Assembly (NCBI GenBank): GCA_965603825.1
Contig: CBFDEM010000036.1
Span: 744,001-808,000, forward strand
DNA from: Blepharisma stoltei ATCC 30299
Taxonomy: Eukaryota; Protista; Ciliophora
Reading direction: 5' to 3'
Length of the DNA stretch: 64,000 bases
The notes under the pieces are model-generated. The model had not been told where the DNA came from. It did no database searches and saw only the letters and a program-made list of their open reading frames with translations. The position numbers were made by a program, and so were the translations under genes. Below, piece by piece: positions 1 through 64,000 of the stretch (its first letter is position 1; every line of letters starts with the position of its first letter).

Positions 1-440
1 AAGATTTAGAGCAATATGGTTCTTACAACTTAAAGCAAGAAATCGAAAACAAAGAATCAGAAATAAGATGCTTATTGGAGGAACAAGAATATTTAAGAAA
101 GAAAATAGATGAAAAAAGCAGGGAAAACGATAAAGCGTTTTGGCAGTATCAAGATAATATAAAGCAAATACAAGAATTTTATACGAAAAATAATTGGAGT
201 TGGCAAGAAGAAATTGAAGAAATTAAGGAGAGAGAAGAAGAATTGCTGAAGAAAGAAATCGACTTAAAAGAACTTGCTTACAAGCAGAAATTAGAAAAAG
301 ATGAGCTTGAAAGAAGTGTGCAGATGCTGAATGGACTAAAATCTGGAGGAAAGCAAAGGTCATCAATTGAAATGATTTGGCTAGGGATCTTGTGTTTTGC
401 TGCTGGAATTTTCATTAATTATTACTTTCCTCAGGCTTAA
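1..440 (+). CDS. 5'-truncated coiled-coil protein with C-terminal tail-anchor TM
   Basis: Frame is open from base 3; E/K/Q-rich heptads; hydrophobic tail IWLGILCFAAGIFINYYF just before TAA. Confidence 0.8.
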   Translation, partial: DLEQYGSYNLKQEIENKESEIRCLLEEQEYLRKKIDEKSRENDKAFWQYQDNIKQIQEFYTKNNWSWQEEIEEIKEREEELLKKEIDLKELAYKQKLEKDELERSVQMLNGLKSGGKQRSSIEMIWLGILCFAAGIFINYYFPQA

Positions 441-461
441 TTTAATCTAACTTAAATCAAA

Positions 462-1523
462 TTAAATTACATATTTATATTTCTTTAACATTTTTGCCTC
501 ATACTTATCAAGTTCCAATAAATTTCGATCAATATTTCTTTTTTCTTGCTCTAATGATAATTTTATGTCATAAAGCATTTTATTTTTTATTTCTTTATTT
601 TCCCTTTTTAGTTGAGATAATAGGACTCTTTCTTCATAATCAACTCTTTGCTTCTTGTTTTTTTCAGAGTCAATTTTGTCTTTAATTAAATCAATTCGAT
701 CTTTGTAGAAATTTTTGATATTTTCAATAATTAAATCCTTTTCTTGCTTATGCGTCACCTTTATTTCTTTTCTTTTCTTTTGCCGCTCGATTTTTTGAGT
801 TTTTTCCGCTCTTAAGGTAGCTTCTTTTATTTTATGCCGAATTTTCTGTTTAAACTGATAATTAGCTACCTCTTTAGCATTTTGTATCCTCTCTATTTCT
901 TCAACCTGATTTTTTTTGGAAATAAATTCAATTTTATTCTCTCTTTTATTATTAATTTTTTTTGCTTTTTCAAGTTTATGGGATTCATATGGTGTATAAG
1001 GTCTATGCTGAATTTCTTTTTCTAGAGCATCTTGGAACTCGCATTTTTTATTTTGAAAATAATTTTGGATTTCAGCCTTATCCCTCTCAGTAAAATCTGT
1101 ACTTGCACTGCAAGAAAAAGGCAGTTTAGATGATACTAATGAATAAATCGATCTAATTGCATCATTTGAAGTGATTTGCGTTATATAAGCGATTTCATTA
1201 GTGTTGCTCGCAGATTGAAATGATGGGGACTTTGAAAAACCTTGAGAGCTTGATAATCTTGAAGATGGTGAGCAAATATCAAGCGATTTTCTGTGTTTAC
1301 TTGCCTTTGTTTTTGATCTATGAGAAGAATCTGATACTATGATAACTTCTTGATCTTTATCTTCTTCAGACTCGGTTTTGCCTTCAACTTGATCCAAAAT
1401 TTCAGCTATCTCGAACATATAGGAATCTCCTTCAGCTGATGAGCCACCAGAAGCTTCATTTATTTCTAGCTCATTAGAAGAAGGAAATACTGGTAAATTC
1501 ATGAGCGGCTTTCCCTGATCCAT
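462..1523 (-). CDS. hypothetical protein, Ser-rich N-terminus and K/E-rich coiled coil (353 aa)
   Basis: Uninterrupted ORF with ATG preceded by an A-rich context; no family recognised. Confidence 0.75.
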   Translation of the reverse strand: MDQGKPLMNLPVFPSSNELEINEASGGSSAEGDSYMFEIAEILDQVEGKTESEEDKDQEVIIVSDSSHRSKTKASKHRKSLDICSPSSRLSSSQGFSKSPSFQSASNTNEIAYITQITSNDAIRSIYSLVSSKLPFSCSASTDFTERDKAEIQNYFQNKKCEFQDALEKEIQHRPYTPYESHKLEKAKKINNKRENKIEFISKKNQVEEIERIQNAKEVANYQFKQKIRHKIKEATLRAEKTQKIERQKKRKEIKVTHKQEKDLIIENIKNFYKDRIDLIKDKIDSEKNKKQRVDYEERVLLSQLKRENKEIKNKMLYDIKLSLEQEKRNIDRNLLELDKYEAKMLKKYKYVI

Positions 1524-1599
1524 TTTAAAAGTATAATATAGCTAAAATCTTAAAATCTTTATTATTAGTAATTGAGCTTAGACAAAAATTTATATAAAA

Positions 1600-2862
1600 T
1601 TAAAATACTAAGCAGTTGCTGCAAGGATTATTTTCTAAAGGCTCTTGCTTTGCCTTTTTAGCTAATTCATTTTGTTTCATTGCTTCTTTTATATCTGAAA
1701 TTTCTTTCTGCTTAGATTCTAATTCTTTGCTATTTTTACATATTTCTTCAGTCAGCTTTTGTATTTCACTCTCACATTTTTTATTTTCTTCTATTTTGGC
1801 TTGCTCAGAATTTTTCAGCTCTAATATTTTTGCCTTGAGCTCTTTTTTCTTTGCTTTTCTTTTTTGAAGTAACTCCTGAGCTTTTTTCCCTCTTGAGTTT
1901 AATTCTTGTATCGTTGCAGTCAGTTCATTTACAATATGATTTTGTTCTTTTAAAGAGTCTTCTAGCTTAGTTCCGCTATCATTTAGCAATGCTAAGTTTT
2001 CTTTTAATCCTTTTATATTAGACACTTGGAAATCGACTTTTTCTTTCGCTTTCAATATTTCTACAGCTTTTTCTTGGTTTTGTTTTTTTATTAATTTTAC
2101 TTCTTCGTCTTTGTCTTCCTTGATTTTTTCAGCCTCTTTAGCTATTTCTTCTTTGGATTCTAATTCGATTTTTAGCTTATTTATGACTTCTTCTTTGCTC
2201 TCAATTGCTTTGGTTGCGTCTTCAATTTTTTTTTGCGCTTCAGAAATTTCATTGTTTTGGTTTTCTATTTCACTTTCTAAACTTTCTTTTATTTTTGATT
2301 TTTCTTTTATGCTTTCTTTTAATCCATTCACTTCAGATTTTTTAACTTGTTTTTCAGATTTCGCTTCATTTATTTTATTTTTCAGATCATCAAGCTGTTT
2401 TCTTAATAAATCTTCAGCTTCTTCTTGCTCAATAATTTGCCTTTCCAGTTCAGCAGCTCGCTTCTCTGCCTCTTCATGGTGATGCTTTTCTTGCATTAGC
2501 ATTTTAGCTTCTTCGTGAAGCTGCTTTTCATTATTCCCCAAAATCAGGGTTTTGGTCTGCAATTCTTGAGTCAAGATATGTGAGTCCACGCTTTCCATTT
2601 TGCTGTCAAAGCATCTATCACAGATTTTTTTCTTTTCATTAGTAACAGTATCTCTTATATGATTTTCTGAACACTTTGAGCAAACAGCTCGAAAACAAAA
2701 TGTGCAGCAAACTTTTTGAAGAGGAATTCCTATTCTATTGAATTTAGCAGTACAAACAGAGCATCTCTTTTCCTCTTTTCAAGCATCATTATTTACACTT
2801 TCTTCTGAAAATCCATTTTGTGCTTCACTTGAATTTTGAGTTTCAGTAATATTTTCATCCAT
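1600..2862 (-). CDS. FYVE-like zinc finger + long coiled coil + C-terminal CaaX (420 aa)
   Basis: Extends past the track ORF to ATG 2862 through TGA 2779-2781, giving A(W)KEEKRCSVC..CCTFCFRAVCSKC..KICDRC. Ends in CLVF-stop. Confidence 0.8.
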
Positions 2863-2944
2863 TTTATTTAACTTAAGAATTTTTCTGCGCTTTTTATTAT
2901 TCCTATCCTTATTTTATGCATTTCATGTAACATTTTATTTTATT

Positions 2945-4129
2945 ATGTCAAGATCAGGCAGAGATATTTCTTCTTCAAGTTCTGATGAGTACCCTTACAA
3001 TATTCCTATGGCAGATCTCGATGAGTATTCCCCTACAACATCGGCTGACGAATCTGTTGAAATTTCAAATTTTGACAGAAGGCTGGAAGCATATTTTGAC
3101 CAGTGTTCTGTAGCGATAACAGCTGGAAAAAACCTTAATGAGATAGATAGGATGAAGTTTCTGAAGCAGCAAAAAATATTCAATGAAGAAATGTCAAAGA
3201 AATGAGAACTCCTGAGGCATGAACAGAGAATATATGAAAATAATATAGAAAAAGCCAAATCCCAATGCTATTCTGAAGACCATATAATAGAAATTAATAT
3301 TGGAGGCACCCATAGCCTTACAGTTTCTTTGGAAACTTTAATGAGAATCCCCGACTCTGCATTAGCCAGCTTTTTTACATCTGAGGAATTATATTATCAT
3401 AATGGAAAAATTTTTATAGACAGGGATAGCGATCCTTTTATACAAATGATTAATTTTTTAAGGACAAATAGAGTTCCTATAAGGCAAAACCCTGCTGATG
3501 AAATCAGATTTAAAGAGGAATTGGAATATTGAGGAATCCCTTTCGAGCTTCCATCAAAAAATATAAGCTCTTCATTGAGATATTTTGACGCTGAATGATG
3601 TGCACCTACTTTATCATTGGAATCAAATAATACTATAATTAGAAAAATCAGCTATCAGCATGGAATTTGCTTTGGAGGTAACATGCTATGTGAATCTTGC
3701 CCTTATGTAGAAGTAAAAATTGATATAAATGAGTCATCGGCTAATGGGTCACATATTTTTATCGGTGCAGTTGATAAGTCGAAATATGAGATTTCTCAGC
3801 TGACTTCAACCCTGTGGAGAGATTCACCCTCAAGCTGATATTGAGACGTGTGGAGTAATAAATTAATAAAAACCGACGAAAATGGCCAACATTCGGTAGA
3901 AAATGGGTATGGATGTGGCTGCTGTGAAGAAATGGAAACTGTGATAGGGATTTTATACAATGCAAAACACCAAACTTTAAGCTTCTATAAAAGAGGGATT
4001 TGCCAAGGAATTGCGTTTAGAAATGTTCCAAGCGGCCTTTATCCTTCTATAGATGTATGGTTTGGTAACGGAACTGTGTCAATTCTTCAAACACAGTTGC
4101 CTTCTCAAAAGAAGTTAATGTGATTATAA
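2945..4129 (+). CDS. KCTD-type BTB/POZ (T1) + SPRY/B30.2-like protein (394 aa)
   Basis: Four track ORFs share one frame, with TGA at 3203, 3530, 3596, 3836, 3842 and 4121. BTB motifs IEINIGG, FIDRDSDPF, EELEY(W)GI; SPRY-like IGILY..LSFYKRG..GIAF..GLYPSI. Confidence 0.85.
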
Positions 4130-4141
4130 TATTTTATTAAT

Positions 4142-6079
4142 ATGGCTTTAGGAGTCCTAGATAGAGAAAGAAAAAATTGTTCGTTCAATGCAGAAGAATT
4201 CAAACCTCTTCTTTTTCATCATCTTTATCCTGGAATTGCAGAGTCCCGTAGAGATTATTTAAAAAAAATATTAGAGCAAGAGCCAGATCTATATCCCTCT
4301 CTTACTCGATACACAGAAGAAAAGCCAGCAAGATTCAACAATATGTACAAATACGGTCGAAAAACCCAAGATCTTTTTAACAGAACTGAACTGAATGATG
4401 CAGAGAAACATTATATACTAAGCAAATATAATGAGCAAAATCCTTTCATGATGCATTATCATATGTTTATTCCTGCATTAAAACTGCTCGCCAGTCAACA
4501 GCAAAAAAACAAAATATTACCTTTAGCTGAAAAATTGCAGTTTATAGGCTGCTATGCACAAACAGAGCTTGGGCATGGCCCTTATAACAGGGTTATAGAG
4601 ACTACTGCAGAATTTGACCAGCAGTCACAAGAATTTATTCTCAATACACCTACACAGCGCTCTTATAAGTGGTGGGGAGCAGGAATGGGCTTAACTGCAA
4701 CCCATACTATTATAATAGCAAGGCTAATTCTCAATAAAAAGGACTTAGGGATTCATTCATTTTTTGTGCCTATTCGGTCTATTGCTACTCATGAGCCATT
4801 ACCAGGCGTTTTTGTAAAGGATTTAGGCCCAAAAATAGGAAATACAGTCAATGACTTTGGATTTTTGAAGCTAAATAATGTTAGAATTCCAAGGCAAAAT
4901 CTACTGTCCCGGTATTCAGAAGTAAGTGAGACAGGAGATTACCATGGGATCGAGCCAAAGGACCATAAAATGATTTTTAAATTTTTAGTAGGGAGAAGAA
5001 TAATTATATCTAGAGAATGCATTTTGCCCTTGATTATGGGGCTCACTATTGCTATCAGATATTCATGTGTAAGGAAGCAATTCAGAACTTATGCAAATGA
5101 TCCAACACGAGAGAGGCCACTAATTGAATATCAAATGCAGCAAGTCAAACTATTCTCGCTATTAGCTGAAGCATATGCAATGCTTTTTGCAAGCACTCAG
5201 CTACTTTCTATATATCAAAGCTCAACTGATAACGAATTATTTGAAATTAATGCTTTATCAATGAGCTACAAAGCCTATTTCACTGAAGTTGTAGCAAGCG
5301 GTATTGAAACTTGTAGGCAAGCTTGTGGGGGTCATGGATTTTCTAATTTTTCAGGACTTCCTTTCTTATACACCACAAGCGTGATTTCAAAATCGTTTGA
5401 AGGAGAAAATGCAGTTTTACTCGCAAATTCTGCCAAAATATTAGTCCACCTTATGGAAAGAAAAGAAAATTCAGAATTCACACAAATAGCTAATGAAAAA
5501 ATTGCTAGTATTTTAATTGATGATAATATTGGAACTCCTCAGTTCCATTCAGCTTGTCTCAAAGCAATATTAAACTTATCAGCAAAAGAAGTCCAGAAAA
5601 AGCTGAAAGAGCTTAAGAACAATAATGAAAAAGATATTGAAAATAAAAAATTACAAATTGCAGCTATAAATTTGGTTAAATATTTTGGGAATTACCATAT
5701 GCATGAAGCATTTGCTATGTGAATTGAAACATTTCCAACCCAATTCAGACCTGCACTTGATGCTTTAAGACAGATTTTTGCATTAAGCAGAATCCTCAAA
5801 TCAATGTGACTGCTATTGAAAAATCAAGTAATCAGCCAAGAAACGATTGAAAATATGAGAAAAATGAGAGAAACCGCCATGAGAAGGCTCAGAAATGACG
5901 CAATTGGACTTATTGAAGCTTTTGACATCGAAGAAAGCGTCCTTCTGTCAGTTTTAGGCCGAAAAGATGGCGAAGTCTACGAAACCCTCTACAAGTTATC
6001 AAAAGACATGAACCCTATCAACACCCAGCCAATCTTCCCAGGAATCAAGCAGCTTATCAAGCCCCTCTCCAAGCTTTAA
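4142..6079 (+). CDS. ACOX: peroxisomal acyl-CoA oxidase (645 aa)
   Basis: Motifs GCYAQTELGHG, KWWG, RQACGGHG and catalytic FEGEN; TGA at 5720 and 5807 read through to a C-terminal SKL (PTS1). Confidence 0.92.
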
Positions 6080-6106
6080 TTAAAGTTCCTAAATTTATAA
6101 AATTGT

Positions 6107-6574
6107 TTATTCACTAATATCCATCTTATTTGATAACTTCAGCGTAATAGTTTCTCTCAGCGCAGGCTCATCAACCAAATGCAGATTCTTTTCCAATTCT
6201 TTATCCTGTGCTTGTTCATGTCTCCTTTGTGCTTGTTTCATTCTGTTTTCCCAGAATCTCTTTTGTCTGGCTTCCCTGACTTCAGCTATTCTTTTCATTG
6301 CTCCAACAGTTTTAACGAATAAGTCTCTGTTATACCTAACAGGAATATTCCTTCGTTTTTCGAAAGTAAAGACCTGGTCTACAGTCATTTCTTTCCCGAC
6401 AGCATTCCGATAGGCTTTGGTCCATCTGACCTTTCTAGGGTTTCGCTTCATCTTGAAGTTCTTGTGGCATTTTGACCTGCAGAACTTGAATACTTTGCAG
6501 TCGTTCCTGACAAAAGAAATCCCGTGGCCTGGATATATGTTGCTAGAACAAAAATAGCACTTTTCAATACGCAT
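6107..6574 (-). CDS. RSL24D1: ribosome biogenesis protein RLP24 (eL24-like)
   Basis: [42 protein letters not shown] signature. Confidence 0.95.
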
Positions 6575-7344
6575 TGGCCACTTTTATTATAAGTCCATAA
6601 ATATGAGGGATCATTAGCTTAATTAAAATTTGGCTATGAAGAAGAATTTTTATGATTCTGAAAGATAATTTAGTTATTTGTGGTAATTCGAGTGCATAGT
6701 TAGTCTAATATTAAAATGTTTGACAGATCTTCTCTTAGCAATTCTTAATCATTATTATATTATATAAGTTTGTGAAAAGATCTTTTATATTTCTCGATGG
6801 TTAAATATAATAAATATAATAAATATTGATTTAGCATAATTTATGATATTGCTAATTTTAAATATTTTGAATATAAATTGCTAAATATATATTTTACGAT
6901 TTCAATTTATCACTGGCCAAATAAAACTTTACTTTTAATGAAAATAATTTAATTAGAGTTTGATTGTCAGTAAATTTTGTATTTTCTGTCTTTTGTAATT
7001 TTTTCATATTTATATTGAGGAAAGATGAAATTAATAGCACATGAAACTTATCCAAATCTTTCATTTTTGCAATAATTGGTTTGAAGTTTATGCATCCTAA
7101 ATTTATATTCTTTGCTCAAGTATCCCATATCTATATAATATCTTATAAATTAACCTCAAAATCATAAAAATTTTAAAATATAAGATTTGAGAGCACGCCA
7201 GTACTTTAAAAATTAATTTTTTCATTCATCAAACTTCTATCTACTAGCTTGAATTTTAAAAATTCTTAATATTTTCTGCCTAATATTCAGCGTTAAATCT
7301 ATTCTCCCAAATTAATTCATCTTGATGGCTAAAAATAAAAGAAA

Positions 7345-8799
7345 ATGTTGTGCACACGTAGACTGCTAAGACAATACTGCAAAATCTTCGATAACCCTCA
7401 AGACGCAATTGCGGACATTACCCCAGGCTCCTCAATTGCAGTTGGAGGCTATCGATCCTGCGGAGTTCCTGAAAATCTTCTAAGATCAATGAGAGATTTA
7501 GGTTCATATGATCTTGGCATCTATTCTATGAGCAGCGGACAAAAGAATTTTGGGCTTGATCTCCTTCTTCAAGCCAGACAAATAAAAAGGCTCACAACTA
7601 CTTATTTGGAGCATGGTTCATTAGCTTATAATGAATGGAAAAGTGGCAGCATTGAACTTGATATTTTACCAGAAGGGACTTTAGCTGACAAAATAAGAGC
7701 TGGAGGTGCTGGGATCCCAGGATTTTATACTAAAACCGGAGTAGGCACTGGATTTGAGGAGGGTGGTTTTCCAATAAAATACATGACTGGCGGCAAACGA
7801 GTTGAAATTTTTTCAGGACCTAAAGATAAAAGAAACTTCGAAGGAGAAGACCACTTGTTTGAAGAATCAATTAGGACACAGTTTTCTTTTATTAAAGCTT
7901 GGAAAGCTGATACTCAAGGAAATTTAATTTATCATAGGACTGCCAGAAATTTCAACCCAGAAATGGCTATGTGTTCGAAAATTACGATAGCAGAAGTAGA
8001 AGAAATAGTTGAAGTGGGGCAGCTTGACCCAGACCATATTATTACTCCTTCCATTTTTGTGCATAGGCTAATTAAAGGTGAAAAATATGAAAAACCAATT
8101 GAAAATTTAGTAGAAGAAGGTGCTGAAAAATCAATTGATGACCCAGATAAGCTGAAAATAGGGCAAAGGGCTTTGAAAGAAATAAAAGAAGGAATGTACA
8201 TTCACTTAGGTATTGGAATTCCTAACAGCGTTGTCTTTAGGCTGATTCCAGATAAAACCAAGGTTAGGATTATAACTATTCCAGGCGCTCTTGGGGTTGG
8301 TGGGCATGCTTCTAAAGGCCAAGCAGACCCTGACTTAATTAACGCTTTAAGAGAAACTATCAGACTAAACCCAGGATCCTCAGTCTTTTCATCTTGTGAT
8401 TCTATGAATATCATGAGAGGTGGACACTTGGATTTAATTATGATGGGAGCTTATGAAGTATCACAAACCGGAGATATCGCTAACTGGGACCTAGAAGGTG
8501 ACAACGAAAAAGGTATAGGAGCTTCTATGGATCTTGTGTCTAGCAGAAAATCCAGACTTATTATTCTTACTACTCATACAAGAAATGGAAGACCAAAGAT
8601 AGTAGAAGAGTGCACTCTTTCGTCAATAACTGGCAAAGGAGTTGTTGACACACTTATTACAGAACTGGGGGTTTTTGAATTTAAGAGAGAAGGAGGAATG
8701 ACTTTGACAGAAATTGCGAGAGGCGTCTCAGTCGATTCAATTCAAGCAAACACAGGGTGCAAATTCAATGTAGCCTCAGATTTAAAGAAAATGGATTAA
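7345..8799 (+). CDS. succinyl-CoA:3-oxoacid CoA-transferase (SCOT/OXCT)-like, catalytic Glu apparently absent
   Basis: GTLADKIRAGGAGIP, KAWKAD, ARNFNP, LGIGIP, RGGHLD and ITELGVF present; presequence-like N-terminus; SENG motif reads TIPG. Confidence 0.88.
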   Translation: MLCTRRLLRQYCKIFDNPQDAIADITPGSSIAVGGYRSCGVPENLLRSMRDLGSYDLGIYSMSSGQKNFGLDLLLQARQIKRLTTTYLEHGSLAYNEWKSGSIELDILPEGTLADKIRAGGAGIPGFYTKTGVGTGFEEGGFPIKYMTGGKRVEIFSGPKDKRNFEGEDHLFEESIRTQFSFIKAWKADTQGNLIYHRTARNFNPEMAMCSKITIAEVEEIVEVGQLDPDHIITPSIFVHRLIKGEKYEKPIENLVEEGAEKSIDDPDKLKIGQRALKEIKEGMYIHLGIGIPNSVVFRLIPDKTKVRIITIPGALGVGGHASKGQADPDLINALRETIRLNPGSSVFSSCDSMNIMRGGHLDLIMMGAYEVSQTGDIANWDLEGDNEKGIGASMDLVSSRKSRLIILTTHTRNGRPKIVEECTLSSITGKGVVDTLITELGVFEFKREGGMTLTEIARGVSVDSIQANTGCKFNVASDLKKMD

Positions 8800-8850
8800 A
8801 CCATAAATCGTTGAAAACAATGGGCTTTTAATTCTATGCATTTTATTACA

Positions 8851-11580
8851 TTATTTAGTGTATCCTTTTAAATCACCTAAAATATTCTTCATAGATCCTC
8901 GAGGTGAAAAACGTACCAAAGTTTGAGAGGAAGAACTTGTCTGGCTTAAAAATCCTGATGTCTGGGCACGAGAATTTAGTGAATACGCACTTACTGAGTT
9001 TTTAGCAGTTTGAGGAATTCTCACTTTCATTTTATGCTGTGTCACTGGCCGAGAATTCTTCATTTCTGTTATAAAGAATCTGCTTTCTGGTCTAGGAGAA
9101 TAATAAAAATGATCCTGCAAATCCTACTTGAAAATTACAATTCTTGACCTTACTTCTTTTTCGTACTTTGTTTTAAAATTTTCTGCTTCTTCTTGGACAT
9201 TTTTTAATTCTTGCTCGAGTTTTTCTATTTTTTCTAAGCTGCAGCCTTTGGAGTCTAGCTCTGAGTTGATAGACTCTAGTTCTGCTGTCTTCTTTTGAAC
9301 ATACATTTGTAGATTTGTCCCAAGGTTTTTGAGTTCTTTATTATTGAGGGGTTTCAAAGGGCAGCTCAAAGCAGTTGAAAGATCAATTTTCTCAGTAATT
9401 AAATCTTCGAAGTTCCTAAAAGTCTGGACTTTTGGTAATTTTGGCTGAAAATTAAATGATAAAGTGCTTGTGGCGGATGATAAAAATGTAGAAGACTTGA
9501 TTGAGCGAGATTGACTAAATGAAGAGAAAGGATCTCTTAAAATGGTAGGCGTGGCTCCAATAGCTCTAAAAGTGCTGTTTAAATATTACATTGGATAATC
9601 TTCTTTTCTTGGCAATGCAAATTTATGAGTCCTGGGTATCAAAACTGGCTTAACGCCCATATTGTATTTTCCGCTTTCGATTTCGTTAATTATCATATCA
9701 AGTTTTACTGCAATTTCATACAATTGAACAGATTCTTCTTTATATTGTTTTAATGTTTCGCTATATAACCTTTACTTTATTTCTACAGAATAGGCTTTGC
9801 ATTCGCGCTCAAATTTTTTATTTTTTTCATATAATATTTTATCATAGTATTTAAATTGGTCAATTAAATTCTCAATTTTTTGTTTTTGTTGGCTTTCTAT
9901 TTCCATATATTTTTTCTTAAAAATATGCTCATCTTCGTTTCTTCCTATTTCTACCATGTCTGCTAAATTTCTTAGATCTCCTTTTGAGTTCATCATGTTT
10001 GATTTGATACTATGAAGATTGGCTGACATTTCTTCTATTGATAAATGGCTGTTAATAAGCAGCTGATCCATTTCTTCAGCTGCTATTATTTTGAAATCCG
10101 TTCGATTTTCATAAGCTTCGCTTAGATCTTCTAGCTCTTTTTTAGCCTTAATTATTTCTGCATCATACTTTTTGGTTTCTAAAGATAAAGCTTGTCTTTT
10201 GTGTTCTAATTTTTCTCTTTTAATGCCAATTAATTTCTGGCCTTCTTTGATTTTTTCTTCAAGTATTTTATTCCTATTTATTAAATTTTCCATAATTTCC
10301 GGTGCTTCTTTAAACTTTTTCGCAGTTTCATATTCTTTTGAGTTTTCAGAAGAATTCAGCAGAATTTCCATGTCTTCATCAATCCCAATAAATTTTGCTA
10401 TTTTTTTGATTTTTTCTTCATGATATTTCATTGCTGTTTCAATAGTTTTGTCAATATCCCTTATTTCTTCTCTTAGCCTTATCACTATATTATCATCGTC
10501 TTCTTGGGTTGAATTCACATGTTTTCTCATAACTTTTAGCCTTGCGTCCATTTCCACTATAGATTTGCTGAATTCAAGCATTTTATAAGCCTCATTAAAT
10601 TTAGAAGGCTCCGAGTCAATTGTGTGTAGAACAGTAACAAGCGAGTTTCCTGTCAGTCCACTTTGTAAATAGTGAGTTAATTTGCAGGTTTTATAGGAGA
10701 TTACACTCATAGGGATGCCTTGTTTGAGCATATTAAGCTTGTTAAAGACTTTTTTAATGCCTTTCAACATATTATTCGGGTCTTCTAAATCAGATTCGTC
10801 TTGAACTGAGTTGCATTCGCTTCCTGATGTGTCAACAAAGTGAAATCTTCCGTTTTTTGTTTCGAAAGTGGTGAATGCTCTTGATCTTTGGCTTACTGTC
10901 GCGCTTAAAACTGTTATACATTTATCAGAAATTGGCCCATATGCCTTTTCATAGCTTTCTCTAAGCTGAAAACCATGCCATATCACTTCTTCCACCTCTT
11001 CCAGCGAATTCACTTGAATCAACGAAATTCCTTCAATATAACTTTTCAAATTCGTCTCCTTTACTGGCAAATCTAGATCTTTATAAAATTCAAAAATTTC
11101 GTCAAATCCCCATTCTTCTCTTTTTTGATAAGCAATCCCTAAATCTCTTATTTTCCCATTATGCATTTCAAAAAAACTGACTAATATGCCAATTGTTATA
11201 TCTGTTGATAGCTTTTTAGTTTCGTCTATTAAATGCCGCATTCCTTCAATAACAATACCACCATGGTATCCAGCTTCAGTTTTTACTCCAAAGAGGCTAT
11301 AAGATTTCCCTGTATTTGGAGCCCCAATTGCGGTTATTGTGCAATTTCCTCCACAAACAACGTGGTCCATCATAGGGATTGTAAAATCACGGTTGAATTC
11401 TTTAAGATTGTTGTCATTTGTGTAGATTTTTTGAAATGGATAAGTATGCCTCAGGTTGGGCGGGGTTATTATGTTTATTTCAGTATTTGTTGGAGATATT
11501 TTGAAGAGAGAGGTGTCAGTTTTTTTATTGTTGGAATTTTTAAATCGTAAAACTAAAGAAACTCGGTTGACTCCGGCCAT
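8851..11580 (-). CDS. divergent kinesin-like protein, N-terminal motor + coiled coil (about 894 aa, 3 introns)
   Basis: GAPNTGKS P-loop, VSFFEMHNGKIRDL, FVDTSGSE, YKTCKLTHYLQSGLTGNS. Three track ORFs join in frame after removing 15-nt introns at 9761-9775, 9575-9589 and 9124-9138. Confidence 0.85.
9124..9138 (-). other. 15-nt spliceosomal intron
   Basis: GTAATTTTCAAGTAG; contains an in-frame TAG; A at position 10. Confidence 0.8.
9575..9589 (-). other. 15-nt spliceosomal intron
   Basis: GTAATATTTAAACAG; removal deletes an in-frame TAA; A at position 10. Confidence 0.85.
9761..9775 (-). other. 15-nt spliceosomal intron
   Basis: GTAAAGGTTATATAG; removal deletes an in-frame TAA; A at position 10. 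Confidence 0.85.
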
Positions 11581-11816
11581 TTAATAATTCTCAGAATTAT
11601 GTAGTAATTAATAAGTGAGTTGAAAATATAAGCTTTTTAATCGGTAATTAATTAATAGAAATAGCTTATTAATAAGAAAAAATATTTTATTAGAATAATA
11701 GCCATATCAAACAGCTCTATTTCTGATATAAATTCTTACTATGGCAAAAAAAGTTTTTTATTGAATTTCTTCACATTATTCGTTTTTATGATACGTTTAT
11801 TAAATAATCTTAAAAT

Positions 11817-14800
11817 ATGTACTTGACAGAAATTGAACAAATCTTGGTGACTGTCTTGGGAAAAGAAGAAGTTCCTCTTAAGACTTATACAAACAAGAAA
11901 AAATTGCTTGATCAATGGCTTGTTGATGCTGCAGCCACACGAAAATTTTGCTATACGAAAATAGAACAAATGATAGCAGCAGAAAGCTGTGATGAAGAAT
12001 TCGCTAGGCTTTATTTAGAATGGACTTCGCAATTAAACGAAAATCCGAGATGTGGAATCCCAGCCCCTGAGAAGCCTAAAAGGCCATATTCAGATAACCC
12101 AAGAGCTACATATATTTTACACAAATTCATCAAAATTTTCGATTCAAGAGAGCATGAATTTAAGAAAACCGCAATTATTAAATTTCTATTTCACGAACAC
12201 AATGAAAAGAGCAAGAGCACAATGGCGTTTTTAAAGGCAAAAATTCAATATTTGCACTTTCAAAAACTTGTGGAGTGCTATAATAAAAGACTCTGAATGG
12301 AAAAATTCTTTAAAGCCCAACAATTTCATAAATTTCGCAGGCAAACTCTTCTTGCATCTTTTAATCAAGATAAAGGCAAAATGATCGAAAAAAGGAAAAA
12401 AAATTTTTTATCTAATATTTTGACTGCTTATTATAAGAGAGCCATGCTTGTTTATTTTAACGCTTTTGTAGCAAAATGCATAAAGAGAAAAAGCAAAGCA
12501 ATTTTATGCAAATCAATGCTTTTAAGGAGGCAATTGAGAGAAAAATTCAATGGTTTCCAGTGCTATAAATTAAAGACTATTGATTGGAAATCATATGAAA
12601 AACTAAAAAAAAATGAAGAAAGAGTAGCTCAGATTGAAAAAAATAGCAAATTCAAAAGAAAATTAGAACTATTGAGTATGCTGAAAATGGGAATTTATAA
12701 AAGGATTAATGAAGCACTATTTATTTGGGAAAATTATGTTGGAGCTGTCAAATTGGATCAAGCAAAAGCAGAGAAAACTTTTTTTGAGCTTCAAAATGTA
12801 GTTAAAAAATATGCAATAAAAAAATCTCGAATTCTTTTGAAATCAATACTTCGATTTAAAGCCAATTTGAACAATAAAAATAAGGCACTTTATAGAGCTG
12901 TAAGCATCCTATCTCAATTCAATAGACTAATCCTATCAAGAGCTGTGTCAAGATGATCGACAAACCTAATAGATAAGGAAAATCAAGAAATTAAACATCA
13001 GAAAAACAACCTAGAGAGCAATAATGAAAATTTAAAAAAGCTGGTCAAAAATATGAATGATGAAATGATTTATTCTAAACTGAGCCTTTCTCAAAAAATT
13101 GATGAATTAATGTCGCAAAATATCGAAAAAGAGCAAATACAGGTCGAGCTGCAGAAAGAAGTCCAGTTACTTTTGGTCGAGAACCAGCTAAAAGATGAAG
13201 AGCAAAAGCAATTAATTTCGAAAAAAGCAGTACAAACTTTTAAATTAATTCTTATGAGAAGACAGATTTTGTTTACATCATGCTTTTCTAAATGGAAATT
13301 CGAGTCGATGAAAACGAGAATGCATTTAGAAAATCAAAAGAAGCTAAAACTGGACAAAACCAATTTCAAGCTTATACAAATGTGATACAATATGAGTACT
13401 CAAAGATGAACTAAAATAATGAGTCGCGCATTCTCCCAATTTCAGATAAATTCAAGCCTAGTTGCTCATAAGCGATATATTTGAAGAAAATGAATTTTAA
13501 AATATTTTGATTTTGAGCAATCCAGAAAAATAAAATTCATAAAAAAATGGAATGAAAAAGTTAAGGACATTCATATGAAAATCAAATTTAGCTTTTTAAG
13601 TAAAGCTCTAGAAAGAAGATTTATTAATATGAGTGCTGGCTTTAAGAAATTTAAAACGATTTTAGATGCAGGATACACACTAAAACAAATTAACACCAAG
13701 AAAAAGCTAGAATTCCTTCTTCATTCATATTCAAAAGGAGTTAATATGAATACTTATAAATATTTTGAAAAATTTAAGCAGCAAATACAAAAAATAAGAA
13801 AAGGAGAAAATTTATTAAATAGATCATTTATATGCATAGAAAAAGAAACAAAAGTAATAATATCAAAATTTTTTGAAAAAATAAGGAGATATTCTTTGGA
13901 AAAGAAAAATTCTGATATTTTTAATTCTCTAGTTGAAAAACAATTAAAATCTGCAGAAGAGGAAAAGCTTAATAGCAAATGAATGCTAGAGAAAAGAAAG
14001 AAAGATTTTTTGAAGTATTTTTCTATGAAAACTAATTTTCGGATGAAAAAAGCATTCGACATACTGGCACAAGAAATTAGAAAACAAATTGACAAAGAGC
14101 AAATGTGGAGGAGGCTAGAAGTTCAAGGCTTTCAAATAAAATGCATGCAAAAATGAATTAATAGGATAGGCAATAGACAAAACTATATGAAATATGCGTT
14201 TTTGCAATATAAGCTAAACGTATTAAAATCAAAGAACGAAGCAAAAAAAGATGAAAAGTTAATAAGAAATGCATGTGGAAAACTTTATAGACTAGTTGAA
14301 GCTAAAAGGCAAAAAGAAAATGCTAAAAAAGTCATCATCAGAGGCCAAACCCAAATTGGGGGACTGATAAAAGAATCCTTAAAGAAATGGGCGTTTATAT
14401 CTAAAAATAGCCCTGAGGAGACTGAAAGCATAGTATGTGATGAGCTAAATGGCCAAATAAATCCAAAAAAAACAAAAATAAGCCATATGTCCGCAAAACA
14501 ATTGCATAAGTTAGGAAGACCTAATGATAAAATCGAGAAACAAAAAGATTTAATCTTAAGGCGACTTACTTCAATACGATCAAAGCTTATAAACAAATCA
14601 AAATTAGTTCAAAAAATAGACACCAGCTTTGAAAGCCCTCTCAATAATCTTTATCATCAAATCTTTCTCAAAACAACCGCGCTATATTTACTCCCAAATA
14701 CTTTAAATCACAAAAAAGTCGAAAACTTAGAATTAGAAAAAAATTACTACACAAATGTGCTTGATCAGCTACACATAAAACTAAATGAGCTGCATCGAAG

Positions 14801-15191
14801 TGTAAATTTTAAGAAAAAAGAGCTTTTAGAACTACAAAAAAAGAAAAAAGAGCTGCCTGAAAAACTTAAAACCATAAAAAGAGAGAAGGAGCAAACTGAT
14901 GAGAAAATTGAGAAGCTTATAGCTGCAGTAAAATACTTAAGAGAACCAAAAATCGGCAGGAAAATAGCTTCAAAAGAAGCAAATAAACGAGTCCCAATAA
15001 ATTTGAAGCTTGAAAACGATAAATATCTTTCAGAGAAAAAACCTGAAAAAATAAGATCCAGATTTGATAAACCGCTTCCACAGCCAATTCTTGAAGTAAA
15101 ATCATCAAAAGTCAACCTAATTGAATTTGCAATTATCAGCTTTATTATCGGTTTTTCCTTAAACTGGCTTTTACGATATCACATTAATTAA
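11817..15191 (+). CDS. large basic helical protein with Sfi1-like F/LxxW repeats and C-terminal TM (1124 aa)
   Basis: Five track ORFs share one frame, separated only by 8 TGA (12294, 12954, 13383, 13407, 13482, 13491, 13980, 14154). Motifs LFIWE, FSKWK, IKKWN, LKKWA; tail FAIISFIIGFSLNWLL. Confidence 0.8.
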
Positions 15192-15613
15192 TTCTCTTTA
15201 GTTTCATCAATGAGTGACTTAAGCATTTGATCTTTTGTGGACGGGTCTTCTACAAACTGTTCAGTTCTCCCCAAAGCTTGGATTGAAAGTCTTTGTACAA
15301 CAGGTGGGTGTTTCGTTCCTTTTATCATCAAATCTTTAATAACCTTTTCTATTCTCTCCTGTTTTAATAGCTGATCTAATAAATCTACAGTTTTATTCTG
15401 GACAGCGGGGTTTTCGAAGACATGTCTTCAAAAGACTCTTTTGAAGTTACTGTCACACATCTCAATTACGTGTTCTTGGTTTAGCTCGTGCTTTACTTGG
15501 GATTTTACTTTTTTCACTATACAACTTTCCAAAAAATTATCGATTTTGTCACGGTTATAATAAGCTCAGCCCATTGCACCAGTTATCCCACCCAATCCGA
15601 CTGCCAGCATCAT
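15188..15613 (-). CDS. small protein with N-terminal hydrophobic segment (141 aa), absent from ORF track
   Basis: MMLAVGLGGITGAMG(W)AYYNRDKIDNF...ETKEN-TAA; open for 142 codons with two TGA; fills the gap between two genes exactly. Confidence 0.7.
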
Positions 15614-15622
15614 TTTTATAAA

Positions 15623-16831
15623 ATGAACGAAATTGACACAAATGGAGTCCAGGCAGAATCAGACTCAGAAAAACCTAAAAAGCCGCACAAAACCAAAGAT
15701 TCTGAGTTCGGACTGGTCAAACGTGAACTCCTCCATACTCTCAAACTTAAACACAGCCAACGTAAACTAATTGTGAGTAGCATTCCTTTAGATTCCACTG
15801 AAGCTGAGCTTCAGAATTTATTTAACACAGCTTTAGAAACTTTATACCCAGGAACTCCGCCTATCTCCTCTGTAACTTTATCAGAAGATAAAACCCATGC
15901 AATCTTAGAATTCAAAACAAAAGATCAGCTTACCAATTGCCTTTTATTAGATGGAATTGAATTCCGAGGCAGAAGACTTAAGCTAATGAAGCATAAAGCG
16001 TATCTTAGCCATAGGGTCATGGAGATGAAAAAAGAGATCCGAGACAAAGAAAAACAAGAAAAAGAAACAGAAGAAATCATGAATTGCACAATTTTCCCGA
16101 ACCATGATAATAGAATTTTTATGGGAAATCTGCCTACGAATTTACCTGAAGAAGATGTAAGATTAATGGTAGAAAGTTTTGGAAAGTTAAAAAATTTTAG
16201 CTTGGTGAAATCAGCTGCTGTCGGTGGACAATCGAGAGGGTTTTGCTTTTTTGAGTATTGGGATCCGAGGATTACTGATAAGGCTATAGAGCAGCTGAAT
16301 CAGCTAGAAATTGGAGATAGGAGAGTAAAAGTGCAGAGAGCGAGCCAAGGACAGCCAAACAACCCACTTGCAATACAAGGTCCAAAATACTCAGCTAAGA
16401 AGAAGTTTAGCGAATCTTTATTTAAAAATGGTCCATCAGGGATACTTACTGGGCTAACACCATTACAGCTTCAAAATATCCAAGCTTGTCTTGCTGTTCC
16501 AGTTCATGCGGTAACTCCTTCTAGGTGTCTTTGTTTACTGAATTTAGTAGACCCTCAAGATTTAGTTGATGAGTCTGACTATCAAGACATTTACAGTGAC
16601 ATCTGGCAAGAATGCTGGCGTCACGGTATCGTAGAAAGCGTCTTTATTCCAAGGCCAGACTTAGAAACCCTTCAAATAGACTCAAATGTGGGCAAAATTT
16701 ACATAAAATTCGTCGACATCACTGGAGCCAAAAAAGCGAAATACAATTTGTCAGGGAAAACCTTCAACAAGAGAACTGTCATAATTAGTTTTTATCCTGA
16801 GCACTGGTATGCAGCAGGAGAATTTGTTTAA
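15623..16831 (+). CDS. U2AF2: U2AF large subunit (U2AF65)-like: RRM1-RRM2-UHM (402 aa)
   Basis: LEF..LDGIEFRGRRLK (RRM1), IFMGNLP/RGFCFFEY (RRM2), CLLNLV..VGKIYIKF..LSGKTFNKRTV (UHM). ATG at 15623 follows TATAAA. Confidence 0.82.
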   Translation: MNEIDTNGVQAESDSEKPKKPHKTKDSEFGLVKRELLHTLKLKHSQRKLIVSSIPLDSTEAELQNLFNTALETLYPGTPPISSVTLSEDKTHAILEFKTKDQLTNCLLLDGIEFRGRRLKLMKHKAYLSHRVMEMKKEIRDKEKQEKETEEIMNCTIFPNHDNRIFMGNLPTNLPEEDVRLMVESFGKLKNFSLVKSAAVGGQSRGFCFFEYWDPRITDKAIEQLNQLEIGDRRVKVQRASQGQPNNPLAIQGPKYSAKKKFSESLFKNGPSGILTGLTPLQLQNIQACLAVPVHAVTPSRCLCLLNLVDPQDLVDESDYQDIYSDIWQECWRHGIVESVFIPRPDLETLQIDSNVGKIYIKFVDITGAKKAKYNLSGKTFNKRTVIISFYPEHWYAAGEFV

Positions 16832-16850
16832 AAATTTATAATAAATCTAT

Positions 16851-17873
16851 TTATTCTAACGCTTCCATACATATCATTAAGCCTACTCCAATGCAGAAGA
16901 AAATGACTTCCCAGATCAAGTTGGACTTGTTGTGTTGATCTTTAAGAGAACCCAGCATAGACGCTAGCCCAATATAAAGGAAATTTCCGACAACTAAAGG
17001 AAGGACTATTTGTTCCATAGCTTCTAAGTTTCCATAGTTCGAGGCAATATAAGAGCCTGCTAGTGAACCGACTCCTGTTAATAAATTGAAAAATAAACTT
17101 TTTTTGAGAGAGTAGCCAGAGTTCAAAAATGCGATAAAATCACCAACTTCATGGGCGATTTCATGGAAAAATATTGCAAATGTGGTGGTTACGCCTAAAA
17201 TAGTGCTGATAGAGAAGCTTGCACCGATTGCCATGCCATCTGTAGTGTTGTGGAGAATATCAGCTAATAGAAGTAATACTGAGTTGTGCTTTTTTCCGTG
17301 GTCTTTGCCATGCTCTTTTTCATCGTGATCATGTCCCATCAGTCTATCCAATATATAAAATCCTAGCATCCCTGACAAAATTAATAATTGTGCTTTTTGA
17401 GTCAAATCAGTGCTGGGAAGCAAATGCATTACGACATCTCCTAACAATGCGCCAGATGCAAAGCCCATTAAAGAACTAAGCAATTCATCTGTTAGCATGT
17501 TTAAGCTTCTTAATATTCCAATGAAAATAAACACAAAAATAGCTGCTAATGTGGTAAATACAGAAGCGATCAGCGATGAATTGACTTTTCCAAGACTATC
17601 AAGAGTTTTCAGCACGCTGTGCAAATAGAGATTGCTTTTAATATATTCTTCGAAGTATGAAGGCATTAAATCATCTTCATGTGAATGAGAATGGTCGTGA
17701 TCGTGATCATGAGAATGGCTGTGACCATGAGAGTGACCGTGAGAATGGTCATGTGCATGCCCGTGGTCATGACTATGAGCATCCTTTGCTAGATTTGGCT
17801 TATTTTCATGATGAATGTGGGCAGATATCAGAACAGCGAGCAGAAATAGAATGAGGATCCTTTTGTTCACCAT
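16851..17873 (-). CDS. ZIP family zinc transporter, ZIP7/KE4-like with His-rich N-terminus
   Basis: Signal peptide, (HD/HS/HG)n tract, FASGALLGD, ADILHNTTDGMAIG, HEIAHEVGDF. Confidence 0.92.
   Translation of the reverse strand: MVNKRILILFLLAVLISAHIHHENKPNLAKDAHSHDHGHAHDHSHGHSHGHSHSHDHDHDHSHSHEDDLMPSYFEEYIKSNLYLHSVLKTLDSLGKVNSSLIASVFTTLAAIFVFIFIGILRSLNMLTDELLSSLMGFASGALLGDVVMHLLPSTDLTQKAQLLILSGMLGFYILDRLMGHDHDEKEHGKDHGKKHNSVLLLLADILHNTTDGMAIGASFSISTILGVTTTFAIFFHEIAHEVGDFIAFLNSGYSLKKSLFFNLLTGVGSLAGSYIASNYGNLEAMEQIVLPLVVGNFLYIGLASMLGSLKDQHNKSNLIWEVIFFCIGVGLMICMEALE
17670..17785 (-). repeat. His-rich coding low-complexity repeat (HX)n in the ZIP transporter
   Basis: HSHDHGHAHDHSHGHSHGHSHSHDHDHDHSHSHE. 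Confidence 0.85.
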
Positions 17874-17992
17874 AATAATATTGTATTATTCTAACATTAC
17901 GTGCATTTAATTTGTAAATCCCCACCCATCTATTTTTAAATTCTAATTTATTTCTAAACTCCTAAAATAATGTCGGTTTTCTAATAATTTAA

Positions 17993-19921
17993 ATGGACGC
18001 TGAAATCTTGCAAGGCCCAGACTGTGTCAAAGGCAAGCAAACCATCAAAGAAAGCAAAGGCCACTTAGAGCGCCAGAAGCGCGCAACCTGGGATGAAGTT
18101 TCCCGCATCCGAATTGAAGCAGATGACCTTGAAAACAAGCGTCGCCAAAAAGAAGACAAGCGAAGGGTTGATCGTTACCAAATGATCCGCAATGAGACCA
18201 TTCAAAGCTCTACAAAAAATGAAGCAGCCCAAATCAAATGGGACGACTTATTAAGCCTTGAAAACTGCGAAGAGCTTTTTGAGAAAATCCAAGAACAAAA
18301 GCGAGAATGCATGGACATCATAGAAACCAAGCAAAAACTTATAGAGGAATTCATAGAAGAGCTTAAAGAAAAAGACGCTTTTTATGTGAAGTCTTTGGCA
18401 AAACAAGAAGAAGATATTGATAAAATCATCGAACTCATGAGAAAGCAATACACGACTATGAGAGATGAGTATGCCACACAATTGCAAGTAATTGAAGATG
18501 CGTTTTTAGCTGAAAGAGCCGAATTGCTTAATGCAAATAGACAGGAAATTGATGAGCTGTTTAAGAGGCACAGAGAATTAGAAGAAAAGTACAATTATGA
18601 CCGCCTGGCAATGGAAGAAGCTAATGCAGACGAGCTCGAAAATAAGAGAGAAGATGACGCCAATAATCTGCAACGCACAAAAGTGTCAGTAGAAAACAAT
18701 TTGCAAGCTTTGGAAACTTATATGGAAGAAATGAAAGCTGTTTATCAGCTGAATCTGGAAAAACTCTCTTATAATGTAAAAATTCTGCAAGAAAGAGCTA
18801 GTGAAAATGAAACTACAATCAGTGATTTGACTAGAAGGAAGCGAAATTTAAAGACAAGCTACCTGAATTTAAACGCAAAAGTAGAGAAAAAAGAAGAAGA
18901 ATTTATGAGGGCCAATGCAGCGCTAACTGATAAGTTCAAAAAAATGTCAAAAGCGTTTAACGAACTAAGGAAAAAATTCAGGCACTTTGAAAAAGCAGAT
19001 ACACAGAGGTTTAATGAAATCTGGGCTATGAATGAAGCAGAAGTAAAAGATTTAGCAAGCAAAGTACTGAAATGTGACAAAATCATATATGAGCAGCAGC
19101 TAGGGCTACAATGGGCGCCTCCTGAAGATTCATCTTTAAATATTGACATAGGGAGTGTCAGTGAACATTCTTCAAAAGTAAAAGAAGACTCAGTAAGCAA
19201 GCAGCCCAGCACTATTCAAGTTTCTATGGGAAAAATCAAACAAGTATTTTCAATGCTTGTAAGCGAATGCTCTTTCTTATTAGAAGATAAAGTCAGAGAT
19301 CAATGCATCGGAAAATCAGAAAAAGAACAATTTACCTTAAAAATCGACTCAATAAGGAAAACTCTTGGAATCGAGACAATGGACGATGTACAAACACTGA
19401 TAAACTTGTTTTATGATCAGTCTTCTAATAGAAGAGATGAGCTTTATGAAAGCGATTTAGACCCAGGAGAAAGCATAGATCCTGACATTTTGATGGTTCA
19501 CCCTGACCAAGTCATTGAAATATTAAATGAATTCAATGAAGTTAAAAATGAAAGAAAAGGAGGAGGCTCAGTCAATAAAGGAAATGAAGCTAGTGCACTT
19601 TCAATGAAATCTATGTCAGCGAACACAGAAAAAGAAAGGAGGGCGAAAATATTAGAAGACGAAAAAAAGCATTGGGAAAATTTAGGGAATATTTTGGCTG
19701 AAAAACATTTAAGGGTATGGAAAGCACTTGAAAGAGCTTTCCAGCTTTATTATACGCTGCTTCAGGATAGACAGAATTTAGTAGAAGAGACTGGAGTTTT
19801 ACATCAGCAGAATGAAGAGCTGAAATCACTATTGCAGCAATATTTACAAGCAGGGGTAAACCAAGAGCTGCAAGTGCCTCCAACACAGATGTTGAGAATT
19901 GGAGAAGATGAAGAAGATTAA
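17993..19921 (+). CDS. DRC1: dynein regulatory complex subunit 1 (CCDC164)
   Basis: YQLNLEKLSYN, RFNEIWAMNE, DKIIYEQQLGLQW, C-terminal NEELKSLLQQYL..VNQELQVPPTQ. Confidence 0.9.
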   Translation: MDAEILQGPDCVKGKQTIKESKGHLERQKRATWDEVSRIRIEADDLENKRRQKEDKRRVDRYQMIRNETIQSSTKNEAAQIKWDDLLSLENCEELFEKIQEQKRECMDIIETKQKLIEEFIEELKEKDAFYVKSLAKQEEDIDKIIELMRKQYTTMRDEYATQLQVIEDAFLAERAELLNANRQEIDELFKRHRELEEKYNYDRLAMEEANADELENKREDDANNLQRTKVSVENNLQALETYMEEMKAVYQLNLEKLSYNVKILQERASENETTISDLTRRKRNLKTSYLNLNAKVEKKEEEFMRANAALTDKFKKMSKAFNELRKKFRHFEKADTQRFNEIWAMNEAEVKDLASKVLKCDKIIYEQQLGLQWAPPEDSSLNIDIGSVSEHSSKVKEDSVSKQPSTIQVSMGKIKQVFSMLVSECSFLLEDKVRDQCIGKSEKEQFTLKIDSIRKTLGIETMDDVQTLINLFYDQSSNRRDELYESDLDPGESIDPDILMVHPDQVIEILNEFNEVKNERKGGGSVNKGNEASALSMKSMSANTEKERRAKILEDEKKHWENLGNILAEKHLRVWKALERAFQLYYTLLQDRQNLVEETGVLHQQNEELKSLLQQYLQAGVNQELQVPPTQMLRIGEDEED

Positions 19922-19959
19922 GTTTTATGAATTTTAATATTTTTATAATATGATTTTTA

Positions 19960-20196
19960 TTACTGCTTCAGTCTCCCAGACTTGACCATCACTAGTCCGA
20001 TAAACGTAAATAAAATTGTGATTCCAGAAATCAAAACCAATGAGGGGATCAAAAACGCCCATTCTCTTTCTGGAAAATAGTTTTGGATTCAGTGTCCTTT
20101 GTCAACGAAAGGTGTGACGATGATTCAAAGTGTATAGTAAAAAAATAAACTTCCTCCGATTCCTGTTACTGCAAATCCTAGACTCTTATTTGACAT
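19960..20196 (-). CDS. DPM2: dolichol-phosphate-mannose synthase regulatory subunit DPM2 (78 aa), absent from ORF track
   Basis: FFYYTL(W)IIVTPFVDKGH(W)IQNYFPEREWAFLIP matches the DPM2 YYTxW..PF.D..H....YF pattern; two TMs; the conserved W is encoded by TGA. Confidence 0.88.
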
Positions 20197-20467
20197 TTTT
20201 ACAATTTATAAATTGAATTTATTTTAAATATTCAAATCACTATAATAATTATTTGAAGCAAGATTTATAAAATTAGCTTTAAATTTTTATTTATAATGAT
20301 TTTTTCATAGTTGCAACAAACTCTTAACATTTTTGGCATTATCTGCTATCGATACTTTTCTAAAAAATATTGTCATTTTGCAATAGAAAAGTCCCAACAA
20401 AACAAAATGACATCAAATTGTGCGCCACAATTATAATTATAAATATCAGAAAAATCAAATACCCAAA

Positions 20468-21799
20468 ATGCAAACTCCAAAAAAATCATTTGATACTCTA
20501 CCTCAGCACAGACTGTCTAAATCAACGAGTTCCAAAAATTCACCTTCTGTAGATGAAGGAGGAAGATTCATTCCGAATCGAGTTCATTCAAACCTAAAAC
20601 TTTTATTTGAAAAAGCAGAAAGAGAGACTAATGAATCTCCGCAAAAAGAAGAAGGAAGCCAAGCTTTTTCTGATCTCGTGCACTCACAGCTTTTTGGGTT
20701 CCACCCCATTAGCAGCGAAGTCCAAAGAAACCTCCTTCGCTATAAGCCTGAAACAAATGCGTTTGAGAATAAAGAAAACATGCCTTTGTTTCCAATTTTC
20801 CCAACCCATCAGATGGTAATGGATTCTCCTCGGAACTTACCTAAACTTCCTTACAAAATCCTAGATGCTCCACATCTAAAAGATGATTTCTACTATGATG
20901 TCTTAGACTGATCTTCAAAAAACATACTAGCAGTCGGCTTAAACAGCCAAGTTTACCTATGAAACGCAAGTTCCTCACAGGTTTCATTACTTTATGACTT
21001 AGGAGGAGACATGGTAACTTCCCTTAACTGGTCACCATCAGGCAACCATGTTGCATTAGGCACAGAAAGCGGGAAATTAAAAATTTACGACATCCAGCAA
21101 TCGGCACTGCTACAAGAAATGCCTCCTCATATAGCGAGAATAGGGACTATTTCTTGGAATAATATGATGATTTCTACAGGGTCTCGCGATGGGAATATTA
21201 TGAACCGAGACATGAGATCTGGAGAAGTCTGCTCAAGAATTCAAGCCCATCGCCAAGAAATATGCGGAATAAAATGGTCCCCAGATGGCCAATATTTAGC
21301 TTCAGGGGGAAATGACAATAAATTACTACTATGAACAGTCCATAGCACAAATTCTGTAGGGATGCTCAGGGGGCATACTGCAGCTGTAAAAGCTATTGAC
21401 TGGTCTCCTCATCAGAATGGAATTCTTGCCTCAGGTGGAGGGACAGCTGATAAAACTTTGAGGTTTTGGAATACCCATACATTGGAAGAAATTTCTTGTA
21501 TTGATACAAAGTCACAGATCTGCAATATGAGGTTTTCAAAGAATTCCCAAGAATTAGTAACTACACATGGGTACTCACAGAATCATATCATTGTATGGAG
21601 ATACCCGAATATTAAGCAAGTAGGAGTTTTAAATGGACACACCAGTAGGGTCCTGTATCTTTCTATGTCTCCAGACTCTGAAAATATTGTGACTGGAGCT
21701 GGAGATGAAACACTAAGATTTTGGAAACTATTTCCAAAGCAAGAAGATAACCAACAGTTGGTAAGTGCGATGATTTTGAATGTTAATAATTTAAGATAA
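20468..21799 (+). CDS. APC/C activator, Cdh1/Fizzy-related or Cdc20 family WD40 (443 aa)
   Basis: C-box RFIPNR, KEN, PYKILDAP..DDFY..VLD(W)S, VYL(W)N, ASGGGTAD, TTHGYSQN, GAGDETLRFW, LR tail. TGA at 20909, 20960 and 21332. Confidence 0.93.
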
Positions 21800-21950
21800 T
21801 TCATTTTTCAATTGATATCTTTTTTTTCTAAGGTTTTCAGACTCAATTATAAGTTTATTTTTATATGAATATGCTTATTTAGCAGAAGTATAAAGCTAAA
21901 AGCATATAATTTTAAAATAGCAAATTTGGCGGTATGCTAAAATATATAAA

Positions 21951-22370
21951 ATGAAAGAATGAAGGGCTCGGAAAAACTCCTCTTCGATTTCCTTAGCAAA
22001 ATGCAAGGCTAGGTCAACTGGATTTTGGCAAGAAGGCTGGATGCAGGAATATGAAAAAAAATTAAAAAGACTAAGTTTAATTAACCAAGAACTCCAAATC
22101 CAACTCAGAAGCCTCAAAGATAAAAACTCTAAACTAGCTAATACCACTAAAAGACTAAAAAATGGAAAAGAAAACGAAATGTGCTTGATATGCTCACATG
22201 AAGTAAGGAACATAATCTTCATCCCCTGTGGGCATATCCTCTACTGCAATATGTGTACTGAAAACATCGGACTCCCTCTCTCCCACAAAATTCGACCTAC
22301 TCATCCACTATCCAAGTGTGGGCGTTGTCAAGAGACTATTAAAAAAGTGTATTTTGCTTATCCTGATTAA
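21951..22370 (+). CDS. small coiled-coil + C3HC4 RING finger protein (139 aa)
   Basis: CLIC..FIPCGH..YCNMC..CGRC; upstream in-frame ATG 21951 reached through TGA 21960. Confidence 0.78.
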
Positions 22371-22413
22371 TTTTTGTAAAAATAATTTTGAAATCTGTAA
22401 TGAAAACATCAGT

Positions 22414-23611
22414 TTATTTACCCAGGGAAACTCTAGTACGAATTTTGTGCCCGTCATGAGAATATTCTGCGTCTTTTGTCCAATAAGTCCCTGGAAACTC
22501 ATAAAAAGTATAGTACTCGGATTGGTCTGGGAAATCATTTTCTCGGTCTGTAATTTCTCCCTCTTCAGCTGTTTCCCCTGTAGTTTTGTCTTCCCAATAT
22601 TGGTTTTCTGATATATCGTCGCTCATTTTTTTATGCTTAACCGGCATCTCTTCTCTACACTCACTCCTATAATAATTCTTAGACCCATGGACTATTTTCT
22701 GTAAATAATTCCCAGGGGTCTGAAATACCGAACTATACGGATGTATACAAATCGTCCCTTCTAGCCTCAATCTCTGGAAATTCTTTATAAGTGTATATGC
22801 ATCTTCGATTGATCTAAGGCTTACAATTGTACATAAAATATTATTTATTCATTTTGCTGGCTCTACATGCAATGCCATGTCTTTTAGCTTTTTCTTCAAG
22901 ACTTCTGAAGAGAAATTTTTCGGCAGTCCCCTTAGAATTACACTGTTTCATTCTAGCTCCGGATTATGAACCAAATAATTCATCCACCTGACTTTCAAAT
23001 TTTCTGAGGACCCTGGGATGCCATTGACGACAGCTCCTAGGACGCCATTTTCTTCATCTTTTGAGAGCTTGGCATATAGCGAATGAGCTAAATATAAGTT
23101 ACCATCATGGCAGTCTTTAATTTTTAAAATAGCAAAATTTTCCATTCTGGCTTCTCCCGGCAATTCTAAAAAGGTCAATTGTGGGTATCTTATACCGTAA
23201 CTCTTGAGAGCGTTTTTGAGATGGGCTTTAGTAAGGTTCCTTTCAATGCTACCAATAGCTAGGTAATAAGGAGAACTTGTCTCAGGTGATTTCTAGGGTT
23301 ATAAATACGGTGAAGGAAATCTGGGTGGAGTCAAATATAGACTCAGCGACTATTCTTGCTGAAGGATACGAATTTTCTATGTCAGATCCTTCATCACTGC
23401 TTGGTGCTTCTATCATGAAATTGTACTTCGGGCCATATGGCCGGTGCGGACTAGAAGTTTGCTTTAATGGTTCTAAATTTGGCATTGAGCCTGAGCATAA
23501 TGTAGGATGCAAATAATTTTTCCTAATATTGTCATAAAGTGCGTATGGGTTTATAGGAGACAAAGTTTCTTGGGCTTGGTCTATGAGGCTGTTGAGAGCT
23601 GATTCTTCCAT
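22414..23611 (-). CDS. hypothetical protein with one or two degenerate RRM-like regions (393 aa, one 16-nt intron)
   Basis: Three track ORFs join through intron 23293-23308 and two TGA. LAIGSIERNLT and VILRGLPKNFS resemble RNP2 strands. Confidence 0.7.
23293..23308 (-). other. 16-nt spliceosomal intron
   Basis: GTATTTATAACCCTAG; removal corrects a 1-nt frame offset. Confidence 0.78.
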
Positions 23612-23774
23612 TTTATAATTACAAACCGTTTTGATTTTTGTGTGGATTGAAACATAAAAAACTATATCTTACTAAAACTGATATGAAATATATATGATTC
23701 TAATAAAATATAATTTTTAATAATCTATTGATAAGTTTTTGACAAGTTCGCATACTCAATATGAATTATAAATA

Positions 23775-24137
23775 ATGAAGCATGATACTATAAGAAGCCA
23801 ATCTGCATTTTTCCAGCCTAGCAAAGACAAGATCCAAAAGCTCTCCAATGTTCCCCTCAAAATGTGCAACTTGAAGCTTAATGACAATTTATCGCTTCCA
23901 TATATCGTGAAAAACAAAATAAACAAAATTCAATATCGAACATATCCCAAAAGAAAAATCCTTGACACTCAGCTCTGAAAAGCTCGAATTACTGAAAGCG
24001 GAATTCAGCAAAAAATCGACATGCAGAGATCGATAAGTTTAAAAGACATCTTAAAGCTGAACTCCAAGCCAAATTTAGAACTAATCAAAAGGACTGAATA
24101 TGTGTGTAAAAGCCCAAGGTGGTCAACTTCGCTATAG
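23775..24137 (+). CDS. small basic hypothetical protein (about 120 aa; 3' end uncertain)
   Basis: ATG in an AT-rich context; TGA 23976 read through to TAG 24135-24137. Confidence 0.5.
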
Positions 24138-24408
24138 AAACAAATAAGAAGTGTATGAATTAATAATCAAATCGGTTAATTAATTAAAATTTTGAGAAAA
24201 AATTTGAACGAAGTAACCTCTGTCAGAATTCGAAAATGGGTTGGGAAAGTAAGATAAAAATCAGTGACAGTGGGGACTGTAGAAGTGAGAAGCAAATAAA
24301 GATAAAATAGATAAGTGAATAAAAAAAATTATTTTGAGATCAAAGCAGAACTTTTATTTCTGATCTTGGCGGTAGAAAATTGAATATGATAATAAAAATA
24401 TCAAAGAT

Positions 24409-25879
24409 ATGATACGGAGATTTATCAATTTAAATATGAAGCGGAAAAGATCTCCTACACAGACTAAGCTAAATTTCCAAGTAGCTAATAAGTACAAAAC
24501 CTGTCCAGAGTGTGATAAAGAAATGTATTATAAACTTTTAGATTTTCATATAGGCTCCTCTGATTGTATCAAAAATATAAATTCTATAGCAAACACTCAA
24601 AAAAAAGCACCAATTATTACTCAATCTCCACTCCCAAGCACTCGCACTATGCAAAGATCATTCATTTCTCCTCCACCAACTATAAATGCTTACGATGTCC
24701 TTATGAATACTCCTCAGACCAAAATTATCCAAAATTTTCATTTAACCTTTTTAGGAGAATCTGGAGGCAGAAAGCAGTGGGATTTTGCTATTGATAATAA
24801 AGAAATTGGAGATTTCATATCAAGGAAGCATTTTTTAAAAGAGTCGTCAAAAGATCCATGCCAAATAATTTTGACTGCATCTACCTCACATTCTTCAAGA
24901 AATCCTTTATCATTTTATGATTTTATTAGGCTACAAGGATTTTCTCCAGGTATTTTGAAATCATGCTTACAAAAAAGTATCAGACAAGGAATAAGGAATA
25001 AAGCCATAAGGCTTGCTTTGCAGATGGCGGTAAACTGTGGGTAAACAATATTTAGCTTAAAAGAACTGTGCAGAAGGTTATGTGTAATAGTGCTTGAAGA
25101 TTGTTTTTTGCACCCTGATTATCCATTGCTTGCATGGTGTATGGTAGCTGGTGATGAGTATCAATACTCCCAAGAAATTCTTGATAGTGTGATTCAAATT
25201 GTAGCTGATGTCTCTACTCTAAATTATAGAGATGTGCTATATATAGAGAGTAGCAGCTCTCTTTTTAAGCAATGGAGCACATCTAATGAGATTGTAAAAG
25301 CTATGTTAATCAGAGCTTATTATAAAGGCATGAAAGGAGATATAGAAATGCTATCAGTATTTTATAGGTAGAAGTACTCAGCACAATGAATGGAAAGGTT
25401 TAGAGCTGATAGTGAATGAATGGATTTCATAAGAAAAGTTCATTATAAATTGCCAGTATGAACACTAGAAGAGATCAGAGGAGGCTTAAGGGTTGAGGAC
25501 GTGCCTTTGCAAGGGATTGATTTTAATTGCTCAAATATGGTAAGATTAGATATAGCTTGATATTTTATTGCAGGATGATATTTTTATGTTTCAGCTTGAA
25601 GAAGCCTTAAATAGGCCAAGAAAAACGATAAAAGAGTATCTTTGTGAAACAATATGGACACAAAGAGGAGGAGTTAATTATAGAAAATATATAACTGACT
25701 ATCCTTCAACGTTGACAGTCAACTTGCAAGCTCCTGAAAATAATTTTGAGCCTGACCCAGTTTTTGTAAAACTTGTTTTGCCTAGACTTAATGAGCTTTC
25801 ATACAAAGAGATTGTAAGAAAATTCAAAATTTCTCAAAAAGCAATGAAAAATAAAATTCAGGGAAATAAAGAAAATTAA
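24409..25879 (+). CDS. UBZ4-like zinc finger + RarA/MgsA-C-terminal-like helical domain protein (about 474 aa, 3 introns)
   Basis: CPEC..HIGSSDC; LKSCLQKSIR..LCRRLCVIVLED..HP; GMKGD; IDFNC. Introns at 25041-25055, 25357-25371 and 25540-25555 plus TGA readthrough give one frame. Confidence 0.8.
25041..25055 (+). other. 15-nt spliceosomal intron
   Basis: GTAAACAATATTTAG; contains an in-frame TAA; A at position 10. Confidence 0.85.
25357..25371 (+). other. 15-nt spliceosomal intron
   Basis: GTATTTTATAGGTAG; contains an in-frame TAG; A at position 10. Confidence 0.8.
25540..25555 (+). other. 16-nt spliceosomal intron
   Basis: GTAAGATTAGATATAG; removal restores the frame into ORF 25568. Confidence 0.8.
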
Positions 25880-26069
25880 TAAATTTTGAATGAGTTAAAT
25901 AAATATAAGTGAATCCAAATTATTAAAGAAAACATCAAGCTAATTTATAGACTGCTTCTATTTTATAGCATCATTCCACATGTGAAAATTTTATTCAGCA
26001 TGCTTATATTTGATTGATTCCACATATAGAGCGTGACTCTAAAAGCATAGCAGATAAAATATTCTAATA

Positions 26070-26420
26070 ATGTTATTTAGTAGAAATCCAAGATTTAGAA
26101 CCCTTTCCAAAATTTATGGATTCTTCATAATCATTGGATCTGGCACAACTCATTGGTTCAAGGACAACTCAAATTCACTAGCAAGCCAAGCTAAGTATCA
26201 GTACAAATTATGGACTGAAAATAATTCTATTTTGCATCAATGAATGAAAGCTTATCAATCACCTCCGCGCTCATTTATTAAGACAGCATCTCCAGACCTT
26301 CTAAAAGCACAAGAAGCTTCTAGACAGAAATATATCAACAAACATCATTTAATAGATGAAGAAGAGTTTACAAGGATGAAACTATGGAACTCATTTTGAA
26401 AATATGATACTAAAAACTAG
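26070..26420 (+). CDS. small putative mitochondrial membrane protein (116 aa), absent from ORF track
   Basis: MLFSRNPRFRTLSKIYGFFIIIGSGTTHW...KLWNSF(W)KYDTKN-TAG; 117 open codons with two TGA; basic N-terminus followed by a hydrophobic stretch. Confidence 0.7.
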
Positions 26421-26443
26421 CAGAAATAGCAATAATATTTAAT

Positions 26444-27046
26444 TTATCTATTTTTTTGCAGCTCATGTGTAAGATGCTTCTTTACAACTGGCCATTCATT
26501 AGCAATTATACTATACACATATGTATCTCTTAACACTCCATCTGCCATAATCATATGATTCCTTAAAATCCCATCCAATTTCGCTCCCAATCTTTCGATA
26601 CCATTTCTACTTTTACGATTAAATCTGTGAGTTCTGAATTCTACTGCTATACAATTAAGGTCTTCAAAGGCATGAGTTAGCAGCATTAACTTGCACTCAG
26701 TGTTTAATGCAGTTCTTTGGACTGATTTTCTATACCATGTTGAACCTATTTCCACCCTTTTATTTTGGCTATCAATATTCATATAAGTAGTCATGCCAAC
26801 TGCTTTGTTTGTAGCTTTATCTATAACACTAAAAGGAATCATTGAGCCTTTCACTTGCAAATCTAAACGTCTATTGATTTCTGCTTCGAGATTTTCAGGC
26901 TTAGGTATTCATGTGTACCAGAGCTTCCATAATTCACCATCATTGAGAGAGTCAATGAATTCTTGATTTCTTAAATGTGAGAGTGGCTCTAGTACTGCAT
27001 AGGATCCTTGAAGCAATATCGGTTTAATTCAGGCATGTAGAGCCAT
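26444..27046 (-). CDS. RimJ/RimL-family GNAT N-acetyltransferase, bacterial type (200 aa)
   Basis: ATG 27046 reached through TGA at 27029 and 26909. DGELWKLWYT..EINRRL, VGMTTYMNID..RVEIGSTWY..QRTALNTECKL, IERLGAKLDGILRNH, RDT.VYSI...EWP. Confidence 0.9.
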
Positions 27047-27064
27047 TTTTATAACTTTATTAGT

Positions 27065-28219
27065 ATGCAAGCAAGATTAACTGAGAGTCAGCGGCCAGTT
27101 CTTATCCCAACTGAAGTGGTTTTGCGTGAGCAAGCTAATGTAGAAGTGTTGCCTAATAAAGACAAAGCTATTGGTACTTTTACTTTATATGTGACTTCTC
27201 ATAGGCTGATTTTTGTTGACGGGGCAAATGGATTTTACGTACCTTTTCATTATTATCATTCCCATAAAACATCAGGAGGGCTTTTGAGATCCAGCAGAAT
27301 TGAGCTAACAATCACCAATCAAGGAACTTTGCCTCAGTTTGTAGTAGAGCTTGCAAGAATGGAAGAAAGGCCACCTCCAGTTGCCCCACATCTTCCTGGC
27401 TCATATTTATTTAAATTTAGGGCTGAAGGACGTGATGCTACAGTTGAGCAAATAGAAGTCGCACTAAGGCAGCAGGCGTGGGTTAAATCAATTATGCCTG
27501 TACATAAAGAAAAAAAGCCTAAAGAAACATCAGGATATGGGGTAGGGTCAATTAAGAAAAACATAAAAGAAGATGCAAAACAGACAGATACCACACTTTC
27601 AGCAGGGTTTAGAGATCTACGAAGCTTATTTGACAATTCAAGAGAGCTCGCTGAATTGGCTGGAAAATTAAAGCAAGTTGATGAGTCTAAAGACCCAGAG
27701 CTTATTGAAATAAAAAATACAATGGCAAGCTTAGGCTTTACATCAGGGGTAACAAAAGAGAGCTCTGGAAATAATTTCCATGTACAGCTTGCGAGAGAAA
27801 TTTGTGACTATATCAGACCACATCTAGAAGAAAATGGAGGAGTCTTACCAATGCTTGATGCGTATTGTATGTATAACAGGGCAAGAGGAGGGGATTTGAT
27901 ATCGCCAAATGACATGAAAAGAGCTTGCGATTTAATGGAAGGACTTAGGCTGCCAATTCAAGTGAAAAGTTTACCTTCTGGAGTTATTATTATGCAATTA
28001 GGGGGAGAATCTGTTGAAAGACTTATATCACTCACAGTTGAGAAGGTTAATAGCAAAGAGCATCTTTCAGCAAAAGAGCTAGGGGAAGAATTAGGAATTA
28101 ATGCTTTAATTGCTAAGCAATGCTTAGTTGAAGCAGAATCGCGAGGAATTTTATGTAGAGATCAGGGAATCCAGGGCTTGCATTTTTATTTGAATATTTT
28201 GCCAAAGATTTCCACATAA
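27065..28219 (+). CDS. VPS36: ESCRT-II subunit Vps36/EAP45
   Basis: GLUE domain (LYVTSHRLIF), GFRDLRSL, AYCMYNRARGGDLISPND, winged-helix end LCRD...GLHFY.N. Confidence 0.92.
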   Translation: MQARLTESQRPVLIPTEVVLREQANVEVLPNKDKAIGTFTLYVTSHRLIFVDGANGFYVPFHYYHSHKTSGGLLRSSRIELTITNQGTLPQFVVELARMEERPPPVAPHLPGSYLFKFRAEGRDATVEQIEVALRQQAWVKSIMPVHKEKKPKETSGYGVGSIKKNIKEDAKQTDTTLSAGFRDLRSLFDNSRELAELAGKLKQVDESKDPELIEIKNTMASLGFTSGVTKESSGNNFHVQLAREICDYIRPHLEENGGVLPMLDAYCMYNRARGGDLISPNDMKRACDLMEGLRLPIQVKSLPSGVIIMQLGGESVERLISLTVEKVNSKEHLSAKELGEELGINALIAKQCLVEAESRGILCRDQGIQGLHFYLNILPKIST

Positions 28220-28539
28220 ATGAAATTAAATAAAATACAAGTATGATTATTACTGATTTAAGATAAATAAAATCATAATCTTATAAATATTATGGCAGTC
28301 CATTATGACTCAATGATTTATATGAATCTTATAATTATTTTCACCAATTTATGATGATATAATACGACTTTTTTCTGTTATTATAAAGCTAATTTAATCA
28401 TCTTCAAAAAATTATCATAATATTTGCTTATATTGATATCAAAATAATGCTATTACTCTAAACAATCTCTCCTTTTCTTTTTTGTTGAATTTGCTATATT
28501 TCTGATTTTCTAAAATATCATAATATTCTGTACAAATTC

Positions 28540-30303
28540 ATGTCAAATCACTATGTAGATTGGCGCTACCGTTATGAGAAACTCTACCAAGAATTCCTTC
28601 AACTGCAGAAAGAGCATGCAAAGTTAAAGAAGCTTTATGAACAATCTGTTGAAGGGAGTGTCCAAGATATAAATCTTATTAATAGACTAAGCGCTGAAAA
28701 TGAAGAGTTAAAGATAAAACTTTCCCAATATCAGTCTCCAGCTCCAACTGTTGAAACTCTGGAACGATCTCCCAAGAAAACTTTGCAATGCTCAGTTAGC
28801 TCTGATTCATATATTCTTTTTACCCCAAGGCGTTCCCATCTAAATGCTCCTAGCAATTTTGATTTTGATGCTATCCATCAGAAGCCCTGCCAATCTACAG
28901 GAAAAACTCTTCAACCATTTCCTGATAATAGCGTATCTTCTTTTTTTATGCGCAATCCCAAAATGTTTATATCTTTCCTGATTTTGGGAGTGCCAAGAGA
29001 AAAATTAGGAAGAGTTGATCGATATAAACCTGAAATTCTCTATGAGTTTCCTAAAGAAAATTATAATATATCTGATGAAGTCAAACGTATGATACTAAAC
29101 TGCTGCTTTTATTCAGAAGAAGAACCACAGCCTGTTAATCTTACAGGCTCTGGGTCTGATATGAACTCATTATTATATGGACAAGTTTTCCAGAAGCGAG
29201 GAAAGCACTGTTTTACTTTCACTTTAAGATCAGACCAGCCAAGAGAACCCTTGACAGATTTGCCAAATTCTAATAAAGAGCTTTATTATGTTTTTTGTAT
29301 GAAAATCGATGATGTGACACCACAAGAGGATGGGCAGGATGAATGAAAAAATACCAAAATATATTGTTTTATTACCTATATCCCCTTATTTGAGCTTCAC
29401 TATGAAGTTTTATCTAATATGCTTCTACTAAAACGATTATTTAGAATAGAGCAATTAGTAAATAATGAAAAAACTTTGCATTTAATAGGAGAAGAAGTTA
29501 TTACTCCAGGGGAAATCAAAGTATTAGAAAATTATTCAGAAATTGAGAATATTGGACCGATGCTGAATATTGAAATTGATATGGACAGGCTAGATCCTCT
29601 ACGATATAAATGTCCAGACGATCTCAGTGTTATTGATGTCCCTTGACTTTGTGCTCCTTTATTTTCGAAGCTTAGCTTTAATGATTTCTTCTGGGTGCTG
29701 TCTGCGATAGCTCAAGAAAAATCAATTATTTTTGTTTCAGGAAATTTAGGACTTTTAACATCATGCGTTTTAGCTTTGCAAGTATTGCTAAGACCATTCA
29801 GGTGACCCAATTTAATGATCCCAATTCTCCCTAATTGTTTAATCGACGTATTAGACGCCCCAGTCCCACTTTTAGCTGGCCTCCCAAAACCCCCTAAAAC
29901 CCGTGGAGATTTAATTTGGATTTATCTTGACGAAACAAACCTATCTTCACGCATAAAAGGAAGAACATCCATTATCCAAGAAGTAAAAGTTCCTGAAGCT
30001 ACCCAGCTGAAATTAAGAATAAAAAACACTTATTTATCTCTAAATTCCAAAGAAATTTGTTTTACGCCTACCCTTGAACAAAAACTTGCATGCATTGAAA
30101 TCGCTGAGTCTATCAAAGATTACTGGCTCCAAATTATAGACATCACCAAGATGTTCAATCTTAAAGATATGAAAAAGCTCGTTTGGCAAATCCACAAAAG
30201 ATTCCCTGAAGGCGACCATGATTTTCTTACAAAAATGCTGCAGACTCAATTGTTCAATAATTTAGACGATGAGATTTTGCATGTTTCGACCTGTAATGAC
30301 TAG
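28540..30303 (+). CDS. DENN-domain Rab GEF with N-terminal coiled coil (587 aa)
   Basis: QEKSIIFVS, LLRPFR(W)PNLMIPILP, LDAPVPLLAGL; TGA at 29344, 29644 and 29803. Confidence 0.87.
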
Positions 30304-30348
30304 TTGCATAATTAAATAAGTTTTATTAATTGTTAATAATCAAAAAAA

Positions 30349-31401
30349 ATGATTATTTTAGGGATCACAGGGACATTATGCTCTGGTAAGCGAACTGCGG
30401 CTGAATATCTTCAAATGTGCTATGGATTTAAGCTACTGGACTTAGAAAGCGACAGATGGGATAAGCTGGCAAATCATTCAAGTAATTTTCAATTAGAGGA
30501 TGATTATGACAGTGAAGAAATCTATAGAGAAGCTAACGCGAAATTTGCCTTGAAGACTACAGATGAAAATATAGCTGTGAATTATGTGGTGTATCCGATA
30601 ACTCTTCCAGAAGAATTAAATATCTTCCGCGCAAAAACGAATTTTATCTTGCTAGGAATCGATGCACCTGCATTAAAACGATTTGGATTTTACAATGTAA
30701 AATACATTAAAAGAAAATCTCCGTTAGCTGCATTTTTAGAAGTTGATGATAAAGTAATAACTATATAGATCAGCTATGGACTCAATGGATACCCAGCTTA
30801 CGTTTATGAATGCTTATACTCAGCTGATAAAATCATTCTAAATAGGGGCGACAAAGACGAGTTATATAATGAAATTCGAGCGCTAGACATATTGAACCCT
30901 GAACACCTCAGGCCATCCTGGGACACTTATTTCATGAGACTAGCCGAAATGGCGGCCACCCGAACGAACTGTATGAAAGGAGGCACAGGCGCGATAATAG
31001 TCAAAGAAAACAGAATTATTTCAACTGGATATAATGGGACACCAACTGGAATCCCCAACTGCTACGAAGGAGGATGCGAAAAATGCAATTCAGATATAGA
31101 AACTCCTGAAAACCAAGAAGACTGCATGTGCGCGCATTCTGAGCTAAATGCTGTACTGCTAGCAGGGAATGGATCATGCAAAGGTGCAACTATTTATTCT
31201 ACTGTTTTCCCATGCCTGCTGTGCACAAAAGCTATAATTCAGTCAGGCATCACAAGGCTGGTATATGGAGAAGAGATGGCGAATTTTGAATTAAGCCAAC
31301 AGTTCTGTGCACATGTAGGAATTGACGTGGAAAAGCATTCACCTGTGGTTCCAGCCCCTATTAGTAGTGCCCAAATGGGTAATGGGTCTCAGATGTTTTA
31401 A
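30349..31401 (+). CDS. DCTD: dCMP deaminase with N-terminal P-loop kinase-like domain (345 aa, one intron)
   Basis: GITGTLCSGK; RPSWDTYFM, STGYNGTP, HSE.NA, PCLLC zinc motif; intron 30754-30768. Confidence 0.9.
30754..30768 (+). other. 15-nt spliceosomal intron
   Basis: GTAATAACTATATAG; contains an in-frame TAG; A at position 10. Confidence 0.87.
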
Positions 31402-31452
31402 GTTAACAAGTTAATTAGAATCTGTAAAATTTCGAGATTAGCATAAATTAGC

Positions 31453-32011
31453 CTAAATTTTTATATATTCAGATAAAATGTTGGGATTTGTATTGCCGAA
31501 GTCTACTTTTGGATCTGAAGGAGCTTTAGTTTCACCTCTGCGGTAAAGATAATAGCCATAGCCAAACTGAACAAAAGCTGTAGTAAAGAGCATTGGGAAA
31601 TAAAATCCACCAGCAGAAGATGTCGCGATTCCAAGGAGAATGTTTTCTATTAAGCTTTGTGCAGAAGCTCCAATGCTGACAACGAGAGCCATTCTAAGTA
31701 AAAATTACTCTGGCCTGTGATAGTGGAAAAGCAGCTTATTTGATATGCAAAATGTGGTAAGATGAAGTAGCATCATAAGTATGATTGAAAGCTCAAGAAT
31801 ATTGCTGTAATTCTCCATTCCGGTTAAAGCAACAGTAATGCCGATTGCTGAAAATATATGAGCAATGATTCATATGATAGGGACTATTACATTGTGAGGA
31901 GTTTTTAAGCTGCATAAAAATTTACAATATCCAGTTGTAATGCTCTATATTAAAACCTAGAAATATAGCATGGACCGCAAGCCAAACTAGCAATACTTCA
32001 ACAAAATTCAT
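31453..32011 (-). CDS. small multi-pass membrane protein, weakly TspO/MBR-like (175 aa, 2 introns)
   Basis: ATG 32011 with introns 31910-31925 and 31694-31708. About five hydrophobic segments; NWIFLKTPHNVIVPII(W)II resembles TSPO WY..L.KP..P..VF..VW. Confidence 0.65.
31694..31708 (-). other. 15-nt spliceosomal intron
   Basis: GTAATTTTTACTTAG; contains an in-frame TAA; A at position 10. Confidence 0.8.
31910..31925 (-). other. 16-nt spliceosomal intron
   Basis: GTAAATTTTTATGCAG; removal restores the frame; A at -6. Confidence 0.75.
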
Positions 32012-32250
32012 TTTTATTTTTATTAATTTTCTAGCTGTTGATAAGAAATAGCTCACATTATTAATGAAATTATTGATTTGATTAAAATTTAATACTTTTA
32101 TCTCGAAAATATCTCCTATAAATACATAAAATTATTATAATCATGTTTTCTGATCAATTAAAAAGCTGATATATTAAATTATCTTTAAATTGCTGATTCC
32201 TTACCTAAAGGATTATCTGACAGTCTTTATTTACCTATATATAAACTAAA

Positions 32251-33036
32251 ATGGCGCAATGGAAAAAGCTTAAGACAGTTCTCCAATTTTCCTCCGCGAA
32301 AAAGAAGCCAAAAAAAAATCAGCCAGAAAGTGGTGCTAGAATTTACATATCTGGGATTTTTGACATGATTACCTTAGACCATTTGGAGCAATTTAAAACC
32401 TGCAAGAAATTTGTTGAAAATGCCTATTTGATCGTTGGAGTGATTGGTGACACAAATTTACCTACTCCATGTATAATGAATGAACAAGAGCGTAGCAGCT
32501 CAATAAAGCAAGTCAAATGAGTTGACGAAGTTATATGCCCATGCCCTGATGTATTAAATCTTCAAGTTTTGCAAGAATTAAAGATCGATTATGTGGCTGC
32601 AGATGAAAAAGAATTATCAGACCCTAAATATGAAGCACTAAATAATTCAGGGAAATTAATAAAAATCACAACGATTCCGCTTTTGCCATCTAATGAAATT
32701 ATTGCAAGAATTGTGGAAAATAGAGATGAGCTGGTAAAGGCATTTCTTGATAAAGGATTTTCTAGGCATGAACTGGGAGTCGGGCTTGTTGATGAATACA
32801 CTATTAAATCAAAATACAAAATAAAGGCTCTCCAGCACAAATTCGAAAGATTTTTGAGTGCCGTTTCAATTGAAGTTGACCAGATCAAAAAGGCACATTA
32901 CAAGAAAAAACTAGGACTGCTTTTAAAAAGAAAAAGCAAAGAATTCACCCAGAAATTTGTGGATGCATTTGAAGAAACATCAGAAAATTTTGAAGCAGTT
33001 CTAAGAAAATTTTTCGAATTCAAAACCGAAAATTAA
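32251..33036 (+). CDS. choline-phosphate cytidylyltransferase (CCT/PCYT1)-like, degenerate HxGH (261 aa)
   Basis: RIYISGIFD, YLIVGV, MNEQER, VK(W)VDEVI.PCP (TGA 32518), IDYVA, IIARIV..KGFSRHELGV. Confidence 0.82.
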
Positions 33037-33080
33037 GTGCTTTAAATAGGCTAATTAATTTATTTTTAGAAATTCGTTAT

Positions 33081-34193
33081 TTAAACTGCAGTTGCAAATC
33101 CTAGTCTGGATTTTCCATAGTCAAAATGGGTATAGTAAGTTCTAATAAATAAGTCTCCTAAAATCACGACATTTTTAAACTTTTCTGGGAAGCCTGCACC
33201 AATCCAGCCATTTTCACAAATTGATTTTCCAGCTATTGACATTTCTATAACATAGTCTTCAGGTTTTAATACATAATCAATACCACCAATAGTTACAGTG
33301 ACATCAGGCAGGTCAGGAATATTAGAGCAATCAGTATTAATCTGTGGAATTTCGCTGTTGATTAGCTTAATAACTGAATTGTCGCCTACAAGTGCAGAGG
33401 TTCCTGAGTCTACAATTCCTCTAATATTTTGGACATCAATTTCTTTTCCATTCACACTAATTTTATCTATTTGAATTAGCCAATAGTCATCTTCTACCAA
33501 ATCTACATAATTCCAGTCCCCTTGATAGCATTTTTCATTATAGCCTCCAAGCGTTAAAATGCTTCCATCTTGATTATCCCCTTTTGTTAAATAAAACGCG
33601 AAGGAATCGTCTTCAAGCAATCCTAAGTCATACATAGTCTGATAAACTGGCTCAATATCATCAACAGAAATAGCTCTCCAGGCCATCCCTAAAATTCCAT
33701 CAAATTTAGCTAGTAAAAAGGAAGTACCACTTACGAGAATCATTTCTCCAAAACGGACCTTTGGGACTTCTATGCCTCCCCATGTAACTTTATCTTGAGA
33801 AAGGACACCTTCTACTTTTCCTGAGCCGTATTCTATTGTGATAGGGGTTCCATCAGATTCATATGTGTTTGATTGGTCTCGTCTGTATTTATTATGGAAA
33901 AGACAGGATGGAGATATACAAAATTTTGAAGGGACCCAGAGGTTGGAGGAACCTGTGTCAAAGACGACTTGAAATTCTTGTGGGGGTGTGCCAAGGTGGA
34001 TTGGGCCATAGTATTGAGCTGATTGGTAGTTCTTTAGTGGGACATCAACTTTTGAGCTAGAAAGTTTGGCAAGGACTTGAAGAGATTTGAAGTGGGCGTA
34101 TTTTTCTTCATTAGTTGAGTACAATGGTCGTAATGATATGTCGAGAGAAGACACTAAAACTCCGAGAAAAGAGGAAATGACTAAAAATATCAT
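33081..34193 (-). CDS. pepsin/cathepsin D-like aspartic protease (A1)
   Basis: Signal peptide; FDTGSSNLWV and VDSGTS catalytic motifs; FDGILG; ILGD.F. Confidence 0.95.
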   Translation of the reverse strand: MIFLVISSFLGVLVSSLDISLRPLYSTNEEKYAHFKSLQVLAKLSSSKVDVPLKNYQSAQYYGPIHLGTPPQEFQVVFDTGSSNLWVPSKFCISPSCLFHNKYRRDQSNTYESDGTPITIEYGSGKVEGVLSQDKVTWGGIEVPKVRFGEMILVSGTSFLLAKFDGILGMAWRAISVDDIEPVYQTMYDLGLLEDDSFAFYLTKGDNQDGSILTLGGYNEKCYQGDWNYVDLVEDDYWLIQIDKISVNGKEIDVQNIRGIVDSGTSALVGDNSVIKLINSEIPQINTDCSNIPDLPDVTVTIGGIDYVLKPEDYVIEMSIAGKSICENGWIGAGFPEKFKNVVILGDLFIRTYYTHFDYGKSRLGFATAV

Positions 34194-34469
34194 TTTAATT
34201 CGGTATCTTTTGAATTAAATATGGTAAGATACTATTTTGATTGGATATTATTATTGGTCAAAGTAATATGAATTTTAATTAATAAAATTGGAGATAAAAT
34301 ATTTGGATTTTTGGGTATAAAAATTTTCGAAATTGTAATAAAACTTTAGCTATTAATAAATTTGTTTGAAATTAAGGGTTGATAGTAGATTTATTTTAAT
34401 TTTTTATTTTTTTGAGTTTATTTAAAATCTTTAAAATTCCAACAGAAACAAAAAAATTTATAATAATAA

Positions 34470-34982
34470 ATGGCGGGATTAATTGAGAAGTTTGTATGGG
34501 TTTATTTTTTAGCTATGATCATCTGTTGCCATCTATCTCTATTAATTTGTCAAGATGTAGTCTCAAACAAGCAATCTTGCCCCAGCAAGCCTCCAATTTA
34601 TGATTTAGTTGAAAAATATATTTTTTCAGTGCCTTTAATAAAGAAAAGTATTATTGCGATATATTCATCGCTGAAAATCAAAGACGATTTAATCGCATTA
34701 ATAGCATTAGCTGGAATTCCAGCACTAATAGCAGAAAATATGTTCATTGTCTACTTAGTAATCAGATACACTTTAAGCTTTATTTCAACCATCCTCAGCA
34801 ATCTTTTAAAAGGAATTGTCATCTCTTTAGTCCTCTCTCTACTAATATCCCTCCTATTTGGCGAAGAATTCACATCAGAAACATTCATTTCCACTATCTC
34901 AAGCAACCTCGACACCACCTGGCATACTCTTTCCTATTACGCCAACCTCGCATCAACTTTCTTCCTTCACTATAATAAATAA
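34470..34982 (+). CDS. hypothetical multi-pass membrane protein (170 aa)
   Basis: ATG follows AATAATAA; several hydrophobic segments; no family recognised. Confidence 0.6.
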   Translation: MAGLIEKFVWVYFLAMIICCHLSLLICQDVVSNKQSCPSKPPIYDLVEKYIFSVPLIKKSIIAIYSSLKIKDDLIALIALAGIPALIAENMFIVYLVIRYTLSFISTILSNLLKGIVISLVLSLLISLLFGEEFTSETFISTISSNLDTTWHTLSYYANLASTFFLHYNK

Positions 34983-35049
34983 CATTTTTAGTTTACTAAT
35001 CTCCGCAATTTCTTTCCTCCTTCATCCCAAATCTAACTTTATAATAAAG

Positions 35050-37338
35050 ATGGCCTCAGGACAGCCTACACCTGCGCCTCCTCAATTTTTTGTTGATTCC
35101 AAGAAAGGTGAAGTCAATGAGTTAAAAACTCTCATCAAAGGTATCATGACTGAAAGAGACGTAAAAAAGAGACGTGAAGCAATTAAAAAGGTTATTGCCT
35201 ATATGACATTGGGTGTAGATGTATCCAAACTTTTTACTGATATGGTTCTTATCTCTTCCACAAACGACATTGTGCAGAAAAAGATGATTTATCTTTATCT
35301 TGTAACCTATGTAGAAGCTAACCAAGAACAAGCACTGATGGCTATCAACACATTTTTTAAAGACTGCAAAAGCACAAATCCAGACCCAAAAATCAGAGGA
35401 CTAGCTCTGAGGAACTTGTGCTCACTAAGATTTCCAGGGGCTATTGAATATATTCAAAGTGCAGTACAAGAAGGGCTTATGGACCCTGATCCTTATGTAA
35501 AACGAACAGCGATAATGGGCCTAGTCAAGCTTTTCCGCTACGCAAAGGACTTGGAAATTGATCCTTCATTCATAAACACTGTTTATGAGCTTATAAGAGA
35601 TCCAGACCCTACTGTGTCTGCTAATGCTATTATAGCGCTAAATGAAGTCCTTGAAAATGAAGGAGGAATTGCTATTAACAGAAGAATGGTGATTTATTTG
35701 CTGAATAGGATCCACCAATATACAGAGTTTGGCCAGAGCATTATTTTTGATGTGGTGTCAAAATACCAGCCGATAGATGATAATGAAAAGATTGATATTC
35801 TGAATATTTTAGAAGAAAGGCTCAAGCATGCATCCAGTAGTGTTGTCCTTGGATGTATTAAGGTGTTTTTGAATTTAACTAAAGATAGTCCGGTTTTGCT
35901 TAACCAAGTTTTTGGAAGAGTTCAAGCTCCTTTAGTCACTCTGTTTATAGGTGCAGAAGTAGCTGGGGCTTATGAGCTATCTTATTGTGTGCTTTCTCAT
36001 ATCCATTTACTGATAGCAAGAGGCGCTGCTGACGTGTTTGAAAGAGATTATAAAAACTTTTTCTGTAAATATGACGAGCCAACCTATATAAAATTCATAA
36101 AAATAGAAATATTGACAATGATTGCAACTGAAAATAATTTAAGTGATATTGTTAACGAGCTATGTGCATATGTTACAGACGTAAATATCGAAATGAGCAA
36201 GCAGTCAATTAAATCAATAGCTTTAATAGCTATGAAAGTTGAGGCAGCAAGCATAGCCATTATAAGACAGCTTATAAGTTTCTTAGGCTGTGGCATTGAT
36301 TATGTGGTTACTGGAACTCTTGTAGCTATGAAAGATTTATTAAGAAAATATAGAGATTTGAGTGACGAAATTATTTCACAGGTAGCAAGCTCATTAGAAG
36401 TAGTAAGTAATGATGAAGGAAAAGCTGCGATTATTTGGATGATTGGAGAGTTTGGGTATGAAATTGAAGACGCTCCTTATATTTTAGAAGGAATCATCAA
36501 TAGCTTTAACCCAAATGATAATCTGCAAGTTGCCCATGCTTTATTGACTTCTAGCGTTAAACTTTTCTTGAAGAGGCCTCCTGAAATGCATGCTGCTTTG
36601 GGTATTCTTATGAGGCAGATTTATAATGAATGCGATAACCCAGATTTGCACGATAGGGCAGGGTTTTACTATAAACTGTTAGAAAGTAATCCAGAAATGG
36701 CTTATGAAGTTGTAAACTGCGAAAAATACCCAATCAGCGTATTTTACGAAGATGAAAAATCGCAGACTATAGATAAATTATGCCAAGAATTCAACAGCTT
36801 AAGCGTAATATATCAAAAACCTACCAAAAAAGTAAAAAAACCTATGCCTGAGACCAACGAAAATGTAGATGAGCGTCAGATTGTCCCTTATACAAATAAT
36901 CAAGAAGACCAAGAATCTGATTTATTAAATCTTCATGAAGAAATCGAATCAGGCGGCTTTGATATTCAAGGAAAAGATGAGTATTTCTCACTACAAGTGT
37001 CACCATCTATGAGTAGTGAAGAGTACCAGAATTTATGGATGAATATTACAGAAGAATTTAAAGAGGAAAAACAATTATTAAGAATGGCCACAGTAGAACA
37101 GGTTGAAGAATTATTTGCAGAAAATTCTGTGAACTGTGTAGCATCAGGAAACCAAGATGGGGTTATGAAGTTTTATTTCTACGCAAAAGAAGCTAAAGGA
37201 GGAAACCCATTTTTAATTGAATTGGTTATGATAATTAGTAATGCAGAATTGTCTTTTACGTTGAAATCTCAAGATAGTTCACAAATACAAGACTTTTTAG
37301 AGATATTTTATCAGATATTGGCTCCATTAATAAGTTAG
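35050..37338 (+). CDS. AP4B1: adaptor complex beta subunit, probably AP-4 beta (762 aa)
   Basis: KKGEVNELK, KKVIAYMTLGVDVS, IRGLALRNLCSL, DLHDRAGFYY, short single C-terminal appendage. The real ATG is 35050. Confidence 0.85.
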   Translation: MASGQPTPAPPQFFVDSKKGEVNELKTLIKGIMTERDVKKRREAIKKVIAYMTLGVDVSKLFTDMVLISSTNDIVQKKMIYLYLVTYVEANQEQALMAINTFFKDCKSTNPDPKIRGLALRNLCSLRFPGAIEYIQSAVQEGLMDPDPYVKRTAIMGLVKLFRYAKDLEIDPSFINTVYELIRDPDPTVSANAIIALNEVLENEGGIAINRRMVIYLLNRIHQYTEFGQSIIFDVVSKYQPIDDNEKIDILNILEERLKHASSSVVLGCIKVFLNLTKDSPVLLNQVFGRVQAPLVTLFIGAEVAGAYELSYCVLSHIHLLIARGAADVFERDYKNFFCKYDEPTYIKFIKIEILTMIATENNLSDIVNELCAYVTDVNIEMSKQSIKSIALIAMKVEAASIAIIRQLISFLGCGIDYVVTGTLVAMKDLLRKYRDLSDEIISQVASSLEVVSNDEGKAAIIWMIGEFGYEIEDAPYILEGIINSFNPNDNLQVAHALLTSSVKLFLKRPPEMHAALGILMRQIYNECDNPDLHDRAGFYYKLLESNPEMAYEVVNCEKYPISVFYEDEKSQTIDKLCQEFNSLSVIYQKPTKKVKKPMPETNENVDERQIVPYTNNQEDQESDLLNLHEEIESGGFDIQGKDEYFSLQVSPSMSSEEYQNLWMNITEEFKEEKQLLRMATVEQVEELFAENSVNCVASGNQDGVMKFYFYAKEAKGGNPFLIELVMIISNAELSFTLKSQDSSQIQDFLEIFYQILAPLIS

Positions 37339-37491
37339 ATTCATGGTAATTTGAGTTATCTGTATTATTTGATATTATTTATTTCCATATTTATATGTCC
37401 TATACTTATATAGCATTCTTAAAATTTAAGAGTTACACAATGCATCATTAATGATCTTATTTAATTCGAAAAAAATTGTCATATTATAAAA

Positions 37492-39999
37492 ATGAGCCTC
37501 AAAGATGATAAAGACCAAGTTCTTCATCAAACTATTCTTGATGTTCATCCAGATCCCTATGCCACTTCTGCAGAAATGGGTGAAGTCCCAAAGTCTACTT
37601 TTGAGTCTAGATCGCCTGAAGGTGATTTACTAATATATCAGCCTTTTAAACTGCTAAAGCAAACTGAAGATCGGTATAAAGATGATAAAATACTCAAAGG
37701 TCTACTAAATTGCGACGGTTTTGAATTTATTGCTCCTGATACAAAATTCAGACAATCCTTATTATATGATTTACTTTTTGATTATGAAAAAGACGAACAA
37801 ACTCGCTGTGAAATTTTAATTTTAGTAGCAGTAGATGTGCTCGATGTAAACACCTACAAAGAAACAATGCTAGGAATAACCGCAAATCTTGAATATTTTC
37901 GTCAAGTTGGCCTTCAAACAGAAAAAATCTGTTGTATTGTTATAATTGATGGGATGGAAAATTTTATGAGAACTTATAAGAATCAATGTGACTATTTTAA
38001 GCAATTTTTTGATCAAGATCTTATTAAAGATTTTTTTCATGTAGAAGATTTAAGAGATTGCAAAGTTAATGGAGGGAATTCTGACGATGATCTGCTCCAT
38101 TGTTTCATGAAAAATGCTATTTTTGATAATTCAAATATAAAACTTCAAATGGTTTTTGCAATAAAACAAGAGCGCAGCTTGAAGCTAAACACCCATTTAT
38201 GATTCTTTGGAGGATTCTGCCAGATGATTAACCCAGGCTATGTTATGTTGCTAGAAGCAGGGACAAGGCCTATGCCTAAAGCGCTATTTTATTTATATGA
38301 AGCTTTAAGAATTGATGACCATTTAGCAGGCTGTTGTGGAGAGCTTAAAGTTGAAGATAAAACCTACTGAAACCTCGCCTTAGGAGCCCAAGCTGCTGAA
38401 TATAAATTTAACCATATTTTTAACAAATCTTTTGAGAGTTTAACAGGCTATGTTTCCGAAATGCCTAGTTCTTTTAGTGCTTATCAATGAAACGCTCTCC
38501 AAGGCGACCCTCTTTGAAAATACTATTTCAAGCCTTTTACCCAGCCTGAAAAAATGACTCCATACCAAGCAAGTATTTATTCTTATGAAAGCGAAGTTTT
38601 GACTCTTGCACTTGTGGCTAAACATAAGTGCAATTATACATTAAGGTATGTTAAAAGGGCTACAGCAAAAACTACAGTCCCTACGTCAATTATTGATCTT
38701 ATGATACAAAGAAGATGCTGGATTAATTGGAGATGGCACTTATTGGTTGATCTATTCAAAACTTTTGACTTGATTTCTAAGTCAAAACATGAAGGCTTTA
38801 GATCGTTAGCACTTAGATTTAAAGTTCTTGTGTACTTTTTAGATACTTTATGTATATGGTTTTCTGTGGCTGGGCTATATATGGCATTTGCATATTGTCT
38901 TAGGCAAACTTATAGAGATGAATCAAGAGAAAGTAATATATATGGATGAGGAAATTATGTTATATTGCTTTACATTTTTCAAATAATTGTGATTTTTTCA
39001 CTGTCGTTGTCTGCAAGCATTGATAGACTGAAAGGAGAGTTTAAAATATTATCATCAATACAAGGAGCTTTTATAATATTTTTCATTTCTCTGCAAATAA
39101 AAATAATTTTGAATGGAGATCCATACACTGAGTGAAAAATAGGGTTTACACTGATAATACTTGCAGGGGTGCTGCTTAATGTAATATTGCATTGCTCGGT
39201 TTTTGAGATCGCCAAAGGTATAGCACATTTAACATTCCTTAGCAGCTCCTACATAAATATATTTTTAATAAATGCAATTTGCAATACTCAAGAAAATTCA
39301 TTAGTCCCTATAAACTTAAAAATTGACGAAGAGCAAGCTTCTGATTATTTTATGTACCGAACCAAATGCACATTAGTATGGGCTTTAAGCAATGCTACTC
39401 TGGCATATTTTTTAAACCTATTTGATCTACAGCATAACACTGAAGAATATTGATTATTGTATTTAATGGGTATAATTGGTGCAGTTTTATTAGCTGTGCG
39501 AATTCTTGCAGCATTTATTTATATTTTAAATGAATATTTTACAAGCTGTTTCTGTAAAAAAAATATAAGTATTGATGAAAATTATCGTCCAATCCAAGTT
39601 AAAAGAGTAAGATACTCGAAAAAAAATCCAGAACGTATTGAAAAAGACATTATTATAGATGAAATTGGTTTTAATCCTGAAAGAATTTGTAATGATAAAG
39701 ATCAAGAATATATCATGAAATTGAACAACCTTAATGCTGGGAAATTTTCTTTAAGTACAAGCAAAGCACAAGAGTTGTCTTTATTGGATGAAAGCTATAA
39801 AAGATATGGGGACATTAATGGGGATTATATAAGGTCTATTAGAAGAAGAAAAGGGCTGAGCGTTAATCAAGTATCAAAAATAACAAAAATTGATAAATAT
39901 AGGCTGAAAATTATTGAAAATAACATCGATAAGCCTACTCCTGAAGAAGCAGCAATTTTAAGGTACTATATTAATAATGAAAATACTCAAGAGCCATAA
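37492..39999 (+). CDS. chitin-synthase-like (GT2) membrane protein with degenerate active site and C-terminal XRE-type HTH (835 aa)
   Basis: One frame with 7 TGA (38200, 38368, 38488, 38515, 38947, 39133, 39451). IIDG, KLNTHL(W)FF, GTRP, GCCGEL, AQAAEYK..FES..GYV..P..FSAY, QRRCW, TM block, then GDYIRSIRRRKGLSVNQVSKITKI..LKIIENN..P. Confidence 0.88.
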
Positions 40000-40238
40000 T
40001 ATCAATTATGAGAGATTTACAAGCAATTTAATAAATTAAAACAATTTTTTAAAGTGTGAAGTTCTACTAAAAGCATATGACAAAAATGGATTAATAAATT
40101 AAAAAATCACCAATATTTAATCGAAAACCTTTTCTATTTGTATTTATTTTTATAATTTTAAAGGCAAATTTATTGATTTTCATTATATTGCGATTTTCTT
40201 ATTGACAATTTATTCCCCTAATCCAGAAAAATATAAAA

Positions 40239-40874
40239 ATGAAAACTAATGTTCAAGCCGAAGCCTATTTTCCAGGTGTTACACTCCCTCCACAGCCTTT
40301 ACGATCTCACCAAACGCACTATAAAGCCCTAATGTCTCGTCTGTACTATTCCTCAGCTTGTAAAATATTCTATACAATTATGATAATTTTGACGACAACA
40401 TGCATAATCTGGACTCTCCTAAACACCGGAACGTATCCGATAGAAGGATGATTTGTCGCCCTTGAAGTCATTTTAATTGTTCTGCTTACAGCAGAGCTGA
40501 TTTTCAGGGTTTTCATGCAAGGGCTTAAAATTTTTATAAAAGATTTTGAAAACATTATTGATATCTTTGTAGCGCTTATAAGCATCGCAGGTGTTTTCGT
40601 TGGGTTTGAACTCCACGATGAGCTTGCCGATATGGAAGAATCCCTTTCAATGTTTATTCTATTGCTAAGAACATCTACGAATTATCTAAGATTAGCGATA
40701 TTTGTCAAGAATATGAGAAATACAGCAGTAAGCGAGATAAGTCTGACCCATATAAGCCCATCAAAAAGCTCAGAAAAAATCGAAATGAATAAGCCAGTGT
40801 CAAAGTATATCATGGAACGAAAAAATTCAAAAGAATTTTCGACCCTTTCCGATGAAATTTCTATCGAAGATTAA
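40239..40874 (+). CDS. stand-alone voltage-sensor-domain (4-TM) protein (211 aa)
   Basis: TGA 40449 read through. S2 LE.......ELIFR, S3 FENIIDIFV, S4 LLLRTSTNYLRLAIFVKNMR; no pore domain. Confidence 0.78.
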
Positions 40875-40930
40875 ATTTAATTGAAAATTCTTTTAAGTTG
40901 TAAATTAATTAGGCATAAATAAATATAAAT

Positions 40931-43315
40931 CTAGTATTGATTTTTTCGCTTCCTCCAGACCTGGAATGAGATGTAAAGAGTCTCGTCAAGATTTCGGTCG
41001 AAATACGAAAGTACTGCATTTAAACTTTCATTGACCTTTTGGAATCGATAAGCAGACATAGTTGGCTTGGCTGGAGATTTTGAGAGGAAACTGTCATCGT
41101 TGTGGACTAAATTGATATAGTCGTTTTTAAAATTACTTCGTAGGCTGTGCTCTAGCACACTCCCTTTAAAGACTGACATGTTTGTTATTGATTTTGTGAG
41201 TTGGATTCCTGAAGACACTTTTTTAGGGATTGAATTTCTAGGACTTTTAAAAGGGGTTTCTTCTCCAGGTTTCCTGATATTTCGCCACATATAAAAATAG
41301 AATGAAAATTTTTTCCTTAATGCAAATTCTATCACATTGATTGCAGATTGTTTGGCTTTGACAAAATCGACACATTTTCAAAGAAATCTCTCAAACCATC
41401 TGATGTTATTTTTCTTCACAATTCGAGCAACCCTTAATAAAGCTTTTTCTTTCGCTTCTGATGATTGCACAGGAATTTTCCTTCTCCATATGTTCCAAAC
41501 CCTCATCTTTATGTTTTTATAGTAAGGGATTAACCTGGTAAAAGCTCTATTCAAGACTTTGAATTTATGCGCGTTTATTGCGGATTCTCGTTTTTTCGCT
41601 AATTTATAGTTGCTGAACAATAGTTTCCTCTTTTTATTAACTAAATCTTCGAATATAGCTACAACTGTAATTGTTTTTAGTGAATCATACTCAGTCTTTT
41701 TATATATATGATTAACAGTTTCTTTCCAATGGCGTAAGCATACTCGTTGCCTATACCCAAAATCTTTTTTAATGTTTTTCATAAGAATTTTAAGCCCTTT
41801 TTCTAAGTTCTTTTTATGCATATAAAATGCTTTGATCACAGAAAACCCAGATTCAAGAGCATTTCGTCTTGAATAAGCCTTTGATTTAATTATGGCATCG
41901 CATAAAAAATCGATATTATCTGTTGAGTAAATTAAAAGGGTTTGGAAGGCTTCACTTCTGGTTCTTCTGTTTATATTGTCTTCAACTATATTTAGATGCT
42001 CAACAAGCTGCTTAGTATGTTTTATTACACGGGTTGAGGACCGAGATCGAGAGGCTCTGAGCTCTTTTAGATGTGAATGAATGTCGTCTAAACAAACCTG
42101 CAGGCTTTCTTTTGTGGAGTGTCTTTTATTTGATCTTGGAGGCTTTGCATCTCTATTTAGGATTTTTTGGAAATAGGGCTTTAGCTTTGCTCTGAATTGG
42201 TAGTCAAGATTTATGAGGGATTGCTCTTGAAGCTCTTCTAAGTTAGTATCTGAGCCGCTCATGTTGAGGGTGTCTTCTAGTACTAAAGACTCAATGTTTA
42301 AATTCCCAGCAGATCTTAGTGCTTTAAAACTCTCCTGTTTAACTTTCCTTGTTACCTTTAGCAATAGTACAGACAGTTTTACAATCCCATTTGAAAAGTT
42401 GCTTAACCCAGTTTTATACCTTGGGCTATCATGGAATCTGCTTGAAAAAGACGAGGACCCTGTCATATTTCCAGACGACAAAGGATTTTCCATCGAACTC
42501 AGCATCGATCTTTTATGCCAATTTTCTAAATGGCTAACCCTTTCAGTTTCCACCACCACTGGCTGCTTCTCTTCAGACTTTCATTGTTCATTAGATCTAT
42601 TATACTCGTCAACTGTCTCAATAATAACTGGATTCTCTTCTCTGGAGTTCCTAAAATTTTTTTTATCTGAATTCTGATTTCTCGGTGAAGGTCTTATAGA
42701 AACTGGCAAACTTTCTGACATATGATTATCAAAGCCATGTATGATTTTCCCTTTCATCTTATTTGTTGTCCTTTGAGATGAGGCTGATCTATCAAATGAA
42801 GCTATATTTAGCTGATATGGGTTTGGTTTATTAAAAAAATAATTTTTTTCTTCTTCTTTTTTCATCAATTCAGTTTTAGTTTTCCATATGCGGAAATGCT
42901 TAGCCATAAATTCCACGATTCTGCCTACTAATAAAGCTGCTGAGTCTAACTTGTAGGATCTTAGTTTGGTTTTTTGAGGACTTGGACTTCTGAAGAGTTT
43001 TGGGCTAAGCAGATTTGGGCTCCCAATTCGAAATCGGGGAGGCGAATGGTGGTTTAAGCTTGATCGACCATTGCTAGGCATGGAATCGATGCTGAGAAAA
43101 GGTTTAAAAACGTTTACGCAGGGTTCTGTGCTTAAAACCTCCCCAACTTTGGGATCTATTTTATGAGATCAGTTGAAAAGGTAACTATGCACCCTTCTGC
43201 TGCGAGATTTTAAATCTAATGAACTTTTTGCTATTGCTGCTTGCTTATTTCGTTGTAATCTGTGCTGAAGCATTTCCCGCCTATATGCAGTCACACTATT
43301 TAGAAGATCTGCCAT
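40931..43315 (-). CDS. basic Ser/Pro-rich protein with Sfi1-like FxxW repeats (794 aa)
   Basis: ATG 43315; one frame through three TGA. FRIWK, LRHWK, WNIWR, FYMWR, FQVWR. Confidence 0.75.
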
Positions 43316-43523
43316 TGATGTATTACTTACTTAATATTTGACATGAAAAGTTGCTAAAACTATCAGAGTTTACCTACATTTGAGAAAAATAAAATTTATA
43401 TAAATATAGTTATCAATAAGTGAATATTTTTAAAACTTGGAGTAATAATAAATGCCAAACCCAATTAAGAAAAATTAAAAGAACCGAAGAATCTTTATAA
43501 AAAAATAAATTGAATATAACTAA

Positions 43524-45572
43524 TTATTGCTCTTCATCATCGAAGACCCTTAGACGATTTGTTGAAAGCTCACAAATGGCACCAACAGGGAGTCTCATAA
43601 AATGTCTATACAAGCTTCTTCCTTTGCCTTCATTATAAATTGCAATATGAGAATAAGACTGATTAGTAGTTCTTTCATAGTATTCTGCAACTGCAACTTT
43701 TCTAACATCCCCATTTAAAGTCCTATATTTATGAGCCTTTGATATTACCCATTTCAAGTATTTTTCACTAACTTCACTGTCATATGGCACTAAAAAATCA
43801 CTTTCGAGAGATGTAAGTCTATGATAAGTATCAAGCATTCTTCCATTCATGTGGATATACAGCAAATAGTTATAAAAAAGAAAAGAGCAAGCTGAAGACA
43901 GCGCGATATATATTAAAAACGTAATGCAAGGCCCAAAAAATCCGCTGTCTTCTCTATCTTGGAAATAAATTGACAGCAGAAAAGGATCGTGGCTTCAATC
44001 ATCCTGCCCCAAAGACAGTCCAATTGATTCAACTATTGTAATGACTGGGTCTAAAACCATACACAGCCCAAATAAAACACCAATTCTAAACCCAAGTGCA
44101 GGGAAATATCCCTGATATCAATAGACTAAAAATGCTAGCAGTGAAAACAGCCCAAATATAAAAATCGAAAAAAGAGACCCAGCAAACAAATAGCCTACAA
44201 TTGAGCCAAATTTCATGTCTGAAGCACTTTCTAAATCAAAAGTGATCCATAAAACTGTATATTTAGTCACTTCAATGCCACTCATTTTCAGAAAAAGATA
44301 CTGTCCGAAATAATGTGTCAGTCTATCAATTCACAAGGCAAATGCAAGAATCAATAATGTGATCCAAATCTGCGCATATTTAAGCTTGCCGACTCTGAAG
44401 CCTAAGTCTTGGAAAACTTCAGTGAAAATGTATTTCAGCCTTCTGGATCCTTGCCACCTTGACTTCAGTCCATCTGGCCCTGTAACGCTGAACTGGTAGT
44501 CTTCAAATTGTTCTGGGTATTTTAACTGTATTCCTTCAGGTGGAAAATCAAGCTTCATAGAGAAATATAAGTTGCACATCCAAGTTTCAATGTCGTATTT
44601 ATATCTTTCTTCCAAATCAGAAAATTTTTCACATTTTAGGTCAATTTCACCTTTCAGCATTGGGATTTTGAAAAGTCCTTCTGAGATTTGGAAATCAGAG
44701 TTGCATAGAGGAAAGTAGCCATATGCAACAGGCTTATCATATTTTAGCATTCTGTTTCTTAAGATAAACAGCTCAAATGAAAGAACCATGGAGGGTTTTA
44801 AGTCTGCAGCTGGAGGGACTTTAATTTCAAGGGTTTCTTCAATTCTTAAACAATTATGGAAATATCTACCGCCATGTCTTTTTGCTTTCGTAATTCTTTT
44901 TTCTTTTGAAAGCTCCACTTTGGTTCCTCCAAGTCTATCTCATAGAGTTACAAGCATCACAAAATAAGCACAAGGCAGCTTATCCTTGATGGCTCTGCAT
45001 AATTCAAGTCTGACAAAAAGTTTTCTTTCGGTGCGATCCCAACGTTTCATTTCCTTGTCGGCTACTTCGTTGAGTTTTCCAATCCTGTGAGTTGTTTCAT
45101 TTCTTCTTAGTTTTATTACATCTTTAAGCTGCTTCGTTGCACTTTTGAATCTCTCGGCAATTTTTCGCTTTCGTAGGTTTGATTCATTGGAGGCAATTTT
45201 TTCATTGCCTTTGAGATATTGCTGTCTCCATAAGAAATTAGTTCGAAGCCTAGCTTTGTTTTGTCGTTCTAATATTTTTATTTCTTCTAAACGCTCTTGA
45301 TAAGAAATTTGTTCGGCTGCTCTGAATTTTTGAATTACATCGCTGTCCTCTGGGACATATTGAAGCTGGTTTCTTGTTAATTCTTCTAAGTCAATGGAGT
45401 ATTTTAGATCAGGCTCTTGCATGAGTCCATCCCTCAGCTCTTTATAAATATCAAGGTTGTTATTGTCTTCTTCCAGGGGAAAGTCAGTCACCAGAGTATC
45501 GCTTAGTGTTCTATCATATTCATATTCAGGCACCTCTATGTTAAGAAGCGCCTGAGTGTCTTTTCTTTCCAT
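43524..45572 (-). CDS. OFCC1-like protein: C2-like domain + multi-TM region (682 aa)
   Basis: KDKLP..YF..LVTL(W)DRLGG, PSMVLSFELF, YFPLC..F....G.FKIP.L.GE.D, HMNGRMLD.Y.RL. One frame through 4 TGA. Confidence 0.72.
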
Positions 45573-45760
45573 TTATTATAAATTTCGAATAAATTGGCTT
45601 AATGCTATTAAATAAGCTGCATTTTAAAATTTAATTTCCAAGGTTTTTAAATACTCTATTTGCTAAAAAAGGTTTATGTGATTATTTAAACAAGATAGCT
45701 TTTAGAGCAATGCATATCATAGTGTAACGGCTTTTTGTCTTTTATATTTATTCTTCAATC

Positions 45761-47191
45761 TTATTCTACTCTAACTGTATGAATTTTCACCAGAATTGGA
45801 GGTGATAACTCAGCTCTGCATACTTCTAAAGCACTATTAAATATTTTGCTTTCTTCAGAGCTTTCAGAGTCGCTCTGTCTTCTCAAGATTACTTCTTCAT
45901 TTTCTTCTTTTGCTAATGGTATAAATTTATTTATAGTAATAATGTTATCAAAAGGCGCTTTTACATTATGATGAGGGTCACAAAACTCGAAATTTGCTTC
46001 ATCGCAGTCTTGTTGTTTTGATTTAATTTCTTCACTAAGGACAGTTTCAGCTAAACTTCCTGATAAAAAAGCTCCTTTATTTTCTTCTGATGAAAATTTT
46101 GTACTGTTCACAGTTGAAAAATCATAGTTTTTGTTGCAGTCTATGAAAATTGGGCATTGCAGTGTGCCTGATATAAAAGGATGCCTCAGCAGCTTATGTA
46201 CATTAGATCGATGGCTTGGATCTCTTTTAAAGCATTCTTTTATAAAATCTTTGGCTTCATCAGAGAGCTCAGGAGGCAGTTCAGGTAGATCAGTTGTGCT
46301 GCAAACATGCATGAAAACTGCAATTGGGTTTGTTTTATAGTATCAGGGAGGTTTTCCAGTCGCCATCTCTACCACTAAGCAGCCTAAGCTCCAAATATCT
46401 GCAAATCTTCCATGACCTTCTTCTTTCATTACTTCTGGGGCCATTCAATTTACTGTCCCTCTCAGTGATTTGAACTGTGTTTGGTCACAAAACCCTATAA
46501 TCCTCTTCGAAGCCCCAAAATCAGCTAGTTTGCACACCCCATCGCTGCCTACCAGCACATTTGCGCCTTTAATATCCCTATGTATAATTTTATGATAATG
46601 CAAATATTCCAGTCCTTCCAAGATTTGCTTGGTATAAACCCTTATCAGAGTTTCATTGAATTTTCCATACTTCGCAAGTAAAGAAGAAATAGAGCCACCT
46701 GGGATATATTCTAAAAAAATATTTAAAAATTGGTCGTTTCTTTGTGTTCCCAAATATTGGACTATATTTTTGTGTTTAAGCTGGCTTAGAATTTCTACTT
46801 CTTCTTGGATCTCTTTTACTCTTTGATGGATAGTTTCATATTCAAAGCCAACTATAGGGATTTGCTTGACTGCCATTAGCTTGCCAGTGTCCATGTTTGC
46901 AGCAAATAAAACCCGTCCGAAACTTCCTTGCCCGAGGATTTCACTTGTTTGCCAGTTAGTTGGAGCTATTATTTCTTCTGTTTGTTGCTCTTCTTTTGAC
47001 AGTAAAGAATCGTAATATTTCTGTTCTTCTTTACTGAAATATAGATATCCTTTAGGATTTTCAATGTTATCTTCTGTTGGGCCAATATTAGTTGTAGTTA
47101 AATGAGGAGCGCTTGAAGATTGTTTCTTTTTCGATTTTTTTGTTTTGGGAGTTTCTCTGCAAAGGCGGAATATACTTGCCTTCCCACCCAT
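45761..47191 (-). CDS. STE11/MEKK/NPK1-like MAP kinase kinase kinase (476 aa)
   Basis: [29 protein letters not shown](W)MAPE (TGA 46445), KPP(W) (TGA 46343). Confidence 0.93.
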
Positions 47192-47546
47192 TTATCATAT
47201 AATAAAATCAAAAATCTAAGAAAGGGTATAGAAGAAGTTATGTCGCTCTCAACGAAATGCCATTGTGAGATCTATTATTTATCATTTTTAAATAGCTTGT
47301 AATTTTGTGAATTAGCTTGTTTCATATAATTTAAATTTAAAAGCAACAATTAAAAATTTATAAATTTATAAAAAACACAATTTTAATTCTCATTTACAGT
47401 ATTTACTAGTGATAAAAACAGCTTGATATGATATATTCTTGCAGTCTATTTGATGATTTAGATGATTTTATTATTAATTAGTAATTAAAAGGTCTGCATA
47501 ATTATCCATTTTCTTGTTGAGACCATCAATTGATTTAATTTTAAAT

Positions 47547-48386
47547 CTAATTATCAGGCTCAAAAGGATTAGCTGATGCCTTGAGCTCGCATTTCGACCT
47601 CACATAGCTCAACAGCGAGTTCTCCAAAATTTCATCGACCTTGTCTTCAAAATTTTGTTCAACTTTTGTCTCTGCGAAATACGTATAATAGTCAAATACT
47701 CCAGGCATCTTTTTCTCTTTTCCCGAACTGAATAATGAAAATTCCTGCTCAGGAGTTCCCTCAAAGCTGACTTCGCCTGTGATTTCTCCATCAAGAGCTA
47801 CCCATTCAAGCTTATAATAATGCTTGCCAAACCCTTCAAGTGTTTTTCTTGCCGCTGAGTGACTTGCAAATCTAATTATCCCATATTTGCTTTTCCCATC
47901 TGAATTTGGTTCTGAATATATTTCTATATGAAGGATTCTTGAAGGGTTAGAAAACATTGAACGAATTGTTAGCTCGTCAGCCATTGGCCCTAAGCCTGAG
48001 ATTTTCACTGATTTATTATAAGAGTTTTGTGATGGGAAAATTTGTTTTTGCAAGTTGCGTAACAAATTTTCGTATCTCGTTAAATCAGCAACAAAGAGGT
48101 GCTTGTTGTTTATTAATAGCTCACAAGCTTCTTCAGTTTTGCCTTGCTGGTGTAAAACTCCAGCTAAGTCCTTTAAAGCACTTTCTGGGCGTTCTCCGAT
48201 TTCGATTGCTTGGCGATAAAGACTTTCAGCTTTAGATAAGTCTTTTTCGATATATTCGGCGACTTTTGCAAAAGCATATGGAGTTTGCTGACGAGGAATC
48301 GGATAGTGATTCTTTCCTTGGTAAGTTGATAAGTATCTTTGAAAACCTCCTCGCAAATAAAACCCTTTACTTGAGCTAGAAGCCAT
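47547..48386 (-). CDS. TDM1/MS5/SDI1-like TPR domain + RRM-like protein (279 aa)
   Basis: TPYAFAKVAEYIEKD..AE..YRQAI..GERPESALKDLA.VLHQQG..EEA, followed by VKISGLG..KYGIIRFAS (RRM). Confidence 0.75.
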   Translation of the reverse strand: MASSSSKGFYLRGGFQRYLSTYQGKNHYPIPRQQTPYAFAKVAEYIEKDLSKAESLYRQAIEIGERPESALKDLAGVLHQQGKTEEACELLINNKHLFVADLTRYENLLRNLQKQIFPSQNSYNKSVKISGLGPMADELTIRSMFSNPSRILHIEIYSEPNSDGKSKYGIIRFASHSAARKTLEGFGKHYYKLEWVALDGEITGEVSFEGTPEQEFSLFSSGKEKKMPGVFDYYTYFAETKVEQNFEDKVDEILENSLLSYVRSKCELKASANPFEPDN

Positions 48387-48792
48387 CTTTATGGATGCTA
48401 TGCATTAGAGATTAGACTAGAACATTGAAAAATAAAAATTTCATACGAGTTTTAATTTTTTATAAATCTATTAGTAGCGGTACTATTATAATTTAATCCT
48501 TGAAAACTATGCGATAAAAAGCTCCCTTTAAAAAGTTTAAAATGATGCTAGCAATTAGTTTAGTAAATGAAGCGAGCATCTATGAATTAATTTGGTAATA
48601 AAAATTCTTTTGACTTGGAAATTTACTCCAGATTAAATTCGATATATGCCTCTCCTAAAGCCAGATTTTATTTTCCAATTAATATTATTTATTTATAATA
48701 AAAATATTGCTGCTTATAAACAGCATGCAGCATCTCATTGAGAATCACCTAAGCCTAATTGAAAATTTAATTTACTATAATTTAGTGTAAAA

Positions 48793-49905
48793 ATGTCTAA
48801 AGCCTTTATGAAAGTTCTTAATAAGCATGACCAACATTTAAAGACTGCAGAAAGCGGCCGCTCATCTCTTACTGAAAGGCCATCCTACAAGACTGATCAA
48901 CTTGTAGAAGAAATCATATCCAAAAGTAGCTCAAAGCCTAAAGAAATTCCTCGCTTATCTATAAATGAAAACGATGATTGAGAATTAATCGATATTTTGC
49001 AAAAAGACATTAAAGAGTCTTACAAAAAGCTCGAAGAAATGAAAGCAACTCCATCAGACATGGAAAATCGCAAAATCAAATTCCACGGGAAAGAAAAAGA
49101 AAAATACAAGCAGCTTCGAACCCAGCAGAGATCTCAGACCCGTCTTGACTGAAACGTTAACAAGTCAAGTGAAAAGTTGAAGCTTAAAAATCTTGTCAAA
49201 GAGCGCAAAAGTGTGATTACACCAAGCCTGGGAGAGTCAAACCGGTAATCGTTATATAGAATTCAAGACTTTGAAAACGCAGGGAAATATGAAAAGAACA
49301 AAAACTCTGAAATAGTGAAAAATGCTCATTTAATGCTAGAAGAGCTTGAAACAGTTCCAGTTCTTAAAAAATTGTCAAAAAAGAGCTTTTCCTCAACGTC
49401 AAGGTTCCTAAATCAAATAAAGTCTCAAGATTACGAAAGCTGCTTAACTTCAGCAATTGAATTTATTAGGGAAATCATAGAATATGAAAAAATTAGCAGC
49501 CAAAAAGAAGCTGAAAAATCATCTGGATCTTCAATTTCTACTATTGAAGCTGAAGCACAGTTTGAGTCTCCTATTGAGTTAGGGATTTCTTCAGGGAAAG
49601 AAGAAATTCCAAGACAAGATAAATCAAAAAGACTGCAAGTTGTGGATAATGTTGATGAAAGCGATTTATTGCTTGAAGTAGTTTCAAGTCAAAGCGCCAG
49701 GATTTCTAAGCTGAATACAGAAATTTCTGATGCTGTAAATTCAATGAGGAAAATTCTATACTCTCCAATACCGAGCTCTCCTAGATCTCAAGCGGAGCAT
49801 TTCTTTGAATCATCTAACACTATTAAACCAACACACAAACAGTCTTCTGCTATTTCTGACTTTGACAATATTTATCCAAAATCTGTACGTAATTCAATTA
49901 AATAA
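48793..49905 (+). CDS. hypothetical protein (365 aa, one intron)
   Basis: One frame through TGA at 48979 and 49150 and intron 49245-49259. Confidence 0.7.
49245..49259 (+). other. 15-nt spliceosomal intron
   Basis: GTAATCGTTATATAG; contains an in-frame TAA; A at position 10. Confidence 0.82.
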
Positions 49906-50237
49906 GCTAATAAAACGCCTTGTAGTTTGAGCTATTTTTTACTCTCTGCCATTAAGATAAACCATTTTTGTTTATTACAGCTTATTAATTTTTCGTTTTA
50001 TTTGATTTAAAGATTCTAAACCGTATAAAATATTCTATTTATAAAAATTAAATATTTTTAATATAAAAAAAATATATGTGGAGCTAGAAGTTTCAAAAGT
50101 ATCATAATTAGCCTTTGCTAAATAAATGACCCAAAAACCAAACCATCTAGTTATTCTCATTATTAGCTACAAATGCAAACTGTCTTCGTCTAGCTTTTAA
50201 GATCTCATTACTCCATCTTCAATTCATATATATAAAT

Positions 50238-53200
50238 ATGTTTGTCTATCTCAGCAAAAAGGTACCCGCCACATAGGTTGCTCTTCCTAATGAAGCAAAC
50301 ATCATTAAATCTCTCGCCTGGAACCAAGATGAAGGGTGAATTGCATGTGGAGGCAAAGATGGCCTTCTTAAAATAATCAAGCTCGACCCTCCTACAGTTG
50401 TAACCCCAGGCCAGCCTCCCCAATCCAACCTTTCAATGAACCAAACCTTAGAAGGCCACCACAGCGACGTTACCGTTGTGACCTGGAACGAGCCTTTCAA
50501 AAAGTTAAGTACCTCAGACAAAGACGGCCTCATCATCGTCTGAATTCTCCATCGTCAAATGTGGCTTGAAGAAATGATAAACAATCGTAACAAAAGCACC
50601 GTCGCTGATATGAAATGAACCTCAGATGGACAAAAAATCTGCATTGCATATGAGGATGGAAATGTTATCATGGGAAGTGTCGAAGGCAACCGCATTTGGG
50701 GCAAAGATCTGCCTCATCAGCTTACACATTTGGAATGGTCGCCTGATTCAAAAGTCATTGTCTTTGGAACCCCGGGAGGAGAGGTGCATATTTATGATAG
50801 CAATGGAAACCATTTAAATCCGCTGAATGTGAAATGCTTAAAAGATTACCGCGGGGCAAGTAAAAATATTGCATGCATAGCTTGGTATAGTGGAGGAAGG
50901 GCTAAAGGCCTGGCAACTGATGACTTTGCAGCTCCTTCGCTGTGTATTGCATATGAATGTGGAAGAATCCAGCTTATGAGGCATGAAAATGATGATCATC
51001 CAATTCTAATAGAATCAGGAATGATAGTCAGCACCGCAAGCTGGAATAATACAGGATCTATATTAGCGCTTTCTGGAAGCCAACAAGGCATTGGAGGGAT
51101 TGTCCAGTTTTATACCTCGCTTGGAATACATGTGAGAACTCTGACCGTTCCTGACTCTGAAACTGTGAGCTCTGTATCGTGGGAAGGGACTGGGCTGAGA
51201 CTTTGCCTTTCTGTAAGCTCAGTTATTTATTTCGCAAATATCAAGCCTGACTATAAATGGGCGTTCTTTAACAACACTTGTGTATATGCTTATATGAAGC
51301 AGGACAGGCCTGACTATTGCATAGTATTTTGGAACACAAATACAGATGAAAGATATATAAAATACGTCAAGAAATTGATGAATATCGCAGGATGTGGAGA
51401 TTACTGTGTTTTAGCTACAAAAGCTGAAGATTCTAATACGATATGGGTTCTTATTCTCTGCAATGCTATCGGAAGCCCAGTTGATACAAAAAATATCAAC
51501 ATTGAGCCTTTATTTGTGTCAATGAATAAAACCCATGTAGTCGTCTGCAGCTCAGAAAGCATATATGTGTGGCAATATCGCTCACAAGTAAGCAGACTGC
51601 TGTCAATGGACTCCACAAAGAGAAAAATTGGAAGAGAGCTAGGGTTCAATATAGACGAACAGCCTGATTTGAATAGTATTTATGATCCTAATAGATTTAG
51701 CAAGCCAACAAGAGCAGTTCAAGACCCCATTGCATGTGTAACAGCTAGCGATGGCTTTTTCTTAGTAGGAAGAGTTAGCGGGACAGTCCACAAATACACG
51801 ATTCCTCATGTTTCTCTTGAAACTAGATATGTCCTCAAATGCAGACCTCAAATGATAAACGCAAACTGCAGCGCTACTAAGCTTTCTATTATAGACATCA
51901 ACGGAATTCTGACATTCTATGACACAAATGCAGCAGGAAACCTAACTGGAGCAAAAGGAAGTCAGCTAGACATTGAAAGAAAAGACGTCTGGGATATGAA
52001 ATGGAGCACAGATAACCCAGAACTAATAGTAATCATGGAAAAAACTCGCATGTATGTTATGATGGGAAATGAAGTAGAAGACCCAGTGATTAGTTCAGCT
52101 TATCTCTGTGAGTTCAAAGACCTTGAAATCAAAACAATTTTGCTTGATGAACTTTTCAAAACCCCAGATGCCCCTAAACCTTCAGAAGAGCTCGTAGTTA
52201 CTTTTGAAACTAAATCTCTTAAAGAAACAAGAGAAATGGTCAGCAACATTGACATTGTCGACGCCTTTAACAATGTAGAAAAAAACCCTTATCCTAGGCT
52301 TTATAAAATCGTGGCTGAAGCTGCCCTATTAAAGCTGAATTTTGATATAGCTCAAAAAGCGTTCGTCAAATGTGACGATTATCAAGGAATCTGCTATGTA
52401 AACCGTGTCAAAAAATTAGATGACCCTCAGAAGCAAAAAGCAGAAATTGCAATTTATTTTAAAGATTTTGATGAGGCTGAAGAAATTTATAAGAAAATTG
52501 ATAGAAAAGATCTAGCTCTAGATATGAGGGTTAGGAGTGGAGATTGGGTCAAAGTACTGCAGCTTGTGGATCAAGGGGTAGGAAATGATGAGCTTATAAA
52601 TATAGCATATAATAATATAGGAGATTACTACGCAGAAAGATTCAGATGGAAAAGTGCAGCCTCTCACTATGCTTTGGCTCAAAATAACGAGTCTTTAGCT
52701 GAAGCTTATTATAAAATAGAAGACTTTGATAGTTTATCTAAAATGATTGACATTTTGCCTGAAGGGTCTCCTTTGTTAGAAAATTTAGGAGAAAAATTCC
52801 AAGGGGTTGGGCTGTGTGAAGAAGCTGTCCAATCTTACATAAGATCCGGAAACGTCAGAGCTGCAGTTGATTGCTGTGTGCTGTTAAATCAATGAAATCA
52901 AGCTGTAGAACTTGCAGAAAAACACAATTTTGTCCAAATAGAAGGGCTGCTGTCAAGATATGCTAGTGTTTTGATGGAAGAAAATAAAACCGTAGAAGCT
53001 ATTCAACTATATAGGAAAGCTAATAGAAATACAGAAGCAGCTAAAATCTTGAATAATATTGCAAAAGACTTATCAAGATCCCAAGCCAGCCCTATAATGA
53101 TGAAAAAAATCTATATTTTGGCTGCTTTAGAAGTAGACTCCTATAAGAAAAGAATATTAGAAGCCCAGATAACGGGTACTGGGACTACAGCTCAAACTCT

Positions 53201-53795
53201 TGACTCATTAATTACAAGTGACATCAACACTATGAGTGATAAAACTCTTGACAACCCCTGGAGAGGTGCAGAAGCCTACCATTTCTATCTAATGGCTCAA
53301 AGGCAGCTCTATGAAGGAGACTATGAAGCTGCACTTAAGACATCTCTGCGTCTAAGCGAATATGAAAATATTTTAGAAACGCGTGATATTTATTCTCTTA
53401 TTGCTTTAGCTGCTTATTATTCTGGATACTATAAAGAGTGCTCAAAAGCTTTAGTTAAGCTTGAAAACATTCAAGGGCAGTCTGAAGAAGATAAAGAAGC
53501 CTATGAAGAATTAGCCGTTTCCATTTTTTCAAAAAATCCGCCTAGAGACCCTAAGCCAAGGATGGTGAAATGCCCTGGGAAAAATTGTGCAAATAATGTC
53601 TCTGATATTGTGACGAACTGTAGCGAGTGCGGATCAAACTTCCCTGCTTGTATGGTTAGTGGAAGACCAATTATGGAAAAAAATTATGTGCAGTGCAAAA
53701 CATGCAAGCATAAGGCTATTGAAGATGAGCTAAAGAGGATCAGAGTGAAGTTCTGTCCATTGTGCCATGCTCCGATGAAATTAAGAAACTCTTAG
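50238..53795 (+). CDS. WDR35: IFT-A subunit IFT121/WDR35 (1180 aa)
   Basis: MFVYLSKK|VALP, G(W)[33 protein letters not shown]-terminal zinc ribbon CPLCH. TGA at 50337, 50541, 50616 and 52893. Confidence 0.96.
50262..50276 (+). other. 15-nt spliceosomal intron
   Basis: GTACCCGCCACATAG; contains an in-frame TAG; A at position 10. Confidence 0.9.
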
Positions 53796-54044
53796 ATTTA
53801 GTTAAAATATTGATAATTGCGGATTAAGCAGTCTATTTATATTTAATTTAAGAAATGATTGTTTAAATAAAGAAAACGGATCATACTTATAATTTTATAC
53901 CTTTATTATTCTGACTTGCAAATATATATTAAAATTTTCAATATTCAAACTTATCTTATGATAACCTGATATAAAGATTAAGAAAATCAATTAAGTTTTT
54001 AAGAATAGTCGAGCTTTTCTTTTAAATTAATTGTAATAATCAAT

Positions 54045-57000
54045 ATGAGATCTCAAATTATTTGGAGTGAAATCATCGTAAGACCTAAATAGCCACCTCC
54101 TGACTCCAGCGAGCTAGGAAACACCATCTGGTCTCTAACTTTTAAACCAGACGGAAGTGAAATTGTTATGGCAATAGGAGACAGGATTTTTGTCTATGAA
54201 GCCCAAACCGGTAACTTACTCCATTCTCTTCGGGCCCATGATCCCGGCAAAAATGTTTACGCAGTCGCTTATTCAAAGGACGGCAAACGTTTTGCATCAG
54301 GAGGGTAATTTTTATTCAGTGCTGATTACAACGTCATAATCTGGACAAGCAAAGCAGAAGGAATCCTCAAATATCAGCATCAATCCTCAATTCAATGTTT
54401 AGCTTACAACCCAATCACTCATCAGCTTGCGTCAGGATCTTGCACTGATTTCGGAATCTGGGGACAAGAACAGAATAAAGTCGAAAAATTTGCCTTGCCA
54501 AGCAAAACTTTGTGTATGGCTTGGTCCAATGATGGATTGATTTTGGCTATTGGGATGTTTAATGGGAATGTTACATTAAGGGACAAAACTGGGGTAGCGA
54601 AAGAGACCTTTGTAAGAAATGCACCGATTTGGTGCTTGGAGTGGAACCCTTCAAAGTCAAAAGACTATAGTGGACAGCTTGCAGTTGGGTGCTGGGATGA
54701 AACTCTTTCGTTTTGGGATGCCACTGGGAAGCAGATTGGGAATGACAAAGATCTAGGGTTTGACCCATGCAGCATTTCTTATTTTTCCAATGGAGAGTTC
54801 ATGGTGCTTGCAGGGTCTGATAAGAAAGTCACATTGTGGACGAAGGACGGAATTTGTCTGGGGCCAATAGGAGAGCATAAAGAATGGATATGGACTGCCA
54901 AAGTAAGACCAAAAAACAACTGTGTAGCTATTGGGTCAGATAAAGGGACAATCTGCCATTATCAGCTGTCTTTTTCTATAGTTCACGGCCTTTATCAAGA
55001 GCGTTATGCATATAGAGAACTGATGACTGAAGTAATAATCCAGCATTTAGTGACTGACCAAAAAGTCAGCATTAAATGTAGAGATTTAATCAAGAAAATT
55101 TCAGTATATAAAGACAGACTTGCAGTCCAACTCCCAGAAAAAGTCGTTATTTATACAGTGCAGCCTGACGATGAGAATGATATGAGATATAAGTCTTTTA
55201 AGAAAATCAACAAAAAGTTTGAGTGCTCTTTGATGGTTTTGACATATTGGAATCTATTATTCTGCCAAGATAAAAGATTGCAGCTTTTTGACTTTGCTGG
55301 AGAGCTTGAAAGAGAATGGAATATGGAAGCTCCAGTCAGGTATATAAAGGTTATAGGAGGACCTCCAAAGAAAGAAGGAGTAATAGTTGGATTAAAAAGC
55401 GGCCAAGTCGTGAAGATATTTGTTGATAATCCTTTTCCGATACCACTGATAAAGCATAATTCTGCAATTAGATGCTTAGATATATCGAGCTACAGAAAAA
55501 AGTTAGCAATAGTAGATGAGAATCAAAACTTACTGGTTTATGACTTGAAGACACAAGAAGTAATCTTTCAAGATTCCCAAGTTAGCGCTGTAGCCTGAAA
55601 TTCAGAAATGGAAGACATTATCGCTTATTCTGGAGATGGCACATTATCTATAAAAACCGGCCCATTTCCTCCTACAACTCAAAAGATGCTTGGCTTTGTC
55701 GTAGGATTTAAAGCTTCCAAAATTTTTTCGCTTCATTATATTACAATGAACACAGTAGATGTCCCTCAATCTGCTGCAATGCACAAATATATTGAACAAA
55801 AAAACCTTGACCTAGCTTATTATGTGGCTTGTCTTGGGGTTACTGAGCAAGACTGGACCACTCTAGCTATAGAAAGCATTCAGCTGCATAAATTTAATCT
55901 AGCCAAAAAAGCCTTTTTGAGGACCAAAAACATCAGGTTCCTTGAGCTCTTATCGAGAATTGAAATTGAAAGAAAAAATCCTAATTATAGTGATTACATA
56001 ATGATGGGAGAAGTAGCTGCTTATCAAGGGAAATATACAGAAGCTGCTACTTTATTTAAAAAAGGAAATGATCCTAAACGCGCTGCATTCATGTATAATG
56101 AGCTAAAACAGTGAAGTAAGGCTGAAGAGTTTATGAAATTTCTAGATAAGAAAGAACAGGATGACTTTTGGATAAAACAAGGTGAAGACGCTACAGATTG
56201 GAAACTTTCTGCAAAGATATTTATGAATATTGGAGATTATAAAAGAGCAGTTGCTATAGTAGGAAATAACAGAGATATGGAATATTTGATAGAAATCTGT
56301 CGGCAGATGTCAAAATCTGATAACCTTGAGGCTCTGCAGCTATGTGCTAACTATTTTAGAAAAAATATGCACCATAAATATGCTGTTGAGGCATATTTGA
56401 AATTAGGAGACCTTAAAGCGCTTCTCAATTTGCACGTTGAGCTTGAAAAATGGGAAGATGCGTTCAGAGTGGCTAAACAAAACCCTGAACTACAATCATT
56501 GCTGTACCTTCCATACGCAAACTGGCTTATTTCTAAAGACAGGTTTGAAGAAGCAAGAGACGCTTACAAAAAAGCTGGAAAATCAGAAGTTGGGCTTAGA
56601 CTTTTTGAAAAACTCATAGAAAATGCTTTCACTGAGCGAAGATTCGAAGACACATCTAGATACTATTGGAAACTAGCATTAGAGCATTTGACATTAATTA
56701 AAGACTGTATGAACCCTACACCTGAATGTGTTCAGCATTTTACTCTCTACGAAGAGTTCAAGAAATACTCAGAAATTTATTATGCATACTCCTTTATCCA
56801 CAGATATGCAGAGTCACCATTTTTACTCCCAACTCCAAACTATGAAGAAACCATTTTCAACGCCTGCCGATATCTTCTTAACTCAATGCCAAACCCTCCT
56901 CCAAAAGGCATTAACAGACTCTATGTTTACTTTTCACTGGGAAGGCTTGCATCTAAGCTTGGAGGCTACAAAACAGCAAGAGTTGCATATGAAAAGTTGC

Positions 57001-57671
57001 AAAATTTAAAGATTCCATCTGAATGGCAAGAAGAGGTAGAACAAGCTGCATTGGCAACTAAGGCAAAACCATATGTGGACAGAGAAGAGCTATTTACTGT
57101 GTGCAACCGCTGTATGAATACAAATCCTCCTTTGAATGCTTCAGGTGACCAATGTTCTGCTTGCAAACATCCAGTCATAAGATCGTTTATATCTTTTACT
57201 CCACTCCCATTAGTAGAATTTGAACCTAATGAAGCAATAGAGCCTAAAAGAATAAACATGCTAATTCACACTGAATCCCCTCAAAAAGCCTCAAAGCCGA
57301 AAAAAGCCCAAGCAGGCGGCTGGCAAGAAAGCTTAAATGTAGAAATGCAAGACCAAGAAGACGTTTTTGTACAGAAAATAATGGAATGGGCTGAAGTCCA
57401 AATGACTCAAGATGAATATCATCCAGTGGTAGTCGACGAGTATACTCTGGCATCCATTCCTGCTCAAGACATCTTTATTCTTGACTTAACAAAAATAAAC
57501 CCTACCCTTCCTAAGCGTTATTTCAAGCTGATGATTCCTGATGTAGAAATTGTCCTCTGTCCTAACTGTGGCCATTTCTTCTTACAGGACGAATATGACC
57601 TCGCATTTTTAGAAACGAATGCTTGTCCAGTGTGCCATGCCCAAGAATCAAAAGAAGAAGGAGAAATTTAA
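54045..57671 (+). CDS. IFT122: IFT-A subunit IFT122 (1198 aa, 2 introns)
   Basis: FKPDG, KDGKRFASGGAD, VHGLYQERYAYRE, GFVVGF, RSFISF.PLPLVEF, terminal CPVC. TGA at 55596 and 56112. Confidence 0.96.
54078..54092 (+). other. 15-nt spliceosomal intron
   Basis: GTAAGACCTAAATAG; contains an in-frame TAG; A at position 10. Confidence 0.88.
54305..54319 (+). other. 15-nt spliceosomal intron
   Basis: GTAATTTTTATTCAG; removal restores the conserved FASGGAD; contains an in-frame TAA. Confidence 0.92.
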
Positions 57672-57707
57672 TGCTTAACTAAGACAGTTTAAACACTTAA
57701 TTTAAAA

Positions 57708-59609
57708 TTATCCCCATAGCTCAATTGCATATCTTCCTTCACTGCATAATTTCTTGAAGAATTCAGTGCTGTCTTCACCTAGGTGTTCTGTTGCAATGTT
57801 TTTAATTAGATCACCGACTGCTTTTCCCATTCTTGAAGAGCCACATACATAAATGTAGCAGCCTTTGTTAGAAATCAGGTCCCAGATACTGTCGTGGTGG
57901 CTTGAAATCAAGTCTTGGACGTAAATTTTGTGAGCTTGGTCTCTAGAAGATGCGACGTATAAGCTCTTTAGTACGTGTGGGCCTTCTCCCCAAGCTTCTG
58001 GACGGTGCTCAAATTCTCCTGGAGAGTGTTCGCTAGGAATGATGAAGGCTTCTAAGTCTCGCTTGTATACGAATTGACCTGCCTTGTTTTTGCAGCCGAA
58101 GTACATGATAGATTCTGGGTAAAACTCGCCTTGAGTTGCAAGATATTTAAGCTCTTGGAGAAAAGCTCGGAAAGGGGCAACACCGCAGCCATTACAGATC
58201 ATGACAATAGGAACAGGCTGAGGAGGGAATATAAATGCAGAACTTTTGAAAAAGCCTCGAATTGGCTTGTAAAGCCCAGTCACATGCATTTTTTCGAAAT
58301 ATCCAGAGCATAAGCCTGTCCTTATTTTTCCTTCACAAGTTCGCTGCCTTAATACTTCTACAGCTATTTGGATACTTTTAGGGTGCAGCTTAGAAGAAGA
58401 TGCAATTGTATACATCCTCGGCTGAATGCGGTCTAGAACTTGGACAAGTGCTCCGATAGGGATTTTTAAGGATGAAAACCTCTTAAAAAGCTCCACAATA
58501 GTCAGCATGGGCTCTTCAATTACCCTTCGGTACTCATCTTTCCCTTTCAGCGACGCTAAAAACTCCAGTTCTTGTTTTTCATCAGGGTTCGTAGCAAAGC
58601 TTGCTAGATTTTTTAAAGTTTTTTTTCTAACCAAGCTTGTAATATCGCAATATTTAATCAATGCTTCTCCCACTGTAAGAGGTGTTGGGAATGGGTGCTT
58701 TTTGCCTTGAATCGGCAAAAATTGGAACGTTAACTCTAAATCATAATCTTGTAGCGCCGCAAGCTCTCTGACAAGCTCTTCATCATTTTCAGGGAAAATC
58801 CCAAAGTTACAAGCAGTTTCATATGGAACTGAAGTTTCCATTTCTACATGAAGTGCAGAATTTTTCGGGTCTCTTTTCAGCTCTTTTATTTTTAAAACCG
58901 GAAACTCCAGACTTGATATCATTGTCTGGCTGGAATCTTCATACACAATCTTAGAGTTTGGCGGCGTCAGCACCACATTATGTGCTACTTCTAAGAACTC
59001 CGAGCTCGGTATCTGCGATCTTCTGCTTGCTTTTACAATCGAAGGGAGCACTTTTCACAGTTCATTTTTCCACTTATTGAATTCTTCAACATCATCTTCT
59101 ACTGAATCTCCCAGCCTTATTATTTGGTTTGCTCCAAGCTTAGCTAAAGAATCATTAATGGTTTTCGCCGTAACATTAGCAATTTCACTATGAGAACTTT
59201 TCCGAAGACCGAAGACACAATAAGAGAGACGCGAAAGGTCATCATGTGAAGCCTTGGCCACTTTGGTCACCCATTTGAGGAACTTGGCTGCGTTTGGTGG
59301 GGGATTGCCGTCGCATTGAGTTGAACAAAAAATTACACAGAAATCATTTTTCTTGAAGTCAAGAATTTGGAATAGATCAAGTCCGATTATGTGAGGAGAA
59401 AAATTGTATTTGGTGGCCTCCTGGGCTAAAATTTCTGCAAGTTTTTGAGAATGGCCAGTCTGAGATCCCACGTAAATGTGAAGGCGTCCGAGTGTCTCTG
59501 TAGGCTCTTCTGTAGGAAGGGAGGGAGGATTTGGTTTTTTGCCTTTGAAATAGCACCAAGTTAGGGCTCCTAGGATGATAGATGCAAAGAGAGCATATTC
59601 CCAATCCAT
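57708..59609 (-). CDS. membrane-anchored NADPH-cytochrome P450 reductase-like diflavin reductase (about 633 aa)
   Basis: N-terminal TM, GSQTG, PRMYTIASSS, GLCS, GVAPFRAF, YFGC, SR....KIYVQD, YVCG, terminal ELWG. TGA 59055 joins the two track ORFs; an alternative in-frame ATG is at 59630. Confidence 0.88.
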
Positions 59610-60412
59610 TTTAGCATATGACAGTATCATAATAGGTTGTTTTATAGGCTATCCATATTCAATACGCAACGATTTTATTGGCTCAACCTTAATTAGGTTG
59701 GTTTTAAGTTTAGCTCTTAGATGATAGCGTTTTTGGAGGAAATTTAGTCTTTATTAGCTTAGACTTAAAAATGTTCTTTATTATAAATTTTATATAAGTT
59801 TTTATTGATGAAATTAAAATTTAAATACTGTTGATTTTAAATGAAGTATGAGTCTATTAAAACTGCAGTTTCATTTAGGTATTATTTTCTAGATACTCTT
59901 ACATGCTCCGTTAATTTGAATTTAATTTATGATGCATTCAAACACATATTGAATTGACATGCAAATTAAACAAAATTTGCATTTAATATGTTTGAAAATA
60001 TAAGTTGAAGCTTGTGTATTATATGCTTAATTATATTAATGGCCTGATTTTTTGCGTTATGAAAATCCCTACCTGGCACAACTAAATCCTAGTTTGTTTA
60101 AAAAGGCATTCAGATTTGTCAATAGAGAACTTTCGCACTATTAAAGAGATATATGCATTTTCCAGGGGGTAATTTTAGAGAGAGATTTTTATCGTTATAA
60201 TATTAAGAAATTAAAAAATTTTCATAATAGGCCTAAACGATACTTATTTTTCATTTTAAAAAACTCTTTAAAAATTATAAATCTAAGCTTATTATCAATT
60301 AAATTAATGCGTAATTTATAATTATTGATTTAAATCAATTTAATCCTTTTAGTTTTAAAAGCAATCCCTAATACATCTTCCCATAATTAGAGACGATAAT
60401 ATTCTAAAAAAT

Positions 60413-61570
60413 ATGAATTCGCTCAATTTAAATGAAACACAAACTGAAGAATTTTATTTATTAAACCAGCACCTCAACAAGCTTGAACTCAAGCTCGATC
60501 AGCAAAAGGAAGAACAAACTTCATTACTAGCTTATTCAAACCAATTATCAGAAAAAGTTGAAAGCTTAAATAAAGAAAACAATAATCTAAAATCAGATCT
60601 TTCAGCAGGCTCAAGCGAAATCGAAAAATTAACTTTAGAAATAGAATCAATGAAAAAATTAATCGAAAATAAAAACAAATACAATAAAAAATTAAAAGAA
60701 GAAATCAAAAAAGTCCATTCATCAAAAAGTAAATATCTCGGACAACAGCGATGTCTGCACGATCATTTGTTAGAAATTCAAAAAAAGCATGAAATTTTAA
60801 TTGAAGAGCGTGATGAAGCCAAGCAAAAGCTTGATTTAATCATAAGAGATAAACGTGAAAAGGAAAATGAAATCAAAAATGCCAAAGAAAAAATAGCTGA
60901 AATAGAAAAGAAAATTTCAGATATGAAACAAAAGCATGAATCTGATAATAATTTAGTCTTTAATGAAGAAAAAACAGTTATGGAGATTGAGGAAAAAATT
61001 CGATATAATGATAAAGAAATTACCAGGTATAAAGATGATATAAGAACGCAAAATGAAATTGATAATTTAAGAAGGATAATTTTGGAAGAAAATCATCAAA
61101 TCAATATAATGAATCAAAATATAGAAGATATTAAGTCAGAAGTCGACGATAAAGCTGAAAAAATTAACGATTTAGATAGAGAGCTTGCTGATTTAAGTGA
61201 TAAAAGAGCCCAACTTCTTCATAGAGGAGCTGATTTCAGAAGAGATGAAGAGGAGTTCAAAAAATTGAAAATAATAATGAAAAATAAAGAATCAGAAGCA
61301 AAAGACATTGAATCAGAAATTTATAATACAGAAAAAAACAACTATGCATTATTAATAGAAAATAGTGGCTTAGATGAAAAGCAAAAATCAGCAGAAAATG
61401 AAGCTGAAAAACTAAAAAGACAAGCTATTGATAGGAAGAATCAGCTGGATAATTTGCTCAAAAGGAATGAACAAATAAAAGATGTTTTGAACAGAAAAGA
61501 AAAATTAGCTGAGATGAGATATAAGGCTGAAAAAGAGCTCATGGAGTCTCTTGAATCTTTTTCTATGTAA
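60413..61570 (+). CDS. coiled-coil hypothetical protein (385 aa)
   Basis: Uninterrupted E/K/N-rich heptad ORF. Confidence 0.8.
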   Translation: MNSLNLNETQTEEFYLLNQHLNKLELKLDQQKEEQTSLLAYSNQLSEKVESLNKENNNLKSDLSAGSSEIEKLTLEIESMKKLIENKNKYNKKLKEEIKKVHSSKSKYLGQQRCLHDHLLEIQKKHEILIEERDEAKQKLDLIIRDKREKENEIKNAKEKIAEIEKKISDMKQKHESDNNLVFNEEKTVMEIEEKIRYNDKEITRYKDDIRTQNEIDNLRRIILEENHQINIMNQNIEDIKSEVDDKAEKINDLDRELADLSDKRAQLLHRGADFRRDEEEFKKLKIIMKNKESEAKDIESEIYNTEKNNYALLIENSGLDEKQKSAENEAEKLKRQAIDRKNQLDNLLKRNEQIKDVLNRKEKLAEMRYKAEKELMESLESFSM

Positions 61571-61662
61571 ATATTAATGCAATCAACTTATTATCTTCAA
61601 ATACAACTATATAGCATAAAATCTTCATTCTTATTTCTAATATAAGCTATTACTTTATACGT

Positions 61663-62562
61663 TTAATCAATCTTTTGTCCAAACTTAACATTGTTCAATC
61701 TCTCCAAGACCTTCACCAAAGCATGCACTCCAAGTTTTTCTTCTCCATTAGCTACCATACTTAAATAGAATTGATTTGCCATAGTAAGCCCAGGCAGCAC
61801 AATCTTCATCCTCTTACATTCATCAAGAGCCAATCCTAAATCCTTCACAAAATGCTGCACATAAAATCCAGGGCTATGATCTCCTTTTGCAATTTTTGGA
61901 GCAACTGCTTTAAAGTAAACCGATCCAGCTGCCCCGGTAGAAATTAAATCAATCATCTGTTCTACATCAAGGCCAGCTCTCCATCCATACATCATTCCTT
62001 CTACCATTCCAATCATATTGCCTGCTAGTACAATTTGATTCGTCAGCTTAGTGTGTTGCCCAACTCCAGCTTTTCCCATATGTCTGATATTGATTCCATA
62101 ATTATCCATTAAAGGTTTTGCTCTTTCAAATCCAGCTTTTTCTCCTCCTACCATAATAGCTAATTTCCCGTTTTTGGCGCCTTCGTCGCCTCCAGAGACT
62201 GGGGCATCAACTGATGTGACTCCAACTTTTGAAGCTTCTGCAGCAATAATTGTGGCCAAATGAGGACTAGATGTAGTATGGTCTACTAGCAAGGTGCCAG
62301 GTTTCATGAATTTTAAGAGGCCATTTTGACTGAGGATTAGATCATTAAGCTCGTGTGGGAACCCAACCATTGTAAATACGACGTCGCAGGATTCTCCGAT
62401 TTCTGGGACTGACTTAAACTGAGCACCCAATTGTAGCAGTGGCTCGGTTCTTTCTCGTGGGATATTGTTGACTGAAAGTTTGTGGCCTGCTTTTATAAGA
62501 CGCTCTGCCATCCATCTGCCCATCACTCCTGTGCCAATCCATCCAATCTTGGTTACAGACAT
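61663..62562 (-). CDS. beta-hydroxyacid dehydrogenase (HIBADH/6PGDH-like family, 299 aa)
   Basis: GWIGTGVMG, VDAPVSGG, catalytic K in TKLTNQ, PGFYVQHFVKDL. Confidence 0.92.
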   Translation of the reverse strand: MSVTKIGWIGTGVMGRWMAERLIKAGHKLSVNNIPRERTEPLLQLGAQFKSVPEIGESCDVVFTMVGFPHELNDLILSQNGLLKFMKPGTLLVDHTTSSPHLATIIAAEASKVGVTSVDAPVSGGDEGAKNGKLAIMVGGEKAGFERAKPLMDNYGINIRHMGKAGVGQHTKLTNQIVLAGNMIGMVEGMMYGWRAGLDVEQMIDLISTGAAGSVYFKAVAPKIAKGDHSPGFYVQHFVKDLGLALDECKRMKIVLPGLTMANQFYLSMVANGEEKLGVHALVKVLERLNNVKFGQKID

Positions 62563-62644
62563 TTTAGCCACTATAAATATGAATAAATAGGCTACAATTT
62601 AGATTTTAGCACTATAGGTGCTTTAAATGCAACAATTTGAATAA

Positions 62645-64000
62645 TTAATTATTTCACGCTTGGTTAAAGCTAAAGTTTGTGCTCATATCTGACAAATACC
62701 CTGAAGTGTCCATACTTTTAGAAAGATCCCTAATCTGAGCTCTCAATTCAGTCTGGAAATGGAACGGATTTGGCATCGTCAGCTTCTTTTCGACTATTTT
62801 TGGAACAAAAGCGTCTTCTCATATAGGTTGGGCTTTAAATTCCATCTGTTTCCTTAAAGCTTTGATTTCTTCCTCTTCTCTTTGTCTTGCTTCCATTTCT
62901 TCTTTTTGCTTCCTCAATGCTTTTTCTCTTTCTTTTTCTCTGATTTGTTCATCATAATAGCTTCTTTGTTCAGCTCTATAGTCAGTATGAAGGTTAAAAT
63001 CCATAGGCTGAGTTGGCGGTTTTTCACATGGTTTTGGCTGAAAAGGGTCAGAAAAATTAGGCATTTCTCTCGCATAGAATTTTTGGCCAATTTCAGACTC
63101 ATTCTGGGAGCTAGGCTTCTTTTGGTTAATAGACAAGTTAAAAGGTTCTGGGACAGTAGGTGGAGGAACATATCTAGTAAAAGAAGGAGCTTCAAATGAA
63201 GGCATTGGCTTAGCTGTGAAGGCCGTCATTTTTTCTTGTTTTTCTCTTTCCTTTTCTACCTGATATTGAAACATTTGAGATTTCTCTTGACCTCTTAATT
63301 CAGTCATTAAGGTAAAAGGCTGGACTTTTGAGTAAGGAGGAAGTTCTTGGTAAGAGTAATTCAAGCTTCCTATAGGTCTCGATTTATTATCAGCTTGTGA
63401 ATAGTCAGATTCAAATGAAATATTTTGAGACTGAGCAGCTCTTTTCGCAGTCTCAAGCTCAAATTCCATAGGCATTGTCGGCTTTTTAGGGATTTTTACA
63501 GGAATAAAGTCAGGCCTTTCCAGGATTTCTTTTTTTAAAGGCAGAGCCTTAAAGCCTTGGTAATTGTTTTCATAGATTTCATTATTTTCATTTTTAGCCC
63601 TTTGGGCTGTATGAAGCTTTATGTCTAAAGGCTGGGTTGGGATTTTTGGGTTTAATTTGATCTTATTTTGAGCGTAGAGCGACTTTGGAACTGGCCTTGC
63701 TTTGAATTTTGGCCTTTGGGCAATTTCTTCGAGCTCCCTTTGTTCGCGTGTTTTCATCTCGTTTGGGTCTGGCATGCGAATTCTGTTATCTGTGTGGAAA
63801 GTGAAAGGGATTGGCTTGGTAGATTTGGCTGGCTTTGGCTGGATTTGGTGAAATGGCTGCTGGGAGTTATAGAGAGCGTGGTTTATCAAGTTATCTCGTT
63901 CAATTGATGAAGAAGATGCGATGTCTTCTAGCTCATTTCTTTTATTCCAACTTAAAGGATAGTAAGAATGCTGTTCTACTATTTGAGGGCCTGATGCGTT
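62645..64000 (-). CDS. TPX2-like microtubule-binding protein (5' end outside window)
   Basis: Repeated FKARP/FKALP/FTAKP and T.P..F.L.T..R units; EEIKALRKQMEFKAQPI(W). The frame is open to the window edge and passes TGA 62819 and 62654 to reach TAA 62645. Confidence 0.85.

Follow-up and report, generated by a model that had tools for sequence, protein, structure and literature searches.

The division-1 chitin synthases (CHS) with solved structures, those of Phytophthora sojae (PsChs1; 7wjm), S. cerevisiae (ScChs1; 7xs6, 8k3*) and C. albicans (CaChs2; 7stl), share a GT-A glycosyltransferase (GT) domain and a six-TM channel with interface helices. They are active homodimers, have all nine CHS motifs, carry their accessory parts at the N-terminus and are without a helix-turn-helix (HTH). 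The Asp of LAEDR (motif 7, M7) is the catalytic base, motifs M1 and M4 are nucleotide-sugar motifs, and the third Arg of QRRRW (M8) binds diphosphate; the SWG loop (M9) is cytoplasmic, and TM5 and then TM6 come after it (PMC12653383, from which the homodimers and the other motif roles given below are also taken). Chitin is a building material of ciliate cyst walls and loricae, heterotrich CHS genes have been described as single-exon, and the way in which ciliates place and control their many chitin synthases is unexplained (PMC10946202).

The gene described here specifies a member of this family that ends in an XRE/Cro-C1-type HTH. The best-known XRE-type HTH of eukaryotes is that of MBF1 (EDF1), which is soluble and binds the ribosome and co-activators; to our knowledge, such HTHs are otherwise uncommon in eukaryotes. 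A comparable membrane system is bacterial: RodZ holds MreB with a membrane-anchored HTH (PMC9804626). The RodZ HTH (HTH_25; PDB 2wus chain R) is, like the CHS tail, a cytoplasmic XRE-type domain on a membrane anchor in a wall-polysaccharide-synthesizing machine; it differs in that RodZ is bitopic, that its HTH is N-terminal and that the synthase is not fused to it. The likeness bears on a possible mode of action, not on membership. A GT-fold protein whose own activity is dispensable also has a precedent: Arabidopsis IRX9 is described as required in a polysaccharide synthase complex (PMC4132061). IRX9 belongs to another GT family and another organism, and a role in a complex is, for the present gene, our inference.

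A chitin synthase scaffold with altered motifs

The gene is a single exon of 835 codons and a TAA at positions 37492..39999, on the + strand of the window (the whole 64,000-nucleotide stretch of Blepharisma stoltei DNA that was analyzed). As the preliminary description had it, the frame is hidden by seven TGA codons (at 38200, 38368, 38488, 38515, 38947, 39133 and 39451; span 38200..39453), which are its only internal stops: TAA and TAG number 0 in 835 codons, as against 24-58 in the five other frames and ~51 in shuffles, a difference well outside chance. All scripts translated TGA as Trp, the code of B. stoltei, and the product is identical to a public B. stoltei protein (P0079). The assignment is shown directly by the gene itself, since three of these TGA codons (237, 333 and 342) align with invariant or near-invariant Trp columns of 40 CHS, Stentor proteins included. 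Pfam profiles were run on the protein pieces between TGA codons; full-length searches used P0079.

The division-1 scaffold and TM block are readily recognized. The pieces match both Chitin_synth_1/2 profiles above their cut-offs (PF01644 at 30.7 bits, PF03142 at 28.4 bits), a genome scan with the Chitin_synth profiles scores 60.9 and 65.4 bits at this gene, and a sequence search with P0079 finds PsChs1 at E 3.5e-51. The AF2 model of the whole protein (pLDDT 79.7, pTM 0.76) is confident in its GT, TM and HTH parts; its best 20 Foldseek matches are all CHS (E 1e-27 to 1e-32), and it matches PsChs1, ScChs1 and CaChs2 at E about 1e-30 with a Foldseek TM of about 0.6. The GT-A domain (residues about 101-410, 37792..38721) has retained its fold. 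The membrane domain (residues 435-687, 38794..39552) has eight long predicted helices that correspond to the TM and interface helices of the solved enzymes, with residues 617-646 and 650-687 as the equivalents of TM5 and TM6.

The motifs, scored by aligning the protein with 13 paralogs, have fared differently: six of the nine are altered, and every catalytic-motif change listed in the preliminary description is present. In the GT-A domain, M2 (DG), M5 (Q..EY) and part of M3 are retained. Motif 1, the UDP-sugar binding tub, has gone from AMYNE to AVDVL (37828..37842), motif 4 from LLDVGT to LLEAGT (38248..38265) and motif 6, the gate, from VLPGA to EMPSS (38458..38472). In motif 7 (38581..38595) LAEDR is SYESE, the catalytic-base Asp being replaced by Ser367 and the Arg by Glu368; in motif 8 (38707..38721) QRRRW is QRRCW, with Cys409 in place of the third, diphosphate-contacting Arg. 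The WINGSW that follows motif 8 is WINWRW, ETDVP is KTTVP, and the position of motif 9, C(S/T)WG in the family, reads NSL (39295..39303) in a loop modeled with low confidence. Of 121 columns with a conservation of at least 95% among the other 39 CHS, 37 lack the family residue in this protein; the corresponding count is 18 of 117 in a sister copy (P0002) and 10 or fewer in each of the remaining 38.

By its sequence, then, the gene is a CHS family member by descent and not an active chitin synthase. Because the six lost motifs serve UDP-GlcNAc binding, transfer and channel gating, chitin production by this paralog is almost certainly ruled out. In-frame 15-nt introns were considered as the source of the odd motifs and rejected, since assembled read contigs have no joints and heterotrich CHS genes have been described as single-exon (PMC10946202).

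The C-terminal tail and its distribution

Beyond TM6 lies a linker (residues 686-778, 39547..39825), basic beside the membrane and then predicted to be disordered (pLDDT below 50 for residues 704-772) and of low conservation, that leads to the HTH (residues 779-828, 39826..39975; four helices, net charge +7). The tail sequence quoted in the preliminary description is found at 39820-39975. It should lie on the cytoplasmic side, since the SWG loop is cytoplasmic and both of the helices that follow that loop, TM5 and TM6, are present here.

Taken singly, this tail scores close to the Pfam cut-offs: 26.3 for HTH_25 (cut-off 24.6), 27.2 for HTH_19 (30.2) and 17.5 for HTH_3 (23). In the family of 23 such tails, HTH_3 matches 21 (best E 3e-12) and HTH_25 likewise 21, and a profile made from the family retrieves PDB structures of XRE HTHs (E 2e-7 at best), among them RodZ (E 1.3e-5) and MBF1/EDF1 (2mez at E 1.1e-5, 1x57 at E 1e-3). 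The AF2 model of a 71-aa piece has a core pLDDT of 89-95, with helices at 13-22, 27-34, 38-45 and 53-64, and superimposes on HigA2, CylR2, SinR, DdrO and P22 c2 with an rmsd of 0.8-1.3 Å over ~50 residues and a probability of 1.00; Foldseek E-values are weak for so short a piece (>=0.07), and weight is put on the uniformly XRE list of matches, the rmsd and the probability. Profile matches and predicted fold thus bear out the XRE-type HTH that the preliminary description saw at the C-terminus. The HTH_3 match covers positions 1-42 of 55, and four helices are modeled as against the five of the complete domain.

The preliminary description had also presented the fusion as a device special to the dead copy, and had named beforehand what would speak against this: the same tail borne routinely by active ciliate CHS. 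That is what is found. The tail profile hits five places in the B. stoltei genome, all at the 3' ends of CHS genes, and no copy of the domain outside CHS genes turned up in that scan; three of the four other CHS that end in it are intact in every scored motif. Three CHS of Stentor coeruleus (SteCoe_24170, SteCoe_10593 and SteCoe_6072; P0006, P0009 and P0012) and about 14 metagenomic CHS have this ending too, and the catalytic EDR is intact in all but one of these. The Stentor proteins (~800 aa, 34-35% identical to this one) carry the HTH after TM6 and have intact MYNE, CGEI, AEDR, QRRRW and CTWG. In all, 23 of 120 CHS matches, the Stentor trio included, bear the tail, and a tree contains a clade of 15 CHS in which every member has the HTH. 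Since motif-intact CHS of Blepharisma and Stentor end in the same domain, the tail is, on this distribution, an ancestral trait and no invention of the dead copy.

The B. stoltei CHS family has about 15 members. The closest relatives of this gene are C36:491426-493957(-) and C56:825305-827893(-) (C36_491 and C56_825; the latter is P0002), which form one clade with it (SH-aLRT 97) and match it in length, in single-exon structure and in tail signature; their HTHs are 62% and 56% identical to the one at issue. All nine motifs are present in C36_491, unlike in this gene. P0002 retains EDR and QRRRW and has lost YNE, TDVP and SWG; the present gene has lost the catalytic Asp as well.

Searchable papers yielded no description of a CHS-HTH fusion, and the XRE-type HTH on the cytoplasmic side of some heterotrich CHS is, as far as they go, an undescribed pairing of domains. 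A tail-only word search (P0019 residues 730-791) gave two matches, at E-values scaled to 5.8 billion sequences. The tail profile run against 1.84 billion representatives was uninformative on CHS: the best 150 matches come mainly from proteins in which the scores of 3-11 tandem HTH repeats sum.

Transcription and rate of change

RNA-like contigs from four runs of a single study extend over 37489..40006 and so cover the entire ORF with its tail. Single contigs connect TM6 to the HTH, no spliced joints are seen, and the contigs end at both intergenic gaps, which are uncovered. They give neither strand nor level, and that the runs are RNA is guessed, with this gene-bounded coverage in support. CHS and tail thus appear to share a single transcription unit.

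The proposed dN/dS comparison could be carried through in part: in both the GT and the HTH region pN lies far under pS (0.26 against 0.83 in the HTH), and a usable ω was not obtained, pairwise or branch-specific, because synonymous sites are saturated (Nei-Gojobori pS of 0.62-0.92, with UGA as Trp). Comparisons of pN with pS, relative-rate counts and an open-frame test took its place. When neutral drift was simulated from the sister copy to 70% identity, at least 6 stops arose in 200 of 200 runs. Unique changes, counted for this copy and its sister C56_825 with the paralog C36_491 as reference, number 62 against 30 in the GT domain and 63 against 36 in the TM domain, about twice as many, whereas in the HTH there are 8 against 11. 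Among the structured parts, change is fastest in the membrane domain, with 83 vs 15 unique changes. Faster evolution is limited to the glycosyltransferase and membrane domains, and the pace of the HTH is no higher than in paralogs. The open frame is still maintained by selection, and the HTH is under constraint as tight as in a catalytically intact relative. Frame free of TAA and TAG, contigs over the whole ORF and an acceleration that spares the HTH together indicate that the gene is not decaying.

In a search of 5.8 billion proteins with P0079 the best match besides itself is 39% identical, and no ortholog was found that would show the dead state to be kept in other species. The protein has the marks of a pseudoenzyme (fold kept, catalytic residues lost, contigs over the ORF, frame open by comparison with neutral simulations, rates that differ by domain), in an assignment made with the RNA status of the runs guessed and an ortholog absent from the search.

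Possible roles of the dead synthase

Our preferred reading is that this fast-evolving CHS paralog probably works as a pseudoenzyme, a partner or regulator of active CHS with a docking tail. Fold, membrane channel scaffold and cytoplasmic HTH have been retained, and the non-catalytic copy would pair with active paralogs or compete for the docking site of the tail. A partner or regulator role is the likeliest because the solved division-1 CHS are dimers; heterodimerization with an active CHS is what we infer, by analogy, from homodimers of distant CHS only. Of what the preliminary description proposed, partnership with an active synthase is the most plausible part. The HTH, borne on a disordered cytoplasmic linker of ~90 residues, may be a docking module of the whole HTH-bearing CHS subfamily; by analogy with RodZ and MreB it is most simply read in this way, and less likely as a DNA reader. 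Its basic character counts against docking, in that a charge of +7 would fit nucleic-acid binding also.

That the gene is instead a redundant duplicate, drifting and weakly transcribed after the loss of catalysis, with open frame and tail as survivals, is unlikely. It has the longest end branch of the tree (1.42 vs a median of 0.21), it is without a close ortholog, its contigs are short and fragmented beside a neighboring adaptin gene that assembles whole, and about 15 paralogs make redundancy plausible. Against drift stand 835 codons with neither TAA/TAG nor frameshift where simulations always accumulate stops, the domain-specific acceleration, the excess of pS over pN and the confident model for GT, TM and HTH parts. 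The least probable of the readings is a neofunctionalized enzyme or transporter, in which the ESE and QRRCW site would serve another reaction or the channel would pass another subunit's polymer. The channel-entrance elements Q..EY and Trp410 of motif 8 do remain, prediction of the membrane domain is highly confident, and the lost Asp is flanked by two glutamates. However, six motifs changed together, UDP-binding ones included, the membrane domain is the structured part that changes fastest, and the new motif set is absent from the relatives found with P0079.

It has also been proposed that the dead synthase is a sensor of UDP-GlcNAc or chitin whose HTH, once released, acts on macronuclear DNA. 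Such a scheme could draw on the true XRE-type fold and the basic surface of the tail, on a long linker, predicted to be disordered, that could be cut, and on the constraint that the HTH is under despite the loss of catalysis. UDP-GlcNAc sensing is nonetheless unlikely and was rejected, for M1, M4 and the diphosphate-binding Arg are gone, and the tie between HTH and non-catalytic form that a membrane-tethered regulator needs is broken by the motif-intact enzymes that share the domain. Moreover, tail charge ranges from -4 to +8 across the family, the HTH is modeled with four helices only, and membrane-anchored XRE HTHs can bind protein, as in RodZ (2wus_R; PMC9804626). This sensor is improbable, and the evidence does not bear out a new sensor or regulator; DNA binding after membrane release is possible, if unsupported. 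Still a shade more doubtful is a general form, in which the heterotrich CHS tail would be a releasable DNA-binding module by which synthase molecules, the dead copy especially, report cortical or cyst-wall status to the macronucleus; if true, a polysaccharide synthase family would double as membrane-tethered transcription factors. In a milder version the tail may be a RodZ-like link from synthase to cortical cytoskeleton.

The paralog is a natural case of separated functions, with catalysis gone and the tail held as in an intact enzyme. That the tail is tightly held though catalysis is lost indicates that it has a job of its own, and the dead copy offers a clean handle for finding its binding partner. 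The TM5-equivalent helix is 53% identical to that of C36_491; this was rejected as a sign of heterodimers, the helix being conserved across the whole family.

Reading frame and chitin synthase fold

The eroded chitin synthase (CHS) gene at 37492-39999 (+) of the window (G000:C36:744001-808000) translates as a single frame of 835 codons closed by TAA, and its seven internal stops are, as first described, every one TGA. In an alignment of 40 CHS that includes Stentor proteins, TGA codons 237, 333 and 342 fall on invariant or nearly invariant Trp columns, which directly shows UGA to be read as Trp. The translation is identical to the public protein P0079. Searched separately against Pfam profiles, the pieces between TGA codons hit Chitin_synth_1 and Chitin_synth_2; for the final piece the hits are HTH_19, HTH_25 and HTH_3, with scores close to threshold.

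By ancestry and by fold, P0079 belongs to the chitin synthases. Among solved structures it matches those of Phytophthora sojae Chs1 (7wjm; E 3.5e-51), S. cerevisiae Chs1 and C. albicans Chs2. The AlphaFold2 model made from the 40-sequence alignment (mean pLDDT 79.7, pTM 0.76) is confident in the GT and membrane domains and in a C-terminal helical domain (residues 777-828); the motif-9 loop (602-609) and a linker (704-772) are disordered. The best 20 Foldseek matches to this model are solved chitin synthases without exception (E 1e-27 to 1e-32). The proposed synthase scaffold and transmembrane (TM) block are thus confirmed.

Loss of catalytic motifs in a living gene

Scanning the Blepharisma stoltei genome (41.5 Mb, 64 contigs) for paralogs and tails yields about 15 CHS paralogs, and the eroded gene scores lowest among full-length Chitin_synth_1 matches. 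Aligned with 13 paralogs, it alone carries the following changes together (CHS motifs numbered M1-M9): the family's AMYNE is AVDVL (M1), LLDVGT is LLEAGT (M4), VLPGA is EMPSS (M6), LAEDR is SYESE (M7), QRRRW is QRRCW (M8) and C(S/T)WG is NSL (M9); ETDVP has, besides, become KTTVP. According to a recent review (PMC12653383), the UDP-GlcNAc binding tub is built from M1-M4 and the channel gate is VLPGA; in EDR the Asp acts as general base, in QRRRW the third Arg contacts the donor diphosphate, and substrate entry is under the control of SWG. Six of nine motifs are therefore affected, the catalytic base among them, and the preliminary description was correct in this respect. M2 (DG), M5 (Q..EY), part of M3 and the Trp of M8 are kept. 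Where the other 39 CHS are conserved to 95% or more, P0079 differs from the family residue in 37 of 121 columns, its sister paralog P0002 in 18 of 117, and each remaining sequence in 10 or fewer. The motif losses predict a dead enzyme with a CHS fold. P0002 (G000:C56:825305-827893 (-), L042:2805-5393) is itself half eroded: MYNE is MQDE, LLDVGT is LMDAGT, ETDVP is GVEIP and SWG is SWE, with EDR, QRRRW and the HTH tail retained.

In a tree of 69 proteins the end branch of the eroded gene measures 1.42 substitutions per site (median 0.21). That the gene is decaying is improbable, given its open frame, set against neutral-drift simulations, and its domain-specific relative rates. The frame holds no TAA or TAG (other five frames, 24-58; shuffles, about 51); neutral drift of the sister gene simulated to only 70% identity generates at least 6 stops in 200 of 200 runs. 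Saturation at synonymous sites (pS 0.7-0.8) precludes an estimate of omega; even so, pN is 0.26 for the HTH and 0.30 for the GT core. Relative to the sister (C56_825, the P0002 gene), with the motif-intact paralog C36_491 as reference, unique changes number 62 vs 30 in GT (p 0.001), 63 vs 36 in TM (p 0.009) and 8 vs 11 in the HTH; relative to C36_491, with C4_547 as reference, they number 86 vs 25 in GT and 83 vs 15 in TM. HTH identity to the intact paralog is 62%, no lower than the 56% between the two other clade members. Catalysis and channel are therefore under relaxed or redirected constraint, whereas the tail is not, which marks a living gene rather than one in decay.

Logan contigs from four runs of one study (that these are RNA is a guess) tile 37489-40006, and the intergenic gaps 37350-37488 and 40007-40243 are without coverage in every run. 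Gene-bounded coverage argues for that guessed RNA origin, the contigs carrying neither strand nor transcript-end information. No joints occur over the gene in the four runs, and single contigs connect TM6 to the HTH (e.g., 39482-39963, 39516-39998); continuity into the tail is thereby supported for the single transcript envisaged earlier. The fragments assembled from the eroded gene, 160-850 nt long, suggest a lower level than that of the adjacent upstream beta-adaptin gene (34858-37338 (+); Adaptin_N E 2e-87 and a beta2-appendage domain), which is represented by one 2.2-kb contig. At 38391 (run X3, low depth) and 40301 (run X4), where the window sequence is A, a single contig has G; allelic variation, error and RNA editing could each account for this, contigs not distinguishing among them. 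A eukaryotic aspartyl protease gene (33081-34193 (-), E 9e-88) also lies upstream; the downstream ORFs 40515-40874 (+) and 41378-42559 (-) have no Pfam match.

An HTH tail shared with intact synthases

A profile (A1) built from 23 CHS tails matches XRE-family domains in the PDB, namely 7t5u (2e-7), RodZ (2wus_R, 1.3e-5), DdrO, CylR2 and SinR, as well as archaeal MBF1 (2mez) and human EDF1. Of the 23 tails, 21 match HTH_3 (best E 3e-12) and 21 match HTH_25; taken singly, the tail of the eroded gene passes HTH_25 (26.3, cut-off 24.6) and falls below the HTH_19 and HTH_3 cut-offs. Residues 765-835 model as four helices (core pLDDT 89-95), whose top Foldseek matches are all XRE HTHs (rmsd 0.8-1.3 Å over ~50 residues). 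The original reading of the tail as an XRE-type HTH is upheld. Since TM5 and TM6 come after the SWG loop, which is cytoplasmic (PMC12653383), and P0079 has both helices and then a Lys/Arg-rich segment, the tail should be cytoplasmic. Net charge across the tail family ranges from -4 to +8, a spread that offers no sign of a uniform DNA-binding surface.

The tail is found at exactly five places in the genome, each the 3' end of a CHS gene: the eroded gene, C36:491426-493957 (C36_491), C56:825305-827893 (P0002), C20:336634-339069 and C56:72915-75293 (P0005). All scored motifs are intact in three of the four others, P0002 being partly eroded. Twenty-three of 120 CHS homologs end in the tail, including SteCoe_24170, SteCoe_10593 and SteCoe_6072 of Stentor coeruleus and about 14 unnamed metagenomic CHS. 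Full-length bearers outside Blepharisma retain MYNE, CGEI, QRRRW and (S/T)WG, the exception being one shorter record (645 aa) that yielded no MYNE; AEDR persists in all the full-length ones except P0038. The 69-protein tree contains an all-HTH clade of 15 tail-bearing CHS (SH-aLRT 100) and groups the eroded gene with C36_491 and P0002 (97) within a Blepharisma clade (99). With the tail common to motif-intact synthases, the fusion is judged, from these comparisons, ancestral to a heterotrich CHS subfamily and not special to the eroded copy. The suggestion that it was an innovation of a dead copy fails, because motif-intact Blepharisma and Stentor coeruleus enzymes carry it.

A survey covering 86 ciliate CHS, with B. 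stoltei among the species, describes heterotrich genes as single-exon and motifs as class-specific, and its text makes no mention of an HTH (PMC10946202). No paper connecting chitin synthase with an XRE-type HTH was found in the searchable literature; PF12844 is precomputed on P0002 in public annotation, where the architecture was already visible.

Possible role and divergent relatives

P0079 is, very probably, a dead CHS-fold enzyme whose conserved HTH sits in the cytoplasm at the end of a disordered linker of ~90 residues. Because solved division-1 CHS are dimers (PMC12653383), such a pseudoenzyme might partner or regulate an active CHS, its tail serving the same docking function as on HTH-bearing active enzymes; RodZ/MreB is a precedent for a membrane-anchored XRE HTH whose ligand is protein, not DNA. 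This is the likeliest of the mechanisms considered, yet such a partner or docking role is somewhat less probable than not. Of the original proposal of a membrane-tethered sensor or regulator, the observations (frame, motif loss, HTH) stand; its interpretation is supported in part, the fusion being ancestral.

An inverted array of three CHS genes (G000:C20:336634-344194; L034, L035) has a recognisable HTH tail only on the first; a faint, non-significant remnant on C20_341 (E about 0.1-0.2) suggests tail decay in active copies. The best tail-profile matches in 1.84 billion representatives (P0125-P0139 and others) are proteins of 250-2000 aa with 3-11 tandem XRE-type HTH repeats. G000:C18:61762-63954 (+), C4:540776-542908 (-) and C34:425518-427575 (+) (L039, L041, L043), the last ~3.4 kb from its contig end, form a very divergent CHS clade (stem branch 2.09) without YNE, SWG or HTH, with LS(E/V)DR for LAEDR and, in two of three members, TRRKW. 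A near-identical tandem CHS pair (788 and 791 codons; G000:C62:21141-26476, L044:2641-7976) shares a long branch and lacks the HTH. A copy in the G000:C35:606148-606633 region (L038:2809-5295) lies in three frame pieces of 309, 242 and 134 aa and may be a frameshifted pseudogene or contain an intron of a length not divisible by three. The paralog at G000:C4:547007-550126 (-) (L040), of which public P0004 (687 aa) is only a part, has a 1040-codon frame with a long, different C-terminal extension that is not an HTH.
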